This document shows positions 1 to 64,000 of a DNA stretch of 64,000 nucleotides, piece by piece. The notes beneath the pieces are model-generated. The model ran no database searches and was not told the DNA's origin. It was given only the letters and a program-made list of their open reading frames with translations. The first letter of the stretch is position 1. The number at the start of each line of letters is the position of its first letter. Source of the DNA: Methanobacteriota archaeon (GTDB lineage Archaea > Methanobacteriota > Methanobacteria > Methanobacteriales > Methanobacteriaceae); the NCBI GenBank assembly GCA_963787255.1, contig CAWBCJ010000010.1, positions 128,001-192,000 of the forward strand. Reading direction: 5' to 3'. The translations under genes were made by a program, and so were the position numbers.

Positions 1-669
1 CCAACAATTGCTATACGGGTTTCGTTAGGCACAAGTCTTGCAGTTATACTTCCAACAGCCATAAGCGGTGCACTTGGCCATTATCGTAAAAACGCTGTTT
101 TAATTAGGCCAACAGTATATATTGCATCCACTGGAATAATTGGAAGTGTCTTTGGAGGAATTATAGCTACTAATATTCCTGGAGATGTCCTTAAGGTTAT
201 TTTTGGTTTTGCAGTTATATTAGTAGCTTTAATAATGCTTCTAGTCAAATATCCAGAAATTCATGAAAAACCATTGGATAATATAGCTTATTTTCTTATT
301 GGTGGTTTAATCGTTGGATTGATGTCAGGACTTTTAGGAGTGGGTGGCGGTTTTATAATAGTTCCTTTTATGATTATTTTAATGAGATACGATATTCATA
401 AAGCCATTGGGACTTCAACAGCAGTTATTATTTTTACATCAATTGGAGGAATAATATCTTACATTATTGCTGGGTGGAACATTCAAGGCTTGCCCACATA
501 TTCTATAGGCTATATTAATATTCTTCAATGGATTGTTTTGGCAGGTTTAAGTATTCCAATGGCCCAATTAGGAGTTAAAACAGCTCACAAACTTCCGGGG
601 CAGAAATTAAAATACATATTTGTGGCATTGATGATTTATATAGGTTTGAAGATGATTGGAATTCTGTAA
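1..669 (+). CDS. Sulfite exporter TauE/SafE family membrane protein (5' partial)
   Basis: Frame open from base 1 (PTIAIRVSLGTSLAVILPTA...); GLLGVGGGFIIVP and AIGTS motifs typical of TauE. Confidence 0.85.
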   Translation, partial: PTIAIRVSLGTSLAVILPTAISGALGHYRKNAVLIRPTVYIASTGIIGSVFGGIIATNIPGDVLKVIFGFAVILVALIMLLVKYPEIHEKPLDNIAYFLIGGLIVGLMSGLLGVGGGFIIVPFMIILMRYDIHKAIGTSTAVIIFTSIGGIISYIIAGWNIQGLPTYSIGYINILQWIVLAGLSIPMAQLGVKTAHKLPGQKLKYIFVALMIYIGLKMIGIL

Positions 670-1107
670 AATAAATTAAATAATGATTTTTTTTCCATCT
701 TATCAAAATTAAAATATTTAAATTAATTTTTAATATGACAAAGAAATTTTCATTTATTTTCCTCCTTGTGTGATAATAATTAGTAATTAATTAATAAAAA
801 AAATTAAAATCTTTAAAAATTCAAATAACCTGTTTTAACTCAAATAGATCATCTTGTTGCGTTTTTAAAGTATTATGATATTAATTATGATATGATAAAA
901 GCAATGAATATTCCTTTTTTGCCTAAATAATATTCAAGTTAAATTGATATGCTAATAATAGTTATGGAGAAGGCTTATCCAAAATATCATTTTTTTATAA
1001 CCTCTTTGGAGGTCTTAAATTACAAAAAGATTAAATTAAGCGCCTTTTTTTTGATTTTAAAACAAAAGTTTTATATGTTTTAGATGTTAATCACTGCTTA
1101 CATAAAT

Positions 1108-1128
1108 AAAAACTCTAATTGAGTTTTT
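1108..1128. promoter_or_regulatory. Inverted repeat AAAAACTC-TAATT-GAGTTTTT in the leader of the pseudomurein-binding gene
   Basis: Perfect 8-bp arms between a TTTTATAT TATA-like box (~1069-1076) and the SD at 1144. Confidence 0.4.
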
Positions 1129-1155
1129 TAAGTATTGAGAAACGGAGGCGGTATA

Positions 1156-2529
<1,374 letters not shown>

Positions 2530-2548
2530 AGAATTGAAGTAAAAGGAA

Positions 2549-2610
2549 TTCTAGGTAACTTAAAAATTATCATTTAACCTAGAAAATCTTTTTCATTTAT
2601 TTTTTTTAAT
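2549..2610 (+). terminator. Hairpin plus T-tracts after the PMB gene
   Basis: TTCTAGGT...ACCTAGAA inverted repeat followed by T runs. Confidence 0.45.
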
Positions 2611-2781
2611 TTAAATTAATTTTTAGAAAGTAGTAAATGTTTCAATTTGATAAATTTACAATCAAATTCTTTTTAAAATATCATATAATAATTATTTTTT
2701 TTTGGATGATGATATTGAGTTATATGAAATTTTTGAAAGATATATAAAGATATATAAAGTAATAATTTTATATATAGAAGT

Positions 2782-3036
2782 ATGAATAAAGAAGAATCTG
2801 AGTTATGGATTGAAATAATGGAATTTTTATTGAAAGTACAAAGGCATCCAAAATTCCAGCCAGAAACAGTTAAAGATGTTCAAAAGTCTTTAGAGTGTAT
2901 TCCCGCAATGAAAAATGTCATTCGCTCAATTGAAGATAATGATAAGTATATTGAAATGATTATAATGGCTGACGAAAATGAAGAATTTCTTTACTCTACA
3001 TTAAACGAACTTCAAAAGGGAAATAAAATAATATAA
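2782..3036 (+). CDS. Hypothetical protein (84 aa)
   Basis: ORF with protein-like composition, TATA-like boxes directly upstream. Confidence 0.55.
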   Translation: MNKEESELWIEIMEFLLKVQRHPKFQPETVKDVQKSLECIPAMKNVIRSIEDNDKYIEMIIMADENEEFLYSTLNELQKGNKII

Positions 3037-3332
3037 CTAAAATACAAAAAAAAGGAATATTACTAAAACTTTTTAGGAACAATTTATTAAAAAAGCTTTT
3101 TTCAATTGTAAATAAGATCCAAAAAAATGTATTTAGTCTTAATTTCTATTCCTAAAACTCTTTTAATGCGATCTTATTCCTTTGGAGCATTTTTTAATTT
3201 TAGTTATGCGTCTGTGCGGTGAAGATGTTTTACGGCAGATAGTCTTTTTTATTTTACTTCTTCTTTTAAAAACCATAAAATCACTTTTAATTCTAAATTC
3301 TTATATTATTTATTCAAATTCCCACTAAAAAG

Positions 3333-3740
3333 TTAGAAATTTCTGCTTATTGATACAGATCCAAATGGATTGCTGTTTGTTTGGCTTGCTATAACGCTTG
3401 TACCGTTTAATATTTCAACCCGCAGCTGTAAATTATCATTTCCTAATTTTTGGAAATTTGCAGTTATTGAAGTTTGATTCTTGCCTAAATTATACCGTCC
3501 ATTTCCAGTTCCCTGCACAGTTCTATTTCCCGAATTATCCGAGATTGTACCATTCCATGTTCCTTGATAACTTACGACTACAACAATATCTGAATTAAAT
3601 GAACTATTATTTTGCGTTGAGGGATTATTTTGTGCCGAACTGTTATTCCCTGCTGAATTACTGTTATTTGCACATCCTGAGGCAAAAATAACCAATATTA
3701 AAAGTAACATCAATGCTAAATATTTATTGAATGCCTGCAA
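3333..3740 (-). CDS. Putative lipoprotein
   Basis: Lipobox FASGC after hydrophobic signal, N/S-rich linker, beta-rich domain; SD GGAGAGTGA. Confidence 0.8.
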   Translation of the reverse strand: MQAFNKYLALMLLLILVIFASGCANNSNSAGNNSSAQNNPSTQNNSSFNSDIVVVVSYQGTWNGTISDNSGNRTVQGTGNGRYNLGKNQTSITANFQKLGNDNLQLRVEILNGTSVIASQTNSNPFGSVSISRNF

Positions 3741-3828
3741 TTAATCACTCTCCTTGAATATATTTGTAAATTAATTTATTAATATTTTTTTATTTTTTAT
3801 TAAAAGAGAGTGTTTTATAAAAGCACTA

Positions 3829-6441
3829 TTATTTTCCAGCCGTTCCTCTGAGGAAATTTCCCGTAGTAATCCCCCCAATAGATATCTTCTTAACCTTTTC
3901 TTTCATCTTTTTAAGGTTATTTCTATCATTCCCCTCACTTAAATCCATTTCAATTACATCTTTATAAACAGAACAAATTATTTCTGCATACTTTCCAGTA
4001 CGCCCCTCTAAATCTATTAAAACAGTATCAATACCCATTTTTATAATTTGAGGCATGTAATCAATAAGAGATAACTCTACGGAGTTTAAAACGTGGGTCC
4101 TGCATTCATTATCCAATCTTAACGGAAAAATACGGCCTTTAACGTCTTTAATACCTAAAAATATCTTATCAGACATTTCTCTTTTAAGGAATTCGTCCTC
4201 AATCAGGCAGGGTAGACAATCCTTTGAAATTAATGATTCCAGATTTCCCTGAACAATTATTTCTAGTGCAACATTAATTTCCCTTTGATATAATTTAGAT
4301 ATAAGATTTCGAATTTCATCCTCTGAAAGCTCTGGAGATATAGTAAAACTTTTAAAATAACCTTGAAGCGCATTCATTGATTCAGCATTCCAAATATTAA
4401 GACCTGAAGATGCAAATAAGTTGACTTTTGGATTTAAATCAAAAATAAACTTTGCAGCACCAATCCCATCAACCATGATTCCATTAACACCTGCTTCAAA
4501 AGCATGCTTTAAAATAGGTTTTAAATTATCTAAAAAATAACTTGAAGTGATCTTAGGCAATTTTAAGACAAATTCAACCCCATTTTCGTTACAGACGGAT
4601 AATGCTTCATTAATTAATCTTAAAAATTCATCAACTCTAAATTCAGTTTTGGAATTACATTTAACCGGGTTATAAAAGTTAAAAGGATTAAAATAAATTT
4701 TATTGCATCCACCTTCAGCAGTTGATTTTAAAACTTCTAAATCATCCACATATGCACATAAATCCGGATTTTTATTTAATTCAAGGTTATTAAAATAAGA
4801 TTCTTTATATAATGCATTCAATTGTCCATAAGATGTTTCTATTTTATCTTCAGATGGTCTATAGGATGAAATGATTTTTTCTTCTATTTTTTCAAACATT
4901 TCTCTTCGAATCCTATTTAATTCTCCGATAGGTGCAAAAAGATCACCAGGATAGTTTATATTCATATTTTTAACTTTAAAAGGAGTATTACCCGTCTTTT
5001 TAAATTGTTTAGCAATGGTTTTTTCATCAAGCGGTCTCTTAATTGCCCGCTCCATTTTAAAATCAGCAACCATTTCTAATTTTAAGGAACCATATGCACC
5101 AATAAAACTGCTTTTAAGAAATATAATGCCGTCACTTTTAATTAATATGTCCAAATCAACAGGAATTTGATTTTTTAACTTACTTTCGGATCCGCTAATA
5201 ATTTTTTGAGCTGTATCAACCAGTACTTTACGCTTAGTTAGGTAAAGAGATGTTCCGGTGTTTAAATGCCTTTGAACTTTAAATTTAACCTTATCTTTTT
5301 TGATTTTTGGTGATTCATTTATTAATGTCCCATAATCTTTCTGATCCTTATTTTTTGATATGAAAACAATCCCATCGCCTTTTTGGGGGAAAATATCTCC
5401 TTCAATTTTCACTAACGCTTCTTTTGTATTCTTATCATATCTTCTGAGGGAACCAAGATAAATTCCTCGGTTTCCAGGACGATTTCGCCCCATGACGTTA
5501 CTACAATTATCTTCTAAAATGTATCCACTTGTAAAATCCCGATTAAAAGCTAATTTAAGGTTATTTATGTCATCTTTTTTTGGTTTCCACGTTCCTCTTG
5601 AAATAGAATCTAGAGCTTTTCTGTATATGCTCACCACAATCGCCACATACTCTGGAGACCTCATACGACCTTCAATTTTAAGAGAAGCTATATTTAATCC
5701 TATAATTTTATCCAGGTGTTCATAAAGAGCTAGATCTCGTGTTGATAACAAATATTTGTCTTTAAGGGGAACAGCGGATAATTTAAAAGGCCTTCCGTAT
5801 TCATCTTTATCTCCTAAAACAAGGTCATATTGTCGTCTGCACGGTTGAGCACACATTCCTCTATTTCCACTTCTACCTCCAATAACTGAAGATATAATGC
5901 ATTGTCCGGAATAGGAGTAGCAAAGTGCCCCATGGGCAAATATTTCCAGCTCAATTTCTTTAGATTTAATATTTGTACTGATTCTTTCAATTTCTGATAA
6001 TTCCATCTCCCTTGAAAGCACAACACGTTTGAATCCCATTTTTGATACCCATTTAACTCCTTCCAAGTTGTGAATTGTCATCTGGGTGGAGGCGTGAATT
6101 TTCAAATCAGGGACTAGTTTTCTTGCCAGTGAAGCAACACCAATGTCTTGAACTAGAATAGCATCTACTCCTATTTCATAGAGAAATATTAGGTATTTTG
6201 CAATTTCTTTAAGTTCCTTGTCTTTGATGAGGGTATTCACGGTAACATAGACATTTATTCCTCTTAAATGAGCAAAGTTGACCGCTTCCTTTAGCTCTTT
6301 ATCATCGAAGTTAGTGGCATAATGTCTTGCTCCAAATTGTTTTCCCGCGAGGTAAACGGCATCTGCACCAGAATTAACAGCGGCTTTAAGAGCATCCATA
6401 CTCCCTGCAGGTGCTAATAGTTCAGGTATTTGTTTTTCCAT
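3829..6441 (-). CDS. U32 peptidase family protein (RlhA/TrhP-like Fe-S RNA hydroxylation protein, long DUF3656-type form)
   Basis: PELLAPAG, HASTQ, HGALCYSYSGQC...NRGMCAQPCR and SLKIEGR motifs. Confidence 0.9.
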   Translation of the reverse strand: MEKQIPELLAPAGSMDALKAAVNSGADAVYLAGKQFGARHYATNFDDKELKEAVNFAHLRGINVYVTVNTLIKDKELKEIAKYLIFLYEIGVDAILVQDIGVASLARKLVPDLKIHASTQMTIHNLEGVKWVSKMGFKRVVLSREMELSEIERISTNIKSKEIELEIFAHGALCYSYSGQCIISSVIGGRSGNRGMCAQPCRRQYDLVLGDKDEYGRPFKLSAVPLKDKYLLSTRDLALYEHLDKIIGLNIASLKIEGRMRSPEYVAIVVSIYRKALDSISRGTWKPKKDDINNLKLAFNRDFTSGYILEDNCSNVMGRNRPGNRGIYLGSLRRYDKNTKEALVKIEGDIFPQKGDGIVFISKNKDQKDYGTLINESPKIKKDKVKFKVQRHLNTGTSLYLTKRKVLVDTAQKIISGSESKLKNQIPVDLDILIKSDGIIFLKSSFIGAYGSLKLEMVADFKMERAIKRPLDEKTIAKQFKKTGNTPFKVKNMNINYPGDLFAPIGELNRIRREMFEKIEEKIISSYRPSEDKIETSYGQLNALYKESYFNNLELNKNPDLCAYVDDLEVLKSTAEGGCNKIYFNPFNFYNPVKCNSKTEFRVDEFLRLINEALSVCNENGVEFVLKLPKITSSYFLDNLKPILKHAFEAGVNGIMVDGIGAAKFIFDLNPKVNLFASSGLNIWNAESMNALQGYFKSFTISPELSEDEIRNLISKLYQREINVALEIIVQGNLESLISKDCLPCLIEDEFLKREMSDKIFLGIKDVKGRIFPLRLDNECRTHVLNSVELSLIDYMPQIIKMGIDTVLIDLEGRTGKYAEIICSVYKDVIEMDLSEGNDRNNLKKMKEKVKKISIGGITTGNFLRGTAGK

Positions 6442-6671
6442 TATTTTTCTCCAATCCTGCGTGAAATAATTAAATTCACTTGATAAAATGATTTAAGAAT
6501 AAATCTATGAGATATTAATTTAATTTTGTTTTTAAGATAATTATATTTTTAATGGAGTAAATAGAAGATTATAATTAACGGATATTTTCACTATTAATTA
6601 AAAATTCCAGTTGTGATAAGTAAATAATTAATTATATAATTCCATTTTTAGATGATCATAAGGGGATAAAT

Positions 6672-7286
6672 ATGTACATTTGTTTAGAAGGTATTGACGG
6701 CTCAGGAAAATCAACGCAGATATTGATACTTCAAAAATGGCTTGAAGAATATGGATGTGAGGTTAAAAGGGTTTTTGAACCTACTAACTCGCCTGTTGGG
6801 AAATTGATTAGAAAAATGCTAAAAGATCCGAAGGCTACTAGTGAAAATTTCCAGAAGACGCTTGCTTTGTTGTTTGCAGCTGACCGCATGATATTAATGA
6901 ATGAAATAGAATCTGCAGAAGAAGAAGGGAAGGTTGTAATAAGTGACAGATGTTTTTATTCAAGTATTGTGTACCAAAATGAAACTGAATGGCTTTATGA
7001 AATAAATAGATATGTTAAACGACCGGATATGGTTATATTACTTGATATTGATCCAGAACTTTCCCTTAAACGATGTGATGGTAAAGATAGTTTTGAAAAT
7101 ATAGATTTCCTTAAAAAAACTAGAAAAAAATATAATGAACTTGGAAATCCAGATAAAAATCGAGAAGAATATCTTAAAGTTGCAGATGAAAGCGATTTCT
7201 TTGTTATAAATGCAAATAACGGGGTTAATAAGGTTCATGAGGATATAAAGAGGGTCATATCTCCCAAAATCGGTAGATGCATTTAA
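6672..7286 (+). CDS. tmk: Thymidylate (dTMP) kinase
   Basis: P-loop EGIDGSGKST, FEP, LLFAADR and SDR motifs. Confidence 0.92.
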   Translation: MYICLEGIDGSGKSTQILILQKWLEEYGCEVKRVFEPTNSPVGKLIRKMLKDPKATSENFQKTLALLFAADRMILMNEIESAEEEGKVVISDRCFYSSIVYQNETEWLYEINRYVKRPDMVILLDIDPELSLKRCDGKDSFENIDFLKKTRKKYNELGNPDKNREEYLKVADESDFFVINANNGVNKVHEDIKRVISPKIGRCI

Positions 7287-7512
7287 ATGTATTTAATATA
7301 ACTTGCTAAAAGCTTTATAATTTGTTTTTTTCATTAAATTAAGATAATTTGATGTTATTTTTAAAATGGAGGAGCAATGTCTTATTAATGCGATTTAATT
7401 TTAGCTAAATAGTTACACAAAAATTAAGTATAATTTAAGTCATAATATTCTTTATACAAAACCTAGATTGATAAAATTCTGAGTTTATCCATGATTTTAC
7501 GGAGAGCAGAGT

Positions 7513-7947
7513 ATGGTAAATAAAGACGAACTTACGGAAATGATAATTAATACTGATTTAGAAAAGGTTCCAGGCCCTAAAGATGTTTGGGAAAAGTATA
7601 TTGATCTCGATGATGGAAAAGTTTTAATTGTTGGCTATCATGAAGAGGGAAAAGTATGTGAAGGATTTAATGAGACAAGCGACGCATATGATGAAAAGAA
7701 ATGTGCAATTTCATATCAATGGTACTGGGAAATTAGAGATTCTGAAACATGGGAAGTATCATATGAAAATCGGGATACTGATCTTGGATTTTGCTCTGAA
7801 GAATTAAATAAACCATGGAGTGATGAAAGCACATTCGAGGATGTTGGAGATGTTCCCGGGACAGAACTCTGCACATGGAGCGATCAAAACAATATAGAAG
7901 ATATTGTAGAAGATATACTAGATGATATTCCCGATGTACTGGAATAA
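7513..7947 (+). CDS. Hypothetical acidic protein
   Basis: 144-aa ORF with SD GGAGAG; very D/E-rich, with several Trp and Cys. Confidence 0.7.
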   Translation: MVNKDELTEMIINTDLEKVPGPKDVWEKYIDLDDGKVLIVGYHEEGKVCEGFNETSDAYDEKKCAISYQWYWEIRDSETWEVSYENRDTDLGFCSEELNKPWSDESTFEDVGDVPGTELCTWSDQNNIEDIVEDILDDIPDVLE

Positions 7948-8020
7948 TAAAAGAAGTAATATTAGGGTTAGAATATAATTAATTTTTAAAGCCTTAAAAA
8001 TATTAATAACTGAAAAAGAG

Positions 8021-8218
8021 TTATTTTTTATCTTCTAACTCTTTTATCCTTTCATTTAAAGCTCTAATAATTATATCCTGTGCATCTTCAAGCTGTTCCT
8101 TTTCACCTTGTATTACTGGCCCATAATCGGTTTGTTTAACGTCTATGTCATGTTTTTCCATTATTTCAGCAAGTATTTGTCCGGGAACTCCAGGAGGTAT
8201 CTTCATTTCATATTTCAT
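8021..8218 (-). CDS. Small hypothetical protein co-oriented downstream of tyrS
   Basis: SD GGGTGA, good codon usage. Confidence 0.75.
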   Translation of the reverse strand: MKYEMKIPPGVPGQILAEIMEKHDIDVKQTDYGPVIQGEKEQLEDAQDIIIRALNERIKELEDKK

Positions 8219-8285
8219 TTAATCACCCTAATTATTTTCAATGATAATACTAATTTAAGTTTTATACTAATCCTTTAACTACTCT

Positions 8286-9245
8286 TCATATTTCCAGATA
8301 TTTTCTTACTGGTTCTAAAATTTTAATTATATCATTGGTTACAGCATTTTTAAGGTCTAATGGATGTAAATTTCCCTGTTTATATGCTTCTAAAAGTTCA
8401 TCATAAGTTAATTCAAGATTTCCTCCAAATTTAGGAGGTCTTTCTATTAACATTGTATCTTGCTTATCATATATGAAGTGTTTTGCTATTTCTATAATTG
8501 GATTTCCTTCAACCTCTCCAGCAGGACAGAAACTGTTCTTTATTTTCTTTTTAATAGATTCAGGAGAGTCATCAATGGCTATGAAATTTTCTTTACTTGA
8601 AGACATCTTTTCACTACCATCAGTTCCATGAAGAAGAGGTGTATGGATTATAACTGGTGCAGAAGACCCAATTTTCGATAGATTCTCCCGTGCAAGCATG
8701 TGGATTTTTCTTTGCTCCATCCCACCAACAGCAACGTCCGTATCTAAAAATAACATATCAATAACTTGCATGATTGGATATATGACTTCTGCAACTTTAT
8801 GATTCTCTTTATCTCTTGTTATTTGGGCCATACTTCTTCGTGCACGTGTAAGTGTTGTGGAAAGTGCAAGTTCATATACTTTAAGAGTATAATCCGGGGC
8901 AGTCTGGAAAGAGGACCCTAGAATAAATTCAGTTTCTTCACTTAGCCCAAAAGCAAGGAAACATTTTTGCATGTATTCTGAGATTTCTTTAATCTCTTCA
9001 AGCGTTCCTTTTTCATTTAAATAAGCATGAAGATCTGCAAGAAGGATTTTAATCTTAAAACCTGCTTTTTGGAGGTCTATCATTTTTTTTACGGTGATAG
9101 CATGTCCAAGATGAACTTTACCTGAAGGTTCATAACCGATATAAGCTACAGGAGAGTCTTTTTGAAGTTTTTCTTTAAGTTCATCGTGGGATATTATTTC
9201 AAGCGTTCCGCTTTCTATCATGTCTATTTTAGTATCAATGTCCAT
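8286..9245 (-). CDS. tyrS: Tyrosine--tRNA ligase
   Basis: [23 protein letters not shown] and KMSSS motifs. Confidence 0.97.
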
Positions 9246-9349
9246 TATATCACCGTAAATAATTTAATAATTTGTTATCTCGTGTAATTTGAAGAATCAG
9301 ATAATAATTTTTAATTTAAATTAATTCTAAAGTTACATTTTTGTACAAT

Positions 9350-10408
9350 TTAAATATTTTGAAAATTCCCTAAAATGTAAACTTCATTTCCTATTACAAT
9401 TACTGGGATCTGGGATCCAATTTGGATATCTGCATTTTCTGCATTGATTTCAATATCTATAGGTTCGTAGGAATCTGGATGAAGAATCTGTATAGAATTG
9501 GGAGTTTTTGCAGTTACAGTAGTTTCTTTAACGTCTTCTTTTTTTGCAACAGTTTCTATTTTATTGTAATCTCTCCACTGGACTGAATTTTGACTTAAAG
9601 AAATCAGGTCTTTAAACAGCACTTTTTTACCATCTATCCCTATTACTTGGCCTACGGAGTTTTCGTACTTAATAAAGTCATTAACTCTAAAATATGGTAT
9701 TCTAAGTGAAATCCAGATTCTGTGGAGGTCTTTCCCTGCTGATTTATCTCTTCCCATCAGCCGGGGAGATTCTTTCATAACACCGCCAAAATGATCCTTT
9801 AATACGCTTACTAACCGCTTTGCAACTTTATAAGAACCAACATAGTAATCTATCCCTTCTTTAAGCACCGCACGCTCTGATATGTAGGCCATTTTATTTT
9901 TTCTGGAAATTTTATCGATATTATCTGCAATTATAGCATCAATTGAGGCGATTTCTTCTTCACCAGGAATTCTATTGTCCGCTCTTAATTGGATAACAGC
10001 TTCATAATAACCTGATGTGAATTTACTGCACTCTGGACAAACTGTTCTTATAATTTTAACATTAATTTTGTAGTCCTGCTGAACAATTTCACCTAAAACA
10101 TCAGCTTTAATGTGTACAATGCATTCAATATTTGATCCACGTGCTAACAGTGTTTCCACATAAATTTCAACGTTTTTGGCATTTTCATTCAAAGTTATAT
10201 GTTTATTTATGGTATTTAAAATTATTTCTTCATCAGATAGTTCTAACTCGTACCATTTACCGCTAACTAGTCGCGATTCACAATGAGCACATATGGTAAT
10301 TTCTATTTCGTTTGGAATTTCCGCTAAAATCAATTCTTCTAAAAAACAGGACTTGCAGATGCTGCCTATAATTTCTTCGTCAGTTTCTCCGCATTTTGGA
10401 CAAAACAT
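9350..10408 (-). CDS. nmd3: NMD3 family ribosome biogenesis protein
   Basis: Four CxxC pairs, GYYEAVIQLR motif, adjacent to aIF2beta. Confidence 0.92.
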   Translation of the reverse strand: MFCPKCGETDEEIIGSICKSCFLEELILAEIPNEIEITICAHCESRLVSGKWYELELSDEEIILNTINKHITLNENAKNVEIYVETLLARGSNIECIVHIKADVLGEIVQQDYKINVKIIRTVCPECSKFTSGYYEAVIQLRADNRIPGEEEIASIDAIIADNIDKISRKNKMAYISERAVLKEGIDYYVGSYKVAKRLVSVLKDHFGGVMKESPRLMGRDKSAGKDLHRIWISLRIPYFRVNDFIKYENSVGQVIGIDGKKVLFKDLISLSQNSVQWRDYNKIETVAKKEDVKETTVTAKTPNSIQILHPDSYEPIDIEINAENADIQIGSQIPVIVIGNEVYILGNFQNI

Positions 10409-10461
10409 AATGATCATTCAATCAATTTTAATGAAAATAAAGGATAAATGGAATCTTCCAT

Positions 10462-10869
10462 TTATAATGCCTTAAGTGGGGCTTTTGCACCACAAGCTTC
10501 GCATTTTAGTAAAAATATACGATCTTCTCTAACTATTCTTGTATCTGGTCTGTTACACTCGTGACACATGATGAATCTCTTCACGTAATCATCTATTCTG
10601 TCATTTATGAGATAATGAGTAAATTTACCTTGCATAATGGCTCTGCTTCCCTCTAGATTTCCTGCAGTACCCATTTCTCTTAGTAAAAACTTGAGAAGAT
10701 GTTGGGGGTCCCTGTTTAATGCTTCGGCAATTTCCTTGAAATTTTGTATAATAGTCCTGTTTCCCTGAATTACAGAATAAGCACGGGGCACATTAAATCT
10801 CTTAGTTTCAAAAACCTTTTTGGGTAATTGATCTATGGCTCTATCTAATAATTTATCGTAATCGCTCAT
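10462..10869 (-). CDS. eif2b: Translation initiation factor aIF-2 beta subunit
   Basis: [24 protein letters not shown] and CEACGA zinc ribbon. Confidence 0.96.
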
Positions 10870-10984
10870 TTTTTTTAACCTCCCTTAAAAAAATTAAGAA
10901 TTATATTATTATACTTAAAATTAATATTTTTAATTTAAAGGCATATAAATTATGCTTTTCATGACTTAAAAAAGTAGTGATTTA

Positions 10985-11190
10985 TAAACCCCTTCAAACA
11001 CAAAGCATGCATAATCTTCGATCTGCTGCCACGAAACTTTGCTTCGTATCGCATGAAAAAAAACTTAGTTTTTGCTGCCTGCAATAATTCCCTCAAAAAT
11101 ACTACGATTTTGGAGCAAATAAAAAAAAACTTTGTTTTTCGTAAGCTATGAATTTATGGGGTTGAGGAAACGAAGTTTCCCCTAGTTTTG
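10985..11190. repeat. REP/MITE-like intergenic element made of about six short hairpins
   Basis: ATC-TTC-GAT, ACGAAAC-TTT-GCTTCGT, AAAAAC-TTA-GTTTTT, CTCAAAAAT..ATTTTGGAG, AAAAAC-TTT-GTTTTT, GGAAAC-GAA-GTTTCC; outer AACCCC/GGGGTT. Confidence 0.65.
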
Positions 11191-11215
11191 GGAGATTTTT
11201 GAGATGTAATATCAA

Positions 11216-13216
11216 TCAAACAGTTTTAAGATAACCTGTCGTAGGCTCAAATACCAGCCCTTGCTGCTTTAATTTTGTGATTATCTGTTCTACTTTTTCT
11301 TCACTTACATTGTACCTGTCTGACATTTCATCTGTAAGTATGCTAACTGGTACTCTGCCTCCGTATTCATCACTTAATTCTTTAATGATATCTAGGAGAA
11401 CCCTAGCTTTGTCACGCTCGGATTTTGGTGTACGTCCTTCTACTTTATCTATATCAACTTTACCCGTTTCTGGATCAAGTCCGACCTGTTTCATACATTC
11501 CTGTTGTAGTTTAATGGCTCTTTTTGCATCAATATCTGTAACTTTTTTTCCTAGGCGTATTTTACAGTTTGCTTCAGATAAACGAACTAATGCTTCAAGT
11601 TGACGCGCTGTAATTGGAACTGGGGAGTCGTCATCATCGGCGCTGCTCCTCATTCCAACGTAAAATTCTTGAAGGACCTCAATAGCGCCATTTGTAAGTT
11701 TCGGCTTCACTTGCTTTCTTGCATATGCAATATATTTTCTTAAAAGTTCAGGATCAATTTCAAAAGGTATTTCAGCATTTTTATGTATATTTAAAATATG
11801 TTTTGCTAGTTTTCTATCCTTTTCAGCGTTAGGTTTATCTTCAACTACAAATATTAGGTCAAATCTTGAAAGAATTGGGGATGGAAGATTTATTTGTTCT
11901 GCAATTGATTTATATCGGTCAAATCTTCCAAATTTGGGGTTTGCAGCTGCAAGCATAGCACATCTGGAGTTTAAAGTTGCCATAATACCGGCTTTTGCAA
12001 TACTGATGGTTTGCTGCTCTAACGCTTCGTGTATGGCTGACCGATCTTCAGACCGCATTTTGTCTAACTCGTCTACACAAACGTTACCTCGGTCTCCTAA
12101 GACTAATGCACCTGCTTCAAGTGACCATCCTCCCAGATCGTCTTTTACGGCAGCTGCAGTAAGTCCCACACCACTTGTACCTTTACCACTGGTATAAATA
12201 CCACGCGGAGCGAGCTTTGAAACATATTTAAGCATCTGAGATTTACCAATACCAGGATCTCCCACAATTAGAATGTGTACATCTCCTCTGATTCTGGTTT
12301 TATCCTCTAGCTCTTTTGCGACACCTCCGAATAATTGAAGAGCTATAGCTTCTTTAACTTCCCTATAACCCTGAATTGAAGGTGCTGTAGAATTAATAAT
12401 TTTATTATACACGTCTGGATCTTTTGCAAGTTCTTTTATTTTTTCTTCATCTTCTTCGCTTATTTGAAGCTCTTCGAATTCCTGTTCGAGCGCTTCAATG
12501 TAATTACAGTAAATATAATTTTTAAAAAGCTTTGTTTTCTCATCCCGAACGGTTTTCAAAGTTCCAGTAATCCTTATAATATCTCCGGGAGTTACATTAT
12601 CTACCAGGTCGTCTTCTAGGACAACGTTAATTTGTCTCGGTTGTTCTCCTCCGGATAGGTTTTCGAGGGGTTCTTGAAGTTTGGTAGTTTGGGTATCTAA
12701 AAATTCTGATTCTTCTTGGAGTAATCTGAATGATCTGCCTCCACAGTCATTACAGAGCGCTGGTTCGCTGATCATATTGCTTTTTTGAGGTACTTCATGA
12801 AGTCTCATGCAGCTTCTACATTCAAACATTGCATTAATAATTCTTGGACGGATTTCATTGGTTTTTCTAATAATTCCATCCACGGCAACGAATTTACCGA
12901 TATATTTACTTCTTAGTTCCCTTAAGGGAATGTTATTGGTCAAATTCTCAAATCTAACTTGTAAATCTGCATTTTTACGGGTGGTGTCTATGTTTTTTAT
13001 TGCTTTTTGAGAGGCTTTTATAACTTCTTCTGGCTTTTCTATTAGTAAATCTGCTAGATCAGGATCGAACATTTCAAGTTGAAGGTAATTTACAACTACT
13101 GATCGTTTATCCGGATATTTTTCAAGTGCTTCAAAGATTGCGCCCTTGTATTCGGTGCTGAAAAAATCTTCAAATTTGGCTACGGATGTTTTTGATTTTT
13201 CTGTTATGGTGTCCAT
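11216..13216 (-). CDS. mcm: Replicative DNA helicase MCM
   Basis: GDPGIGKS Walker [10 protein letters not shown] Walker B, SRFD arginine finger, zinc finger; no intein. Confidence 0.98.
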
Positions 13217-13382
13217 TATAAATATATCTGTGATTTATAATAATATTCTTTACTATTAAAATGGAAGATGTATGTCACTAAATAGTTACTTAATTATAAC
13301 TATTTATATGATATAAAACAAGAATTAAATTTGTTTATAATTATTTTTTGTATTTTATATTAAATGTTCACATGGTGATTAA

Positions 13383-13817
13383 ATGAAGAGATCAAGATTA
13401 AATCTATTTAAGGCGACATCAATGACAATATCCCTTCTGGGTATAATTATGATATTAGCTACAGTAGGGGTTTTTGCTTATATTGGTGTTCAGGGGTTAT
13501 CTTCCAAGGTTTCAGCTAATGTGGACAGTGGTTCGGCCTATGATCAGCTGGCTGCATTAAGATCTGAATATTCTACTTTAAGTGCTCAGTTTGATGTAGT
13601 AAAAAATAAGGCTAATAGATATGGAAGTAAAAAAGTTAAAAGTGACGCGTATAATGCACAAATTGAGCTTGTGAAAGCTAATTCTGCAGTTGCAGATGTA
13701 GAAAGTGCTTTATCATCTAATCTTTCTGCAGAAGAGGTAACTAATAGGATTAGTGTTGCTACTAATCAGCTTCAAATAGCAAAGGATAATATAAATAAAG
13801 TTAAAGGTGAAACTTGA
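13383..13817 (+). CDS. Membrane-anchored coiled-coil hypothetical protein
   Basis: N-terminal TM helix, helical A/S-rich ectodomain; SD GGTGA. Confidence 0.75.
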   Translation: MKRSRLNLFKATSMTISLLGIIMILATVGVFAYIGVQGLSSKVSANVDSGSAYDQLAALRSEYSTLSAQFDVVKNKANRYGSKKVKSDAYNAQIELVKANSAVADVESALSSNLSAEEVTNRISVATNQLQIAKDNINKVKGET

Positions 13818-13864
13818 ATATAGAAAGTTAAAACTAGGTTGGAATAAAAAAAAGGTATTGTGTG

Positions 13865-14032
13865 TTAAAAGGCCATTTCAAGTGTGTCATTGAATTTTTC
13901 ATTGATTTTGCACTGTAGTGCTTGCCTTGCATCTCTTTCACGTAATGCTAGGCTAATTGCCCTTTGGGCCATATCTTCTAGCTCTTCACGTGGTAGTTCT
14001 TTAATTCGGCGTTCTAAAGTGTCTTTTTTCAT
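13865..14032 (-). CDS. Small hypothetical protein (likely start MKKDTLE; ORF open to 14095)
   Basis: Helical charged ORF. Confidence 0.55.
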   Translation of the reverse strand: MKKDTLERRIKELPREELEDMAQRAISLALRERDARQALQCKINEKFNDTLEMAF

Positions 14033-14516
14033 GTATTCACTTTCAAGTAAGAAATAAAATGAGTTTTGGAAAAGTTCTTCTTTCTTGTCTCTCATAGCAT
14101 ATTATATTGATTTTCATCATTTATAAATTTTACTGCTTTTATTTTGTAAATACACCTTTGAAATAAAGTATTATGGAAAGAGATAATTAATACTTTATCT
14201 AATTTTCGTAATACTCTATTTCCTATACGAACTATAATTAATACTTCTTCAGGACTATTATAATAATTAATATATATAAACTTTTACTCCCGATAGCTTC
14301 CAACGGAATGAAATAGAAGAATAATGAATATTTAGGAAGAATAAAGTTCAATATCTGCCATAAATGTCCAAAAATATAAAAATAAATTACTTAAATTCTC
14401 CATCAGTTCATTAGAACTGATATTTTTTGCATCTTGAACATCCCTGATCTATATTCTGCATTTTACTAGACTACCATAATATGTTTTCTGGTCTTAAAAA
14501 TTAATTTTAAACGTTA

Positions 14517-14657
14517 TTACTTGTACATGGGTCCTGTACGTATAAGAATACCGATTATAATGACAATTAAGAAAATAATAATGCAGGCAAGTATTAACTG
14601 TATTTTTATCTTTTTTTCTCTTTCAACCTGAATTTTTGATTTTTTCTCATCTGCCAT
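14517..14657 (-). CDS. Small single-pass membrane protein (46 aa), not in ORF track
   Basis: MADEKKSKIQVEREKKIKIQLILACIIIFLIVIIIGILIRTGPMYK: charged N-terminus plus one TM helix. Confidence 0.55.
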   Translation of the reverse strand: MADEKKSKIQVEREKKIKIQLILACIIIFLIVIIIGILIRTGPMYK

Positions 14658-15005
14658 TATCCATTAATTCTGTTTTTTGTAGTCAATTAAATTTATGAAT
14701 ATTTTCCAGGAATCATTCACTATTTCTTTAAATAATATAAATTGGTTTTTCAAAAACCTATCATTTCTTTTTTTTGAACAAGACATTTTTAAAAAAAATA
14801 ATATTAAAATGCAGCTGCAAGGAGTGCACAAGCTAAAGCAGTATTCTTTGTCTCTTCATAGTGCTCACGCACTCTTTTTTCATTGATGAATTCTAATATT
14901 TTTATAATTTGCGATGAATAAGATGCAAATAAGAAAATAATTTCAATGGTTATATAATTACGATATTTTATAAAAAAAATTGCATTCAATTTATAGTATT
15001 AAAAC

Positions 15006-15611
15006 CTAATATTTTCCCATCGCTATTATATACATTTCAACGCTTCCCTTTTTTGAAGAGGGAGGTTTTGTGGTTTTAACAGTTTTAAACTTCTTCTTAA
15101 CTTTTTTAAGGTAATCTTCAAATCCTTCCCCCTGAAAGACTTTTATAATCATGCTGCCATCGATTTTCAAAATGAAATCAGCTATTTTCAGAGCATTTTC
15201 TGCAATATCAATGGATTTTAGCTGATCAATATCTTTTATTCCCGTTAATTTAGGTGCAGCATCAGATAAAATCACATCAGCATTCCATTCTAGTTCGCTT
15301 TCAATTTTATCCACAACTTCTTTCTTTGTAAAATCTCCTGTAATCTGTACAAAGTTTCCCTCTTCAAAAGGCCTAATCCTTTGAAGATCCACTGCAATAA
15401 CTTTACCTTCTTCTCCCACAATGTCTAAAGCTACCTGAGACCACCCACCGGGAGCAGCACCTAAATCAACCACATAATCACGAGATTTAATAATTCTAAA
15501 CTTCTTATTAAGCTGTAATAGTTTATAAGATGCTCTAGAACGATACATTTCCTTTTTTGCCATTTTATAATAATGTTCTCTCTTTTTTTCAACTTCCCAT
15601 TGTTTTCCCAT
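15006..15611 (-). CDS. rlmE: 23S rRNA 2'-O-methyltransferase RlmE/RrmJ
   Basis: [27 protein letters not shown] and KPPSS motifs; likely start MGKQW. Confidence 0.95.
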
Positions 15612-15633
15612 GATACACATTCCTAACAGTTTA

Positions 15634-16161
15634 TCAATCTTTCTTAGATTCAAAATTAAGCGCTTTACAAGTTGAATCCCCAATTTTTACTATTTGAGCA
15701 TCTATTTCTCTGTTATCAATGTCTAGAAGCATAACAGATGGATCAGACAATCGGGGAACAGTAGCACTACCCGGATTCAACATAAGCACGTTTCCAATCT
15801 CTTTTATGAATGGCCAGTGAGTATGGCCAGTAATAAGCACCTCTACTCCCATTTCCATTGCTATATATTTCAATTGTTGGGTATCTCCTCTTGGATAAAC
15901 TTCGCCGTGATTAATACCAATTTTCAGACCTTCAATTTCAATAAAAATGTTTTTAGGTAATTTAATACCATAAGCTCTATCCATGTTTCCTTGAGAACAT
16001 TTAGTAGGAGCTATTTGTTCAAGTTCTTTTAAAACGTCAAAAGAAACCAGATCGCCGGCATGTAAAATTAGATCAACATCTTTAAATACTTCAAAAACTA
16101 TTTCTGGTATTTTTGAAGCCCTTTCAGGGATATGAGTATCAGACATAACGCCAATTAACAT
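15634..16161 (-). CDS. MJ0936/YfcE-type metallophosphoesterase
   Basis: SDTH, HAGD, GNMD, GHTH and NPGS motifs. Confidence 0.92.
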
Positions 16162-16584
16162 TTAATTTCTCCTTTCAAACACCAAATCATTTAACATTAT
16201 TATGTATGGTTTCTATAAAAAATATTGTGCAGATTTAAATATAAAAAAATAAAACTAACAAAATTTTAGATATTTATATTATAACTTCATATTTTAAATA
16301 AAATGCCCAATAAAACACTAAAACGCTTTATAAAACTCTAAATTTAATTATTTAAACGAAAATACCATTTTTAAATTAACTACATAAATAGATAACTCTT
16401 ATTGGATGGAAGTTTATTATCGTATAACCTTAAATAATACCATGTTCACAAATACTATAGTTATATATTTACCATAAAAATTATTATAAAAGTATCTAAC
16501 TAATTATTATTAAATTTAAATTAATATGACAAAAATCAGAATTAATATATTAACATTAATTTGAGTATTATTTTGAGTGATATC

Positions 16585-18714
16585 ATGCATGAAGTCATAA
16601 TTTGTGAAAAGCCAAAATCATCAGAAAAAATAGCAAAAGCGCTGTCAAAAAATACTAAGAAAAACAGCTATAAAAAAGTTTCATATTACGAGTTTGAAGA
16701 AAATGGGAAAAAAACCACAGTATTATCCGCAGTAGGTCATTTATATTCCCTTTCCCCAACTAGTTCAGGACAGGAAAAGATTTTTGATGTAGATTGGGTT
16801 CCACTTTATGAAAAAGATAAACAGAAAAAATACGTCAAAGGATATGTAGACGCCATCAAAAAGCTTTCTAAAGGCGCTGATAAATTTATTCATGCCTGCG
16901 ATTACGATATAGAAGGGACTTTGATAGGGTATAACGCATTAAAATATGGATGCGGTGAAGAAAGTGTAAATAATGCTACAAGGATGAAATTTTCAACATT
17001 AACAAAAGAAGATATCCTTAAAGCTTATGAAAATCCTATTGATGTCGATTTTAGACAAGTTGACAGCGGTATTGCAAGACACGTTCTGGATTTCCTTTTT
17101 GGAGTAAACATATCCAAATATCTCACAGATTCTGTAAGAGCAGCAACATCAAGATATGTTCAGCTTTCAGCAGGACGGGTACAAACTCCCACACTTTCTA
17201 TACTTGTAGATAGAGAAAAAGAGATTAAAAAATTCATACCTGTTCCTTACTGGCTTATAAAAGCCGCCCTTGAAGGAGATATAATAGCTGATCATAAAGC
17301 CGGTAAAATATTTGAAAGAAAAGATGCTGAAAGCATTCTGTCTGAATGTGAAGGCGGAGATGCTGTTGTAAATGACGTTATTTTAAGGGAAAATAAGAGA
17401 GCACCACCTTTTCCATTTGATCTAGGAAGTCTTCAATCTGAAGCTTATGGAGTATTTGGATTCAGCCCTAAAAAGACCCAACAATTAGCACAAAACCTTT
17501 ATACTGAAGGATACACTTCTTATCCTCGTACTTCATCCCAAAAACTTCCAAAGAGTATTGGATACGATAAGATACTTAAAAAGTTAAGTAAAAGCACTGC
17601 ATTTAAAAAACATGTAGACGCGCTTAAAAAACCTTTAAAACCAAATGAAGGTAAAAAAACAGATGAAGCACACCCTGCTATCCACCCAACAGGTACACTA
17701 CCAAAGAATTTGGATACAGATGACCAAAAACTCTATGAACTTATAACTTATAGATTTATATCCGTATTTGGTGAAGATGGAATTCAAGAATCCCTGAAAA
17801 CAGATTTAGAGATTAATTCACAGAAATTCACATTCAGCAGGAAGAGAATGGCTAAAATGGGATGGCTGGACCATTATCCATTTAGGAAGATTGAAAATGA
17901 AGTGTTCCCTGAAATTAAAAAAGGAGACATTTTAAAGGTTAAAGAAATTATCGATGAAGAAAAGGAAACAAAACCGCCGGCAAGGTACAATCAGGCGTCT
18001 CTTATAAGGGAACTTGAAAAAAGAGGTCTGGGAACAAAATCCACCAGAGCAAACATAATTTCCATTCTTTTTGACAGAAAATACATCGAAGGTACTAAAA
18101 TAAAGGTCAACAAACTGGGTGAACACCTTATTGATACTTTAAGGGAATATTCAAACAAGATTACAAGCGAAGAGTTGACAAGACAGTTTGAAATGGAACT
18201 TGAAGGCATCATGGAAGATAAAATCACAAAAGATCAGGTTATTGAAGAAGCTAAAGTAGAACTCACATCCATCCTCGATGACATTAAAAAGAACAAAAAA
18301 GAAATAGGCGAAAAGCTTTACGATGCTTACCAAGAAAGTAGAATCGTAGGGGAATGTAAATGCGGTGGAAATCTTGTCATGAAGTATTCTCCTAGAACAA
18401 AGGGTACTTTTGTAGGTTGTTCTGCTTATCCTAAGTGTAAAGTTACTTACCCTATACCTCGAGGTAGCAGCGTGTTGAAAACCAAATGTGAAAAATGTGA
18501 TCTTCCAATGATTTCATTTGGAAAACCTCGCCAGAGAGCCTGCATGGATCCAAAATGCGGTAGGGAAGGTAAAGAACCCACAAATGAAGTTGTTGGTATT
18601 TGTCCGCAGTGTGGAAATCAATTAATTAAAAGAATGGGTAGGTACGGAGAGTTTATTGGTTGCAGTGGTTTTCCAAAGTGCAGATTTACAAAATCAGTCG
18701 AGCAGGAAGCTTAG
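16585..18714 (+). CDS. topA: Type IA DNA topoisomerase
   Basis: Toprim (CEKP, DYDIEG), SAGRVQTP, catalytic SYPRT, C-terminal zinc ribbons. Confidence 0.96.
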
Positions 18715-19020
18715 CAGCTTGTATATAACTCTTAAATATTTAATTATGGCTTGAAATACAGTCATATTAATTTTTTAATAAAAATTGTTTTTTATAAGCC
18801 TATTAATTTTTAAAAATTCTTTTTATCATTTTATTTTGAATAAAATTTTTCAAATCAGATCCTTTAGAACTTTATAATCCCTTATTATCAAATGTATTTT
18901 TTTTAATTAGGTTTTATGGCATCATTTATGAGTTAGAACGTCATTAAAAAGAAAAAGATTTTTATGTTAAATTATACTAACATTTATTATTAAATATTAT
19001 AACTTTTAGGGGGTAGATTA

Positions 19021-19764
19021 ATGATTTCTTTAGGTAGGAAATTTGTGGCAGAGGTTTTAGGAACTTTTCTTTTAGTTTTTTTTGGAACCGCCGCTGTAGT
19101 AGTAACACTGGCACTGGTTAATGGTATATGGACTCCAAATGCTTTTAATACCGGTATAACCATGGCAGATTGGCTGGCTATTAATGCAGTGTTTGGTATA
19201 GCACTTGCTATAGGTATTTATGCTTTTGGAAATGTATCAGGTGCTCATTTCAACCCTGCAGTAACTATTGCCTTGTGGGCAGTTAAAAAATTCCCCGGTA
19301 AAGATGTTGGCCCTTATATTTTGGCTCAACTTGTAGGTGCAACCATTGCCAGTCTTTTATTAGCATTATGCTTAGGTATGGCGGCTGTAAACTTTAATCT
19401 GGGTGCAACTGTTCCATTCTATAATTTTGGATATATTAATGCTATTGCTGTAGAAGCTGTGGGAACATTTATCCTAATGTTAGCTGTAATGGCCGTAGTA
19501 AATAAAAGAGTTGAACCGGGTATTGCAGGCTTAATTGTTGGTCTATCTATAACAGCATCTTTAACAGTGATATCAAATGTTACAGGTGGTTCTATAAACC
19601 CCGCAAGGACATTCGGGCCTTACTTGGCAGACACGCTTTTAGGCGGGGCAAATTTCTGGTATTACTTCCCCATATATATAATTGGACCAATAATTGGAGC
19701 TTTAATAGCAGCATTTGTTTACAACTATGTTGAAAGTGGAATAGAAGAAAGTAAAGGTAAGTAG
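19021..19764 (+). CDS. MIP family aquaporin (AqpM-like)
   Basis: Two NPA motifs (HFNPAVT, SINPART). Confidence 0.93.
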   Translation: MISLGRKFVAEVLGTFLLVFFGTAAVVVTLALVNGIWTPNAFNTGITMADWLAINAVFGIALAIGIYAFGNVSGAHFNPAVTIALWAVKKFPGKDVGPYILAQLVGATIASLLLALCLGMAAVNFNLGATVPFYNFGYINAIAVEAVGTFILMLAVMAVVNKRVEPGIAGLIVGLSITASLTVISNVTGGSINPARTFGPYLADTLLGGANFWYYFPIYIIGPIIGALIAAFVYNYVESGIEESKGK

Positions 19765-19883
19765 AATAGAAAAAAATTAATTTTTTCCTTTCTTTTTTTT
19801 TAAGATTAGTCTTATTTTAATTCAGGCAAATTGGGTCATATCTAATTTTTTCTACTTTTTTTTTATTCAATAAGTGATGAATG

Positions 19884-19954
19884 AAGTCTCTAGCTGACTT
19901 TTTTTATCCTCTGACTTACAAAGTCATTAAACAAGGTTGCATAGCCTCTAAATT
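19884..19954 (-). ncRNA. Putative structured RNA motif, copy downstream of the TRAM gene (no ORF follows)
   Basis: 57/71 ungapped identity with 20583-20653; stem UGACUUU/AAAGUCA. Confidence 0.55.
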
Positions 19955-20230
19955 ACATTTAAGACTTTAAAATCTACTTATTGCGTGCAATAAATTTCTA
20001 CTATTTTTTAAAATATAGCGGCCTTGTGGCTAAAAATAGTCGAGTTTAACGAAATATTTTATTATTGAGTTTAAAAAAAAACAAGAAATAGATAAATTAA
20101 ATTTTAAAGCTCATGACCAACAGCTTTAATGATTAAAGATATCTTAATTATAATAAAAACCTTTAATGTATCAATTATAATTTAAAGCATTAATATAGAT
20201 TATGAGCATTAAAAATTAACTTAAATTTAG

Positions 20231-20443
20231 CTATTCTACTATTTCTGCAAAAGCGAAATTTCTTCTTACGGAATTAACTCTAATTTTAACTTCATCGCCC
20301 ACTTTTGCTCCAGATACAAAAACAATGAAGCCTTCTATTTTAGCAATTCCGTCTCCATCTTTCCCCATATCTTCAATTTTAACATCGTATTCTTCTCCTT
20401 CATTTATAGGAGCAATATTTCCTCTATTATCTCTTCCAAACAA
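20231..20443 (-). CDS. Single TRAM domain RNA chaperone (archaeal cold-shock-type protein)
   Basis: [28 protein letters not shown]...FAFAEIV. Confidence 0.93.
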
Positions 20444-20582
20444 TTCATCACATCCTTAAATATAGCTAATAAAATGGTTTATACAATTTTTTATTTTGGA
20501 TACTATATAAAATGATGCATATAAAAGAAAAATGAGAAAAATTAAAGTACCCTTAGGATTAACTCTCATTCTACAATATAAT

Positions 20583-20653
20583 AAGTCTTTAGTGGACTTT
20601 TTTTATCCTCTGACTTACAAAGTCCGTCGAACAGGAAGTATAGCCATTAAATT
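20583..20653 (-). promoter_or_regulatory. Putative structured 5'-leader RNA element of the TRAM gene
   Basis: Second copy of the 71-nt motif, 140-210 nt upstream of the TRAM start; stem GGACUUU/AAAGUCC. Confidence 0.6.
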
Positions 20654-20783
20654 GGATATAAGGCTTGAATATGAGATTATATGGAATATTGAGTATCATT
20701 ACTTTTTTTATTTGAAAATTTAGAATTTAAATACTTTATAAGATAAAAAGAAATTTAAGAAATAAGTAATAATAATATTCATT

Positions 20784-21716
20784 ATGGTTATTACAAAATT
20801 TGATAAGGAAAAATTTCTTAAATTTATCAAATTAGGAAAACCCCACCTAGCAGGTAGTTTATTTTTTTATTTTTCTATAGGGGCATTACTTGCCATTTTA
20901 TTCAATGCACAATTCGATTTAAGTAAATTTATACTGGGATGGATCATAATATTTTTGTCTGGATGGGCAGTTCATTACCATAATGATTACTTTGATTTTA
21001 AAACAGACCATTATACAATACCCACTGCTATTTCTGGTGGCAGCGGGATCCTAATAGAACATCCTGAATGGAGAAAATTATCACTAATAATGGCCATCAC
21101 ATTAATTGCTTTGTCTATTGCTCTTTCAATAATTTTTACTTTAATTTTTTCATATCCTACTACTTTTATCTTTTTTGTTATTATTGGTAATATTATAGCA
21201 TGGTTTTACGCTGCTCCCCCTATTAAATTATCTTATCGAGGATTAGGTGAATTTGGAAACACTGCAATTGGTCTTCTATTTCCAGGAATGGGTTATTTTA
21301 CGTTAATGGGAACTTTAAACCTTCCTTTCTTCATTTTTATCATACCGATGTTGTTTTTACAAATGTTATTTGCAAATAGTGTAGAGATCCCGGATATGGA
21401 AGGAGATAGAATTGGGGGTAAAATTACATGGATAGTTTCAAGAGGCCGTAAATTTGGTTTTAAAGTAATTGCAATTTCGGGATTGATGGCCACAATGTCA
21501 TTTCTTTCTTTATCTCTCACAAGTATATTTCCTTCAAATATTGATTTTAGAATACTAGCGATAATATCATTAATTCCACTAAGTTTAGGAATTATAGAGC
21601 TAATAAAGAAACCAATAGATAAAAAATCTGCCACTAAATTCTGCACCTATAATCTTGCTTCAATCATCGTAACAGCAATTTTAATTAATTTTTATTTTAT
21701 ATATCTCATACTATAA
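20784..21716 (+). CDS. UbiA/MenA-like prenyltransferase, copy 1
   Basis: NDYFD and EIPDMEGD aspartate motifs, WFYAAPPIKL, many TM helices. Confidence 0.9.
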   Translation: MVITKFDKEKFLKFIKLGKPHLAGSLFFYFSIGALLAILFNAQFDLSKFILGWIIIFLSGWAVHYHNDYFDFKTDHYTIPTAISGGSGILIEHPEWRKLSLIMAITLIALSIALSIIFTLIFSYPTTFIFFVIIGNIIAWFYAAPPIKLSYRGLGEFGNTAIGLLFPGMGYFTLMGTLNLPFFIFIIPMLFLQMLFANSVEIPDMEGDRIGGKITWIVSRGRKFGFKVIAISGLMATMSFLSLSLTSIFPSNIDFRILAIISLIPLSLGIIELIKKPIDKKSATKFCTYNLASIIVTAILINFYFIYLIL

Positions 21717-21743
21717 GTAAATAATATATTAGACAGGTAGAAA

Positions 21744-22667
21744 ATGAATAAAAACACTGATACTTTATTTAAAATTATTAAGTTAGGAAGACCGCATGTT
21801 TTAGCGGGTAATTTTCTTCTTTTTACCATGGGAGCATTGCTCGCAGTATTATTGAACGCACAATTTAACTTAAACGAATTTATATTTGGATATTCTATTT
21901 TATTTACAGCCCATCTTTCAGTGCATTACAGTAATGATTATTTTGATTTTGAAGCAGATCATTATAATATTCCAAATGCAATTTCAAATGGTAGAGGGAT
22001 TCTTGTTGAAAATCCCTATTTAAAAGAGTTTTCAAAACTATTTTCTATCTTTTTGATGATATTATCTCTTGCTCTTGCAGCAGTTTTTACATTTTTATTC
22101 AGTTATCCTCTAACTTTTTTCTTTTTTTTCTTGTTTGGGAACCTATTAGCATGGTTTTACACAGCTCCTCCTATAAAACTAGTTTATCGAAGATTAGGTG
22201 AAATTGCAAACATAATTGCTGTCATTATTTTTTTAGGTGCAGGTTATTTTACTTTAATGGGAACTTTAGACCTTCCTTTTTTAATTTTTTCTATACCTGT
22301 AATATTTTTGCAAATAATATTCATTAATAGCTTTGAAATACCAGATATGGAGGGGGATAAATTAGGAGGTAAAATCACATGGATAGTATCATGGGGCCGT
22401 GGATTCGGTTTTAAATTGATTGCCATTTCTGCATTTTTAGCCACTCTCTCATTTTTTCTAATTTCATTCACAAATTTATTTCCCGCAAGTATAAATTTCC
22501 GAATACTTACTTTTATATCTTTGATTCCATTGGGTTTAGCATTCATCGGATTATTTAAAAAACCAGTAGATAGAAAATCGGCAACTGAACTTGCAAGCAT
22601 TAATGTTGCATGCCTTTTTTTTATATCGATTTTAGTCAATATTTATTTTATTTATATCTTGATATAA
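21744..22667 (+). CDS. UbiA/MenA-like prenyltransferase, copy 2 (tandem paralog)
   Basis: Same motifs and colinear with copy 1. Confidence 0.9.
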   Translation: MNKNTDTLFKIIKLGRPHVLAGNFLLFTMGALLAVLLNAQFNLNEFIFGYSILFTAHLSVHYSNDYFDFEADHYNIPNAISNGRGILVENPYLKEFSKLFSIFLMILSLALAAVFTFLFSYPLTFFFFFLFGNLLAWFYTAPPIKLVYRRLGEIANIIAVIIFLGAGYFTLMGTLDLPFLIFSIPVIFLQIIFINSFEIPDMEGDKLGGKITWIVSWGRGFGFKLIAISAFLATLSFFLISFTNLFPASINFRILTFISLIPLGLAFIGLFKKPVDRKSATELASINVACLFFISILVNIYFIYILI

Positions 22668-22987
22668 TATTATAAAAACAAAAAGAATTCCTCCGTTCCC
22701 TTATTAAAAGAGAAAAAGATATTATACCCGTTTAAAAATAAAAATATTATTAATTATACATAAATAAAACTCTATACTTTTTTAAATTAAATTTGATACT
22801 TTTTAACAATTTAATGAATTTTTAGTTATTAGACTCTTCATCTTTACTTTTCCCGAAGCCCTTAAGATTATATTAAAGTATCCCTAAAAGGGCATAGAAA
22901 TCCTACCCTACGGTCAATATCACGTATTTTTGGTTGTATATACTCTTTTTTTATAATTGCGGAATATTAAAATTTAAAGAACGCAGA

Positions 22988-23113
22988 AAAGCAGTCGAGC
23001 ATCATGTTGAAGAAGAAGATAAACTCTTCCCAAAATCCAAAAAAAAGTTAAAAGACGATGAATAAAAAGAAATGGCCACCAAGATAGAGGAAGAAAAATC
23101 AAAAATGATGTAA
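22988..23113 (+). pseudogene. Hemerythrin (HHE) domain C-terminal remnant
   Basis: KAVEHHVEEEDKLFPKSKKKLKDDE*KEMATKIEEEKSKMM*: internal stop, no start. Confidence 0.6.
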
Positions 23114-23305
23114 ATCCCATATTTTTTATTGAAGTGATTAATGAAATTTTAGTTTAGCAACGTTTTTAATAAACATGCTTATTAATATTCTTTTCTAAAA
23201 ATAAACCGATAGAAAGTAATATTAATATTAAGTTTCATAATATCGTTAGACATCTGACTTATTATATCCAATAGGTGTCCAATATTATTATCAGGAGCGT
23301 TATAA

Positions 23306-23488
23306 ATGGTGGAAAAAAGCAAATGGATAATTAAATGTGATAGCTGTGGAAAGGAATATGATATACCTCAAAATATTCCAACAAAAATTGAGGACATGGA
23401 AGGGCAAGATCAGATGGTTCTTGAGGCCCCGCCAGAATGTCCATCCTGCAAAACCATGAATTCACGTCTTGCAACCTTAAAATCTTAA
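23306..23488 (+). CDS. Small zinc-ribbon protein
   Basis: CDSC...CPSC; SD GGAG. Confidence 0.75.
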   Translation: MVEKSKWIIKCDSCGKEYDIPQNIPTKIEDMEGQDQMVLEAPPECPSCKTMNSRLATLKS

Positions 23489-23493
23489 AGAAT

Positions 23494-23760
23494 TTATTTA
23501 GCCATCATCTTTATGTGGTTAATTTTTTCTGTTACTGTCAATAGATTGTTAGTTAATTGTTCTAATTTATCTGCCACAATAGATTCGGTCATTTCTTCTA
23601 AATGGGGTTCATAAAGCATTGTGAAAACTTTTAGCTCATCTTTAGAATGATTTTCCCTATTATATTTTCCAATATGTTCTAATCCTAACTGGAGCTCTTC
23701 ATATGCCCGTATCTGCCCGATTAGACTAATTTTCTGGTTAGTCAGTTGCTCTAATTCCAT
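23494..23760 (-). CDS. Hypothetical protein
   Basis: SD GGGGAGTGG, helical ORF. Confidence 0.7.
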   Translation of the reverse strand: MELEQLTNQKISLIGQIRAYEELQLGLEHIGKYNRENHSKDELKVFTMLYEPHLEEMTESIVADKLEQLTNNLLTVTEKINHIKMMAK

Positions 23761-24418
23761 ATATCCACTCCCCTACGTGATTTATATAAAATATATTAGT
23801 TGATTAAAAGTTATTATCATTATTTTAGCTTTATTTTGTTAAAAAAGCTCAATAATATCTAAAAACCATTTAATATATTACCTGGGCTTAGAACTATAAA
23901 TTATACCGCATAATAAATGGTTCTACAAATCTTAAATTATTAAATTTATCTATGGAGTATATTATGTTTTTTTTTAAATAAATATATTTGCATGAAAATT
24001 TTAGAACTTTTAATCTTAGATATAGAAATATGGTTCTAGTTTAAAAAATAAGCAGATATTGTCAATTCATGCCCATTAAGAATATTTTATAAAGCTTATA
24101 TCGTAAATAAAGGTTATTAATTACTATTAATGGAAAAGTTCAATTTTTATGAAAAAGAATTTTAATAGTTCATAATATAACATTTTCTTCCAAACTGTTT
24201 ATTCTATTAAAAATTTAAATGAATTATGATATCATAGGTGTTATCTTGTTGGAAAAAGAAGCTAGAAGTGTTGATTCTTGATTTGTAAGTATAAATAATA
24301 TTAAGAGAATGAATTAATATATTTAATAAAAATATTATTTTTATAAACTTTTAAATACTTTTAAAATAAATTTCTAAAAAAATAGTCAATTCAATTAAAA
24401 AAGATCAGAGGACGAAAT

Positions 24419-26812
24419 ATGAATGCAAAAGAAGTTCTATCCAAATCTAAACCAATAATAATCATAATAATACTATTCTCAATAGTATTTTTACTTAGAG
24501 CGGATTCGGTATATTTGTCCAGCATACCTGACGATTTGAAGTCTTTTTATCAGGATCAAAACGGACAACCTTATTTTAGTGAAATGGATTCTTATTATAA
24601 CTATAGAATGACCCAGGATTACCTGGAAAACGGCCATTTAGGTGATGTAATAATTAACGGCACGCAATGGGATCAGCATTCATATTATCCTGAGGGTAGA
24701 TCTGCAGAATATCCTCCTTTAATTGTATATATAACGGCTTTTGTCTATAAATTCCTGAATTTATTCACCACAATTCCTTTAACCGCGGTCAGTTATTGGA
24801 TTGCACCAATTATCGCGTCTCTATGTGTTATTCCGGCATATTTGTTTGTAAGTAGGCTTACTAATGACTATGGAGGAATAGCTGCAGCACTTTTGGTAGC
24901 ATTAGCACCTGCCTATTTTGCACACACATTTGCAGGATTTTTTGATACAGACATGTTCAATGTGATTATGCCAATTCTGGTAGTATGGTTCTTTGTTGAA
25001 AGTATGCGTGCAAATAACATTAAGAATAGATCAATTTTTGTAATCCTTTCTGCAGTTTCCATGTTCATATTTTCTACTGCATGGGAAGGATGGTGGTATA
25101 TGTTTTACATCGTTATTGGTGTAGGCGTAGTATACCTATTAGTATCTAACTACCTCTTTAAAATGAAAACAATAAAGCCATTTAAAGAGTATCCTGACAA
25201 AATTACATGGTTTAAGGATCAAAAAGCGCTTTTCACACTATTAATTTTCATCGTCGCAAGCTCTATTTTAATCATGTTTAATTTGGGTGTATCCGGATTC
25301 TTTGGAACATTAATAAGTGCATTCGGATTTACAAACATTCAATCATCTGTTCAGGGTACTTCCTATCCAAACGTATTGGTTTCTATTTCAGAACTGCAGA
25401 TACCTACAATTTCTGATGTTGCAAGCGGTACTGGAATAGGTGCATTTGTACTTGGTATTTTGTGTGTTCCATTATTAATCTGGAAATTTAAACCGGATTT
25501 AATTAAAAGTGAGAGCAATAATAAAAATAAAGCTCCAAAAAGGAAAACAAAACCAAGAAGGAGACAAAAAAGAAATAAGACTGAAATTGCAGAAGAAAAG
25601 ATCAAAGAAACAAAAAAGGTAATAGATCCTGCATTAATGAAGAAAAGAATGAATTACCTTCTTTACATAGTCTTATTTGCCGTATGGCTTTTATTAACTG
25701 CATACACCGTTACCAAAGGTTCAAGGTTCATTGAAGGATTTTCAATCCCAATTGGACTAGCTGCAGGTCTTTTCATAGGTTTAATAGTTCCTAACATTGC
25801 AAAACGCATTAAAAATGCTAAATATTGCGCAATAGCAATGTTAATTATAATTGCGGCCGTTTCGTATCCTTCTGTTGCAGGAGCATACACTATTTCCAAT
25901 TCAGTAATTCCAGGTACAGATGATTCAATGTACAGTTCTTTGGAATACATTAAAAACAACACTGCAGAAAATACAGTTATCACTTCCTGGTGGGATTTCG
26001 GCCACCTTTTTGCAGCAGTATCTGATAGACCTATAACGTTTGATGGGGCTTCTCAAAACAATCCAAGAGCATATTGGGTTGGAAAAGCACTTTTAACTAA
26101 CAATGAAGATCTTTCTGCAGGAATACTTAGAATGTTAACGACAAGTGGAGATAAAGGATACCTTACCCTTGAAAACTACACAAAAAATACTGGAAAGAGT
26201 GTAGAAATACTGGATAAGATTTTGCCAGTTGATAAACAGAGTGCACAGACAATATTAATCAATGAGTATAAATTAACTCCTGATCAAGCGCAAAATGTCC
26301 TTAAATACACACATCCTGACAATCCTAATCCTCATGTGTTTATTACAAGCAGCGATATGCTTGGTAAAGCAGCATGGTGGTCTTACTTTGGAGGATGGAA
26401 TTTCCAGAATAACACAGGACAGCATTATATTTACTCTGCAGCACAGGCAACACCACAGAACGTTAATGGAACAACAGTACTCACAGCTGAAAATGGAGTA
26501 GTAGCTCAGATAAATGGAACTGAAATAACTGCTGGACTTAAGTATAGTCAGGGTAATCAGACACAGATAATAGCACCTCACAAACTTACAGTAATAGCGA
26601 ATAACAAATTAGTCAAAAATGAGGTAGTTTCCAGTGAAAGCCCAATTAGCATAATCCTGATAGTTGAAAACAACACCAGTTTAGCAATTGTAATGAACAA
26701 GGAGCTTGAAGATTCCATGTTCACCCGTTTGTTCATCTTTAGAGGTGCAGGACTTAGTAAATTTAAGATTGCTTATGAAAAACCGGGAGTAACTGTCTGG
26801 AACGTGACTTAA
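24419..26812 (+). CDS. aglB: Oligosaccharyltransferase AglB (STT3)
   Basis: EMDSYY, GFFDTD, SISEL and WWDFG motifs; multi-TM N-terminus. Confidence 0.95.
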   Translation: MNAKEVLSKSKPIIIIIILFSIVFLLRADSVYLSSIPDDLKSFYQDQNGQPYFSEMDSYYNYRMTQDYLENGHLGDVIINGTQWDQHSYYPEGRSAEYPPLIVYITAFVYKFLNLFTTIPLTAVSYWIAPIIASLCVIPAYLFVSRLTNDYGGIAAALLVALAPAYFAHTFAGFFDTDMFNVIMPILVVWFFVESMRANNIKNRSIFVILSAVSMFIFSTAWEGWWYMFYIVIGVGVVYLLVSNYLFKMKTIKPFKEYPDKITWFKDQKALFTLLIFIVASSILIMFNLGVSGFFGTLISAFGFTNIQSSVQGTSYPNVLVSISELQIPTISDVASGTGIGAFVLGILCVPLLIWKFKPDLIKSESNNKNKAPKRKTKPRRRQKRNKTEIAEEKIKETKKVIDPALMKKRMNYLLYIVLFAVWLLLTAYTVTKGSRFIEGFSIPIGLAAGLFIGLIVPNIAKRIKNAKYCAIAMLIIIAAVSYPSVAGAYTISNSVIPGTDDSMYSSLEYIKNNTAENTVITSWWDFGHLFAAVSDRPITFDGASQNNPRAYWVGKALLTNNEDLSAGILRMLTTSGDKGYLTLENYTKNTGKSVEILDKILPVDKQSAQTILINEYKLTPDQAQNVLKYTHPDNPNPHVFITSSDMLGKAAWWSYFGGWNFQNNTGQHYIYSAAQATPQNVNGTTVLTAENGVVAQINGTEITAGLKYSQGNQTQIIAPHKLTVIANNKLVKNEVVSSESPISIILIVENNTSLAIVMNKELEDSMFTRLFIFRGAGLSKFKIAYEKPGVTVWNVT

Positions 26813-26834
26813 AAAAGAATAGGATTAAGAATAA

Positions 26835-26868
26835 TAGATTCCAAATCTGGAATCTAATATTTTTTTTT
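26835..26868. terminator. Hairpin terminator between convergent aglB and CBS genes
   Basis: TAGATTCCA-AATC-TGGAATCTA followed by a T run. Confidence 0.7.
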
Positions 26869-27247
26869 ACATTATTTTTCGAATTTTATCTATAAGGATA
26901 TCTGTAGCACTAACTATCCCTACAATTTGCCCTGCTTCTTCTACAGGTAATCTCCAGATACCGTGATCTGCCATTTCTTTTGCGGCCTTTTCAACAGGAG
27001 TATCACTATGGACTGTTACAAGGTGAGTTTCCATGGTGTCATGGACTTTAACGTCTTTTAAATTATCTTTAGACCCTATTGCTTCTAAAATGTCCCATGT
27101 GGTAACTATTCCTACAACTTCTCCATTTTTTTCCACTATTAAGCTTCCACCTTCACCTTCTTCGGTTGATTTCTTTAAAGCAGCTTCCAAAGTTTCATTT
27201 TCACCTATAGTTTCAACTCCTTCCACCATGATTTCTTTAACTTCCAT
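26867..27247 (-). CDS. CBS domain pair protein
   Basis: VVGIVTTWDI and RLPV...VGIVSATDI. Confidence 0.9.
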   Translation of the reverse strand: MEVKEIMVEGVETIGENETLEAALKKSTEEGEGGSLIVEKNGEVVGIVTTWDILEAIGSKDNLKDVKVHDTMETHLVTVHSDTPVEKAAKEMADHGIWRLPVEEAGQIVGIVSATDILIDKIRKIM

Positions 27248-27722
27248 TGTATCACCTTTTTTAGTTTTTAAAATTTTAAGGTAAATTTCACAAATATTAT
27301 TAAGTTTAAAGTAATTATTATCATTTTCTGTTAAAATTCCATTTTCATTTTACTAAAAACATTTTTAAGGATAAAAAATTAATAATAGTTATATTTAATT
27401 ATAGTCAAGTGCAAAAGCTTTTAAACTAAATAACTCCACGGGATAATGGAAAAGACAAATTAATATTAAATAACTGAACACATATCCCCGATTTTTATGA
27501 ATAAATTCAATAAATCATGCTCTTAACTATAATAAAATGTTTAAAGGACTATAATTTTAAATGGAGTGTTATTGTTCATATAATCGTCATTAAACTAACT
27601 CCTTATCTGGAATTTAAGTAAAATTCCGTATATTTTGCAAAAAAAAGCGTAGTAAGGAGTTAATATTAAATTTACTAATCAACAACAATTTTTCAATTTA
27701 AACTAATTTTTATGTGATAATT

Positions 27723-28817
27723 ATGGCTCTTGAGGATAGAATTAAACAGATTGAAGATGAAATTAAAAAAACGCCATATAATAAGGCCACTTCACACCAC
27801 ATAGGTAAACTTAAAGCTAAATTATCAAAGCTTAAAGAAGACTCCTTACAAAGAAGCAGTAAATCGACTAAAGGGAAAGGATTTCACATTAAAAAAAGTG
27901 GAGATTCCACAGTTGTGCTTGTAGGGTTCCCTTCAGTTGGAAAATCAACAATTCTAAATGACATCACCAATGCAGAATCTAAAATTGGAGAATACGAATT
28001 TACAACACTTGAAATAATTCCAGGGATTATGGAATATGAGGGTGCAAAAATTCAGATACTTGATATTCCCGGAATAATTACCGGAGCTTCAAGGGGTAAA
28101 GGTCGTGGAAGGGAGATTCTCTCAGTTGCAAGAAACGCTGATTTAATATTAATTATTCTTGATGTATTTAACCCCCAACATTTTGATGTTATAACAGATG
28201 AGCTTAAAAATATAGGCATAAGACCAAATGAAGAGCGTTCAGATGTTACTGTAAAACAGAAAAAGATGGGAGGGCTCAGGGTTTCTTCTACAGTGGAACT
28301 TACGAATATCGATGAGAGAACCATCAGATCAGTATTGAATGAATATGGAATACACAGTGCTGATGTCCTTATAAGGAACGATGTGACTGTAGATCAATTT
28401 ATTGATAGTTTAGATGTAAGCTGCAAGTATATTCCTACTTTAAAGGTTGTAAATAAGATAGATTTAGCAGATAAAGATTATCTTAATAAAATTGAATATG
28501 AAATGCCAGATGCAATGTTTATATCTGCAAATAAGCAAATTAATGTTGAAGAACTTAAAAGAGAAATATTTGATAAATTGGCCCTTATCCGTATATATTT
28601 AAAGCCTCAAGGTAAAAAGGCTGATTATGAGGAACCACTTATAATAAGGAGAGATTCTACAGTTAAAGATGTGGCAAATAAACTCCACCGAGATTTTGTT
28701 AGGAATTTTAGGCATGCCAAAATTTGGGGAACATCTGTAAAATTTGAAGGTCAAAAAGTAGGATTAGATCATGTTTTAAACGATGGCGATGTTTTGAGAA
28801 TCATAGTAAAAAAATAA
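27723..28817 (+). CDS. DRG/OBG family GTPase with TGS domain
   Basis: [22 protein letters not shown]; C-terminal TGS domain. Confidence 0.95.
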
Positions 28818-28877
28818 CAATAGTGATATTAATAAAATAAATAAATAATAAACTGAAAGTTTATAATGGGTGAAAAA

Positions 28878-29657
28878 ATGAAACTGGATGACGTAATAAT
28901 ATCAAAAGCAATAATTCAGAGCTTTATGGAAGATTTCATTGATTATACAGACATTGATGTAGCAATAGGTGGGGGAGGACCAGCAGGACTTACAGCAGGT
29001 TATTACCTTGCCAAGGCAGGTCTTAAAGTTGCATTATTCGAAAGAAAATTAAGCATAGGCGGCGGAATGTGGGGCGGCGGCATGATGTTCAATAAAATAG
29101 TCGTTCAAGAAGAAAGTAGAAGAATTCTCGATGAATTCGGAATAAGAACCCAAAGATACGAAGAAGACTACTATTTAGCCGACTCTATAGAATCTGTTTC
29201 AACTTTATGTTCTAAAGCAACCCAAGCAGGCCTTAAAATATTTAACCTCATGAGTATTGAAGATGTAATGATCCAAGAAAACGAAGAAATTACAGGGCTT
29301 GTTTTAAACTGGAGTGCAGTTGAAATGGGAGGATTACACGTTGATCCACTAACTATAAGAACAAAAGCGGTTGTTGATGCAACAGGACACGACTGTGAAG
29401 TAGTAAAAGTCGTGGAAAGAAAAGTTGGACCAAATCTTAACACAAAAACTGGTAAAATCATTGGAGAAAAACCAATGTGGGCAGAAGTTGGAGAAAAAGC
29501 ACTTATGGATAATACTAAGGAAGTCTATCCAGGATTATACGTTACAGGAATGGCTGCAAACGCTGTTTACGGATCTCCAAGAATGGGTCCAATATTTGGC
29601 GGAATGCTGTTATCCGGTGAAAAAATAGCTCAAATACTCATTGAAAAATTAAAATAA
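28878..29657 (+). CDS. thi4: Sulfide-dependent thiazole synthase Thi4
   Basis: [20 protein letters not shown] and [10 protein letters not shown] motifs. Confidence 0.95.
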
Positions 29658-29662
29658 AAAAA

Positions 29663-30223
29663 ATGATAATTCTAATTACAGGAACTCCAGGAGTGGGAAA
29701 AACCACTATTTCTAAAATTCTAGCAGAAAAATTAAATGCTCATCTTTTAGCCATCAATGAATTGGTGGATGAAAAGCATCTTTATACGGGCATTGATGAA
29801 GAACGAGGATATAAGATAGTGGATTTAGATGCCCTGTTTAATGAAATAGATAATATCATTGAAAAGGTTGATAAATCTGATTACATTATTGTGGAAGGTC
29901 ATCTTTCACATTTTTATGAAAATTCAGATACAGTAATTGTTTTAAGGGCTAATCCTGATATTTTAAGGGAACGTTTAGAAGTTAAAGGCTGGAAAGAAGC
30001 CAAAATAAATGAAAATATTGAAGCTGAAGCCATTGGAGTTTGTTCCTATGAAGCCTATGAGATTCATGGGAAGAAAGCCAATGAAATAGATACAAGTAAT
30101 ATTTCTCCTCAAGATGTCGTTAATTTGATAATTGATGTGATAAATGGTGAAAAAAGGTTTCCTGTGGGGGATGTGGATTTTCTGGAGTATTTAGGGAAGT
30201 TTGATATTTACTCCAGTTTGTAG
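29663..30223 (+). CDS. Adenylate kinase AK6/Fap7 family
   Basis: TGTPGVGKTT, IIVEGH, ENIEAE. Confidence 0.9.
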   Translation: MIILITGTPGVGKTTISKILAEKLNAHLLAINELVDEKHLYTGIDEERGYKIVDLDALFNEIDNIIEKVDKSDYIIVEGHLSHFYENSDTVIVLRANPDILRERLEVKGWKEAKINENIEAEAIGVCSYEAYEIHGKKANEIDTSNISPQDVVNLIIDVINGEKRFPVGDVDFLEYLGKFDIYSSL

Positions 30224-30292
30224 ATAGTTATATAATTGGATTGGGGGTTTTAGAATTTTCTTCTATTTGATCTAATTTAAGGATAAGCGAAT

Positions 30293-31357
30293 ATGTACGA
30301 TATAACGATTGTTGGAGCTGGACCTGCTGGTTCTGCTTTAGCAAGACTTCTAGGTAAAAAGCATAAAATACTGTTGTTAGACCGGCGTGAGTTAATATCA
30401 TATAAAGAAGGTTCTTTTGAGAAATGTTGTGGTGGGCTTATTGCGCCAGATGCACAATATATGTTAGCTGAACTCGGTTTAGGAGTACCTAAGGACGTAT
30501 TAGTTGGTCCACAACTTTTTACTGTAAGAACCATCGACATTCAGAATAACATAGAGAGGTATTATCAAAGACATTATATTAATGTTGATAGGGAAAAGTT
30601 TGATAAATGGCTTGTATCTCTTATACCATCAAATGTAGATATTCGTTGCGGGACATTATACAAATCATACGAAAGTAAGGCTGATAAAATCATTGTCAAT
30701 TTTTTATCAGACGGAAAAAGATATTATGAGGAAACAAAATTCTTAGTGGGCGCCGACGGGGCAAATTCTCTTTTGAGAAGACAACTAACAGGTAACAAGT
30801 TTGAAAAGATGTATATATCCATTCAAGAGTGGTTCAAAGTAAATCAAAATCAGCCTTATTACTCAGCGATATTTGATAATGATATATCTGATTTTTACTC
30901 GTGGACTATTCCTAAAGATGGCTATTTGATTGTTGGGGCGGCAATTACGCCCAAAGATAACGTAAATCAAAAGTTCGACTTACTAAAAGAAAGATTAATT
31001 AATTATGGTTTTGAGCTTGATAGAAGTGTAAAAAAGAATGGGGCCTTTATATTAAGACCTCAAAGTACTAAGCAGATATTTCTGGGAAAAGATAACGTGT
31101 CACTTATTGGCGAGGCGGCGGGATGGATTAGTCCGACGTCTGCAGAAGGGCTGAGTTATGCTTTTAAAAGTGCAATTGCCTTAGCTAAAAGTTTTGATAG
31201 CAATCCTGGAAATTTAATAGGGGAATATTACAAGAACACAAAAGGACTAAGGATTAACATTTCACAGAAAAACTTAAAGTCTCCTTTTATGTATAATCCA
31301 TTAATACGGAAGATATTTATGAAATCGGGGATCTTAAGTATGAATATTAATAAATAA
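30293..31357 (+). CDS. FAD-dependent oxidoreductase, CbrA/geranylgeranyl reductase-like
   Basis: GAGPAG, KCCGGL, GADGANS, IGEAAGWISP. Confidence 0.85.
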   Translation: MYDITIVGAGPAGSALARLLGKKHKILLLDRRELISYKEGSFEKCCGGLIAPDAQYMLAELGLGVPKDVLVGPQLFTVRTIDIQNNIERYYQRHYINVDREKFDKWLVSLIPSNVDIRCGTLYKSYESKADKIIVNFLSDGKRYYEETKFLVGADGANSLLRRQLTGNKFEKMYISIQEWFKVNQNQPYYSAIFDNDISDFYSWTIPKDGYLIVGAAITPKDNVNQKFDLLKERLINYGFELDRSVKKNGAFILRPQSTKQIFLGKDNVSLIGEAAGWISPTSAEGLSYAFKSAIALAKSFDSNPGNLIGEYYKNTKGLRINISQKNLKSPFMYNPLIRKIFMKSGILSMNINK

Positions 31358-31391
31358 AACCATATATAGTCTAACAGGGTATTGCTGTAAC

Positions 31392-31531
31392 TTAGCAGGA
31401 TGAATGCGATCAGGACGCTATAGGAATGCCCAGAACGTTAGGTGGAATCAGACGTGAATGCGCTCGCCGTCTTGGCACTGATTTTGGGGATGGGATTTGA
31501 AGACTTAAAAATAAGGAGATTTTTATCTCCT
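31392..31531 (+). ncRNA. Candidate small structured ncRNA upstream of the rnp4 operon
   Basis: About 51% GC over 31391-31500 in an AT-rich spacer; TATA-like CATATATAG at 31361; helices; 3' hairpin AGGAGAT-TTTT-ATCTCCT. Confidence 0.5.
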
Positions 31532-31773
31532 AACATTTTTAAGTGTGAGTACCTTTTTAAAAGTTTGATAGAAAAGCTTTTTAAATAGAATAAGAAATAA
31601 ATTATAATATTATTCTTAAGTAGATTGCACATTATATTGAGGTTTATTAATAGCACTGATTCAATTGTAAAAAAATGCTGTGTTTTAGTTGATTCAGTAA
31701 TTCAAACCCCTGATAAAGGCTTAAGATCCATTTCTATATTATAGCACCATACGATTTCATTAGAGGGTAAACT

Positions 31774-32145
31774 TTGAGAAGGGGAAGAAGACCAAAATGG
31801 ATGTTAAAGATAGCAGGAGAGAGAATTGATATTCTCTTTAAACTTGCAGAAGAATCCTTTGATAAACGCCCTGAAAGGTCAGATCGCTATGTTGAAATGG
31901 CAAGAAATATAGCTACCAAATATAATATGAGAATGCCAAGAATCTGGAAGAGGAGATTCTGTAAAAAATGTAATAAATTCCTAAAACCTGGAAATAACTG
32001 CCAGATCAGGTTAAAGGATTCACGTGTTACTATAAAATGCCTTGAATGTGGAAATGTGGTTAACATTCCATATATAATGGAGAAAAAGGATAAAAGGAGG
32101 AAAACTATTGAATCCTACATCATCAAAAAAGGAATTAATGAATAG
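31774..32145 (+). CDS. rnp4: Ribonuclease P protein component 4 (Rpp21)
   Basis: IAGERIDILF, RYVEMA, CKKC...CLEC. Confidence 0.95.
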   Translation: MRRGRRPKWMLKIAGERIDILFKLAEESFDKRPERSDRYVEMARNIATKYNMRMPRIWKRRFCKKCNKFLKPGNNCQIRLKDSRVTIKCLECGNVVNIPYIMEKKDKRRKTIESYIIKKGINE

Positions 32146-32371
32146 ATCACTTTCAACAATCACCATAAATATTGGAAAGTCTGGAATAAATGAAAATGTT
32201 ATAGAAGAAATAAAAAGACAGCTTAAAGCTCACGAAGTAATAAAATTAAAATTTGCAAAAAATATATCTTCAGAGAAACAAAATTATATAAATAATATAA
32301 TTGAAAAATCTAACTCTAAACTAATTGATTTAAGAGGAAATGTTGCTGTTATATTTAAAAGAAAGAGATAA
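32138..32371 (+). CDS. yhbY: YhbY/CRM RNA-binding protein
   Basis: INIGKSGI...[15 protein letters not shown]...RGNVAVIF; start may be 32108 or 32138. Confidence 0.88.
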
Positions 32372-32385
32372 TTAGGAGGATTAAT

Positions 32386-32823
32386 ATGACTACAGTTTAC
32401 GATGTACCTGCAGATTTGCTAATAAGTAATGTTGCAAAAGAATTAAGTGAAAATAAGAAAATTAACTCGCCAGAATGGGCTAAATTTGTTAAAACAGGAG
32501 TTCATAAAGAAAGAAGACCCGAAGACATGAACTGGTGGTACACACGATGTGCATCCATCTTAAGAAGAGTGTACATAGATGGCCCTGTTGGACTAAACAG
32601 TCTAAGATCATACTACGGCGGAAAGAAGGACAACGGCACAAACCCTGAAAAATTCGCAAAAGGAAGCGGTTCTATAATACGAACAGCACTACATCAACTT
32701 GAAGATGCAGGATATGTAACAAAAATTAAAGAAGGAAGAATTATAACCCCTGAAGGTAAATCTTTCCTTGATAACTCATCAAATATTGTTAAAAAAGAAG
32801 TTCCAGAACTTGCTAACTATTAA
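32386..32823 (+). CDS. rps19e: 30S ribosomal protein S19e
   Basis: [32 protein letters not shown]. Confidence 0.98.
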
Positions 32824-32863
32824 ATAAGTTGATCAGACTAAAAAATATCATGGAGGCGGGATT

Positions 32864-33199
32864 TTGAGCGATATTGAAGAATTAAGACGAAAAAGAATGC
32901 AAGAGCTACAACAACAGGCTGCAGCACAGCAGACAAATTCATATGAACAAGAACAGGCTCGCCAGCAATTAGAAGCTCAAAAAAGACAAGTTATGGTGCA
33001 AATACTGACTCCTGAAGCTAGAAGCCGACTTGCAAACCTTAGATTAACCCGACCAGAAATGGTTGAACAGCTCGAACTTCAACTTATTCAACTTGCCCAG
33101 GCGGGTCGAGTTAATGCAAAAATAACTGATGAACAGCTGAAACAACTCCTTAAAAATCTTTCTGGTCAAAAAAGAGAGATAAACATAACAAGAAGATGA
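32864..33199 (+). CDS. PDCD5-like DNA-binding protein
   Basis: [22 protein letters not shown]; conserved position after rps19e. Confidence 0.93.
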
Positions 33200-33792
33200 A
33201 AACGTGTGTTCTCTACAGCGGGGGAAAAGACAGTTCCCTTATGGCTGTGATACTTCAAAAATTAGGTTATAAAATTGAACTGGTAACCTTAAACTTTGGA
33301 GTTTTCGATTCATTTAAACCGGCAGCACAATCAGCAGCATCCCTAGGCTTTAAACACCATATTTTAAAGGCAGATACAAAAATTGTTGAAAAAGCAACCA
33401 GAATAATCATTGATGATGGATTTCCCAACAATGGAATTAATTACATCCATAAAGAGGCGCTAGATATTGTCGCTTGTTATTACGATGTGGTTGCAGATGG
33501 AACAAGAAGGGATGACAGAATTCCTAAGCTGGAAGGAAGAGAAATAAACAGCCTTGAAAGCCGGAAAAATGTTGAATACTTGACTCTCCGTGGTTTTGGA
33601 CATAAAACAATAAATAATTTATCTGAAAATCTCTTTGATGTCAAGAAAGAACAGACTAGCATGAAAAATAACTCCGATTACGAGATTGAAATCAGATACC
33701 TTATAAACGAGATGGAAGGAAAAAAGTCAGCTGATAATATATTTCCAAGCCATATACAATCTAGAGTGGTAGGCTGGAAAAATGAAATTTAA
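33196..33792 (+). CDS. PP-loop (adenine nucleotide alpha hydrolase) family protein
   Basis: [20 protein letters not shown]. Confidence 0.88.
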
Positions 33793-33834
33793 TGCAATCA
33801 TTAAATAACATAATAAGACTAACGTGGTGAAAAA

Positions 33835-33990
33835 ATGAGTAGAAATAGACCATTAGCTAAGAAATTAAGGCTTGCTAAGGCCAACAAGCAGAATAGGCGT
33901 GTACCTTTATGGGTAATGCTTAAGACTAACAGAAAAGTAAGGACTCATCCAAAGATGAGACACTGGAGAAGAAATAGCTTAAAAGTGTAA
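33835..33990 (+). CDS. rpl39e: 50S ribosomal protein L39e (missed by ORF track)
   Basis: [51 protein letters not shown]. Confidence 0.97.
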
Positions 33991-34003
33991 GGGGATTTAT
34001 ATT

Positions 34004-34249
34004 ATGGAAAGAGTCTATGTTATACCACTAAGAAAAGTAAAAAACGTTCCAAGGACTATCCGGTCCCCAAGAGCAATACGTTACGTAAAAGAATTCATAA
34101 AAAGACATATGAAAACAGATGATATTAAAATTGACGCTTCTGTTAACGAAAAAATATGGGAAAGGGGAATCCAGAAAATACCTCCAAAAATTAAAGTTAA
34201 AGCTGTAAAAGATGAAGACGGTTCAGTTGCAGTCACCTTGGTAGAATAG
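34004..34249 (+). CDS. rpl31e: 50S ribosomal protein L31e
   Basis: [18 protein letters not shown]. Confidence 0.97.
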
Positions 34250-34259
34250 GTGAAATTTA

Positions 34260-34934
34260 ATGATTAGAAGAGCTAATTTAAATGGGAATCCCAATCTGGG
34301 AGTTGCAATTTCAACAACCGATAAAATTGCGATAGTTCCCTCTAATTTATCAGAAGTATTGGAAAATTTAATAGCAGATGCTCTAGAAGTTTCTGTAATT
34401 AAAACACCGATTAGCGGAAGCAATCTGGCCGGAGCATTGGCAGTTGGGAATTCAAATGGTTTTTTAGTATCTCCATATGCTCTTGACAGTGAAATTAATG
34501 CTATTAAAGAGTTTGACGTGGAAGTGGAAAGAATTCCAGACCGTTTCACAGCCGTAGGTAATATTATACTGGTCAACGATTTTGGAGCAGTTGTAAATCC
34601 ACTGCTTTCTGATAAATCCTTGGAAGTAATCAGCGATGTTTTAGACGTTGAAGTAGAGCGAGGAAATATAGCTAAATTCAAAATCACAGGATCTGTAGCT
34701 GTAGCTACAAATAAAGGAGTATTAGCACACCCTTCTGCAACTGAAGATGAACTTGCATTTGTAGAGGGTATATTAAAAACTCCTGCAGACATTGGAACAG
34801 TAAATAAAGGTATTAAGCTTGTTGGGGCATGCGCAGTGGCGAATTCCAATGGTGTTATCGTGGGACTAGACACAACAGGCCCAGAACTTGCAAGAATTGA
34901 AGAAGCACTAGGTTTTCTTGAGGGATATGAATGA
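34260..34934 (+). CDS. eif6: Translation initiation factor aIF-6
   Basis: GNPNLGV, GTVNKG, TTGPELARIEEAL. Confidence 0.97.
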   Translation: MIRRANLNGNPNLGVAISTTDKIAIVPSNLSEVLENLIADALEVSVIKTPISGSNLAGALAVGNSNGFLVSPYALDSEINAIKEFDVEVERIPDRFTAVGNIILVNDFGAVVNPLLSDKSLEVISDVLDVEVERGNIAKFKITGSVAVATNKGVLAHPSATEDELAFVEGILKTPADIGTVNKGIKLVGACAVANSNGVIVGLDTTGPELARIEEALGFLEGYE

Positions 34935-35155
34935 AAACAAAAATATTTAGAATTCAAGGTAAATTTATGATGGGAAATAAATATAAACCCTTCACCAAAG
35001 AGTTAAAAGCTATTAACGAAGAAGATATACAAGAAAAGATTTACTCCGACTTTGGAAGTAGACACGGAATCAAGAGAAACAAAATAATCATAGAAGATAT
35101 TAAAGAAATCTCTAAAGATGAAGTACAAGATCCAATAGTTAAAGCCTTGATCTGA
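34931..35155 (+). CDS. rplX: 50S ribosomal protein L18Ae/LX
   Basis: FTKE...YSDFGSRH; operon position. Confidence 0.93.
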   Translation: MKTKIFRIQGKFMMGNKYKPFTKELKAINEEDIQEKIYSDFGSRHGIKRNKIIIEDIKEISKDEVQDPIVKALI

Positions 35156-35164
35156 GGTGTTCAC

Positions 35165-35599
35165 GTGGATGATAGACAAAAGCTCGAACAGATGGTAAAT
35201 GAAATAAACATGTACCAGGGTCAACTGGACATTTTAAACCAGCAAATAGAAACGGTTAAAGCTTCATTAAGTGAATTAACATCTGCTGAAGAGACTTTAA
35301 ACTCAATTGAAGGAAAGGAAGGTACTGAAACATTTGTACCAATTGGTGCAGGTTCATTTATCATTACCGAGCTTAAAAATACAGATAAGGTTATAATGGG
35401 GCTTGGAGCCGGCGCTGCCGCTAAAAAAAGCGTTGAAGAAGCTAAAGAAACCATATCTTCACAGAAAAAAGAGTTAGAAGAGCTCATGAATAAAATGAGT
35501 GGGGATATACAAAAATTAACAGACTTCATTGTAAGAAAAAGCCCGGAAGCAGAGGCACTACTTAGGAAACTGGAAGACCAGGAAGCAGGGCAACAATAA
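35165..35599 (+). CDS. pfdA: Prefoldin alpha subunit
   Basis: Coiled coils flanking VPIGAGSF...GLGAG. Confidence 0.95.
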   Translation: MDDRQKLEQMVNEINMYQGQLDILNQQIETVKASLSELTSAEETLNSIEGKEGTETFVPIGAGSFIITELKNTDKVIMGLGAGAAAKKSVEEAKETISSQKKELEELMNKMSGDIQKLTDFIVRKSPEAEALLRKLEDQEAGQQ

Positions 35600-35641
35600 A
35601 ATTATTTTTAATTCTGGAAATCTAAAAAGGAAGTGGATATT

Positions 35642-36817
35642 TTGTTTGAATCACTTAAAAAGAAATTCAGCGGTACTGTAGGAAAGATAAGTGATAAATT
35701 CTCAGTCGAGGAAGAAACAGAAGAAAACGCTCCTGTAGAAAAAAATCCAGAAGAAGTAAAAAAAGAAGAGCCTGAAGAAACCTTTGAAAAACTGGAAGAA
35801 ATTCAAAAACCAGCTGAAGAAAAGGAAACCGAAGGAGTTAGAGGAAAATTATCTGGAATTTTTTCCAGGGAAAAAAAGGAAGAAAAATCTGAAGAAAACC
35901 CCGAAGAAACTCCCAAAGAGATTGAAGAAGAAACAGAAGAAGAATCAGGAATATTCTCTTTTGTCACCCAAAAAACAATTTCTGAAAAAGATATTGAAGA
36001 TATACTCTTTGAACTTGAAATGTCTTTACTTGAAAGTGATGTTGCCCTTGAAGTTGCAGAAAAGATTATTAATTCTGTAAAGGAAGACCTTGTGGGTAAA
36101 AAAATTAAAAGAAGAAGTGACGTAGCAGAATTTACGCGGGCTGCCCTTAGAAAAGCAGTATCTGAAATACTTGGTGTTGAAACTCGAGATCTTAAAGAAA
36201 TGGCTGAAAACGCACGAAAAACCGGTGAACCCCTTAAAATCATGTTTGTAGGGATTAATGGTACTGGAAAAACAACTACAATTGCTAAAATAGCTACATT
36301 TTTCATAAATGAAGGATATACTCCAGTAATCGCTGCTTCTGACACTTTTAGAGCCGGCGCTATCGAGCAGATTGGGCACCATGCTGAAAATATCGGGGTA
36401 AAACTAATAAAACATAAAAAAGGTGCAGATCCTGCTGCAGTGGCTTATGATGCTGTTGAACACGCAAGAGCAAAAGGAAAAGAAATAGTTCTAATTGATA
36501 CTGCTGGTAGAATGCAGACAAATGTGAACCTAATGGATGAAATGAAAAAGATTAAGCGTGTTGTAAAGCCTGATATTATAGTTTACGTTGGTGATTCTCT
36601 TACAGGAAACGATGCAGTTGATCAGGCCTCTAAATTTGATGATGCTGTGGGTATTGATGGAATAATTCTTACCAAAGCTGATGCAGATGCAAAAGGTGGT
36701 GCTGCACTTTCCATCGGATACGTAATTAATAAACCAATACTATTTTTAGGTATTGGACAATCATATGATGATATAATGGAATTTAAGCCTGATTGGATGG
36801 TTGATCAGTTAATTTAA
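35642..36817 (+). CDS. ftsY: Signal recognition particle receptor FtsY
   Basis: Acidic N-domain, GINGTGKTT, DTFRAGA, DTAGR, TKAD. Confidence 0.97.
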   Translation: MFESLKKKFSGTVGKISDKFSVEEETEENAPVEKNPEEVKKEEPEETFEKLEEIQKPAEEKETEGVRGKLSGIFSREKKEEKSEENPEETPKEIEEETEEESGIFSFVTQKTISEKDIEDILFELEMSLLESDVALEVAEKIINSVKEDLVGKKIKRRSDVAEFTRAALRKAVSEILGVETRDLKEMAENARKTGEPLKIMFVGINGTGKTTTIAKIATFFINEGYTPVIAASDTFRAGAIEQIGHHAENIGVKLIKHKKGADPAAVAYDAVEHARAKGKEIVLIDTAGRMQTNVNLMDEMKKIKRVVKPDIIVYVGDSLTGNDAVDQASKFDDAVGIDGIILTKADADAKGGAALSIGYVINKPILFLGIGQSYDDIMEFKPDWMVDQLI

Positions 36818-36908
36818 ATTAATCATAAAGATATTTTTGAGTATTGTAAAAATCTTCTTTACAGTACCGCTTAAAATATTAAAATTAATAAAAGTAGGAG
36901 TGAATAAA

Positions 36909-37001
36909 ATGTCAAAAGTTAAAGGAACTAAAGTTAGAACAAGGCAAAAAAAGACTTATAAAAAAGCTGGAAGTAAAAGAGGAAGAGCTTGTAAGCACTA
37001 A
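36909..37001 (+). CDS. 30-aa highly basic peptide (not in ORF track)
   Basis: SD AGGAGTGA; MSKVKGTKVRTRQKKTYKKAGSKRGRACKH. Confidence 0.65.
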   Translation: MSKVKGTKVRTRQKKTYKKAGSKRGRACKH

Positions 37002-37339
37002 AATTAATGAAATTAAATTATTTACGAATGTTTCAATACTATATGATGCTAATTTTCTTTAGGTATCATATATTTAGAGATTTACCTGCTGATTTAAGCA
37101 ATTAAAATAAAATATATTGCTTATTAATCTTCCTCGGTAATATATACTATTCTTTTATAATTCAAAAGCTTTTAAGCTCTATTTTTTTTTATATTGTTCA
37201 TTTGGAACAATATATAATCTCTTTTTTTATTTTTTGTGATATTAGTTGTTTAAGAACGTCTATTAGGTTTTATTAAGTTTTATTTTATCCTGTAATCATT
37301 ATTATTTGTATAATGTAACTCTTTTTTTTGATTGTTTAG

Positions 37340-37624
37340 TTATATTTGGATGTTTTTATAATTGAATGGTACAACTTCTTTAATTTCCACATTAAGTGGT
37401 TTAAAAAAGCTTTTTATATTTTTAGCATTTTCAGTATTTATTATGTAAAATCCTTTATGGGTGGAGTGTTTTTCTTTTGGACAGCTAATATAAGCTTCTT
37501 CTAGTTTAATGTTATGCTTTTTTATATTTTTTTCAGAAAAAATCTCTTTAAGCATTTCCACACCTTCATCTGTTTTAAGGGGGCATTTTTTACCATCATG
37601 TTTATTTGTAGCAGCAAATAATAT
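37340..37624 (-). CDS. Hypothetical alpha/beta protein with probable ATA start
   Basis: SD GAGGTGA followed by in-frame ATA-LFAATNKHDGKKCP..., 21 codons upstream of the track start. Confidence 0.65.
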   Translation of the reverse strand: MLFAATNKHDGKKCPLKTDEGVEMLKEIFSEKNIKKHNIKLEEAYISCPKEKHSTHKGFYIINTENAKNIKSFFKPLNVEIKEVVPFNYKNIQI

Positions 37625-37770
37625 AAAATCACCTCGATTTATTACTAAGTTCTTTGAAATATTTAATTTTATAGAAAATGAATAAATAAATGAAAATTAG
37701 CATTAACTTAAATATTAGATGAACAAATTAATTTCTAGATAAAAATATACTATTTTTTTTGAGTGATTTC

Positions 37771-38607
37771 ATGAACGCATATTTAGAGATTTTAAGGCCA
37801 GGAAATGCAGTAATGGCAGTAATAGCAATTCTTTTAATGATAATTATAAGTGGAAATATTACATTAGATGCATTTTTAGCAGGTTTCGTTGTTTTCATTC
37901 TTACCGGTGCAGGGAACGCTATAAACGATTATTTTGACTACAAAATTGATGCTATTAATAAACCGAAGAGACCAATTCCTTCTGGAAGAATTTCAAGAAA
38001 GTCTGCAGGAATTTATTCCATTTCCCTTTTTGTAATTGGAATCATAGTAGCATTTTTCATCAGCTTTTTACTGGGTATGATAGCACTTTTAAGCTCATTT
38101 TTAATGATTTATTATGCCTACTCTCTTAAAAGAAAAATTATAATTGGAAATTTAAGTGTTTCATTTCTTACAGGTCTTTGTTTTGTATTTGGAGGAATAG
38201 CTGTTGGCGAAATCATTATTTCAATTTACTTAGGGTTCTACGCATTCTTAATGACCATGGCACGGGAAATAGTAAAAGACATGGAAGATGTGGAAGGAGA
38301 CAAAAAAGAGGGCGCGACAACATTACCGATTATCTATGGAATGAAAACATCATCAATACTTGCAGCAGCCTTCATGATAACAGCAAGTATAACCAGCCCT
38401 GTGCTTTATTTTATAGGAATTTTCAATATTCTTTACTTAGTAGTACTTGCTATTGCTATTTACATATTTATAGTAGGTGCGGTCTCACTATTAAAAGATC
38501 AATCAGTTAAAAATTCAGCAAAGGTGTCAAAAAGAATTAAAATCGGTATGGGAATAACTTTTCTGGCTTTTGCTGTTGGATCACCAGTTCTAGCAAGCTT
38601 ATTATAG
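37771..38607 (+). CDS. Digeranylgeranylglyceryl phosphate synthase (UbiA family)
   Basis: LRPGN, INDYFDYKIDAINKPKRPIPSGR, REIVKDMEDVEGD. Confidence 0.9.
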   Translation: MNAYLEILRPGNAVMAVIAILLMIIISGNITLDAFLAGFVVFILTGAGNAINDYFDYKIDAINKPKRPIPSGRISRKSAGIYSISLFVIGIIVAFFISFLLGMIALLSSFLMIYYAYSLKRKIIIGNLSVSFLTGLCFVFGGIAVGEIIISIYLGFYAFLMTMAREIVKDMEDVEGDKKEGATTLPIIYGMKTSSILAAAFMITASITSPVLYFIGIFNILYLVVLAIAIYIFIVGAVSLLKDQSVKNSAKVSKRIKIGMGITFLAFAVGSPVLASLL

Positions 38608-38695
38608 ATAGTAACTTAAATAGATAGAAATATTAATTGGAATATTCAAAATTTTCTATTGAACTAGTTGGGAGGGGTTCAATATCTTAGAAAAT

Positions 38696-40084
38696 TTGAA
38701 AAATAATCAGAAATTAACTATTTTTATAATTTCACTCGCTTCTTTTATGGGTTTTTTTGATATTTCAATTGTTAATGTTTCTCTTCCCACAATTGCAAGA
38801 TATTTCAGTGTTGATATCGGCATGGTTACATGGGTTGTTATAATCTATGTTCTGGCCATTAGCAGCTTCCTCATAGCTTTTGGGAGTTTAGCAGATAGAA
38901 AAGGATATAAAAAAATTTTTCTTACAGGATTCGCTGTTTTTATAACCGGATCTTTTCTAAGTGGTATTGCCCCAACATTCGACTTGCTCATACTGTTTAG
39001 ATTCGTACAGGCAACTGGAGCTGCCATGTTCACAGCTCTTACAGCTGCAATGGTTACTGCTTACCTTCCTGCTGAAAAGAGAGGTCGGTATATGGGATAT
39101 GTAGCCACATTCGCATCAGTTGGCTTTGCATTTGGTCCGGTAATTGGAGGGTTTCTAACACAATATCTAAGCTGGAACTGGATTTTTTTCATCAATGTCC
39201 CCATAGGAATCATAGGTATTATTTTAGGGTTAAGTGTTTTACATGAAAAAGAAAAAAAGCAATTCAAAAAGCGTTTTGATTTTATAGGGGTAATATTGCT
39301 TCTATTGGCTCAAACTACTCTAATATTTGCGCTTAATAGAGGTTTACAGTTAGGCTGGACTTCACCAACTATTTTGTTAAGCGTAGGCACATCTATTATT
39401 TCATGGATACTCTTCATCTGGAGAGAATCCAGATATTCTGAACCAATTTTAAAGCTTGATTTGTTCCGCAACAGAAAGATAAGTCTGGCGACTTTTGGTA
39501 ATTTCTTTTTTAATATGCCCAATGCGGGAATATTGGTACTTATACCCTTCTATTTAGAACTTGTTAAAGGACTTCAAGTTAGTCAGGTGGGATTAATACT
39601 TTCAGTTGCTGCTATTGCTGTGATAATAATAGGACCTATTGCGGGCCGTATTTCTGATAGAGTTGAACCTAACCGGGTTACAGCGGTTGGGGCGTTAATA
39701 GGGGTAATATCACTATTTTTATTCTCTACCTTTGGGATAGATAGCACTATTCCCTATATAGTAATGGTCTTTTTCATATTAGGTGCATCAATAGCGGTTT
39801 TTAATCCGCCTAATATGAAGTTTATAATGGGAGAAAGTCCTGAAGAAATGAGAGCAGTAACTTCTGGAATTGTAACTACGGCTAGAATGACTGCAAACGC
39901 GTTTGGGATAGCTATATTACAAACAGTCGCTGTCATTTCAATATATTTAACCTCAAATGGGACAGCTAATGTTAAAAATATTAGCCCTGACCTTATAGTA
40001 GTTGGATTTCACGATGCTTTTCTGGTAGGGGCATTCATTTTAATAATTGCTCTATTTTTGATATTGCTCATTAGAAAAAATTAG
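38696..40084 (+). CDS. DHA2 family MFS efflux transporter
   Basis: DISIVNVSLPTI, GSLADRKG, WIFFINVPIG; about 14 TM helices. Confidence 0.92.
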   Translation: MKNNQKLTIFIISLASFMGFFDISIVNVSLPTIARYFSVDIGMVTWVVIIYVLAISSFLIAFGSLADRKGYKKIFLTGFAVFITGSFLSGIAPTFDLLILFRFVQATGAAMFTALTAAMVTAYLPAEKRGRYMGYVATFASVGFAFGPVIGGFLTQYLSWNWIFFINVPIGIIGIILGLSVLHEKEKKQFKKRFDFIGVILLLLAQTTLIFALNRGLQLGWTSPTILLSVGTSIISWILFIWRESRYSEPILKLDLFRNRKISLATFGNFFFNMPNAGILVLIPFYLELVKGLQVSQVGLILSVAAIAVIIIGPIAGRISDRVEPNRVTAVGALIGVISLFLFSTFGIDSTIPYIVMVFFILGASIAVFNPPNMKFIMGESPEEMRAVTSGIVTTARMTANAFGIAILQTVAVISIYLTSNGTANVKNISPDLIVVGFHDAFLVGAFILIIALFLILLIRKN

Positions 40085-40100
40085 GAGGTATATTTATTTC

Positions 40101-40496
40101 ATGGAACTTAAACCAATAGGAATTATTAATTCTCCATATAAAAAAAAGGAAGATGCCCCTCGCCAGGGACGTTATTCTGATAAATTAAGTAAAATTACAG
40201 TTTTTGATGAATATTTAGAAGGAATCCAGGATATTCAGCGTCATAACTATTATTATATTCTTTACTGGTTAGATAAGGCTGAACGTGATAAGTTAAAAGG
40301 AATTCCTCCAGGAAAAACTAAAGAAAGGGGAGTCTTTTCTATTAGATCTCCCATTCGACCAAATCCAATTGCTTTATGTTTAGTTGAATTGATCAATGTA
40401 GAAAGAAACGTTTTGACAGTAAAATGGCTTGATGCACTTGATGGTTCTCCGATTGTTGATATTAAGCCTTTCTGGCCTGAAACGGACTGTATATGA
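40101..40496 (+). CDS. trmO: TrmO/TsaA-like SAM-binding tRNA methyltransferase domain
   Basis: PIGII, GVFSIRSPIRPNPI, LDALDGSPIVDIKP. Confidence 0.88.
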   Translation: MELKPIGIINSPYKKKEDAPRQGRYSDKLSKITVFDEYLEGIQDIQRHNYYYILYWLDKAERDKLKGIPPGKTKERGVFSIRSPIRPNPIALCLVELINVERNVLTVKWLDALDGSPIVDIKPFWPETDCI

Positions 40497-40555
40497 AAAA
40501 AATTATAAATTTAGAAAATTAATAAATTATACATAATAGAAATTGGGGAGAAATA

Positions 40556-41281
40556 ATGGCAGCCGATAAAGATAAAATGAAGATTAAGATCTTAAAAGAT
40601 GGTCCATATGCAGTTTCAGGAGGAATACCGCTTCTTGAACAGGTAATTACAACAGATGAAGCTGGTCACACTCGTGAGCTGCAGGATGTCAGAGAATATC
40701 CATATCGAGAAAGATATACTCTCTGTCGCTGTGGTGCATCAAAAAATAAGCCTTACTGTGATGGTAATCATAATAAGATCGATTTTGACGGCACTGAAAC
40801 AGCAAGTAGAAAGCCTTACATAGAAAAAGCAGAGATTTTTGAAGGGAAAGACTTAAAGTTAACAGATGCTCACGAATTCTGCGATCATTCACGGTTCTGC
40901 CTCCGATCAGGTGGAATAAGGGAATTACTACAAAAACCAGATGATCCAGAGGCCAGACAAACTGCTATTGAAGAAGCCATGGTTTGCCCTTCTGGAAGGC
41001 TTGTTTTATGGGATAAAGAAACTGGAAAGCCATTTGAAAAAGAGTTTGAACCATCAATTGTTATGGTTCATGATAAACAGAAAGGATGTGAAGGTCCAAT
41101 ATGGATTAGGGGGGGAATTCCTGTTGAATCTGCTGATGGAACTATGTATGAAGTTCGTAATCGGCAAACTCTTTGTCGTTGTGGTAAATCTGAAAATAAG
41201 CCATACTGTGACGGAAGTCATTGGATGACTGCAGAGCAGAAAATAAAGTTCCGTAAAAAATGGGGACTTGATGAAAAATAA
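40556..41281 (+). CDS. Double CDGSH iron-sulfur protein with central Cys-rich domain
   Basis: LCRCGASKNKPYCDGNH and LCRCGKSENKPYCDGSH; CxxxxxC...CPSG. Confidence 0.92.
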   Translation: MAADKDKMKIKILKDGPYAVSGGIPLLEQVITTDEAGHTRELQDVREYPYRERYTLCRCGASKNKPYCDGNHNKIDFDGTETASRKPYIEKAEIFEGKDLKLTDAHEFCDHSRFCLRSGGIRELLQKPDDPEARQTAIEEAMVCPSGRLVLWDKETGKPFEKEFEPSIVMVHDKQKGCEGPIWIRGGIPVESADGTMYEVRNRQTLCRCGKSENKPYCDGSHWMTAEQKIKFRKKWGLDEK

Positions 41282-41524
41282 TAGTTTTCATTTTTCGCTT
41301 TTATTGTGAAATTATTTCAGACATAAAAATCCACTAATGTAATAAATTGTTTTTAAATAATATATGAAATTCAATGTATTAAATTAAAGAATAAGTTAAT
41401 GAATAAAGTTTTTATACCATCAGATTTGATATTAAGGAATAATGATTGAATACTAATTTCTCAATAGAGAATTTTATAGTATTTATATAAAAGTTTAACC
41501 AAAAATATTGGAGAATGAAACTAA

Positions 41525-42184
41525 ATGAAAAAAAATATGCCAGAAAAAGGTGCAGCAGTCCAAAAAGACATGGAAACCTATGCAGTTAATCCATATCTTC
41601 CGGGTGGTCTTGTTGATCCTGATACACTAAGAAAAATTGCGGATGTAGCAGAAAAATATGATGCTAAATTCCTTAAATTATCATCAGAACATCGAATTAC
41701 AATCTTTGGTATCCCATTTGAAGATATAGATAATGTCTGGAAAGATCTAGATATGAAACCTGGTGGTTTATCAGGTAAAATAGTTAGGCCGGTCAAATTC
41801 TGTATTGGATCTTCTTCTTGTAAGATGGGAAAACAAAATACTATGGAACTAGGAATGGAAATTGACCAACAGTTTAGGGGAACAAAAACACCTGACAAGA
41901 TGAAAATCGCTGTTTCAGGATGTGAAAACTCATGTGCAGAACCTGCAGTGAGGGATATTGGCCTTATTGGAACAAAAAAAGGTTGGAATGTTTTAGTAGG
42001 TGGTACAGCAGGTATTAGGCCCCGAATAGGTGATTTAATTGCTAAAGACTTATCTGATGAAGAGGTTTTAAATTTAATGGGTAAGCTTATTGCTTATTAT
42101 AAAGAAAATGAAGAAGAAAAGCGTTTAGGTAGATTTATAGACCATATGGGATTTAAAGAATTCAAAAAAGAAATAATGGATTAA
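41525..42184 (+). CDS. Nitrite/sulfite reductase 4Fe-4S/siroheme domain protein
   Basis: CIGSSSC...SGCENSCAE motif. Confidence 0.88.
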   Translation: MKKNMPEKGAAVQKDMETYAVNPYLPGGLVDPDTLRKIADVAEKYDAKFLKLSSEHRITIFGIPFEDIDNVWKDLDMKPGGLSGKIVRPVKFCIGSSSCKMGKQNTMELGMEIDQQFRGTKTPDKMKIAVSGCENSCAEPAVRDIGLIGTKKGWNVLVGGTAGIRPRIGDLIAKDLSDEEVLNLMGKLIAYYKENEEEKRLGRFIDHMGFKEFKKEIMD

Positions 42185-42459
42185 AATTAAACCATTATAA
42201 TATCTAAATATATTTTTTTTTAAATTATATTTCCTTTTTTTCTGGGATGATCATTTCCTTTTGATATTAATTCATTGATTATTACATTTAATTTCTCTAA
42301 TTTACTTATAAAAAAAATTCAAATTAACTAATAAATTGTTTTTATTGTTAGAATAATTACTGAATCTATTATTTAGTTTCTATTTCAAGATCAAACACTT
42401 CTTCAATATACTTTCTTTTTAATGCTTTAGTAATTCGGTATGCAAGTATTAAGGATGGA

Positions 42460-42764
42460 TTATATCTTCCCTGTTCTAATGCTATAATGGTCTGCCTTGT
42501 TACGTCTACTTCTTCGTGAATGTATCATCTTTCGTCTTTTTTTAAGGTGTAACACTACATATATTAGGTCTATGAGTAAAAAAGCTAATAAGACTCCTGT
42601 AATGAATATTCTAGTTTCTGTAGATAAATTAGGGATAAGTTGCAGCACAATTAGGAGTGAAAAACATTATTGCAATATAAGCTGCTCCTTGCCAGGCTTT
42701 GATGCTTAGTTTCCCATCCTGTGTATTTTCTTGGTCCGAACCATTCGGGTTTAGTTATTATCAT
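42460..42764 (-). pseudogene. Small membrane protein broken by two +1 frameshifts
   Basis: MIITKPEWFGPRKYTGW / LSIKAWQGAAYIAIMF / SLLIVLQLIP... in three frames; 305 nt = 101 codons + 2. Confidence 0.65.
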
Positions 42765-42874
42765 AAGATTCCTCTATGTAAAAAAAATAGTTTACATATA
42801 ATCTGCCTAATAAAAGAAATTAATAGATAAATAGAATTAAACAAAATAAAGAATATAATCTAATAAATAAAAAC

Positions 42875-43795
42875 ATGGGGCGAAATATGAATCGTGTATG
42901 GGGTTATCTAAGTGCATTAACAGTTGCTCTTCTTTTTGGAGTCTGGTTTTCTCTAGATAAGATTTTACTTGGATATTTACATCCTTTTGCCCTTGCGGCT
43001 CTAACATATCTAATTGCAAGCGCATTTTTGTTCATAATAAACTTTTCACCCCTTAACGAGAAAATATTGCACTTCATAAACCGAACAAGTGAAGTCGAAG
43101 ATTATATAACACGAAAAGAATATTTTATCCTATTTTTAACAGCAATTTTTGGCTCATTTATTGCCCCAGCATTATACTTAAGCGGTTTATTTAGAATAAC
43201 TGCAGTAAACGCCGCCCTTCTAGCCAATGCAGAAATAATATTCATTATTATTTTAGGAATACTCTTTTTAAAAGAGAAAGTAAGAAAAAAAGACTTTATT
43301 GGGTTTGCTTTCCTACTAATTGGCGCTATCTTTTTAAGCACTAACAACTTTCAAAATCTTTCATTTAACCAGAACTTGTTTGGGAGCATTCTTGTTATCT
43401 CAGCATCATTTTTCTGGAGTATGGATACAATTTTAAGCAAATTTCTAAGCTATAAACGGAATATAATATTTATAACCGCTCTAAAAACAGCAATAGGTGG
43501 TTCTATTCTGCTTTTAATTTCATTAATTATGGGGTTGAGCTTTTCCCTACCTTTAGATAAGGTACCTCTTTTGCTTTTTATAGGGCTTGTTTGTTTAAGC
43601 TTTTCGCTGCCATTAATTTATTATGCCATTAGAATTATCGGTTCTACGAGGACTGGTTCAATATTTTCTTTAAGTTCTTTATTTGGCGCTATGACTGCAT
43701 TTATAGTCCTTGGAGAGTCATTAAGTTTAATGCAATTATCATTCGGCGTTTTAATGATAGCGGGAGTTTATATTTTATATTCCGGCCATGAATGA
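42875..43795 (+). CDS. EamA/DMT family transporter
   Basis: Ten TM helices, two EamA repeats (LFLKEK, VLGE). Confidence 0.9.
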   Translation: MGRNMNRVWGYLSALTVALLFGVWFSLDKILLGYLHPFALAALTYLIASAFLFIINFSPLNEKILHFINRTSEVEDYITRKEYFILFLTAIFGSFIAPALYLSGLFRITAVNAALLANAEIIFIIILGILFLKEKVRKKDFIGFAFLLIGAIFLSTNNFQNLSFNQNLFGSILVISASFFWSMDTILSKFLSYKRNIIFITALKTAIGGSILLLISLIMGLSFSLPLDKVPLLLFIGLVCLSFSLPLIYYAIRIIGSTRTGSIFSLSSLFGAMTAFIVLGESLSLMQLSFGVLMIAGVYILYSGHE

Positions 43796-44004
43796 TAATA
43801 TCAATTTCCATTAGAATTTTATTTTTTAGGAATATAAAGCAATAGAAAAATTTAAATTAATACACAAATTCATATAATAATATATCTAGCATTTTAAACT
43901 CATTTAATATAATTTGTAGTTATTTATTAGTTAATAAATTAAATAATAGTAAATCTTATAATTTTTATATATTCAGTTTAACCTGCTTAATGGGGGATGT
44001 TAAT

Positions 44005-46274
44005 ATTAATAATCAGAACTTCATTGCAATAATAATGTTTTTATGCGTTACTTTAATTAGCTTAAGCGCAGTAAGCGCAGATACACAAATAGGAACTGAT
44101 TCAAACTCAACAGCGAATTTATCAAGTATAGATACACAAAATAATGTAAATTTGAGTGAAAATGAATCAGGAAACCAAAATAATCAATATAATCAAGATA
44201 AATCGTCAAAAGCTGCAGAAAATTCTAATTTAAATTCTGTAGAAAATCAGAATTCATATGAAAGTGCAGATATCATGGCTGCAGGTTCAGATAGTACAGA
44301 ATCTTTCAGCGTAGATCAAATAAAAGACGCGGCTTCACGTGTTAGAAATCATGTTGAGACTAATAGTAGTTTACCCAATTACGTGCTAATAGGATCCAGT
44401 CAAATTAGCATGCCCCAATTTTTGGAATTATTAACCAGTGCGTTACTGCAAATTAACAGTGGAAACAACAATTCAATGCCATTAATGGATTTCAGTGCAC
44501 CAACAAGCCCAATTGAAAATATTCATGCTGGAAATATTTATAAAGCAGAGTATTTGAAGATTGCAAATGATGTTAAAAACTATATGGATAGTAGTGGTAA
44601 AACACCAGACTTCGCATACGGGACTAGTCTGGGAACATGTCTTAGGATTTGAGAATTTGGTTTATATGTACAGCATGATCCTAGACTACCATAAAACCAG
44701 TGGTAAGGTGGCTGACTGGGCAGGGATGGAACCATGGAGTGTTATAATTTCAAAGCCTGTTGTGGATCCAAATGCGCCAAAATTCAGTATAGATCAAATT
44801 AAGGCCGCTGCATCAACTGTAAGAGGTCAAATTGAGTCTAGTCATAAGTTACCGGAATTCGTGGAAATTGGGTCCAGTCAGGTTACTATGTCGCAGTTTC
44901 TAGAATTATTAACCAGTGCTTTACTGCAAATTAACAGTGGAAAGAACAATCCGATGCCATTAATGAATTTCACTGCCCCAACAAGTCCAAAAGACAATAT
45001 TCATGCTGGAAACATCTATAAAGCAGAGTATTTAAAGATTGCAAATGACGTTAAAAACTATATGGATAGTAGTGGTAAAACACCAGACTTCGCATACGGT
45101 ACTAGTCTGGGCACTTGTCTTGGATTCCAAAACCTAGTCTACATGTACACTATGATCCTAGATTACTACAACACCAGCGGTAAGGTGGCTGACTGGGCAG
45201 GGATGGAACCATGGAGTGTTATAGTATCTAAACCTGTTGTGGATCCAAATGCACCAAAGTTCAGTGTGGATCAGATTAAAGATGCTGCATCAACTGTGAA
45301 GAGGTCAAATTGAAACTAATCATGTTTTACCTGGTTCTGTATTAATAGGGTCAACCCAAGTTAGCATGTCACAGTTCCTAGAACTATTAACCACTGCAAT
45401 ATTGCAAATTAACAGTGGAAACAACAATTCAATACCATTAAGGAATTTTACAGCACCAACAAGTTCACAAGACAATATTATATCTGGAAATATTTATAAA
45501 GCAGAGTATTTGAAGATTGCAAACGACGTTAAAAACTATATGGACAGTAGTGGTAAAACACCAGACTACGCGTACGGAACAAGCTTAGGAACATGTCTTG
45601 GATTTGAGAATTTGGTTTATATGTACAGCATGATTCTGGATTACCATAAAACCAGTGGTAAGGTGGCTGATTTTGCAATGATGAAACCATGGAATGCTTT
45701 AGGAGCGACAGATTATGGAAAGGTGGAAAAACTAGGGCCTTTTGGTAATATAAATTCACCAGTAAAAATTGCATATATTGTTGGAGTACATCCAATAGAA
45801 CATGCTTCTCATCAAGCACTAATTGAATCTATAAAAGATAATAACAGTCTTCTAAACTATTGTTATTATATCTATAAAGTCACTGTAACAAAAGATGCTA
45901 ATAATTATGAAAAAGGTCGAATGAACGGACAATTACTTGCCAACAAATTTGTTGTACCGGACATTATAAATGAAAAATTCAATTTAGCCATTGATGTTCA
46001 CTCTAATGTAGGAAACTGGCAATATAGAAGGTTTATTTTTAGTCCAGTTCCAGGAACTAGTGCTGAATCAATTGCAAGAACAATCAAAAATGAAATGGGA
46101 TGGTTAACATATTATGTTCCGCCTAATCCTACTAGCACACAATATGTAACTGTTCCTTTGATACAGGGAGGAATACCAGCAGTAGTATTTGAAGTATATA
46201 CCTACGACGCGTATGATATAGTCAAAAATCAGGTGAATCAATTGGTAATAACAGTTAACAACCTATTTTCATAA
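44005..46274 (+). pseudogene. Secreted pseudomurein-binding repeat protein with C-terminal M14-like zinc peptidase domain, split by two +1 frameshifts
   Basis: Three track ORFs join into one; extra bases at 44644 and ~45298 are visible by comparing internal repeats; 2270 nt = 756 codons + 2. Confidence 0.8.
44305..45693 (+). repeat. Three tandem ~477-bp (159-aa) intragenic PMB repeat units
   Basis: Units start at 44305, 44783 and 45260 (TTCAG..GATCA); long near-identical stretches such as AAAGCAGAGTATTT.AAGATTGCAAA. Confidence 0.9.
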
Positions 46275-46485
46275 GGTATAACTTTTTCCCCTACGTTATA
46301 CTTTATTAACTGTGCTTGGTATGGTTATCAATTGGTATACTACCATCATTTGGAGTTTTAATGATTTTTGACGTTTATATTTTGTATATAGGTGAGAAAC
46401 AAGCAAGTTTTGTATATGAATATTTATTAAATTATTAATACGATTAAAAACAAATCCCTAACAATAAAAGTCGTGGAGGTTTTAC

Positions 46486-46715
46486 ATGAAAAAAATGGCG
46501 TTAATATTGGCTTTAATGCTTGTTTTAGGAATAGTATTCATTTCAGGTTGTACTCAGCAACAAAATACAACTAGAAATACTTCAAGCCAAAATCAGAGTG
46601 GAATCAGCCAGGACAGGGAATAGGGAATAAATCTATTATAAACAACAAAAATATGTCAAATTTAACCAATAAAACAGTATCTAACAATTCTAGTGGTGTT
46701 GGAATAAAATACTGA
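46486..46715 (+). pseudogene. Small lipoprotein with an apparent -1 frameshift near 46602
   Basis: SD GGAGGT, MKKMALILALMLVLGIVFISGC lipobox; stop at 46621 unless shifted into NQPGQGIGNKS...GIKY*. Confidence 0.6.
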
Positions 46716-46724
46716 TTAAAAAAT

Positions 46725-47291
46725 TTATCCTTTATTTTTTTTATCCAGAATTGAATTTATCTGTGCATTTACATTTTCAATACTGCCTGTAGCATTTATT
46801 ATGTGCCATCCGTCAGCTAATTTTAAAACTTTTTCCCTTACCTTAACCAGATCTTGAAGATTTTCAAACATTTCCTCATCATCCCGTGTTTGAAGCCTTT
46901 TAAGGGCCTCTTGAGGTTCCACATCCAAAAAGAACATATATTCGGATGTTGGTAAAATAGTTTCAAAGAATTTGTAAAAGAGTTTTGCAAGGGGAAATGG
47001 TAAATATGCCACCCCCATGAGATAACGAACAAAAATAACTGTATCTGATTTTCTATAATACATTTTAACGGATCTAATGACATCTAATGCATAATAAAGT
47101 GACGCACTAATTTTATTAAACTTTCCACTTCCAAGAAGGGCTTTTTTTGCCTTAATACCATATGAATTATCGTTGGATGGATGTGAACGTAAAATGACAC
47201 TTTTACCTCTTTCCAGATATTTCCGTCTTATCAAATTAGCCTGTGTATCTTTCCCCGAACCATCTAACCCATCAATGATTATAAAACGCAT
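46725..47291 (-). CDS. Thymidylate kinase-like P-loop kinase (atypical)
   Basis: DGLDGSGKDT P-loop; FVRY in place of the DR motif. Confidence 0.85.
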   Translation of the reverse strand: MRFIIIDGLDGSGKDTQANLIRRKYLERGKSVILRSHPSNDNSYGIKAKKALLGSGKFNKISASLYYALDVIRSVKMYYRKSDTVIFVRYLMGVAYLPFPLAKLFYKFFETILPTSEYMFFLDVEPQEALKRLQTRDDEEMFENLQDLVKVREKVLKLADGWHIINATGSIENVNAQINSILDKKNKG

Positions 47292-47386
47292 TTAAACACC
47301 GTTATAATACTCAAAAAGTGTGGAAGAATTTATTTTTGATTATTTTATAGTTTATTATTTTTTAATGTTGAATAAAAATCATGCTT

Positions 47387-48043
47387 TTAAAAAGTTGTAA
47401 GTAGAAGATATGTTCCAACTGCTCCAAAACATGCAGTTAAATTATCTAGCCCTTTAGGAGTTATTCCTTCTAAAACGGTTGCAACAAGTGCTATAACTGG
47501 TATAATAATGAAATTAGAAGGTAGAACGGTATAATAACTTAATACTATCCATAAAGTTGCTATTAGGACTAAAAACATGGCTAATGATCCTTCTATGCTC
47601 TTAGAATCTCCAAATATGTTATACTTTCTTTTTCCAATCCTTTCTCCTACAAGAGATGCTATTCCATCACCATAGGACATTGCAGCTATACCCACTGCTA
47701 TAACCCACGGCTGGTCAAAGAACAGGAAAGCGAGCACTGTCCATGAAATTGCATAGTAAATCAGACCTAAACCGTGTCCTGAAGATGAAAGCCCATCTCT
47801 TATTTTAAGTGGAGAATAAGGGCTCATTAAATAGGTCAAAGGAATGAAAGGTGCGGCAGCAAGGAATGTAATAACCCACCATGTGTCAAATAAAGGTAAA
47901 ATAAAAAGAATATTCCCTACCATTATGTGCAGAAACTTTCTGCTGAACCGAGGATGTTTATTTATTGCCTTTTCAGAGATTAAAAGTAGAATGGCCACGT
48001 ATCCATATACAAATAGAAGGCCAATAAAATCACTGGTTGTCAT
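47387..48043 (-). CDS. SEC59/DGK1/VTE5 family CTP-dependent polyprenol/diacylglycerol kinase
   Basis: RKFLHI, GDGIASLVG, KSIEGS, LDNL motifs. Confidence 0.9.
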   Translation of the reverse strand: MTTSDFIGLLFVYGYVAILLLISEKAINKHPRFSRKFLHIMVGNILFILPLFDTWWVITFLAAAPFIPLTYLMSPYSPLKIRDGLSSSGHGLGLIYYAISWTVLAFLFFDQPWVIAVGIAAMSYGDGIASLVGERIGKRKYNIFGDSKSIEGSLAMFLVLIATLWIVLSYYTVLPSNFIIIPVIALVATVLEGITPKGLDNLTACFGAVGTYLLLTTF

Positions 48044-48152
48044 AAGTTTTAGTAGTCTTTTTGAATATAAGTGGATTTGTATTAATTTATTTTTGTTGAA
48101 AATTATTAATTTTAAATAACTGGGTAAATAAAAATATTAGCATGGTTAAAAA

Positions 48153-48659
48153 ATGAAATCTGGAAAATTATATGCAGGGGGAACATTAATATGTAATGAT
48201 AAAGAGGGAATAATCGGCGCAGTAATTAAATACAAAGGAAAAAGCTGCGTTTTGACCGCATATCATATATTAAAGGTTGGAAACTGCGAATTAGGTAATA
48301 AAATAAGTTTTAATGGCACTGATGGTCGTGTAATTGAAATATTAATAGATCACGACTTGGCAATAATTGAAATAGTGACTTCTAAATCGGATTTTAAATT
48401 TTCAGATATTGGAACGCCTGAAATAGGACCGGCATATGCCCTTAAGGGGAGTTTTAAAAATCCATGCAATATTATGACGATTGGTAAGACTTATCATTAT
48501 CTTTCATTTCCATTCAAGACTTTACCTCTTCCTGGAGACAGTGGATCACCAATAATTCAAAATGGAAAGGTAGTAGGAATATTAGTATCAGTATTTCACA
48601 CCAATGCTAATGGAATTGCAATATCTCTTGATTTTATAAAAAACCAAAATGGGATTTAA
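48153..48659 (+). CDS. Trypsin-like (S1) serine protease domain without signal peptide
   Basis: LTAYH, DHDLA and GDSGSP catalytic triad motifs. Confidence 0.8.
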   Translation: MKSGKLYAGGTLICNDKEGIIGAVIKYKGKSCVLTAYHILKVGNCELGNKISFNGTDGRVIEILIDHDLAIIEIVTSKSDFKFSDIGTPEIGPAYALKGSFKNPCNIMTIGKTYHYLSFPFKTLPLPGDSGSPIIQNGKVVGILVSVFHTNANGIAISLDFIKNQNGI

Positions 48660-48773
48660 TTATTTAAAATCTTTTTAGAGCTAATAAATATTTTTAGTAA
48701 TAAATAAATAAAATTAGTATAATAAATATTTAAAATGAAACGGAGTTTTATTTAATATAAATGAATTATAAGA

Positions 48774-49133
48774 ATGGAGTTGATTAATTTGGCAGAAGTT
48801 TTAGAGCCTGTAACATTCGGCCTTGAAATAGAAGGCACAAAAAGTGATTTAATAATTCCTGAAGAGTTTATAAGAGATTTCCATTTTTCAACTGACCAGC
48901 ATCTTATGATAATGATACGGGTCGTTGGTGGGGATGCAGTGAAGGTTAGGGATTACTTCCAGGACACTGAAGGCGAAATTTTTAACTTAAAAACCGTTGA
49001 AGGCAATGGCCAGGAAATAAATGATGAATTTTTATTGACTGATATGCATATGGACGAGGGCCCTTCACTTGGCGTTGATATAGATCAAGAGCAGGGAATG
49101 GTTAGATTAATACTTGATTTTAAGATGAAATAA
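48774..49133 (+). CDS. Hypothetical acidic protein
   Basis: Clean ORF with protein-like composition. Confidence 0.7.
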   Translation: MELINLAEVLEPVTFGLEIEGTKSDLIIPEEFIRDFHFSTDQHLMIMIRVVGGDAVKVRDYFQDTEGEIFNLKTVEGNGQEINDEFLLTDMHMDEGPSLGVDIDQEQGMVRLILDFKMK

Positions 49134-49381
49134 CTTAAAATTTCATATAAAACCTTATTTTTTTATAATTTATCTCATTTTTTAATTCATTGAGGATATA
49201 TGGTGCTGTTTAGGAGTATATTTCTATTTTTCGGTAAATTTTAATAGCTATAACGAACATATATTTTTTTAGAAAAAATATTTCTTCATATTGATTTATT
49301 TGATTATTATGTGTTTAAGGGCTTTTTCAACGATTTTAAAGATGTAATATTAGTTTAACTTAAGTTGGAGGTGTGCCTTTT

Positions 49382-50071
49382 ATGGTGTCTATTAGTGATA
49401 ATTTTTTCGACCTTCCTGAACTTAGAAACCGAGCAGGAGTTTTTAAAGACAGGGAACATGCCGGAGAGGTTCTTTCTGAAATTATGAAGCAATATAAAAG
49501 TTCAGATGCAGTTGTTTTTGCAATTCCTGCAGGAGGAGTTCCAGTAGGGGCCACAATCGCTGAAAATCTACAAATTCCCCTAGATGTGGCAGTGGTAAGC
49601 AAAATCACCCTTCCCTGGAACACTGAAGCAGGTTATGGTGCAGTTGCTTTTGATGGTACAGTTCGTATAAACCGAGATATAGTTTCACGAACGGGGCTTA
49701 GTGAAGGTGAAATTGAAAATGGAATCGAAAAAACATTGAATAAAGTAAAAAAACGTGTTATGATGTTTAGGGAGGGCAAACCTCCACTTCAGGTAAAAGG
49801 AAGACCTGTTATCTTGGTGGATGATGGAATTGCATCAGGGTTTACCATGTTGGTAGCTGTAGAAGCCCTTAAAAAGTCAGGTGCTGATCAAGTAATTATA
49901 GCGGTTCCAACAGGAAACTGGCAAGCTATAGAAAATGTTGTTTCAAACGTTGAAGCGTTATATTGTGCGAATCTTAGAAGTGGATGGACATTTGCAGTTG
50001 CAGATGCATACGTGAACTGGTCAGACGTAACAGAGGAGGAAGTTATTGAAATTTTAAAATCATTTAAATAA
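49382..50071 (+). CDS. Phosphoribosyltransferase family protein
   Basis: FKDREHAG, PAGGVPV, VILVDDGIASGFT. Confidence 0.9.
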   Translation: MVSISDNFFDLPELRNRAGVFKDREHAGEVLSEIMKQYKSSDAVVFAIPAGGVPVGATIAENLQIPLDVAVVSKITLPWNTEAGYGAVAFDGTVRINRDIVSRTGLSEGEIENGIEKTLNKVKKRVMMFREGKPPLQVKGRPVILVDDGIASGFTMLVAVEALKKSGADQVIIAVPTGNWQAIENVVSNVEALYCANLRSGWTFAVADAYVNWSDVTEEEVIEILKSFK

Positions 50072-50170
50072 AATAATAATTGAGTCCTGATTTTAAACCT
50101 CTATTAAGATAAATATTATTAGTTTCAAGAATAATTATTAGGTATTCAAACATTTTAAGAGGTTTATTTT

Positions 50171-50626
50171 ATGTTAGGCGAAAAAGAATTAATAAAACTA
50201 TTTCCAGAATTTAAAGAGCTTATACAACCTTCAGGAATTGATTTAAGATTAGATAATGTTTTCATACAAAAAAGTGGCGGATCTCTAATCGATAATGAAA
50301 AAAATCTGCCAGAATTGGAGAAATTAGAACCGCCTATTTACACTTTAAAGCCAAAAACAGCTTATTCAGTTACGGTAGAACCTAAAGTGAAAATTCCAAA
50401 AGGATGTTCCATGCTTTATCTCCCACGGTCAACTCTTAATCGGTCATTTATTTCAGTTCATACAGCAGTTGGAGATCCTGGATTTTATGGAACTCTGCAA
50501 TTCATGCTTTATAACTATGGAGAATTTGATTACACTATTAAAAAAGGAGAAAGAATTGCTCAAGCTGTTGTATTTGATGTTACCGGTTCTGGAGAATACA
50601 ATGGCAGCTATCAAGAAAAAGAATAA
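50171..50626 (+). CDS. dut: dUTPase / dCTP deaminase family protein
   Basis: QPSGIDLR, PRSTLNR, DPGFYG, GERIAQ, YNGSYQ. Confidence 0.85.
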   Translation: MLGEKELIKLFPEFKELIQPSGIDLRLDNVFIQKSGGSLIDNEKNLPELEKLEPPIYTLKPKTAYSVTVEPKVKIPKGCSMLYLPRSTLNRSFISVHTAVGDPGFYGTLQFMLYNYGEFDYTIKKGERIAQAVVFDVTGSGEYNGSYQEKE

Positions 50627-50658
50627 TCCTTATTCTAAAAAATGAAAAATTTAGGGAA

Positions 50659-52611
50659 TTAAATGGCTTTATCCAGTCCGTCAACTGCTTCTGGATTTGC
50701 AAGGGTGCTTATATCACCTACATCTTCTCCTTTAACTTTTGCTTTTATTACTCTTCTCATTATTTTCCCGCTTCTTGTTTTAGGAAGATCATCAACAAAA
50801 TATACGTATTTTGGCGTTGCAATAGGCCCTATTTCAATTTTAACATGATATTTTAGGGCATCATTTAGTTCAGGTGAAGTTTTGTAGTTTGATTTTAAAA
50901 TGACAAATGCTGTTATTTCTTCACCTTTTATTGGATCGGGTTTCCCGACAACTGCAGCTTCAGCCACTGCTTCATGGCTTACAAGCGCCGATTCAACTTC
51001 AGCAGTACTTATTCTATGTCCAGCTACGTTTAAAACGTCGTCTTCACGTCCTTGAATCCAGAAATAACCTTCATCATCTTTTCTTGCCACGTCTCCGCTT
51101 AAATAATTACCTTTAAATTCGCTCCAGTATGCATCAATGTATCTTTGAGGATCCTTGTATAGGGTCCTAAACATGGATGGCCAGGGAGTTTTAATAACAA
51201 GATGTCCTCCTTTATCTGTTAATGGATTTCCTTCTTCATCAAATATATCTGCTTCAATTGTTGGGAATGGCTTTACTGCTGAACCTGGTTTAAGTGTAGA
51301 TATGGGTAGAGGTGTAATAAGGTGCATTCCAGTTTCTGTCTGCCACCATGTATCCATTATAGGGCATTTTTCCCCTCCAATATACTTATAATACCATATC
51401 CATGCTTCGGGGTTAATTGGTTCGCCTACAGATCCTAAAAGTCTCAATGAACTTATATCATATTTATCAGGCCATTTTTCACCGTATTTCATGAACATTC
51501 GTATTGTTGTAGGTGCTGTATAAAAAACTGTAACTTTGTAATCTTCTATCATCTTCCAGAACCTTCCAGGATCTGGATAATCAGGAGTACCTTCAAACAT
51601 GACTGATGTTGCACCGCAAAGTAGTGGAGCATAGACTATATAGCTGTGCCCGGTGATCCAGCCAATATCAGCTGCACACCACCATATATCCTCGTCTTTA
51701 ATGTCAAAAACAAATTTTTGGGTAGCATATACACCAACAGCATACCCTCCGTGGACATGCATTACTCCTTTTGGTTTTCCTGTTGTTCCAGAGGTGTATA
51801 AAATGAATAGGGGATCTTCTGGGTCCATAGGTTCAGTTTCACAGCGTTCATCCATATTTTCGGTAATTTCATGCCACCAGAGGTCTCTGTAATCATCCAT
51901 TTCAATTTCAAGTCCCGCATGTTTGACTACAATCAAATTTGTTACTGTTGGGGTTTTATCAAGTATGTCATCAACATTTTCTTTAAGAGGAAGGAGTTTA
52001 CCTCTTCTTGTAAATCCATCTGCAGTTATGGCTATTTTTGCCTCAGAATCGTTTATCCTATCTTGAAATGCCTTTGCCCAGAATCCAGAAAATACAACGG
52101 AGTGAATAGCACCTATTTTAGCACAGGCAAGCATTGCAATTGGAAGTTCGAGTATCATGGGTAAATAAATACTAACTCTATCTCCTTTTTTAACGCCTAA
52201 ATTTTTAAGTGCATTTGCAAATTTGTTTACTTCCTTCCACAGTTCAAAATAAGTTATTTTTTTTGTGTTACCATCTTCTGATTCTAAGATATATGCTATT
52301 TTATCTTTATTTTCATTTTTAACGTGCCGGTCTAAAGCATTGTGCACTATGTTAAATTTTCCTTCTAAAAACCATTCTGCATGAGGTGGATTCCATTTTA
52401 AGACTTCTTCATAATTTTGGAACCATTCAAGTTCTCCAGCAATTTCATTCCAAAACCATTCCGGATTTTGGCCTGCTTTTTCTAGTAGTTCATCATAATT
52501 TTTAATTTTATATTTTTTCATCCATCTTGAGATATTGCTTTTTTCTAAAAGCTCATTTGAAGGTTTAAATGTTCGTTCTTCTTTGAGTAATGCCTCTAAA
52601 TCTTTTGACAT
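50659..52611 (-). CDS. acs: Acetyl-CoA synthetase (AMP-forming)
   Basis: [31 protein letters not shown]. Confidence 0.96.
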
Positions 52612-52741
52612 TTTATCTCCTCAAGTTTTAGAATATTATAATTATGGTAATTTATTATTATTATCTAATTTAAATCATAAAAATTGATTGATTTTTTTGT
52701 TGAATTAAATTTAATTAAAATAAAAACATAATAGTAATATA

Positions 52742-54358
52742 ATGGTGCCGCATGATACTAGGATAAGATGTGCAGATGCTCTTGTTAAAATTTTAGAAGA
52801 GAATGATGTTAAATTTATTTTTGGACATCCTGGAGAACAGATTTTGCCTTTTTACGATGCATTAAGGAGTTCAAGCATTAAACATGTTCTTATGCGTCAT
52901 GAGCAGGGAGCTGCTCATGCTGCAGATGGATATGCGAGGGTTTCATCTAATTTTGGTGTGTGTGTTGCAACAGCCGGTCCGGGGGCTTTAAACTTAACTA
53001 TGGGTATTGCAACTGCTTTTAAAGATTCAGTTCCTATGATTATAATTACTGGAGATGTACCTCGAGATCTTAAAGGTAAGAATGTATTTCAGGACATTGA
53101 TTTGAATGCAATTTTTAAACCTATAACGCTGGAAACGTTTCATATAGAAAGCGTTGAAGATGGTGTTTTGAAATTAAAGGGTGCAATTGAATTAATTAAG
53201 CATGGTAAAACGGGGCCGGTTCATCTAAATTTTCCTAAAGATGTTCTTGAGGATTTTGTTGATATAGAAGTTCTAAATGAAAATGTGGAATTTTCAACAA
53301 TGCCTCCGTTAAAGGGGATTGAATATGCAATTAAATTAATGGAAAGTTCTGAAAGGCCGCTTATTCTTGCTGGTACTGGTATTATATGGGCACATGCTGT
53401 GGATGAATTTAGAGATTTTGTTATAAGAAATTCTATTCCAGTTGCAACAACCTACTCTGCAAGGGGTGTTTTATCTGAAGACCATCCTTTGTGTCTTGGA
53501 ATGATTGGTCTTAGGGGTACTACTGCTGCTAACTTTGCAGGTAAAAATTGTGACCTCCTTATTGCCTTAGGATGTAGATTTTCAGAAAGAACAAGATTAG
53601 GAATTGGAAAAACGGAAATAATTCATGTAAACCCTGATCCGAATGTTCTTGAAGGAAATATTAAAATTCAAGGAGATGCAGGTGAATTTTTAAATAAAAT
53701 AAAGGATATAAATGTTACTAGCAAAGATGAATGGCTTAAAGAATTGCAAAACCACAAAAGAAGTTACAATATTAAAACTAACTACAGTGATATTCCAATA
53801 AAGCCTCAAAGGGCAATAAAGGAAATATTGGATGCTTCAGATGATGCAATAACTATTAGTGATGCGGGAACACATACTACTTGGGTTAATCTTCTTAAAA
53901 AGATCACCAGGCCGTCTGAACTGATTTTTTCCGGTGGATTCGGGCCAATGGGCTATGGTCTACCGGCAGCTATCGGTGCTTCACTTGCAAATCCTAAAAA
54001 AAAGGTTGTTTTAGTAGTTGGCGACGGTGGATTCCAGATGACGGAGCAGGAACTTGCAGTAATAGCTCAAGAAAAAATTGGGGTTCTGATTTGTATTATA
54101 AACAATTGTTGTCTTGGAATCATAAAACAGTGGCAAGATATGAATTATAGGGAAAGATATGAGGTTGAACTTGAAAATCCTGACTTCGTTGAGCTTGCAA
54201 AGGCATATGGTATTAAAGGAGAAAGAGTAGGTGCTCCGGATGATGTGTATAATGCAGTTAAAAAAGGATTAGGGTTGGAAGAACCATATTTAATTGATAT
54301 AATGGTTGATAAGGAAGAAGGAATAATTTTACCTAAGGTAAGCCCTCCAGAACATTAA
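52742..54358 (+). CDS. ilvB: Acetolactate synthase large subunit-like TPP enzyme
   Basis: RHEQGAAHAADGYAR, GPGALN, GDGGFQM...NN. Confidence 0.85.
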   Translation: MVPHDTRIRCADALVKILEENDVKFIFGHPGEQILPFYDALRSSSIKHVLMRHEQGAAHAADGYARVSSNFGVCVATAGPGALNLTMGIATAFKDSVPMIIITGDVPRDLKGKNVFQDIDLNAIFKPITLETFHIESVEDGVLKLKGAIELIKHGKTGPVHLNFPKDVLEDFVDIEVLNENVEFSTMPPLKGIEYAIKLMESSERPLILAGTGIIWAHAVDEFRDFVIRNSIPVATTYSARGVLSEDHPLCLGMIGLRGTTAANFAGKNCDLLIALGCRFSERTRLGIGKTEIIHVNPDPNVLEGNIKIQGDAGEFLNKIKDINVTSKDEWLKELQNHKRSYNIKTNYSDIPIKPQRAIKEILDASDDAITISDAGTHTTWVNLLKKITRPSELIFSGGFGPMGYGLPAAIGASLANPKKKVVLVVGDGGFQMTEQELAVIAQEKIGVLICIINNCCLGIIKQWQDMNYRERYEVELENPDFVELAKAYGIKGERVGAPDDVYNAVKKGLGLEEPYLIDIMVDKEEGIILPKVSPPEH

Positions 54359-54398
54359 TATTATTAGTATGAAAATAAATAGTATATAGTGTGATTGT

Positions 54399-55757
54399 AT
54401 GAAGGTTCTTTTAATAAATCCGCCAGATACAGCTTCAAAATATAAATTTATTGGCCTTGTAGCTCCTCCTTTAGGTATAGGTTACATAGCGGCAGTTCTT
54501 GAAGAAAACGACATTGAAGTTAAGATAATAGATGGTTCTGCCCTTGAAATGAGCTGGGAAGAACTAGAAAAAGAAATTTATACTTATTCTCCAAATATAA
54601 TTGGGATTACAGCATTAACGCCAACTATCAATCAAGCTCTAAAAACAGCTAGAATTGCTAAAAACACATGTAATGACGCACTTGTTGTTTTAGGAGGATA
54701 CCATCCAACATTTACTTATGATGAACTTTTAAAAAATGATTTTGTAGATATAGTGGCTTTTGGAGAAGGCGAATACACTATGCTGGAACTTGCAAAGGCA
54801 GTTGAAAATGAAACAGATCTAAAGGAAGTTAAAGGAATAGCTACCAAAGAATTTGTAACTCCTTCAAGACCTATTATAGAGGATTTAGATGAATTACCAT
54901 TTCCAGCAAGACATCTTCTACCCATGGACAAGTATAAAATCATTAACATGAAACTTACAACTGGAACTTTAATTTCTGGAAGAGGATGTCCTCATAAGTG
55001 TTCTTTTTGCTCATCAGCAGCAATGCATGGGCATAAACTAAGAATGAGATCATCTGAAAATATTGTTGATGAAATGGAGCATCTATTGAACGTACATGAT
55101 GCGGAGATGATGGCGTTTATGGATGATACATTTACAATGAATAGAAAAAGAGTTGAAGAAGTGTGCGCAGAGATTAAAGAGAGGGGACTTGATTTTTATT
55201 GGGGATGCACAGCAAGAGCGGATACTTTAAATAAGAATTTATTGGGAAAAATGAAGGATTCAGGATGCATTACTCTATTTTTAGGAGTAGAATCTGCAGA
55301 TCAGCAACGTTTAGATAATTTAAACAAAAGAGTTACTATAGATCGAATAAAAAAGACATTTGAAATTACAAATGAGCTTGATGTTAGAACAATTGCTTCT
55401 GCAGTTCTTGGAATGCCCGGAGACACCAAACAGAGCATTGAAAAAACAATAAATTTCGTTAAAAGCCTTAATCCATCATATGCTGTATTTTCACTTGCCA
55501 CACCATATCCTGGAACTGATTTTTATGTCAACGCGTCCAAACAGAACCTTATTAAAGTTAACGACTGGTCAAAATATACTCTGTTGAGTCCAGTCTTAGA
55601 AACTGTTGATTGTTCCTTAGAAGAACTTAAGAGTCTTCAAAAGCAGGCATTCAGGGATTTTTACCTGCGTCCAAGTTATATAATCCGACAGGCGTGGATG
55701 GATGGTTTTATAATCCTTAAAACTGTTGGTGCAATGATTAAGGATGTTAGTAGATAA
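54399..55757 (+). CDS. B12-binding radical SAM protein
   Basis: PPLGIGY, GGYHPT, RGCPHKCSFC. Confidence 0.92.
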   Translation: MKVLLINPPDTASKYKFIGLVAPPLGIGYIAAVLEENDIEVKIIDGSALEMSWEELEKEIYTYSPNIIGITALTPTINQALKTARIAKNTCNDALVVLGGYHPTFTYDELLKNDFVDIVAFGEGEYTMLELAKAVENETDLKEVKGIATKEFVTPSRPIIEDLDELPFPARHLLPMDKYKIINMKLTTGTLISGRGCPHKCSFCSSAAMHGHKLRMRSSENIVDEMEHLLNVHDAEMMAFMDDTFTMNRKRVEEVCAEIKERGLDFYWGCTARADTLNKNLLGKMKDSGCITLFLGVESADQQRLDNLNKRVTIDRIKKTFEITNELDVRTIASAVLGMPGDTKQSIEKTINFVKSLNPSYAVFSLATPYPGTDFYVNASKQNLIKVNDWSKYTLLSPVLETVDCSLEELKSLQKQAFRDFYLRPSYIIRQAWMDGFIILKTVGAMIKDVSR

Positions 55758-55862
55758 TTAGTATATATTTTTTTTATGTATAGATTCTTTTCACAATTTT
55801 ATGGTCTGTAGATATTCTCATTTTATTTTCCTCAGTACGAAAGGCATATAAAAGCTCATTTT

Positions 55863-55904
55863 TTTTCACAAATAATTCAACTAAAGTATAAATGTTTGTG
55901 AAAA
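55863..55904. promoter_or_regulatory. Inverted repeat TTTTCACAAA...TTTGTGAAAA bracketing a TATA-like box upstream of the sensor kinase
   Basis: Perfect 10-bp arms around AAGTATAAA; extra TTTTCACAA half-site near 55788. Confidence 0.45.
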
Positions 55905-56027
55905 CACTAAAGAAAGTTGAAGAAACGATTAAAAGATTGAAGGGCATATTAAAGAACTTTTTAGGAAATACAAGATAATAATATAAATTATTTTTTATTA
56001 AATAAAAACGAAATGTTGATAAAAAAA

Positions 56028-57206
56028 ATGGAAGAAGAACTTAAAATCCTTATGCTGGAAGACGTCCAGTACGATGCCGAACTGGTAAAATACGAGTTGC
56101 GGCGTGAAGGTATAAAATTTTTATCAGTGAGAGTGGAAACAGAGATTGACTTTGTAAGGGGACTTGAAAACTTTAAACCAGATATAATATTGGTTGATCA
56201 TTCTCTTCCTAATTTTGATGGGATTTCAGCTTTAGAAATAGCTCAAAAAAGATCTCCGGATACACCTTTTATTTTTGTAAGTGGAAAAATAGGGGGCGAA
56301 TTCGCTGTAGAAATGCTAAAAAAAGGTGCTACAGACTACGTCTTTAAAAATAACCTTACAAAATTAGCACCTGCAGTTAAAAGAGCTCTTACAGAACGTA
56401 ATGAACTTGCTGAACTTAAAAAAAGCAAAAAGCAATTACAAAGGGCCCTTAAAGAAAAAGAAATGCTCATAAAAGAAATTCATCATAGAGTCAAAAATAA
56501 TTTGATGATCATATCCAGTTTGCTTGAGCTCCAATCTCATTATATAAATGATGAAAAGGACTTTGATTTCTTCAGGGAAAGTAAAAATCGGGCATATTCA
56601 ATGGCGCTGATACACGAAAGACTTTATCGATCAAATAACCTTAAAGTGATTGATTTTGAAGATTACATCCGCAAACTGGCAGTTGATTTATTTGGTGTTT
56701 ATGCAATTGATCCGGATCAAATAAAGCTCATCTTTAATGTTGAAGATATTGTGCTGGATGTTAATACAGCAATTCCACTGGGTTTAATAATAAATGAATT
56801 ATTAACAAACAGTTTGAAATATGCATTTCCAACGAACGTGAATCGCGGATCAGCAAATGAAAAATTTGCTAATCCCAAGACTGTAGGTCGTGAGTCCGAA
56901 AATGGAAAATTTTCAAGTCTGGTAACTAAGGATTATGGAAATACTGACGGGGCATCAGAAAGTCCAAGTGGGATTAACAATATTACTATAAATTTAATTA
57001 AAAATGATGATGAATTTACATTAATGGTTAAAGATAATGGTATAGGATTCCCTGAAGACGTGGACTTTAAAAATACAGATAGCATGGGATTAGAACTTGT
57101 AAATAGTCTTACAAAACAAATAGATGGCATTATAGAGCTTGATAATGTTGATGGAACTGAATTCAAAATTACTTTTAAAGAATTGGATTATAATGGGAGC
57201 ATTTGA
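56028..57206 (+). CDS. Receiver plus HisKA_2 histidine kinase with an insertion in the HATPase domain
   Basis: ILMLED..ILVDHSLP receiver, EIHHRVKNNL, NELLTNSLKYAF, DNGIG. Confidence 0.92.
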   Translation: MEEELKILMLEDVQYDAELVKYELRREGIKFLSVRVETEIDFVRGLENFKPDIILVDHSLPNFDGISALEIAQKRSPDTPFIFVSGKIGGEFAVEMLKKGATDYVFKNNLTKLAPAVKRALTERNELAELKKSKKQLQRALKEKEMLIKEIHHRVKNNLMIISSLLELQSHYINDEKDFDFFRESKNRAYSMALIHERLYRSNNLKVIDFEDYIRKLAVDLFGVYAIDPDQIKLIFNVEDIVLDVNTAIPLGLIINELLTNSLKYAFPTNVNRGSANEKFANPKTVGRESENGKFSSLVTKDYGNTDGASESPSGINNITINLIKNDDEFTLMVKDNGIGFPEDVDFKNTDSMGLELVNSLTKQIDGIIELDNVDGTEFKITFKELDYNGSI

Positions 57207-57492
57207 TGTCTGGAAGAAAAAATATATATTAATTGTTGATAGATACTGGACATGCTAATTTAAAGAGCTAATGCGTGACTTAATTTTTTTTTTGAGGGAT
57301 ATAGTTTTAAAATGAAAAAAAATGGGTGTATATATGTCTAATTTAAGGTAAATATCGTTTGAAACATTCACTTTCTTATGGTAACAATAAAAAAAAATAT
57401 AATAAATTGCACAGTATTTTTTTTGAGCAAAAAAGGAAAATGGGGATTTCTTTTTTTATTTAATCTGTATTTTAAATAAAATAAAAAGGAAA

Positions 57493-58650
57493 TTAGAAGT
57501 GTGGAGATGCAAGATAAGTATCTGCTACAGCACCGGTTCCTTCTCCAAGGGTTACATCAAATTTAAGGCCTTTTAATGTCATTTCGAGGGCTGAAATTGT
57601 TGTAACAATGTCCTTATATGTAACGTTACCCATGTGTCCTATTCTAAATACATTGCCTTTAAGGTGATCCTGACCGCCTGCAAGTACAATTTTGTATTTA
57701 TCTCTCATTGTGCCTCTCATGTCTTTATCTGAAACTCCTTTAGGCATTTTAATTGCTGTAACTGTTGCAGATGAAACTTCTTTTTGTGCGAATAATTCCA
57801 GACCAATGGCTTGAACACCATTTCTTGTGGCTTCTGCTGCTAAGTGATGTCTTTTAATCCTGCTTTCAAGTCCTTCTTCCATTATCACATTTAAAGCCTC
57901 GCGCATGGCGTACATTAAAGATACAGATGGAGTATATGGAGTTTCTGGTGGTTCGTTATTTCCGTATTTCCGGTATTTCCTCATGTCGAGATAATAAGAG
58001 TTAGAATCCACTTTATCAATTACTTCCCATGCATCGTCACTAACAGTAATTGCAGCAATTCCTGGCGGTGCTGCAAGACATTTTTGTGAACCGGTTACGC
58101 AAATATCAATGTTATAGTCATCTACAGCCACATCGTCCCCTCCAAGGGAAGATACGGTATCTACAACGTATAATGCATCGTAATCTTTTACAATTTTCCC
58201 TACATCTTCTATAGGGTTAGTAACACCAGTTGAAGTTTCGTTGTGCACGATTGTCACGGCTTTAATTTCGTCATCCTCTTCTAAAATGTTTTTAACATCT
58301 TCGGGATTGACTCCTGTTCCCCATTCCACATTATGGACAATTGTTGATCCTTTGTTGGCTTCAGATATCTGTGTAAATCGTTGACCGAATTTTCCACCGA
58401 CAATGTTCAGTATTTTGTCTCCTTTATTTAGAATGTTTCCAACAGCTGCTTCCATAGCTGCTGTTCCAGAACCGGTTATGGTGTAAGATTTGTTTTGGGT
58501 CTGGAATATTTCAGACATCATTTCATTGGTTTCAACTAGAATTTCAGCAAATTCAGCGCTTCTATGGTTTATTATAGCCTCTGACATAGCTTTTAATACA
58601 CGCGGAGCTACTTGAGTAGGTCCTGGTATCATTAACAATGTTTCCTCCAT
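57493..58650 (-). CDS. Class V PLP aminotransferase (serine-pyruvate/aspartate type)
   Basis: LMIPGPT, HNETSTG, DTVSS, GSQK, FRIGHMG. Confidence 0.93.
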   Translation of the reverse strand: MEETLLMIPGPTQVAPRVLKAMSEAIINHRSAEFAEILVETNEMMSEIFQTQNKSYTITGSGTAAMEAAVGNILNKGDKILNIVGGKFGQRFTQISEANKGSTIVHNVEWGTGVNPEDVKNILEEDDEIKAVTIVHNETSTGVTNPIEDVGKIVKDYDALYVVDTVSSLGGDDVAVDDYNIDICVTGSQKCLAAPPGIAAITVSDDAWEVIDKVDSNSYYLDMRKYRKYGNNEPPETPYTPSVSLMYAMREALNVIMEEGLESRIKRHHLAAEATRNGVQAIGLELFAQKEVSSATVTAIKMPKGVSDKDMRGTMRDKYKIVLAGGQDHLKGNVFRIGHMGNVTYKDIVTTISALEMTLKGLKFDVTLGEGTGAVADTYLASPHF

Positions 58651-58724
58651 TTTTAATCCTCCAAATCAAATTAATTAACTTAAACAAGTTTATTTATATA
58701 TATTATATAATATATCTCCTTTAT

Positions 58725-59486
58725 ATGAATTTGAATATATGGTTTTCATGGTATAAAAGAATATTAGATGAATTTTCTTTTAGTAGGGAAGACGACGAAA
58801 AATCAGCAAAAATGCTAGATAATATATTGAACAAACAGGGGAGCTTAAAACCATCTCAAATTGATATAAAAGACAAAATAATTGTTTTTGGGGCGGGGCC
58901 CTCCCTTAAAAGAAATATTAAAGAATTAAAGGAATTAAATTTAGATGATTTCACGTTAATTGCAGCTGATGGAGCTACAACTGCACTTTTAGAGGAAAAT
59001 ATTATTCCAAATATCATTGTTACGGATTTAGACGGTCAAATGGAGGATATAATTAAATCAAATAATGAAGGGGCTATTTTAGTTGTTCATGCACATGGAA
59101 ACAACATTGATAAAATAGAAAAGTATGTTCCTGAACTTCATAGTATTTTGGGAACCACTCAAAGCGTCCCGCTCAAAAATGTTTATAATTTTGGGGGATT
59201 TACCGATGGAGATAGATGTATATTTTTAGCAACTGAGTTGGGGACAAAATTAATTGTTTTAGCGGGAATGGACTTTGGTAAAATCGTTACGAGATATTCA
59301 AGGCCGGATTTATCTAATTTTGAGGATAAAGCAGATAAAATAAAAGAAATGAAGCTTAAATATGCAAAGGCACTCACTGAATGGGCTGGAAAAAATGAAG
59401 AAGTTAAAATATTGAATTTATCTGGTGGAGAAAATTTAAATGGAATTGAAAATATTGGAATTGAAAATATTCTCCACATGAAATAA
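58725..59486 (+). CDS. mptE: 6-hydroxymethyl-7,8-dihydropterin pyrophosphokinase (probably leaderless)
   Basis: GAGPSL, AADGA, VTDLDG, HAHG, GGFTDGDR; TATA TTTATATA about 30 nt before the ATG. Confidence 0.88.
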   Translation: MNLNIWFSWYKRILDEFSFSREDDEKSAKMLDNILNKQGSLKPSQIDIKDKIIVFGAGPSLKRNIKELKELNLDDFTLIAADGATTALLEENIIPNIIVTDLDGQMEDIIKSNNEGAILVVHAHGNNIDKIEKYVPELHSILGTTQSVPLKNVYNFGGFTDGDRCIFLATELGTKLIVLAGMDFGKIVTRYSRPDLSNFEDKADKIKEMKLKYAKALTEWAGKNEEVKILNLSGGENLNGIENIGIENILHMK

Positions 59487-59516
59487 TCATTATTCAATTA
59501 TTTTAGATACTTCTTT

Positions 59517-59798
59517 TTATTTCATTTTCTTATATTTTAGGTCTATATCATCACTTAGTGCTTTTATTCTCTTTTCTAGATCTTTTGTTTCACTTTTAAA
59601 TTCTTCATCACTTTTTTTAGTTGCTAGCTGCATTACAAGCTTTGCAACCTTAAATTGAGTTTCCCCAAGCTTGTTCATAATTTTTCCCATTTCCTGATAC
59701 TTGGCGCCTTGTTCTTGTCCTTTCTCTCCCCATTTTTTATCCCAATGTTGTTTCCAGTATTTTTCCCAATTTCCTTCTTCATGCTTCCATTCTTTCAT
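59517..59798 (-). CDS. Hypothetical protein with Trp-periodic N-terminus and coiled coil
   Basis: SD AGGAGA; 93-aa ORF. Confidence 0.65.
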   Translation of the reverse strand: MKEWKHEEGNWEKYWKQHWDKKWGEKGQEQGAKYQEMGKIMNKLGETQFKVAKLVMQLATKKSDEEFKSETKDLEKRIKALSDDIDLKYKKMK

Positions 59799-59985
59799 AT
59801 TTACGTTCTCCTAAAATGGTTAATAAAATAATTCTAATCATTATTTTTAATATTTTATAATTGTTAATCAGCAATCTATTTAATAATATTTAGTATATTA
59901 TTATTAAAATATTTTAGGAAATTAATTATATATAACGTAAATATAAGTAAATTAAATCTTGAAATTACATTAGGAAATAGATATA

Positions 59986-60315
59986 ATGCAAATAGCTGAA
60001 TCGCTTATTTATTTTATAATTGCAGGGTTGTGTGAAATCGGCGGCGGATACCTTGTATGGCTCTGGCTGCGTGAAGGAGCAAGTATCTGGTTTGGAGTTT
60101 TCGGTGCCGTAATTCTAGTTCTCTATGGAATTATTCCTACACTTCAGCCGGCGAATTTTGGACGAGTATATGCTGCATACGGAGGAGTATTCATAGTAAT
60201 GGCTATAATATGGGGATGGCAAGTAGATAAGATAACTCCAGACAAATTTGATATAATTGGTGGCTTAATTGCTCTTATAGGTGTCTTTGTAATAATGTAT
60301 TGGCCCCGCGGTTAA
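59986..60315 (+). CDS. ynfA: YnfA (UPF0060) membrane protein
   Basis: [23 protein letters not shown]. Confidence 0.93.
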
Positions 60316-60561
60316 TCATTAAAACTACATTATTTTTCATTAAAATAGGAGCGGAACACGCTCAAAAAATAGAAAATAAACTCTAAAAAGTTTTTTTATC
60401 TAAAATATTCATTTTAATTTTTTTTTATCCATATACCTTTAAGCTTATTAATATATTTTAAATAGAGGAGTGGATACGATTATTATATATAGCCGTTTAT
60501 CGTAATTTCTTATAGATATTAAAAATAACTCTACTACATATGGATTTTTTAGGTAAAAAAT

Positions 60562-61686
60562 ATGGACATTGATGATCTTCTGCTTTACGATGAAACTCTG
60601 TTTAAAAATATAGATGCATTTAATCCAGATTACATTCCCGAAAATTTCATGCATCGAAAATCACAGATAGAAGCGCTTGCACTCAGCATTCGCCCTGCTT
60701 TAAGAAACGGAAGACCTGTTAATGCAGTTGTATTGGGTTCATGTGCTACAGGAAAAACAACAGCCATTAAAAAAATATTTGAAATGGTTGAGAGAGCTTC
60801 AGATAAGGTTGTTTGTGTTTATATAAACTGCCAGATACATACAACCAGATTCGGGATTTTTTCGCAGATTTATCAAAAATTATTCGGCCACACGCCGCCG
60901 GAAACAGGAGTTCCCTTTTCAAGAATTTATCAAAACATCATGCAGAATCTTTCAAACGAAAAAAAGTCGCTCATTGTAGCATTGGACGATATTAATTACT
61001 TATTTTACAGTAAAAATGCTAATAAGATATTTTATGATATTTTACGTGCTCACGAAGCATTTGAAGGAATCAGAACAGGAGTATTTGCCATATTATCAGA
61101 CATTGAATTCAGATTTATCCTTGATAAGAATGTTAATTCCATATTCATCCCTCAAGAGATAATATTTAATCCATATAACAAAGAAGAAATGCGGGATATC
61201 TTAAAGGAAAGATCAAAAATTGGATTTTATGCAGATGTGATTTCTGAAGGATTAATAGATGAAATAGCTGAATATGCATCATCCAGCGGCGATCTAAGAG
61301 TGGGAATTGATCTGCTTAGAATAAGCGGAAACCTTGCTGAAGCTGACGCTTCAAAAACTATAGAAAAAAAGCACATAGATGAGGCACTGAAAAGCACAGG
61401 TTCTATAAATCTAACTTATACTTTAAAATCATTGTCTGATGAGGAAATAGCTTTGCTGGATATTATAAGACTATCCAAAACAGATTTAACTGCGGGTGAT
61501 CTCTATGAAGAATTCAGCAAAAGGACAAGATCAAGCTACGCTTCTTTTAACCGTATTTTAAATAAAATTGAATTTTTAAGGCTTATCGATACTAGATTCA
61601 CTGGAAAAGGCGTTAAAGGTAATTCAAGAGTAATAATACTCAGATTTGAACCAGAAGAAATAAAAAAGTGCATGAATCCACTTTAA
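60562..61686 (+). CDS. cdc6: Orc1/Cdc6 replication initiator paralog
   Basis: YIPENFMHR, GSCATGKT Walker A, LDDIN, GDLR, C-terminal winged helix. Confidence 0.93.
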   Translation: MDIDDLLLYDETLFKNIDAFNPDYIPENFMHRKSQIEALALSIRPALRNGRPVNAVVLGSCATGKTTAIKKIFEMVERASDKVVCVYINCQIHTTRFGIFSQIYQKLFGHTPPETGVPFSRIYQNIMQNLSNEKKSLIVALDDINYLFYSKNANKIFYDILRAHEAFEGIRTGVFAILSDIEFRFILDKNVNSIFIPQEIIFNPYNKEEMRDILKERSKIGFYADVISEGLIDEIAEYASSSGDLRVGIDLLRISGNLAEADASKTIEKKHIDEALKSTGSINLTYTLKSLSDEEIALLDIIRLSKTDLTAGDLYEEFSKRTRSSYASFNRILNKIEFLRLIDTRFTGKGVKGNSRVIILRFEPEEIKKCMNPL

Positions 61687-61859
61687 ATACCTGCAAACAT
61701 GTTGGAATTAGGATAAGCAGCCACGCAAAGAACGCTTATTATCAAAATCATTACAATCATTCCTATTAAAGCTAATGATTGTAGATTAAACTGCTCTAAA
61801 TTCATAAAACTTTTTCTTCTTCTTAAATCAACTGAAACACTTCGACTATTTTTCAACAT
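61683..61859 (-). CDS. Small single-pass membrane protein (58 aa), not in ORF track
   Basis: SD AGGAGTGG; MLKNSRSVSVDLRRRKSFMNLEQFNLQSLALIGMIVMILIISVLCVAAYPNSNMFAGI; stop overlaps the cdc6 stop. Confidence 0.6.
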   Translation of the reverse strand: MLKNSRSVSVDLRRRKSFMNLEQFNLQSLALIGMIVMILIISVLCVAAYPNSNMFAGI

Positions 61860-62036
61860 TTAACCACTCCTTTTATAGTATCCTCTTTGTAGGGTTATTT
61901 AAAGAAAGAGATAGAGAGCACGTGAAAAGTAATCAAAAAAGGTAAAATGATTTCCAAAAATTTATATCAACTTAATAACATAAATGTTCAATATATTATC
62001 ATAAATTTGATTTTTTTGTTTATGGGGGAATCACTA

Positions 62037-64000
62037 ATGCCTGAAACCAGTGAAGTTGAGCTTAGAGTTGCAGAAGCGTTGCAGCAGGATGTTGGAAAGG
62101 GAATTATAAGGATGGATAGAGAATTACTTTCTAAAATAGGTATTGCACCTGGAGAAATTGTTGAAATAATAGGTAAAAGAACCACCGGTGCAATAGTTGG
62201 TCAAGCATACCCTGCAGATATTGGACTTGAAATTGTAAGGATGGATGGCCTTACAAGATCTAACGCAGGAACATCTATAGGTGAAATGATAACTATAAGA
62301 CATACAGAAATTAGAGCGGCCAAAAAAGTTGTATTAGCCCCTGCAACCAAAGGCCTTAGAATAATGGCTTCAGGCGACATTATTAAAAGAAATATACTGG
62401 GTAGACCAGTATCTAGAGGTGATGTATTATCTTTAATTTCCCCAAGAAGGACAAGAGAAACGTTTAAGGAGTTTCCAGCAAGCGAAAAAATTTTCAGAGA
62501 ATTTTTTGAATCCACAACTCCCTTTTCCCTTGGAGAAATAAAATTTGCAATAGTATCCACAAATCCGGCAGGCATTGTAAGAATAAATGACGAAACCGAG
62601 GTTGAAGTCAGGCCAGAATCAGTGGAAATAATTGAAAAAAAGGTTCCAGACGTTACATACGATGACGTGGGAGGCTTAAAACAGGAAATATCAAAAGTAA
62701 GGGAAATGATAGAGCTTCCTTTACGTCATCCTGAGATATTTGATAGATTAGGAATTGATCCACCTCGTGGTGTGCTTTTACATGGTGCTCCAGGTACTGG
62801 AAAAACTCTTCTAGCTAAGGCAGTGGCTAATGAAAGTGGTTCAAACTTCGTGGCCATTAACGGTCCTGAAGTCATGAGTAAATATGTTGGTGAGGCTGAA
62901 AAGAAAATCAGGGATCTTTTTAAAGAAGCTGAAGAAAATGCACCTACTGTGATATTTATAGATGAAATTGATGCTATTGCACCTAAACGTGAGGAAGTTA
63001 CAGGGGAAGTTGAGCGGAGAGTTGTAGCACAGATACTTGCACTTATGGATGGATTAAAAGAAAGAGGAAAAGTAATAGTAATAGGTGCAACTAACCGTCC
63101 AGATGCGCTTGACCAAGCATTACGACGTCCTGGAAGATTTGACAGGGAAATTGAGCTTAGAGTACCGGATAGAGAAGGTAGATATGAAATATTACAAATT
63201 CACACTCGTGGAATGCCTTTAAAAGATGACGTGGATATAGAAGAAATTGCAGATATTACACACGGTTTTGTTGGTGCAGATCTGGCAGCTTTAAGCCGTG
63301 AATCAGCAATGATTGCTTTAAGAAGAATACTTCCAGAATTAGACCTTGAAGAACAGACTATTCCTCCAGAAGTTTTGGATAAATTGTTTGTTGCAAATGA
63401 CGATTTTATGGAAGCATTAAAATCAATTAATCCATCTGCACTGCGTGAAGTGTTTATAGAAGTTCCAAATATTCATTGGGAAGATATAGGTGGCTTAAAA
63501 GAGTTAAAGGAAACTTTAAAAGAGGCTGTGGAATGGCCTTTAACTCATTCTGAAGATTTCAGACGAATTGGAATACAGCCCTCTAAGGGAGTTCTCTTAT
63601 TTGGACCTCCGGGAACAGGTAAAACCATGCTCTCTAAGGCAGTGGCAACAGAATCAAAGGCCAATTTTATTTCGGTTAAAGGTTCAGAGATTTTAAGCAA
63701 ATGGTTTGGGGAGTCTGAAAGAAAAATAGCAGAAATATTTAAAAAAGCAAAACAAGCATCTCCATGTATAATATTTTTCGACGAAATAGATGCCATAGCC
63801 CCAATGCGAGGTTCTGGGGTGGGAGAACCGCGAGTGGTTGAAAGAATGGTAAACACAATTCTTTCAGAAATGGATGGTTTAGAAGAATTAAGAGGTGTTG
63901 TAGTAATAGGTGCTACAAACAGGCCAGATTTAATTGATGCCGCATTATTACGCCCTGGAAGGTTTGATGAAGTTGTATTAGTTTCTCCTCCAGATGAGAA
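62037..64000 (+). CDS. cdc48: CDC48/VCP (VAT) AAA+ ATPase (3' partial)
   Basis: N-domain [16 protein letters not shown]1 GAPGTGKT, D2 [14 protein letters not shown]; runs off the window. Confidence 0.96.

What the first reader, a model, noticed from the sequence alone, without database searches (positions are those of the whole stretch)
36909..37001. Unannotated 30-aa Lys/Arg-rich ORF after the ribosomal protein/ftsY operon: candidate new small ribosome-associated protein
Seen: SD AGGAGTGA at normal spacing, then MSKVKGTKVRTRQKKTYKKAGSKRGRACKH. It has 13 K/R in 30 residues, no acidic residues, and codons like the neighbouring r-protein genes (AAA, AGA, GGA, ACT). It follows rps19e-rpl39e-rpl31e-aIF6-rplX-pfdA-ftsY on the same strand. 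Known: tiny basic peptides (eL41, bTHX, bS22) bind inside rRNA and are often missed by annotation. It lacks the eL41 Trp/KKR signature but has a bTHX-like K/R/G/T/Y composition. Inference: a lineage-specific small ribosomal or nucleic-acid-binding protein.
Basis: partly seen in the sequence, partly recalled or inferred. Interest (0 to 1): 0.7.

Follow-up and report, generated by a model that had tools for sequence, protein, structure and literature searches.

The report
Conserved tiny basic protein of Methanobacteriaceae
The 30-codon Lys/Arg-rich reading frame is a real, strongly conserved gene found in almost every genome of one family of methanogenic archaea and nowhere else; it probably makes a small peptide that clamps onto RNA or DNA, possibly in the ribosome, but its link to the ribosomal-protein operon is not conserved and its partner is unknown.

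Summary
The ORF (36909-37001, +) and its Shine-Dalgarno site are as described. It is a genuine protein-coding gene. A profile of orthologues found it in 270 of 286 sampled genomes of the window's own family (268 strongly, 25 of 27 genera). It found nothing in 9, 5 and 1 genomes of three sister families. Start, stop and Shine-Dalgarno site are conserved, and conservation ends at the stop codon. Third codon positions vary in 28 of 29 codons against 11-12 of 29. dN/dS is about 0.20 in this frame only.

The protein has no Pfam, NCBIfam, PHROG or PDB relative. A search of 1.84 billion proteins returned only family members. Public records call orthologues "hypothetical protein".

The gene follows ftsY in only 5 of 23 genus-mates and sits beside unrelated metabolic genes elsewhere. 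Codon usage does not discriminate. eL41, eS30, bS21 and AT-hook membership were tested and not met.

Best reading: a family-restricted, extended polycationic microprotein that binds a structured nucleic acid. The ribosome is the leading but unproven candidate. This scan had not noted the family before.

The parts
36896..36903 (+). Shine-Dalgarno site AGGAGTGA, 5 nt before the start codon
   Evidence: An SD-like motif (GGAG/GAGG/GAGT) starts 10-15 nt before the ATG in 57 of 57 distinct orthologous upstream regions (sequences).
36909..37001 (+). Coding sequence of the 30-aa basic microprotein (stop included)
   Evidence: Orthologues. Alignment A2 of 40 distinct proteins. dN/dS 0.20, and this is the only frame open in 50 of 50 distinct sequences.
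36834..36838 (+). T5 run 17 nt after the ftsY stop codon; possible end of the ftsY transcript (inference only)
   Evidence: Sequence. That oligo-T runs act as archaeal terminators is general knowledge. Not tested here.
35633..36817 (+). Upstream neighbour ftsY (context only, not a conserved partner)
   Evidence: Pfam SRP54 and SRP54_N. It is the upstream neighbour in 5 of 23 genus-mates only.

Best explanation
Window 36909-37001 is a genuine, independently translated gene for a 30-residue, extremely basic (+13), acid-free microprotein. It belongs to a previously unnamed family (28-35 aa, consensus MAKVKGTNxRTRPKxxYxKxGSKRGRGVKH) that is restricted to, and nearly universal in, the window's own family of methanogens (it includes named Methanobrevibacter species, so presumably Methanobacteriaceae). 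SHOWN: it is coding, under purifying selection and family-restricted, it has no detectable homologue, it has its own SD, and it moves around the genome as a single-gene unit. INFERRED: the peptide has no hydrophobic core and is predicted to be extended rather than helical. Specific Gly, Thr and Tyr positions are fixed among the Lys/Arg. So it most likely folds only on a partner and works by threading its fixed Lys/Arg side chains along the phosphate backbone of a specific structured nucleic acid. The most likely partner is ribosomal RNA, which would make it a lineage-specific ribosomal or ribosome-associated protein. My odds: real gene 0.97; nucleic-acid binder 0.75; ribosome-bound 0.35-0.4. 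The confidence given below is for the whole statement, with 'ribosome as the leading candidate' rather than proven.
For: Presence: 24 of 24 same-family genomes with the single protein. With profile A1, 270 of 286 (268 at E <= 6.6e-8; the two others are noise-level partial matches). One copy in the own genome.

Coding signal over 55 loci and 50 distinct sequences: third positions are variable in 28 of 29 codons against 11 and 12 of 29. Median dN/dS is 0.20 over 1193 usable of 1225 pairs. The five other frames give 0.43-2.3 and carry stops in 6 to 50 of 50 sequences.

Conservation begins about 30 nt before the ATG and stops at the stop codon.

Invariant in 40 distinct proteins: M1 K3 K5 G6 T7 R10 K19 G21 K23 G25 R26. 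At 90% or more: V4 T11 R12 K14 Y17 K29. This pattern suggests a specific partner rather than a generic polycation.

AlphaFold2 with the 40-sequence alignment gives mean pLDDT 64, no helix and an extended chain.

Conservation is comparable to a true small r-protein in the more distant genera. Microprotein identity to the window is 71, 73, 67, 60 and 57% in five genomes, where eL39 is 94, 92, 76, 75 and 63%.

Precedent: tiny basic r-proteins are often missed. L41e 'was missed in many genomes' and 9 archaeal r-proteins are patchy (passages of PMC3353972 seen).
Against: Nothing ties it physically or genomically to the ribosome. Its neighbours differ between clades: FtsY, G1P-dehydrogenase-like Fe-ADH_2, ProRS, a pseudomurein-binding-repeat protein, ArgJ, acetyl-CoA synthetase, nitroreductase and UvrD.

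Codon usage is not distinguishable from background (P = 0.12) or from highly expressed genes (P = 0.18).

It has no similarity to any r-protein family or to any PDB ribosome chain.

It was not found in 16 of 286 family genomes. Five of these were searched again at E <= 10 and four again gave no match, among them one four-contig, 92%-complete genome; the fifth gave only sub-significant partial matches (best E 0.046). Two further genomes of 96% and 94% completeness, from two other genera, gave only noise-level matches.

Sister families do without it (0 of 9, 0 real of 5, 0 of 1). No syntenic small basic ORF lies beside egsA there. So it is not needed for the basic archaeal ribosome.
Confidence: 0.4

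Rival explanations
1. A small nucleoid or DNA-binding peptide. The conserved K-R-G-R-G/A segment inserts Arg side chains into the minor groove of the AT-rich genome, in the manner of an AT-hook. It would act as an abundant chromatin accessory, not as a ribosome component.
For: Own genome GC is 33%. The segment G21-S-K-R-G-R-G is the best conserved part. The chain is predicted extended and non-helical. There is no conserved linkage to translation genes. The resemblance of R-G-R to the AT-hook core is recalled, not computed.
Against: No Pfam match of any of the 40 members to an AT-hook model at E <= 10. The residue after R26 is G or A in 40 of 40 sequences and never the Pro of the recalled R-G-R-P core. 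Generic DNA-coating polycations usually tolerate more sequence change than the 11 invariant positions seen here (inference).
Confidence: 0.22
2. A basic microprotein that binds another RNA or RNP (SRP RNA, RNase P RNA, tRNA, an sRNA), or that modulates a protein or complex, as the small proteins of Methanosarcina do for the Mtr complex.
For: It follows ftsY (the SRP receptor) in the window and 4 genus-mates, and precedes proS in 9. Small archaeal proteins that regulate enzyme complexes are known (abstracts of PMC13370731 and PMC12774963 in the listing).
Against: No neighbour is conserved across genera. The extreme charge without hydrophobic residues fits nucleic acid better than a protein interface (inference).
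Confidence: 0.2
3. Not a functional protein: a chance ORF in AT-rich DNA, the shadow of an antisense gene, a leader peptide, or a conserved non-coding RNA.
For: The complementary frame is also open in the window (28 aa) and in 44 of 50 orthologous sequences. The sequence is A-rich and of low complexity.
Against: The antisense frame has dN/dS of 2.3. Variation falls on sense third positions. SD, start and stop are conserved across 25 genera. Rfam gives no match near its thresholds (best 23.9 bits against a gathering score of 51, none over the ORF). The downstream gene is not conserved, so a leader role is excluded.
Confidence: 0.03

Closest known systems
Tiny basic ribosomal proteins buried in rRNA (eL41/eS32, eS30, eL39, bTHX, bL34/bL36 as a kind)
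   Same: Size (28-35 aa), very high Lys/Arg content, no acidic residues, near-universal presence within the lineage (one copy in most genomes, two in some), strong SD, frequently overlooked or unnamed in annotation.
   Different: No sequence relationship to any of them (Pfam at E <= 10; PDB chains at E <= 10). Not linked to r-protein operons outside one sub-clade. Predicted extended and Gly-rich rather than helical. Ribosome binding not shown.
Bacterial ribosomal protein bS21 (PF01165)
   Same: A short motif, Y-x-K-[P/A]-x-x-[K/E]-R-x-R, aligns with FYEKPTTERKR of bS21. 4 of 40 members give sub-threshold Pfam hits to the C-terminal half of the model (best E 0.0067, 16.6 bits against a cut-off of 27).
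   Different: hhalign probability is 0.2% over 11 columns. No bS21 chain of the PDB is hit at E <= 10. It lacks the whole N-terminal half. Conserved glycines stand where bS21 continues (from recall) as a helix.
AT-hook / RG-rich nucleic-acid-binding peptides
   Same: A conserved K-R-G-R-G core inside a basic, Gly/Pro-containing, extended peptide, in an AT-rich genome.
   Different: The defining Pro after R-G-R (recalled) is absent in 40 of 40 sequences. No Pfam match. It is a free-standing 30-aa protein and not a motif within a larger protein.
Orthologues already in public databases as 'hypothetical protein' (e.g. KZX10415.1, OQD58448.1, AMK15126.1 / YLM1_0569)
   Same: The same family, 31-34 aa.
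   Different: No name, family or function is attached. No paper in the searched library mentions these identifiers or the N-terminal motif.

Membership tests
Protein-coding gene under selection | Open frame with conserved start and stop in relatives; excess of synonymous change | tested here: met
   Open in 50 of 50 distinct sequences, dN/dS 0.20, third positions variable 28 of 29 against 11-12 of 29. The other five frames fail.
Protein-coding gene under selection | Translation-initiation signal | tested here: met
   SD-like motif 10-15 nt before the ATG in 57 of 57 distinct upstream regions.
Ribosomal protein (generic) | Stoichiometric presence in purified ribosomes | not testable with these tools
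   No structure or MS data. No RNA run was listed. No PDB chain matches.
Ribosomal protein (generic) | Near-universal presence in the lineage | tested here: met
   268 strong matches in 286 family genomes and 25 of 27 genera. Most genomes have one copy, some two.
Ribosomal protein (generic) | Conserved linkage to r-protein or translation operons | tested here: not met
   After ftsY and the r-protein cluster in 5 of 58 loci. The other neighbours are metabolic or unrelated.
Ribosomal protein (generic) | Codon usage of highly expressed genes | tested here: inconclusive
   86th percentile of all genes. P(background >= observed) = 0.12; P(high set <= observed) = 0.18.
eL41/eS32 (PF05162) | Match to the family model | tested here: not met
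   No Pfam hit at E <= 10. The six-frame search of the own genome with PF05162 gave no match at E <= 1, but that model also stayed under its cut-off in all 14 control genomes, so the test is weak.
eS30 (PF04758) | Match to the family model | tested here: not met
   No Pfam hit. No match in the own genome at E <= 10, nor in 81 genomes of the phylum at E <= 0.001.
bS21 (PF01165) | Match over the curated cut-off, or significant profile-profile similarity | tested here: not met
   Best 16.6 bits against a cut-off of 27, in 4 of 40 members. hhalign probability 0.2%.
AT-hook | R-G-R-P core (recalled) and a match to the Pfam model | tested here: not met
   G or A, never P, after R26 in 40 of 40 sequences. 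No Pfam hit.
Phage or defence small proteins | Match to a PHROG family | tested here: not met
   0 of 40 members match any PHROG at E <= 1. PADLOC was not searched.

The most novel reading that the evidence does not exclude
The peptide is a new, family-specific ribosomal protein, the first known for Methanobacteriaceae. It arose de novo at the base of the family and threads in extended form through a pocket of rRNA. If so, archaeal ribosomes still gain tiny lineage-specific proteins, including in the dominant methanogens of gut and rumen.
Probability: 0.33. Interest if true: 0.7.

Novelty: new member of a known kind. Interest (0 to 1): 0.5.

Why it matters
The family holds named Methanobrevibacter species and, from general knowledge, the main methane producers of the human gut and the rumen. 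A 30-residue protein kept in nearly every genome of the family, and absent from all its relatives, is core biology with no function attached. If it sits in the ribosome, it would be a lineage-specific ribosomal protein and a possible family-specific handle on these organisms. If it binds DNA, it would be a new archaeal chromatin component. Either way it is a clean, cheap target: the peptide can be made synthetically and looked for by top-down mass spectrometry or cryo-EM. It also shows that such genes still lack a family model in Pfam and NCBIfam.

Tried and rejected
Homology: Pfam and NCBIfam with the single protein, Pfam and PHROGs with all 40 members, and PDB sequences with A1, A2 and one member gave nothing beyond the sub-threshold bS21 hits. 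The ESM Atlas gave only unnamed small clusters under 0.9. The HMMER search of 1.84 billion representatives gave 17 hits at E <= 0.001. Sixteen were family members or mis-called versions of them. One was spurious, a 460-aa repeat protein. No fused form was seen.

bS21 lead: I fetched E. coli rpsU, collected relatives (only close gammaproteobacterial ones were listed, so A3 is a narrow profile) and ran hhalign. Rejected.

eS30 and eL41 replacement idea: eS30 was not found in any of 81 genomes of the phylum, including the families that lack the microprotein. So there is no complementary pattern. The eL41 model was uninformative.

Sister families: no profile match and no small basic ORF near egsA in 5 genomes.

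Promoter: TATA-like matches upstream show no preferred distance, so the promoter and 5' end are unresolved.

Codon adaptation: inconclusive. The first attempt was dominated by GC-rich foreign genes and was redone without them.

Expression: no RNA holder was listed.

Complex prediction was not used, because there is no candidate protein partner and RNA cannot be given. PADLOC was not searched.

Literature: no paper holds the N-terminal motif, the locus tags or the UniProt ids. Searches on small proteins, ribosome profiling and Methanobrevibacter gave only unrelated work. Supplements were closed, so a proteomics table could list an orthologue without my seeing it.

Earlier findings of the scan: nothing on this family. 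They held only analogous basic microproteins in other phyla, which I did not use as evidence.

Full report
**1. The observation**

The sequence is as described. AGGAGTGA lies at 36896-36903 and ATG at 36909. Thirty codons give MSKVKGTKVRTRQKKTYKKAGSKRGRACKH, followed by TAA at 36999-37001. Thirteen of 30 residues are Lys or Arg and none is acidic.

Pfam confirms the upstream same-strand genes: S19e, L39e, L31e, aIF6, L18Ae/LX, prefoldin and FtsY.

The ORF is unusual for this genome. Only four ATG-ORFs of 20-60 aa in 2.47 Mb combine K+R >= 40%, at most one acidic residue and an SD-like motif.

**2. It is a real gene**

The single protein found a full-length match in 24 of 24 other genomes of the same family. 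It found none in 16 genomes of four other families. A profile of 16 orthologues (A1) was run over 301 genomes of the order:
- It matched 270 of 286 family genomes.
- It matched 0 of 9 genomes of family f2.
- It matched 1 of 5 genomes of family f3, at E = 0.84, which is noise.

Two of the 270 (E = 0.64 and 0.21) are partial noise matches. That leaves 268 robust matches in 25 of 27 genera. Most of the 16 genomes without a match are incomplete (67-95%). Five were searched again at E <= 10. Four again gave no match, and the fifth gave only sub-significant partial matches (best E 0.046). Some genomes have two copies.

In all 58 loci that I read, the frame starts with M-[A/S]-K-[V/I]-K-G-T and is closed by a stop after 28-35 codons. 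An SD-like motif starts 10-15 nt before the ATG in 57 of 57 distinct upstream regions.

Nucleotide conservation begins about 30 nt upstream and ends at the stop codon. Over 50 distinct sequences:
- Third codon positions vary in 28 of 29 codons, against 11 and 12 of 29 for first and second positions.
- Median dN/dS is 0.20.
- The five other frames give 0.43-2.3 and contain stops. This includes the complementary frame, which is open in the window.

Rfam finds nothing.

**3. What the family looks like**

The 40 distinct proteins (A2) give the consensus MAKVKGTNxRTRPKxxYxKxGSKRGRGVKH. Invariant positions are M1 K3 K5 G6 T7 R10 K19 G21 K23 G25 R26. Nearly invariant are V4 T11 R12 K14 Y17 K29. One genus has a two-residue deletion. 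Others carry short basic C-terminal extensions.

AlphaFold2 with this alignment predicts an extended chain without helices, at mean pLDDT 64.

The family has no relative:
- No Pfam, NCBIfam or PHROG family.
- No PDB chain at E <= 10.
- No useful Atlas neighbour.
- In 1.84 billion representative proteins, only 17 hits. Sixteen are the family itself and one is spurious.

Gene callers do find it. The window's exact product is in the collection without a name. Named records call orthologues 'hypothetical protein' in Methanobrevibacter curvatus, M. arboriphilus and M. olleyae. No paper in the searchable library mentions the motif or these identifiers.

**4. Context is not conserved**

Within the window's genus the gene follows ftsY in 5 of 23 loci. 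In one of those only 25 nt separate it from the ftsY stop. In the other 18 it lies divergently from a G1P-dehydrogenase-like gene (Fe-ADH_2). Its downstream neighbour there is prolyl-tRNA synthetase in 9 loci and a pseudomurein-binding-repeat protein in 9.

In other genera it follows ArgJ (7 loci) or acetyl-CoA synthetase (6). It also lies between an unnamed gene and a UvrD helicase (5), or before a nitroreductase (8).

So it behaves as a stand-alone cistron. I could not locate a promoter.

**5. Tests of function-related claims**

Codon usage. After removing GC-rich foreign genes, an axis that places EF-1alpha, Mtr and Mer genes at one end was used to score the ORF. The ORF lies at the 86th percentile. 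That is compatible with both background and highly expressed genes. AAA, AGA and GGA are simply the commonest codons in this genome.

Known small r-proteins:
- eS30 is found neither in the own genome nor in 81 genomes of the phylum. No complementary loss singles out this family.
- The eL41 model is too weak to say anything.
- Four of 40 members give sub-threshold hits to the C-terminal half of bacterial bS21. A profile-profile comparison with a bS21 alignment built from E. coli rpsU relatives gives probability 0.2% over 11 columns. Rejected.

AT-hook. The K-R-G-R-G segment recalls the AT-hook core. The Pro that follows it there is never present, and no Pfam match exists.

Sister families have no small basic ORF at the syntenic egsA locus.

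Conservation is somewhat lower than that of eL39 in close genera and similar in distant ones.

**6. Reading**

Shown: a real, family-restricted, near-universal microprotein gene under purifying selection, without homologues.

Inferred: a polycation with fixed Gly, Thr and Tyr positions and no hydrophobic core must fold on a partner. The partner is most likely a structured nucleic acid. Ribosomal RNA is the leading candidate, by analogy with the tiny basic r-proteins that annotation often misses (passages of PMC3353972). Nothing here demonstrates that. A DNA-binding role, or another RNP role, remains open.

No expression data could be obtained.

**7. Verdict**

It is a new family of a known kind (small basic nucleic-acid-binding or ribosomal microproteins). 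It is of moderate interest and directly testable by MS or cryo-EM of ribosomes from this family.

Noticed in passing
G000 contigs C26 (about 110-130 kb), C9 and a few genes elsewhere; not in the window: 36 of 2016 long ORFs have GC >= 45% in a 33%-GC genome (19 on C26, 8 on C9), and those at the extreme of the codon-usage axis on C26 have bacterial-looking products. This is probably binning contamination, which fits the stated 4.57%.
   Followed up: partly
window 37340-37561 (-): A 73-aa ORF convergent with the microprotein gene has no Pfam match. Similar ORFs lie at the same place in two genus-mates that also have the ftsY arrangement (cluster c16).
   Followed up: no
genus g20, e.g. L031/L059 (G128) and L034/L058 (G092): All 6 sampled genomes of this genus carry two intact paralogues of the microprotein, at different loci and with distinct sequences.
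   Followed up: partly
protein P0005 (54 aa, metagenome gene call): A variant with an internal tandem duplication of residues 1-21 of the microprotein. It is either a real duplication or an assembly artefact.
   Followed up: no
window 32864-33199 and 33196-33792 (+): A dsDNA_bind (PDCD5-like) gene and a 198-aa ORF sit between S19e and L39e in the r-protein cluster. They overlap by 4 nt.
   Followed up: no
L069 (G026:C1:616349-617446, -): The egsA-like match in one sister-family genome contains an in-frame TGA. I did not look at it.
   Followed up: no
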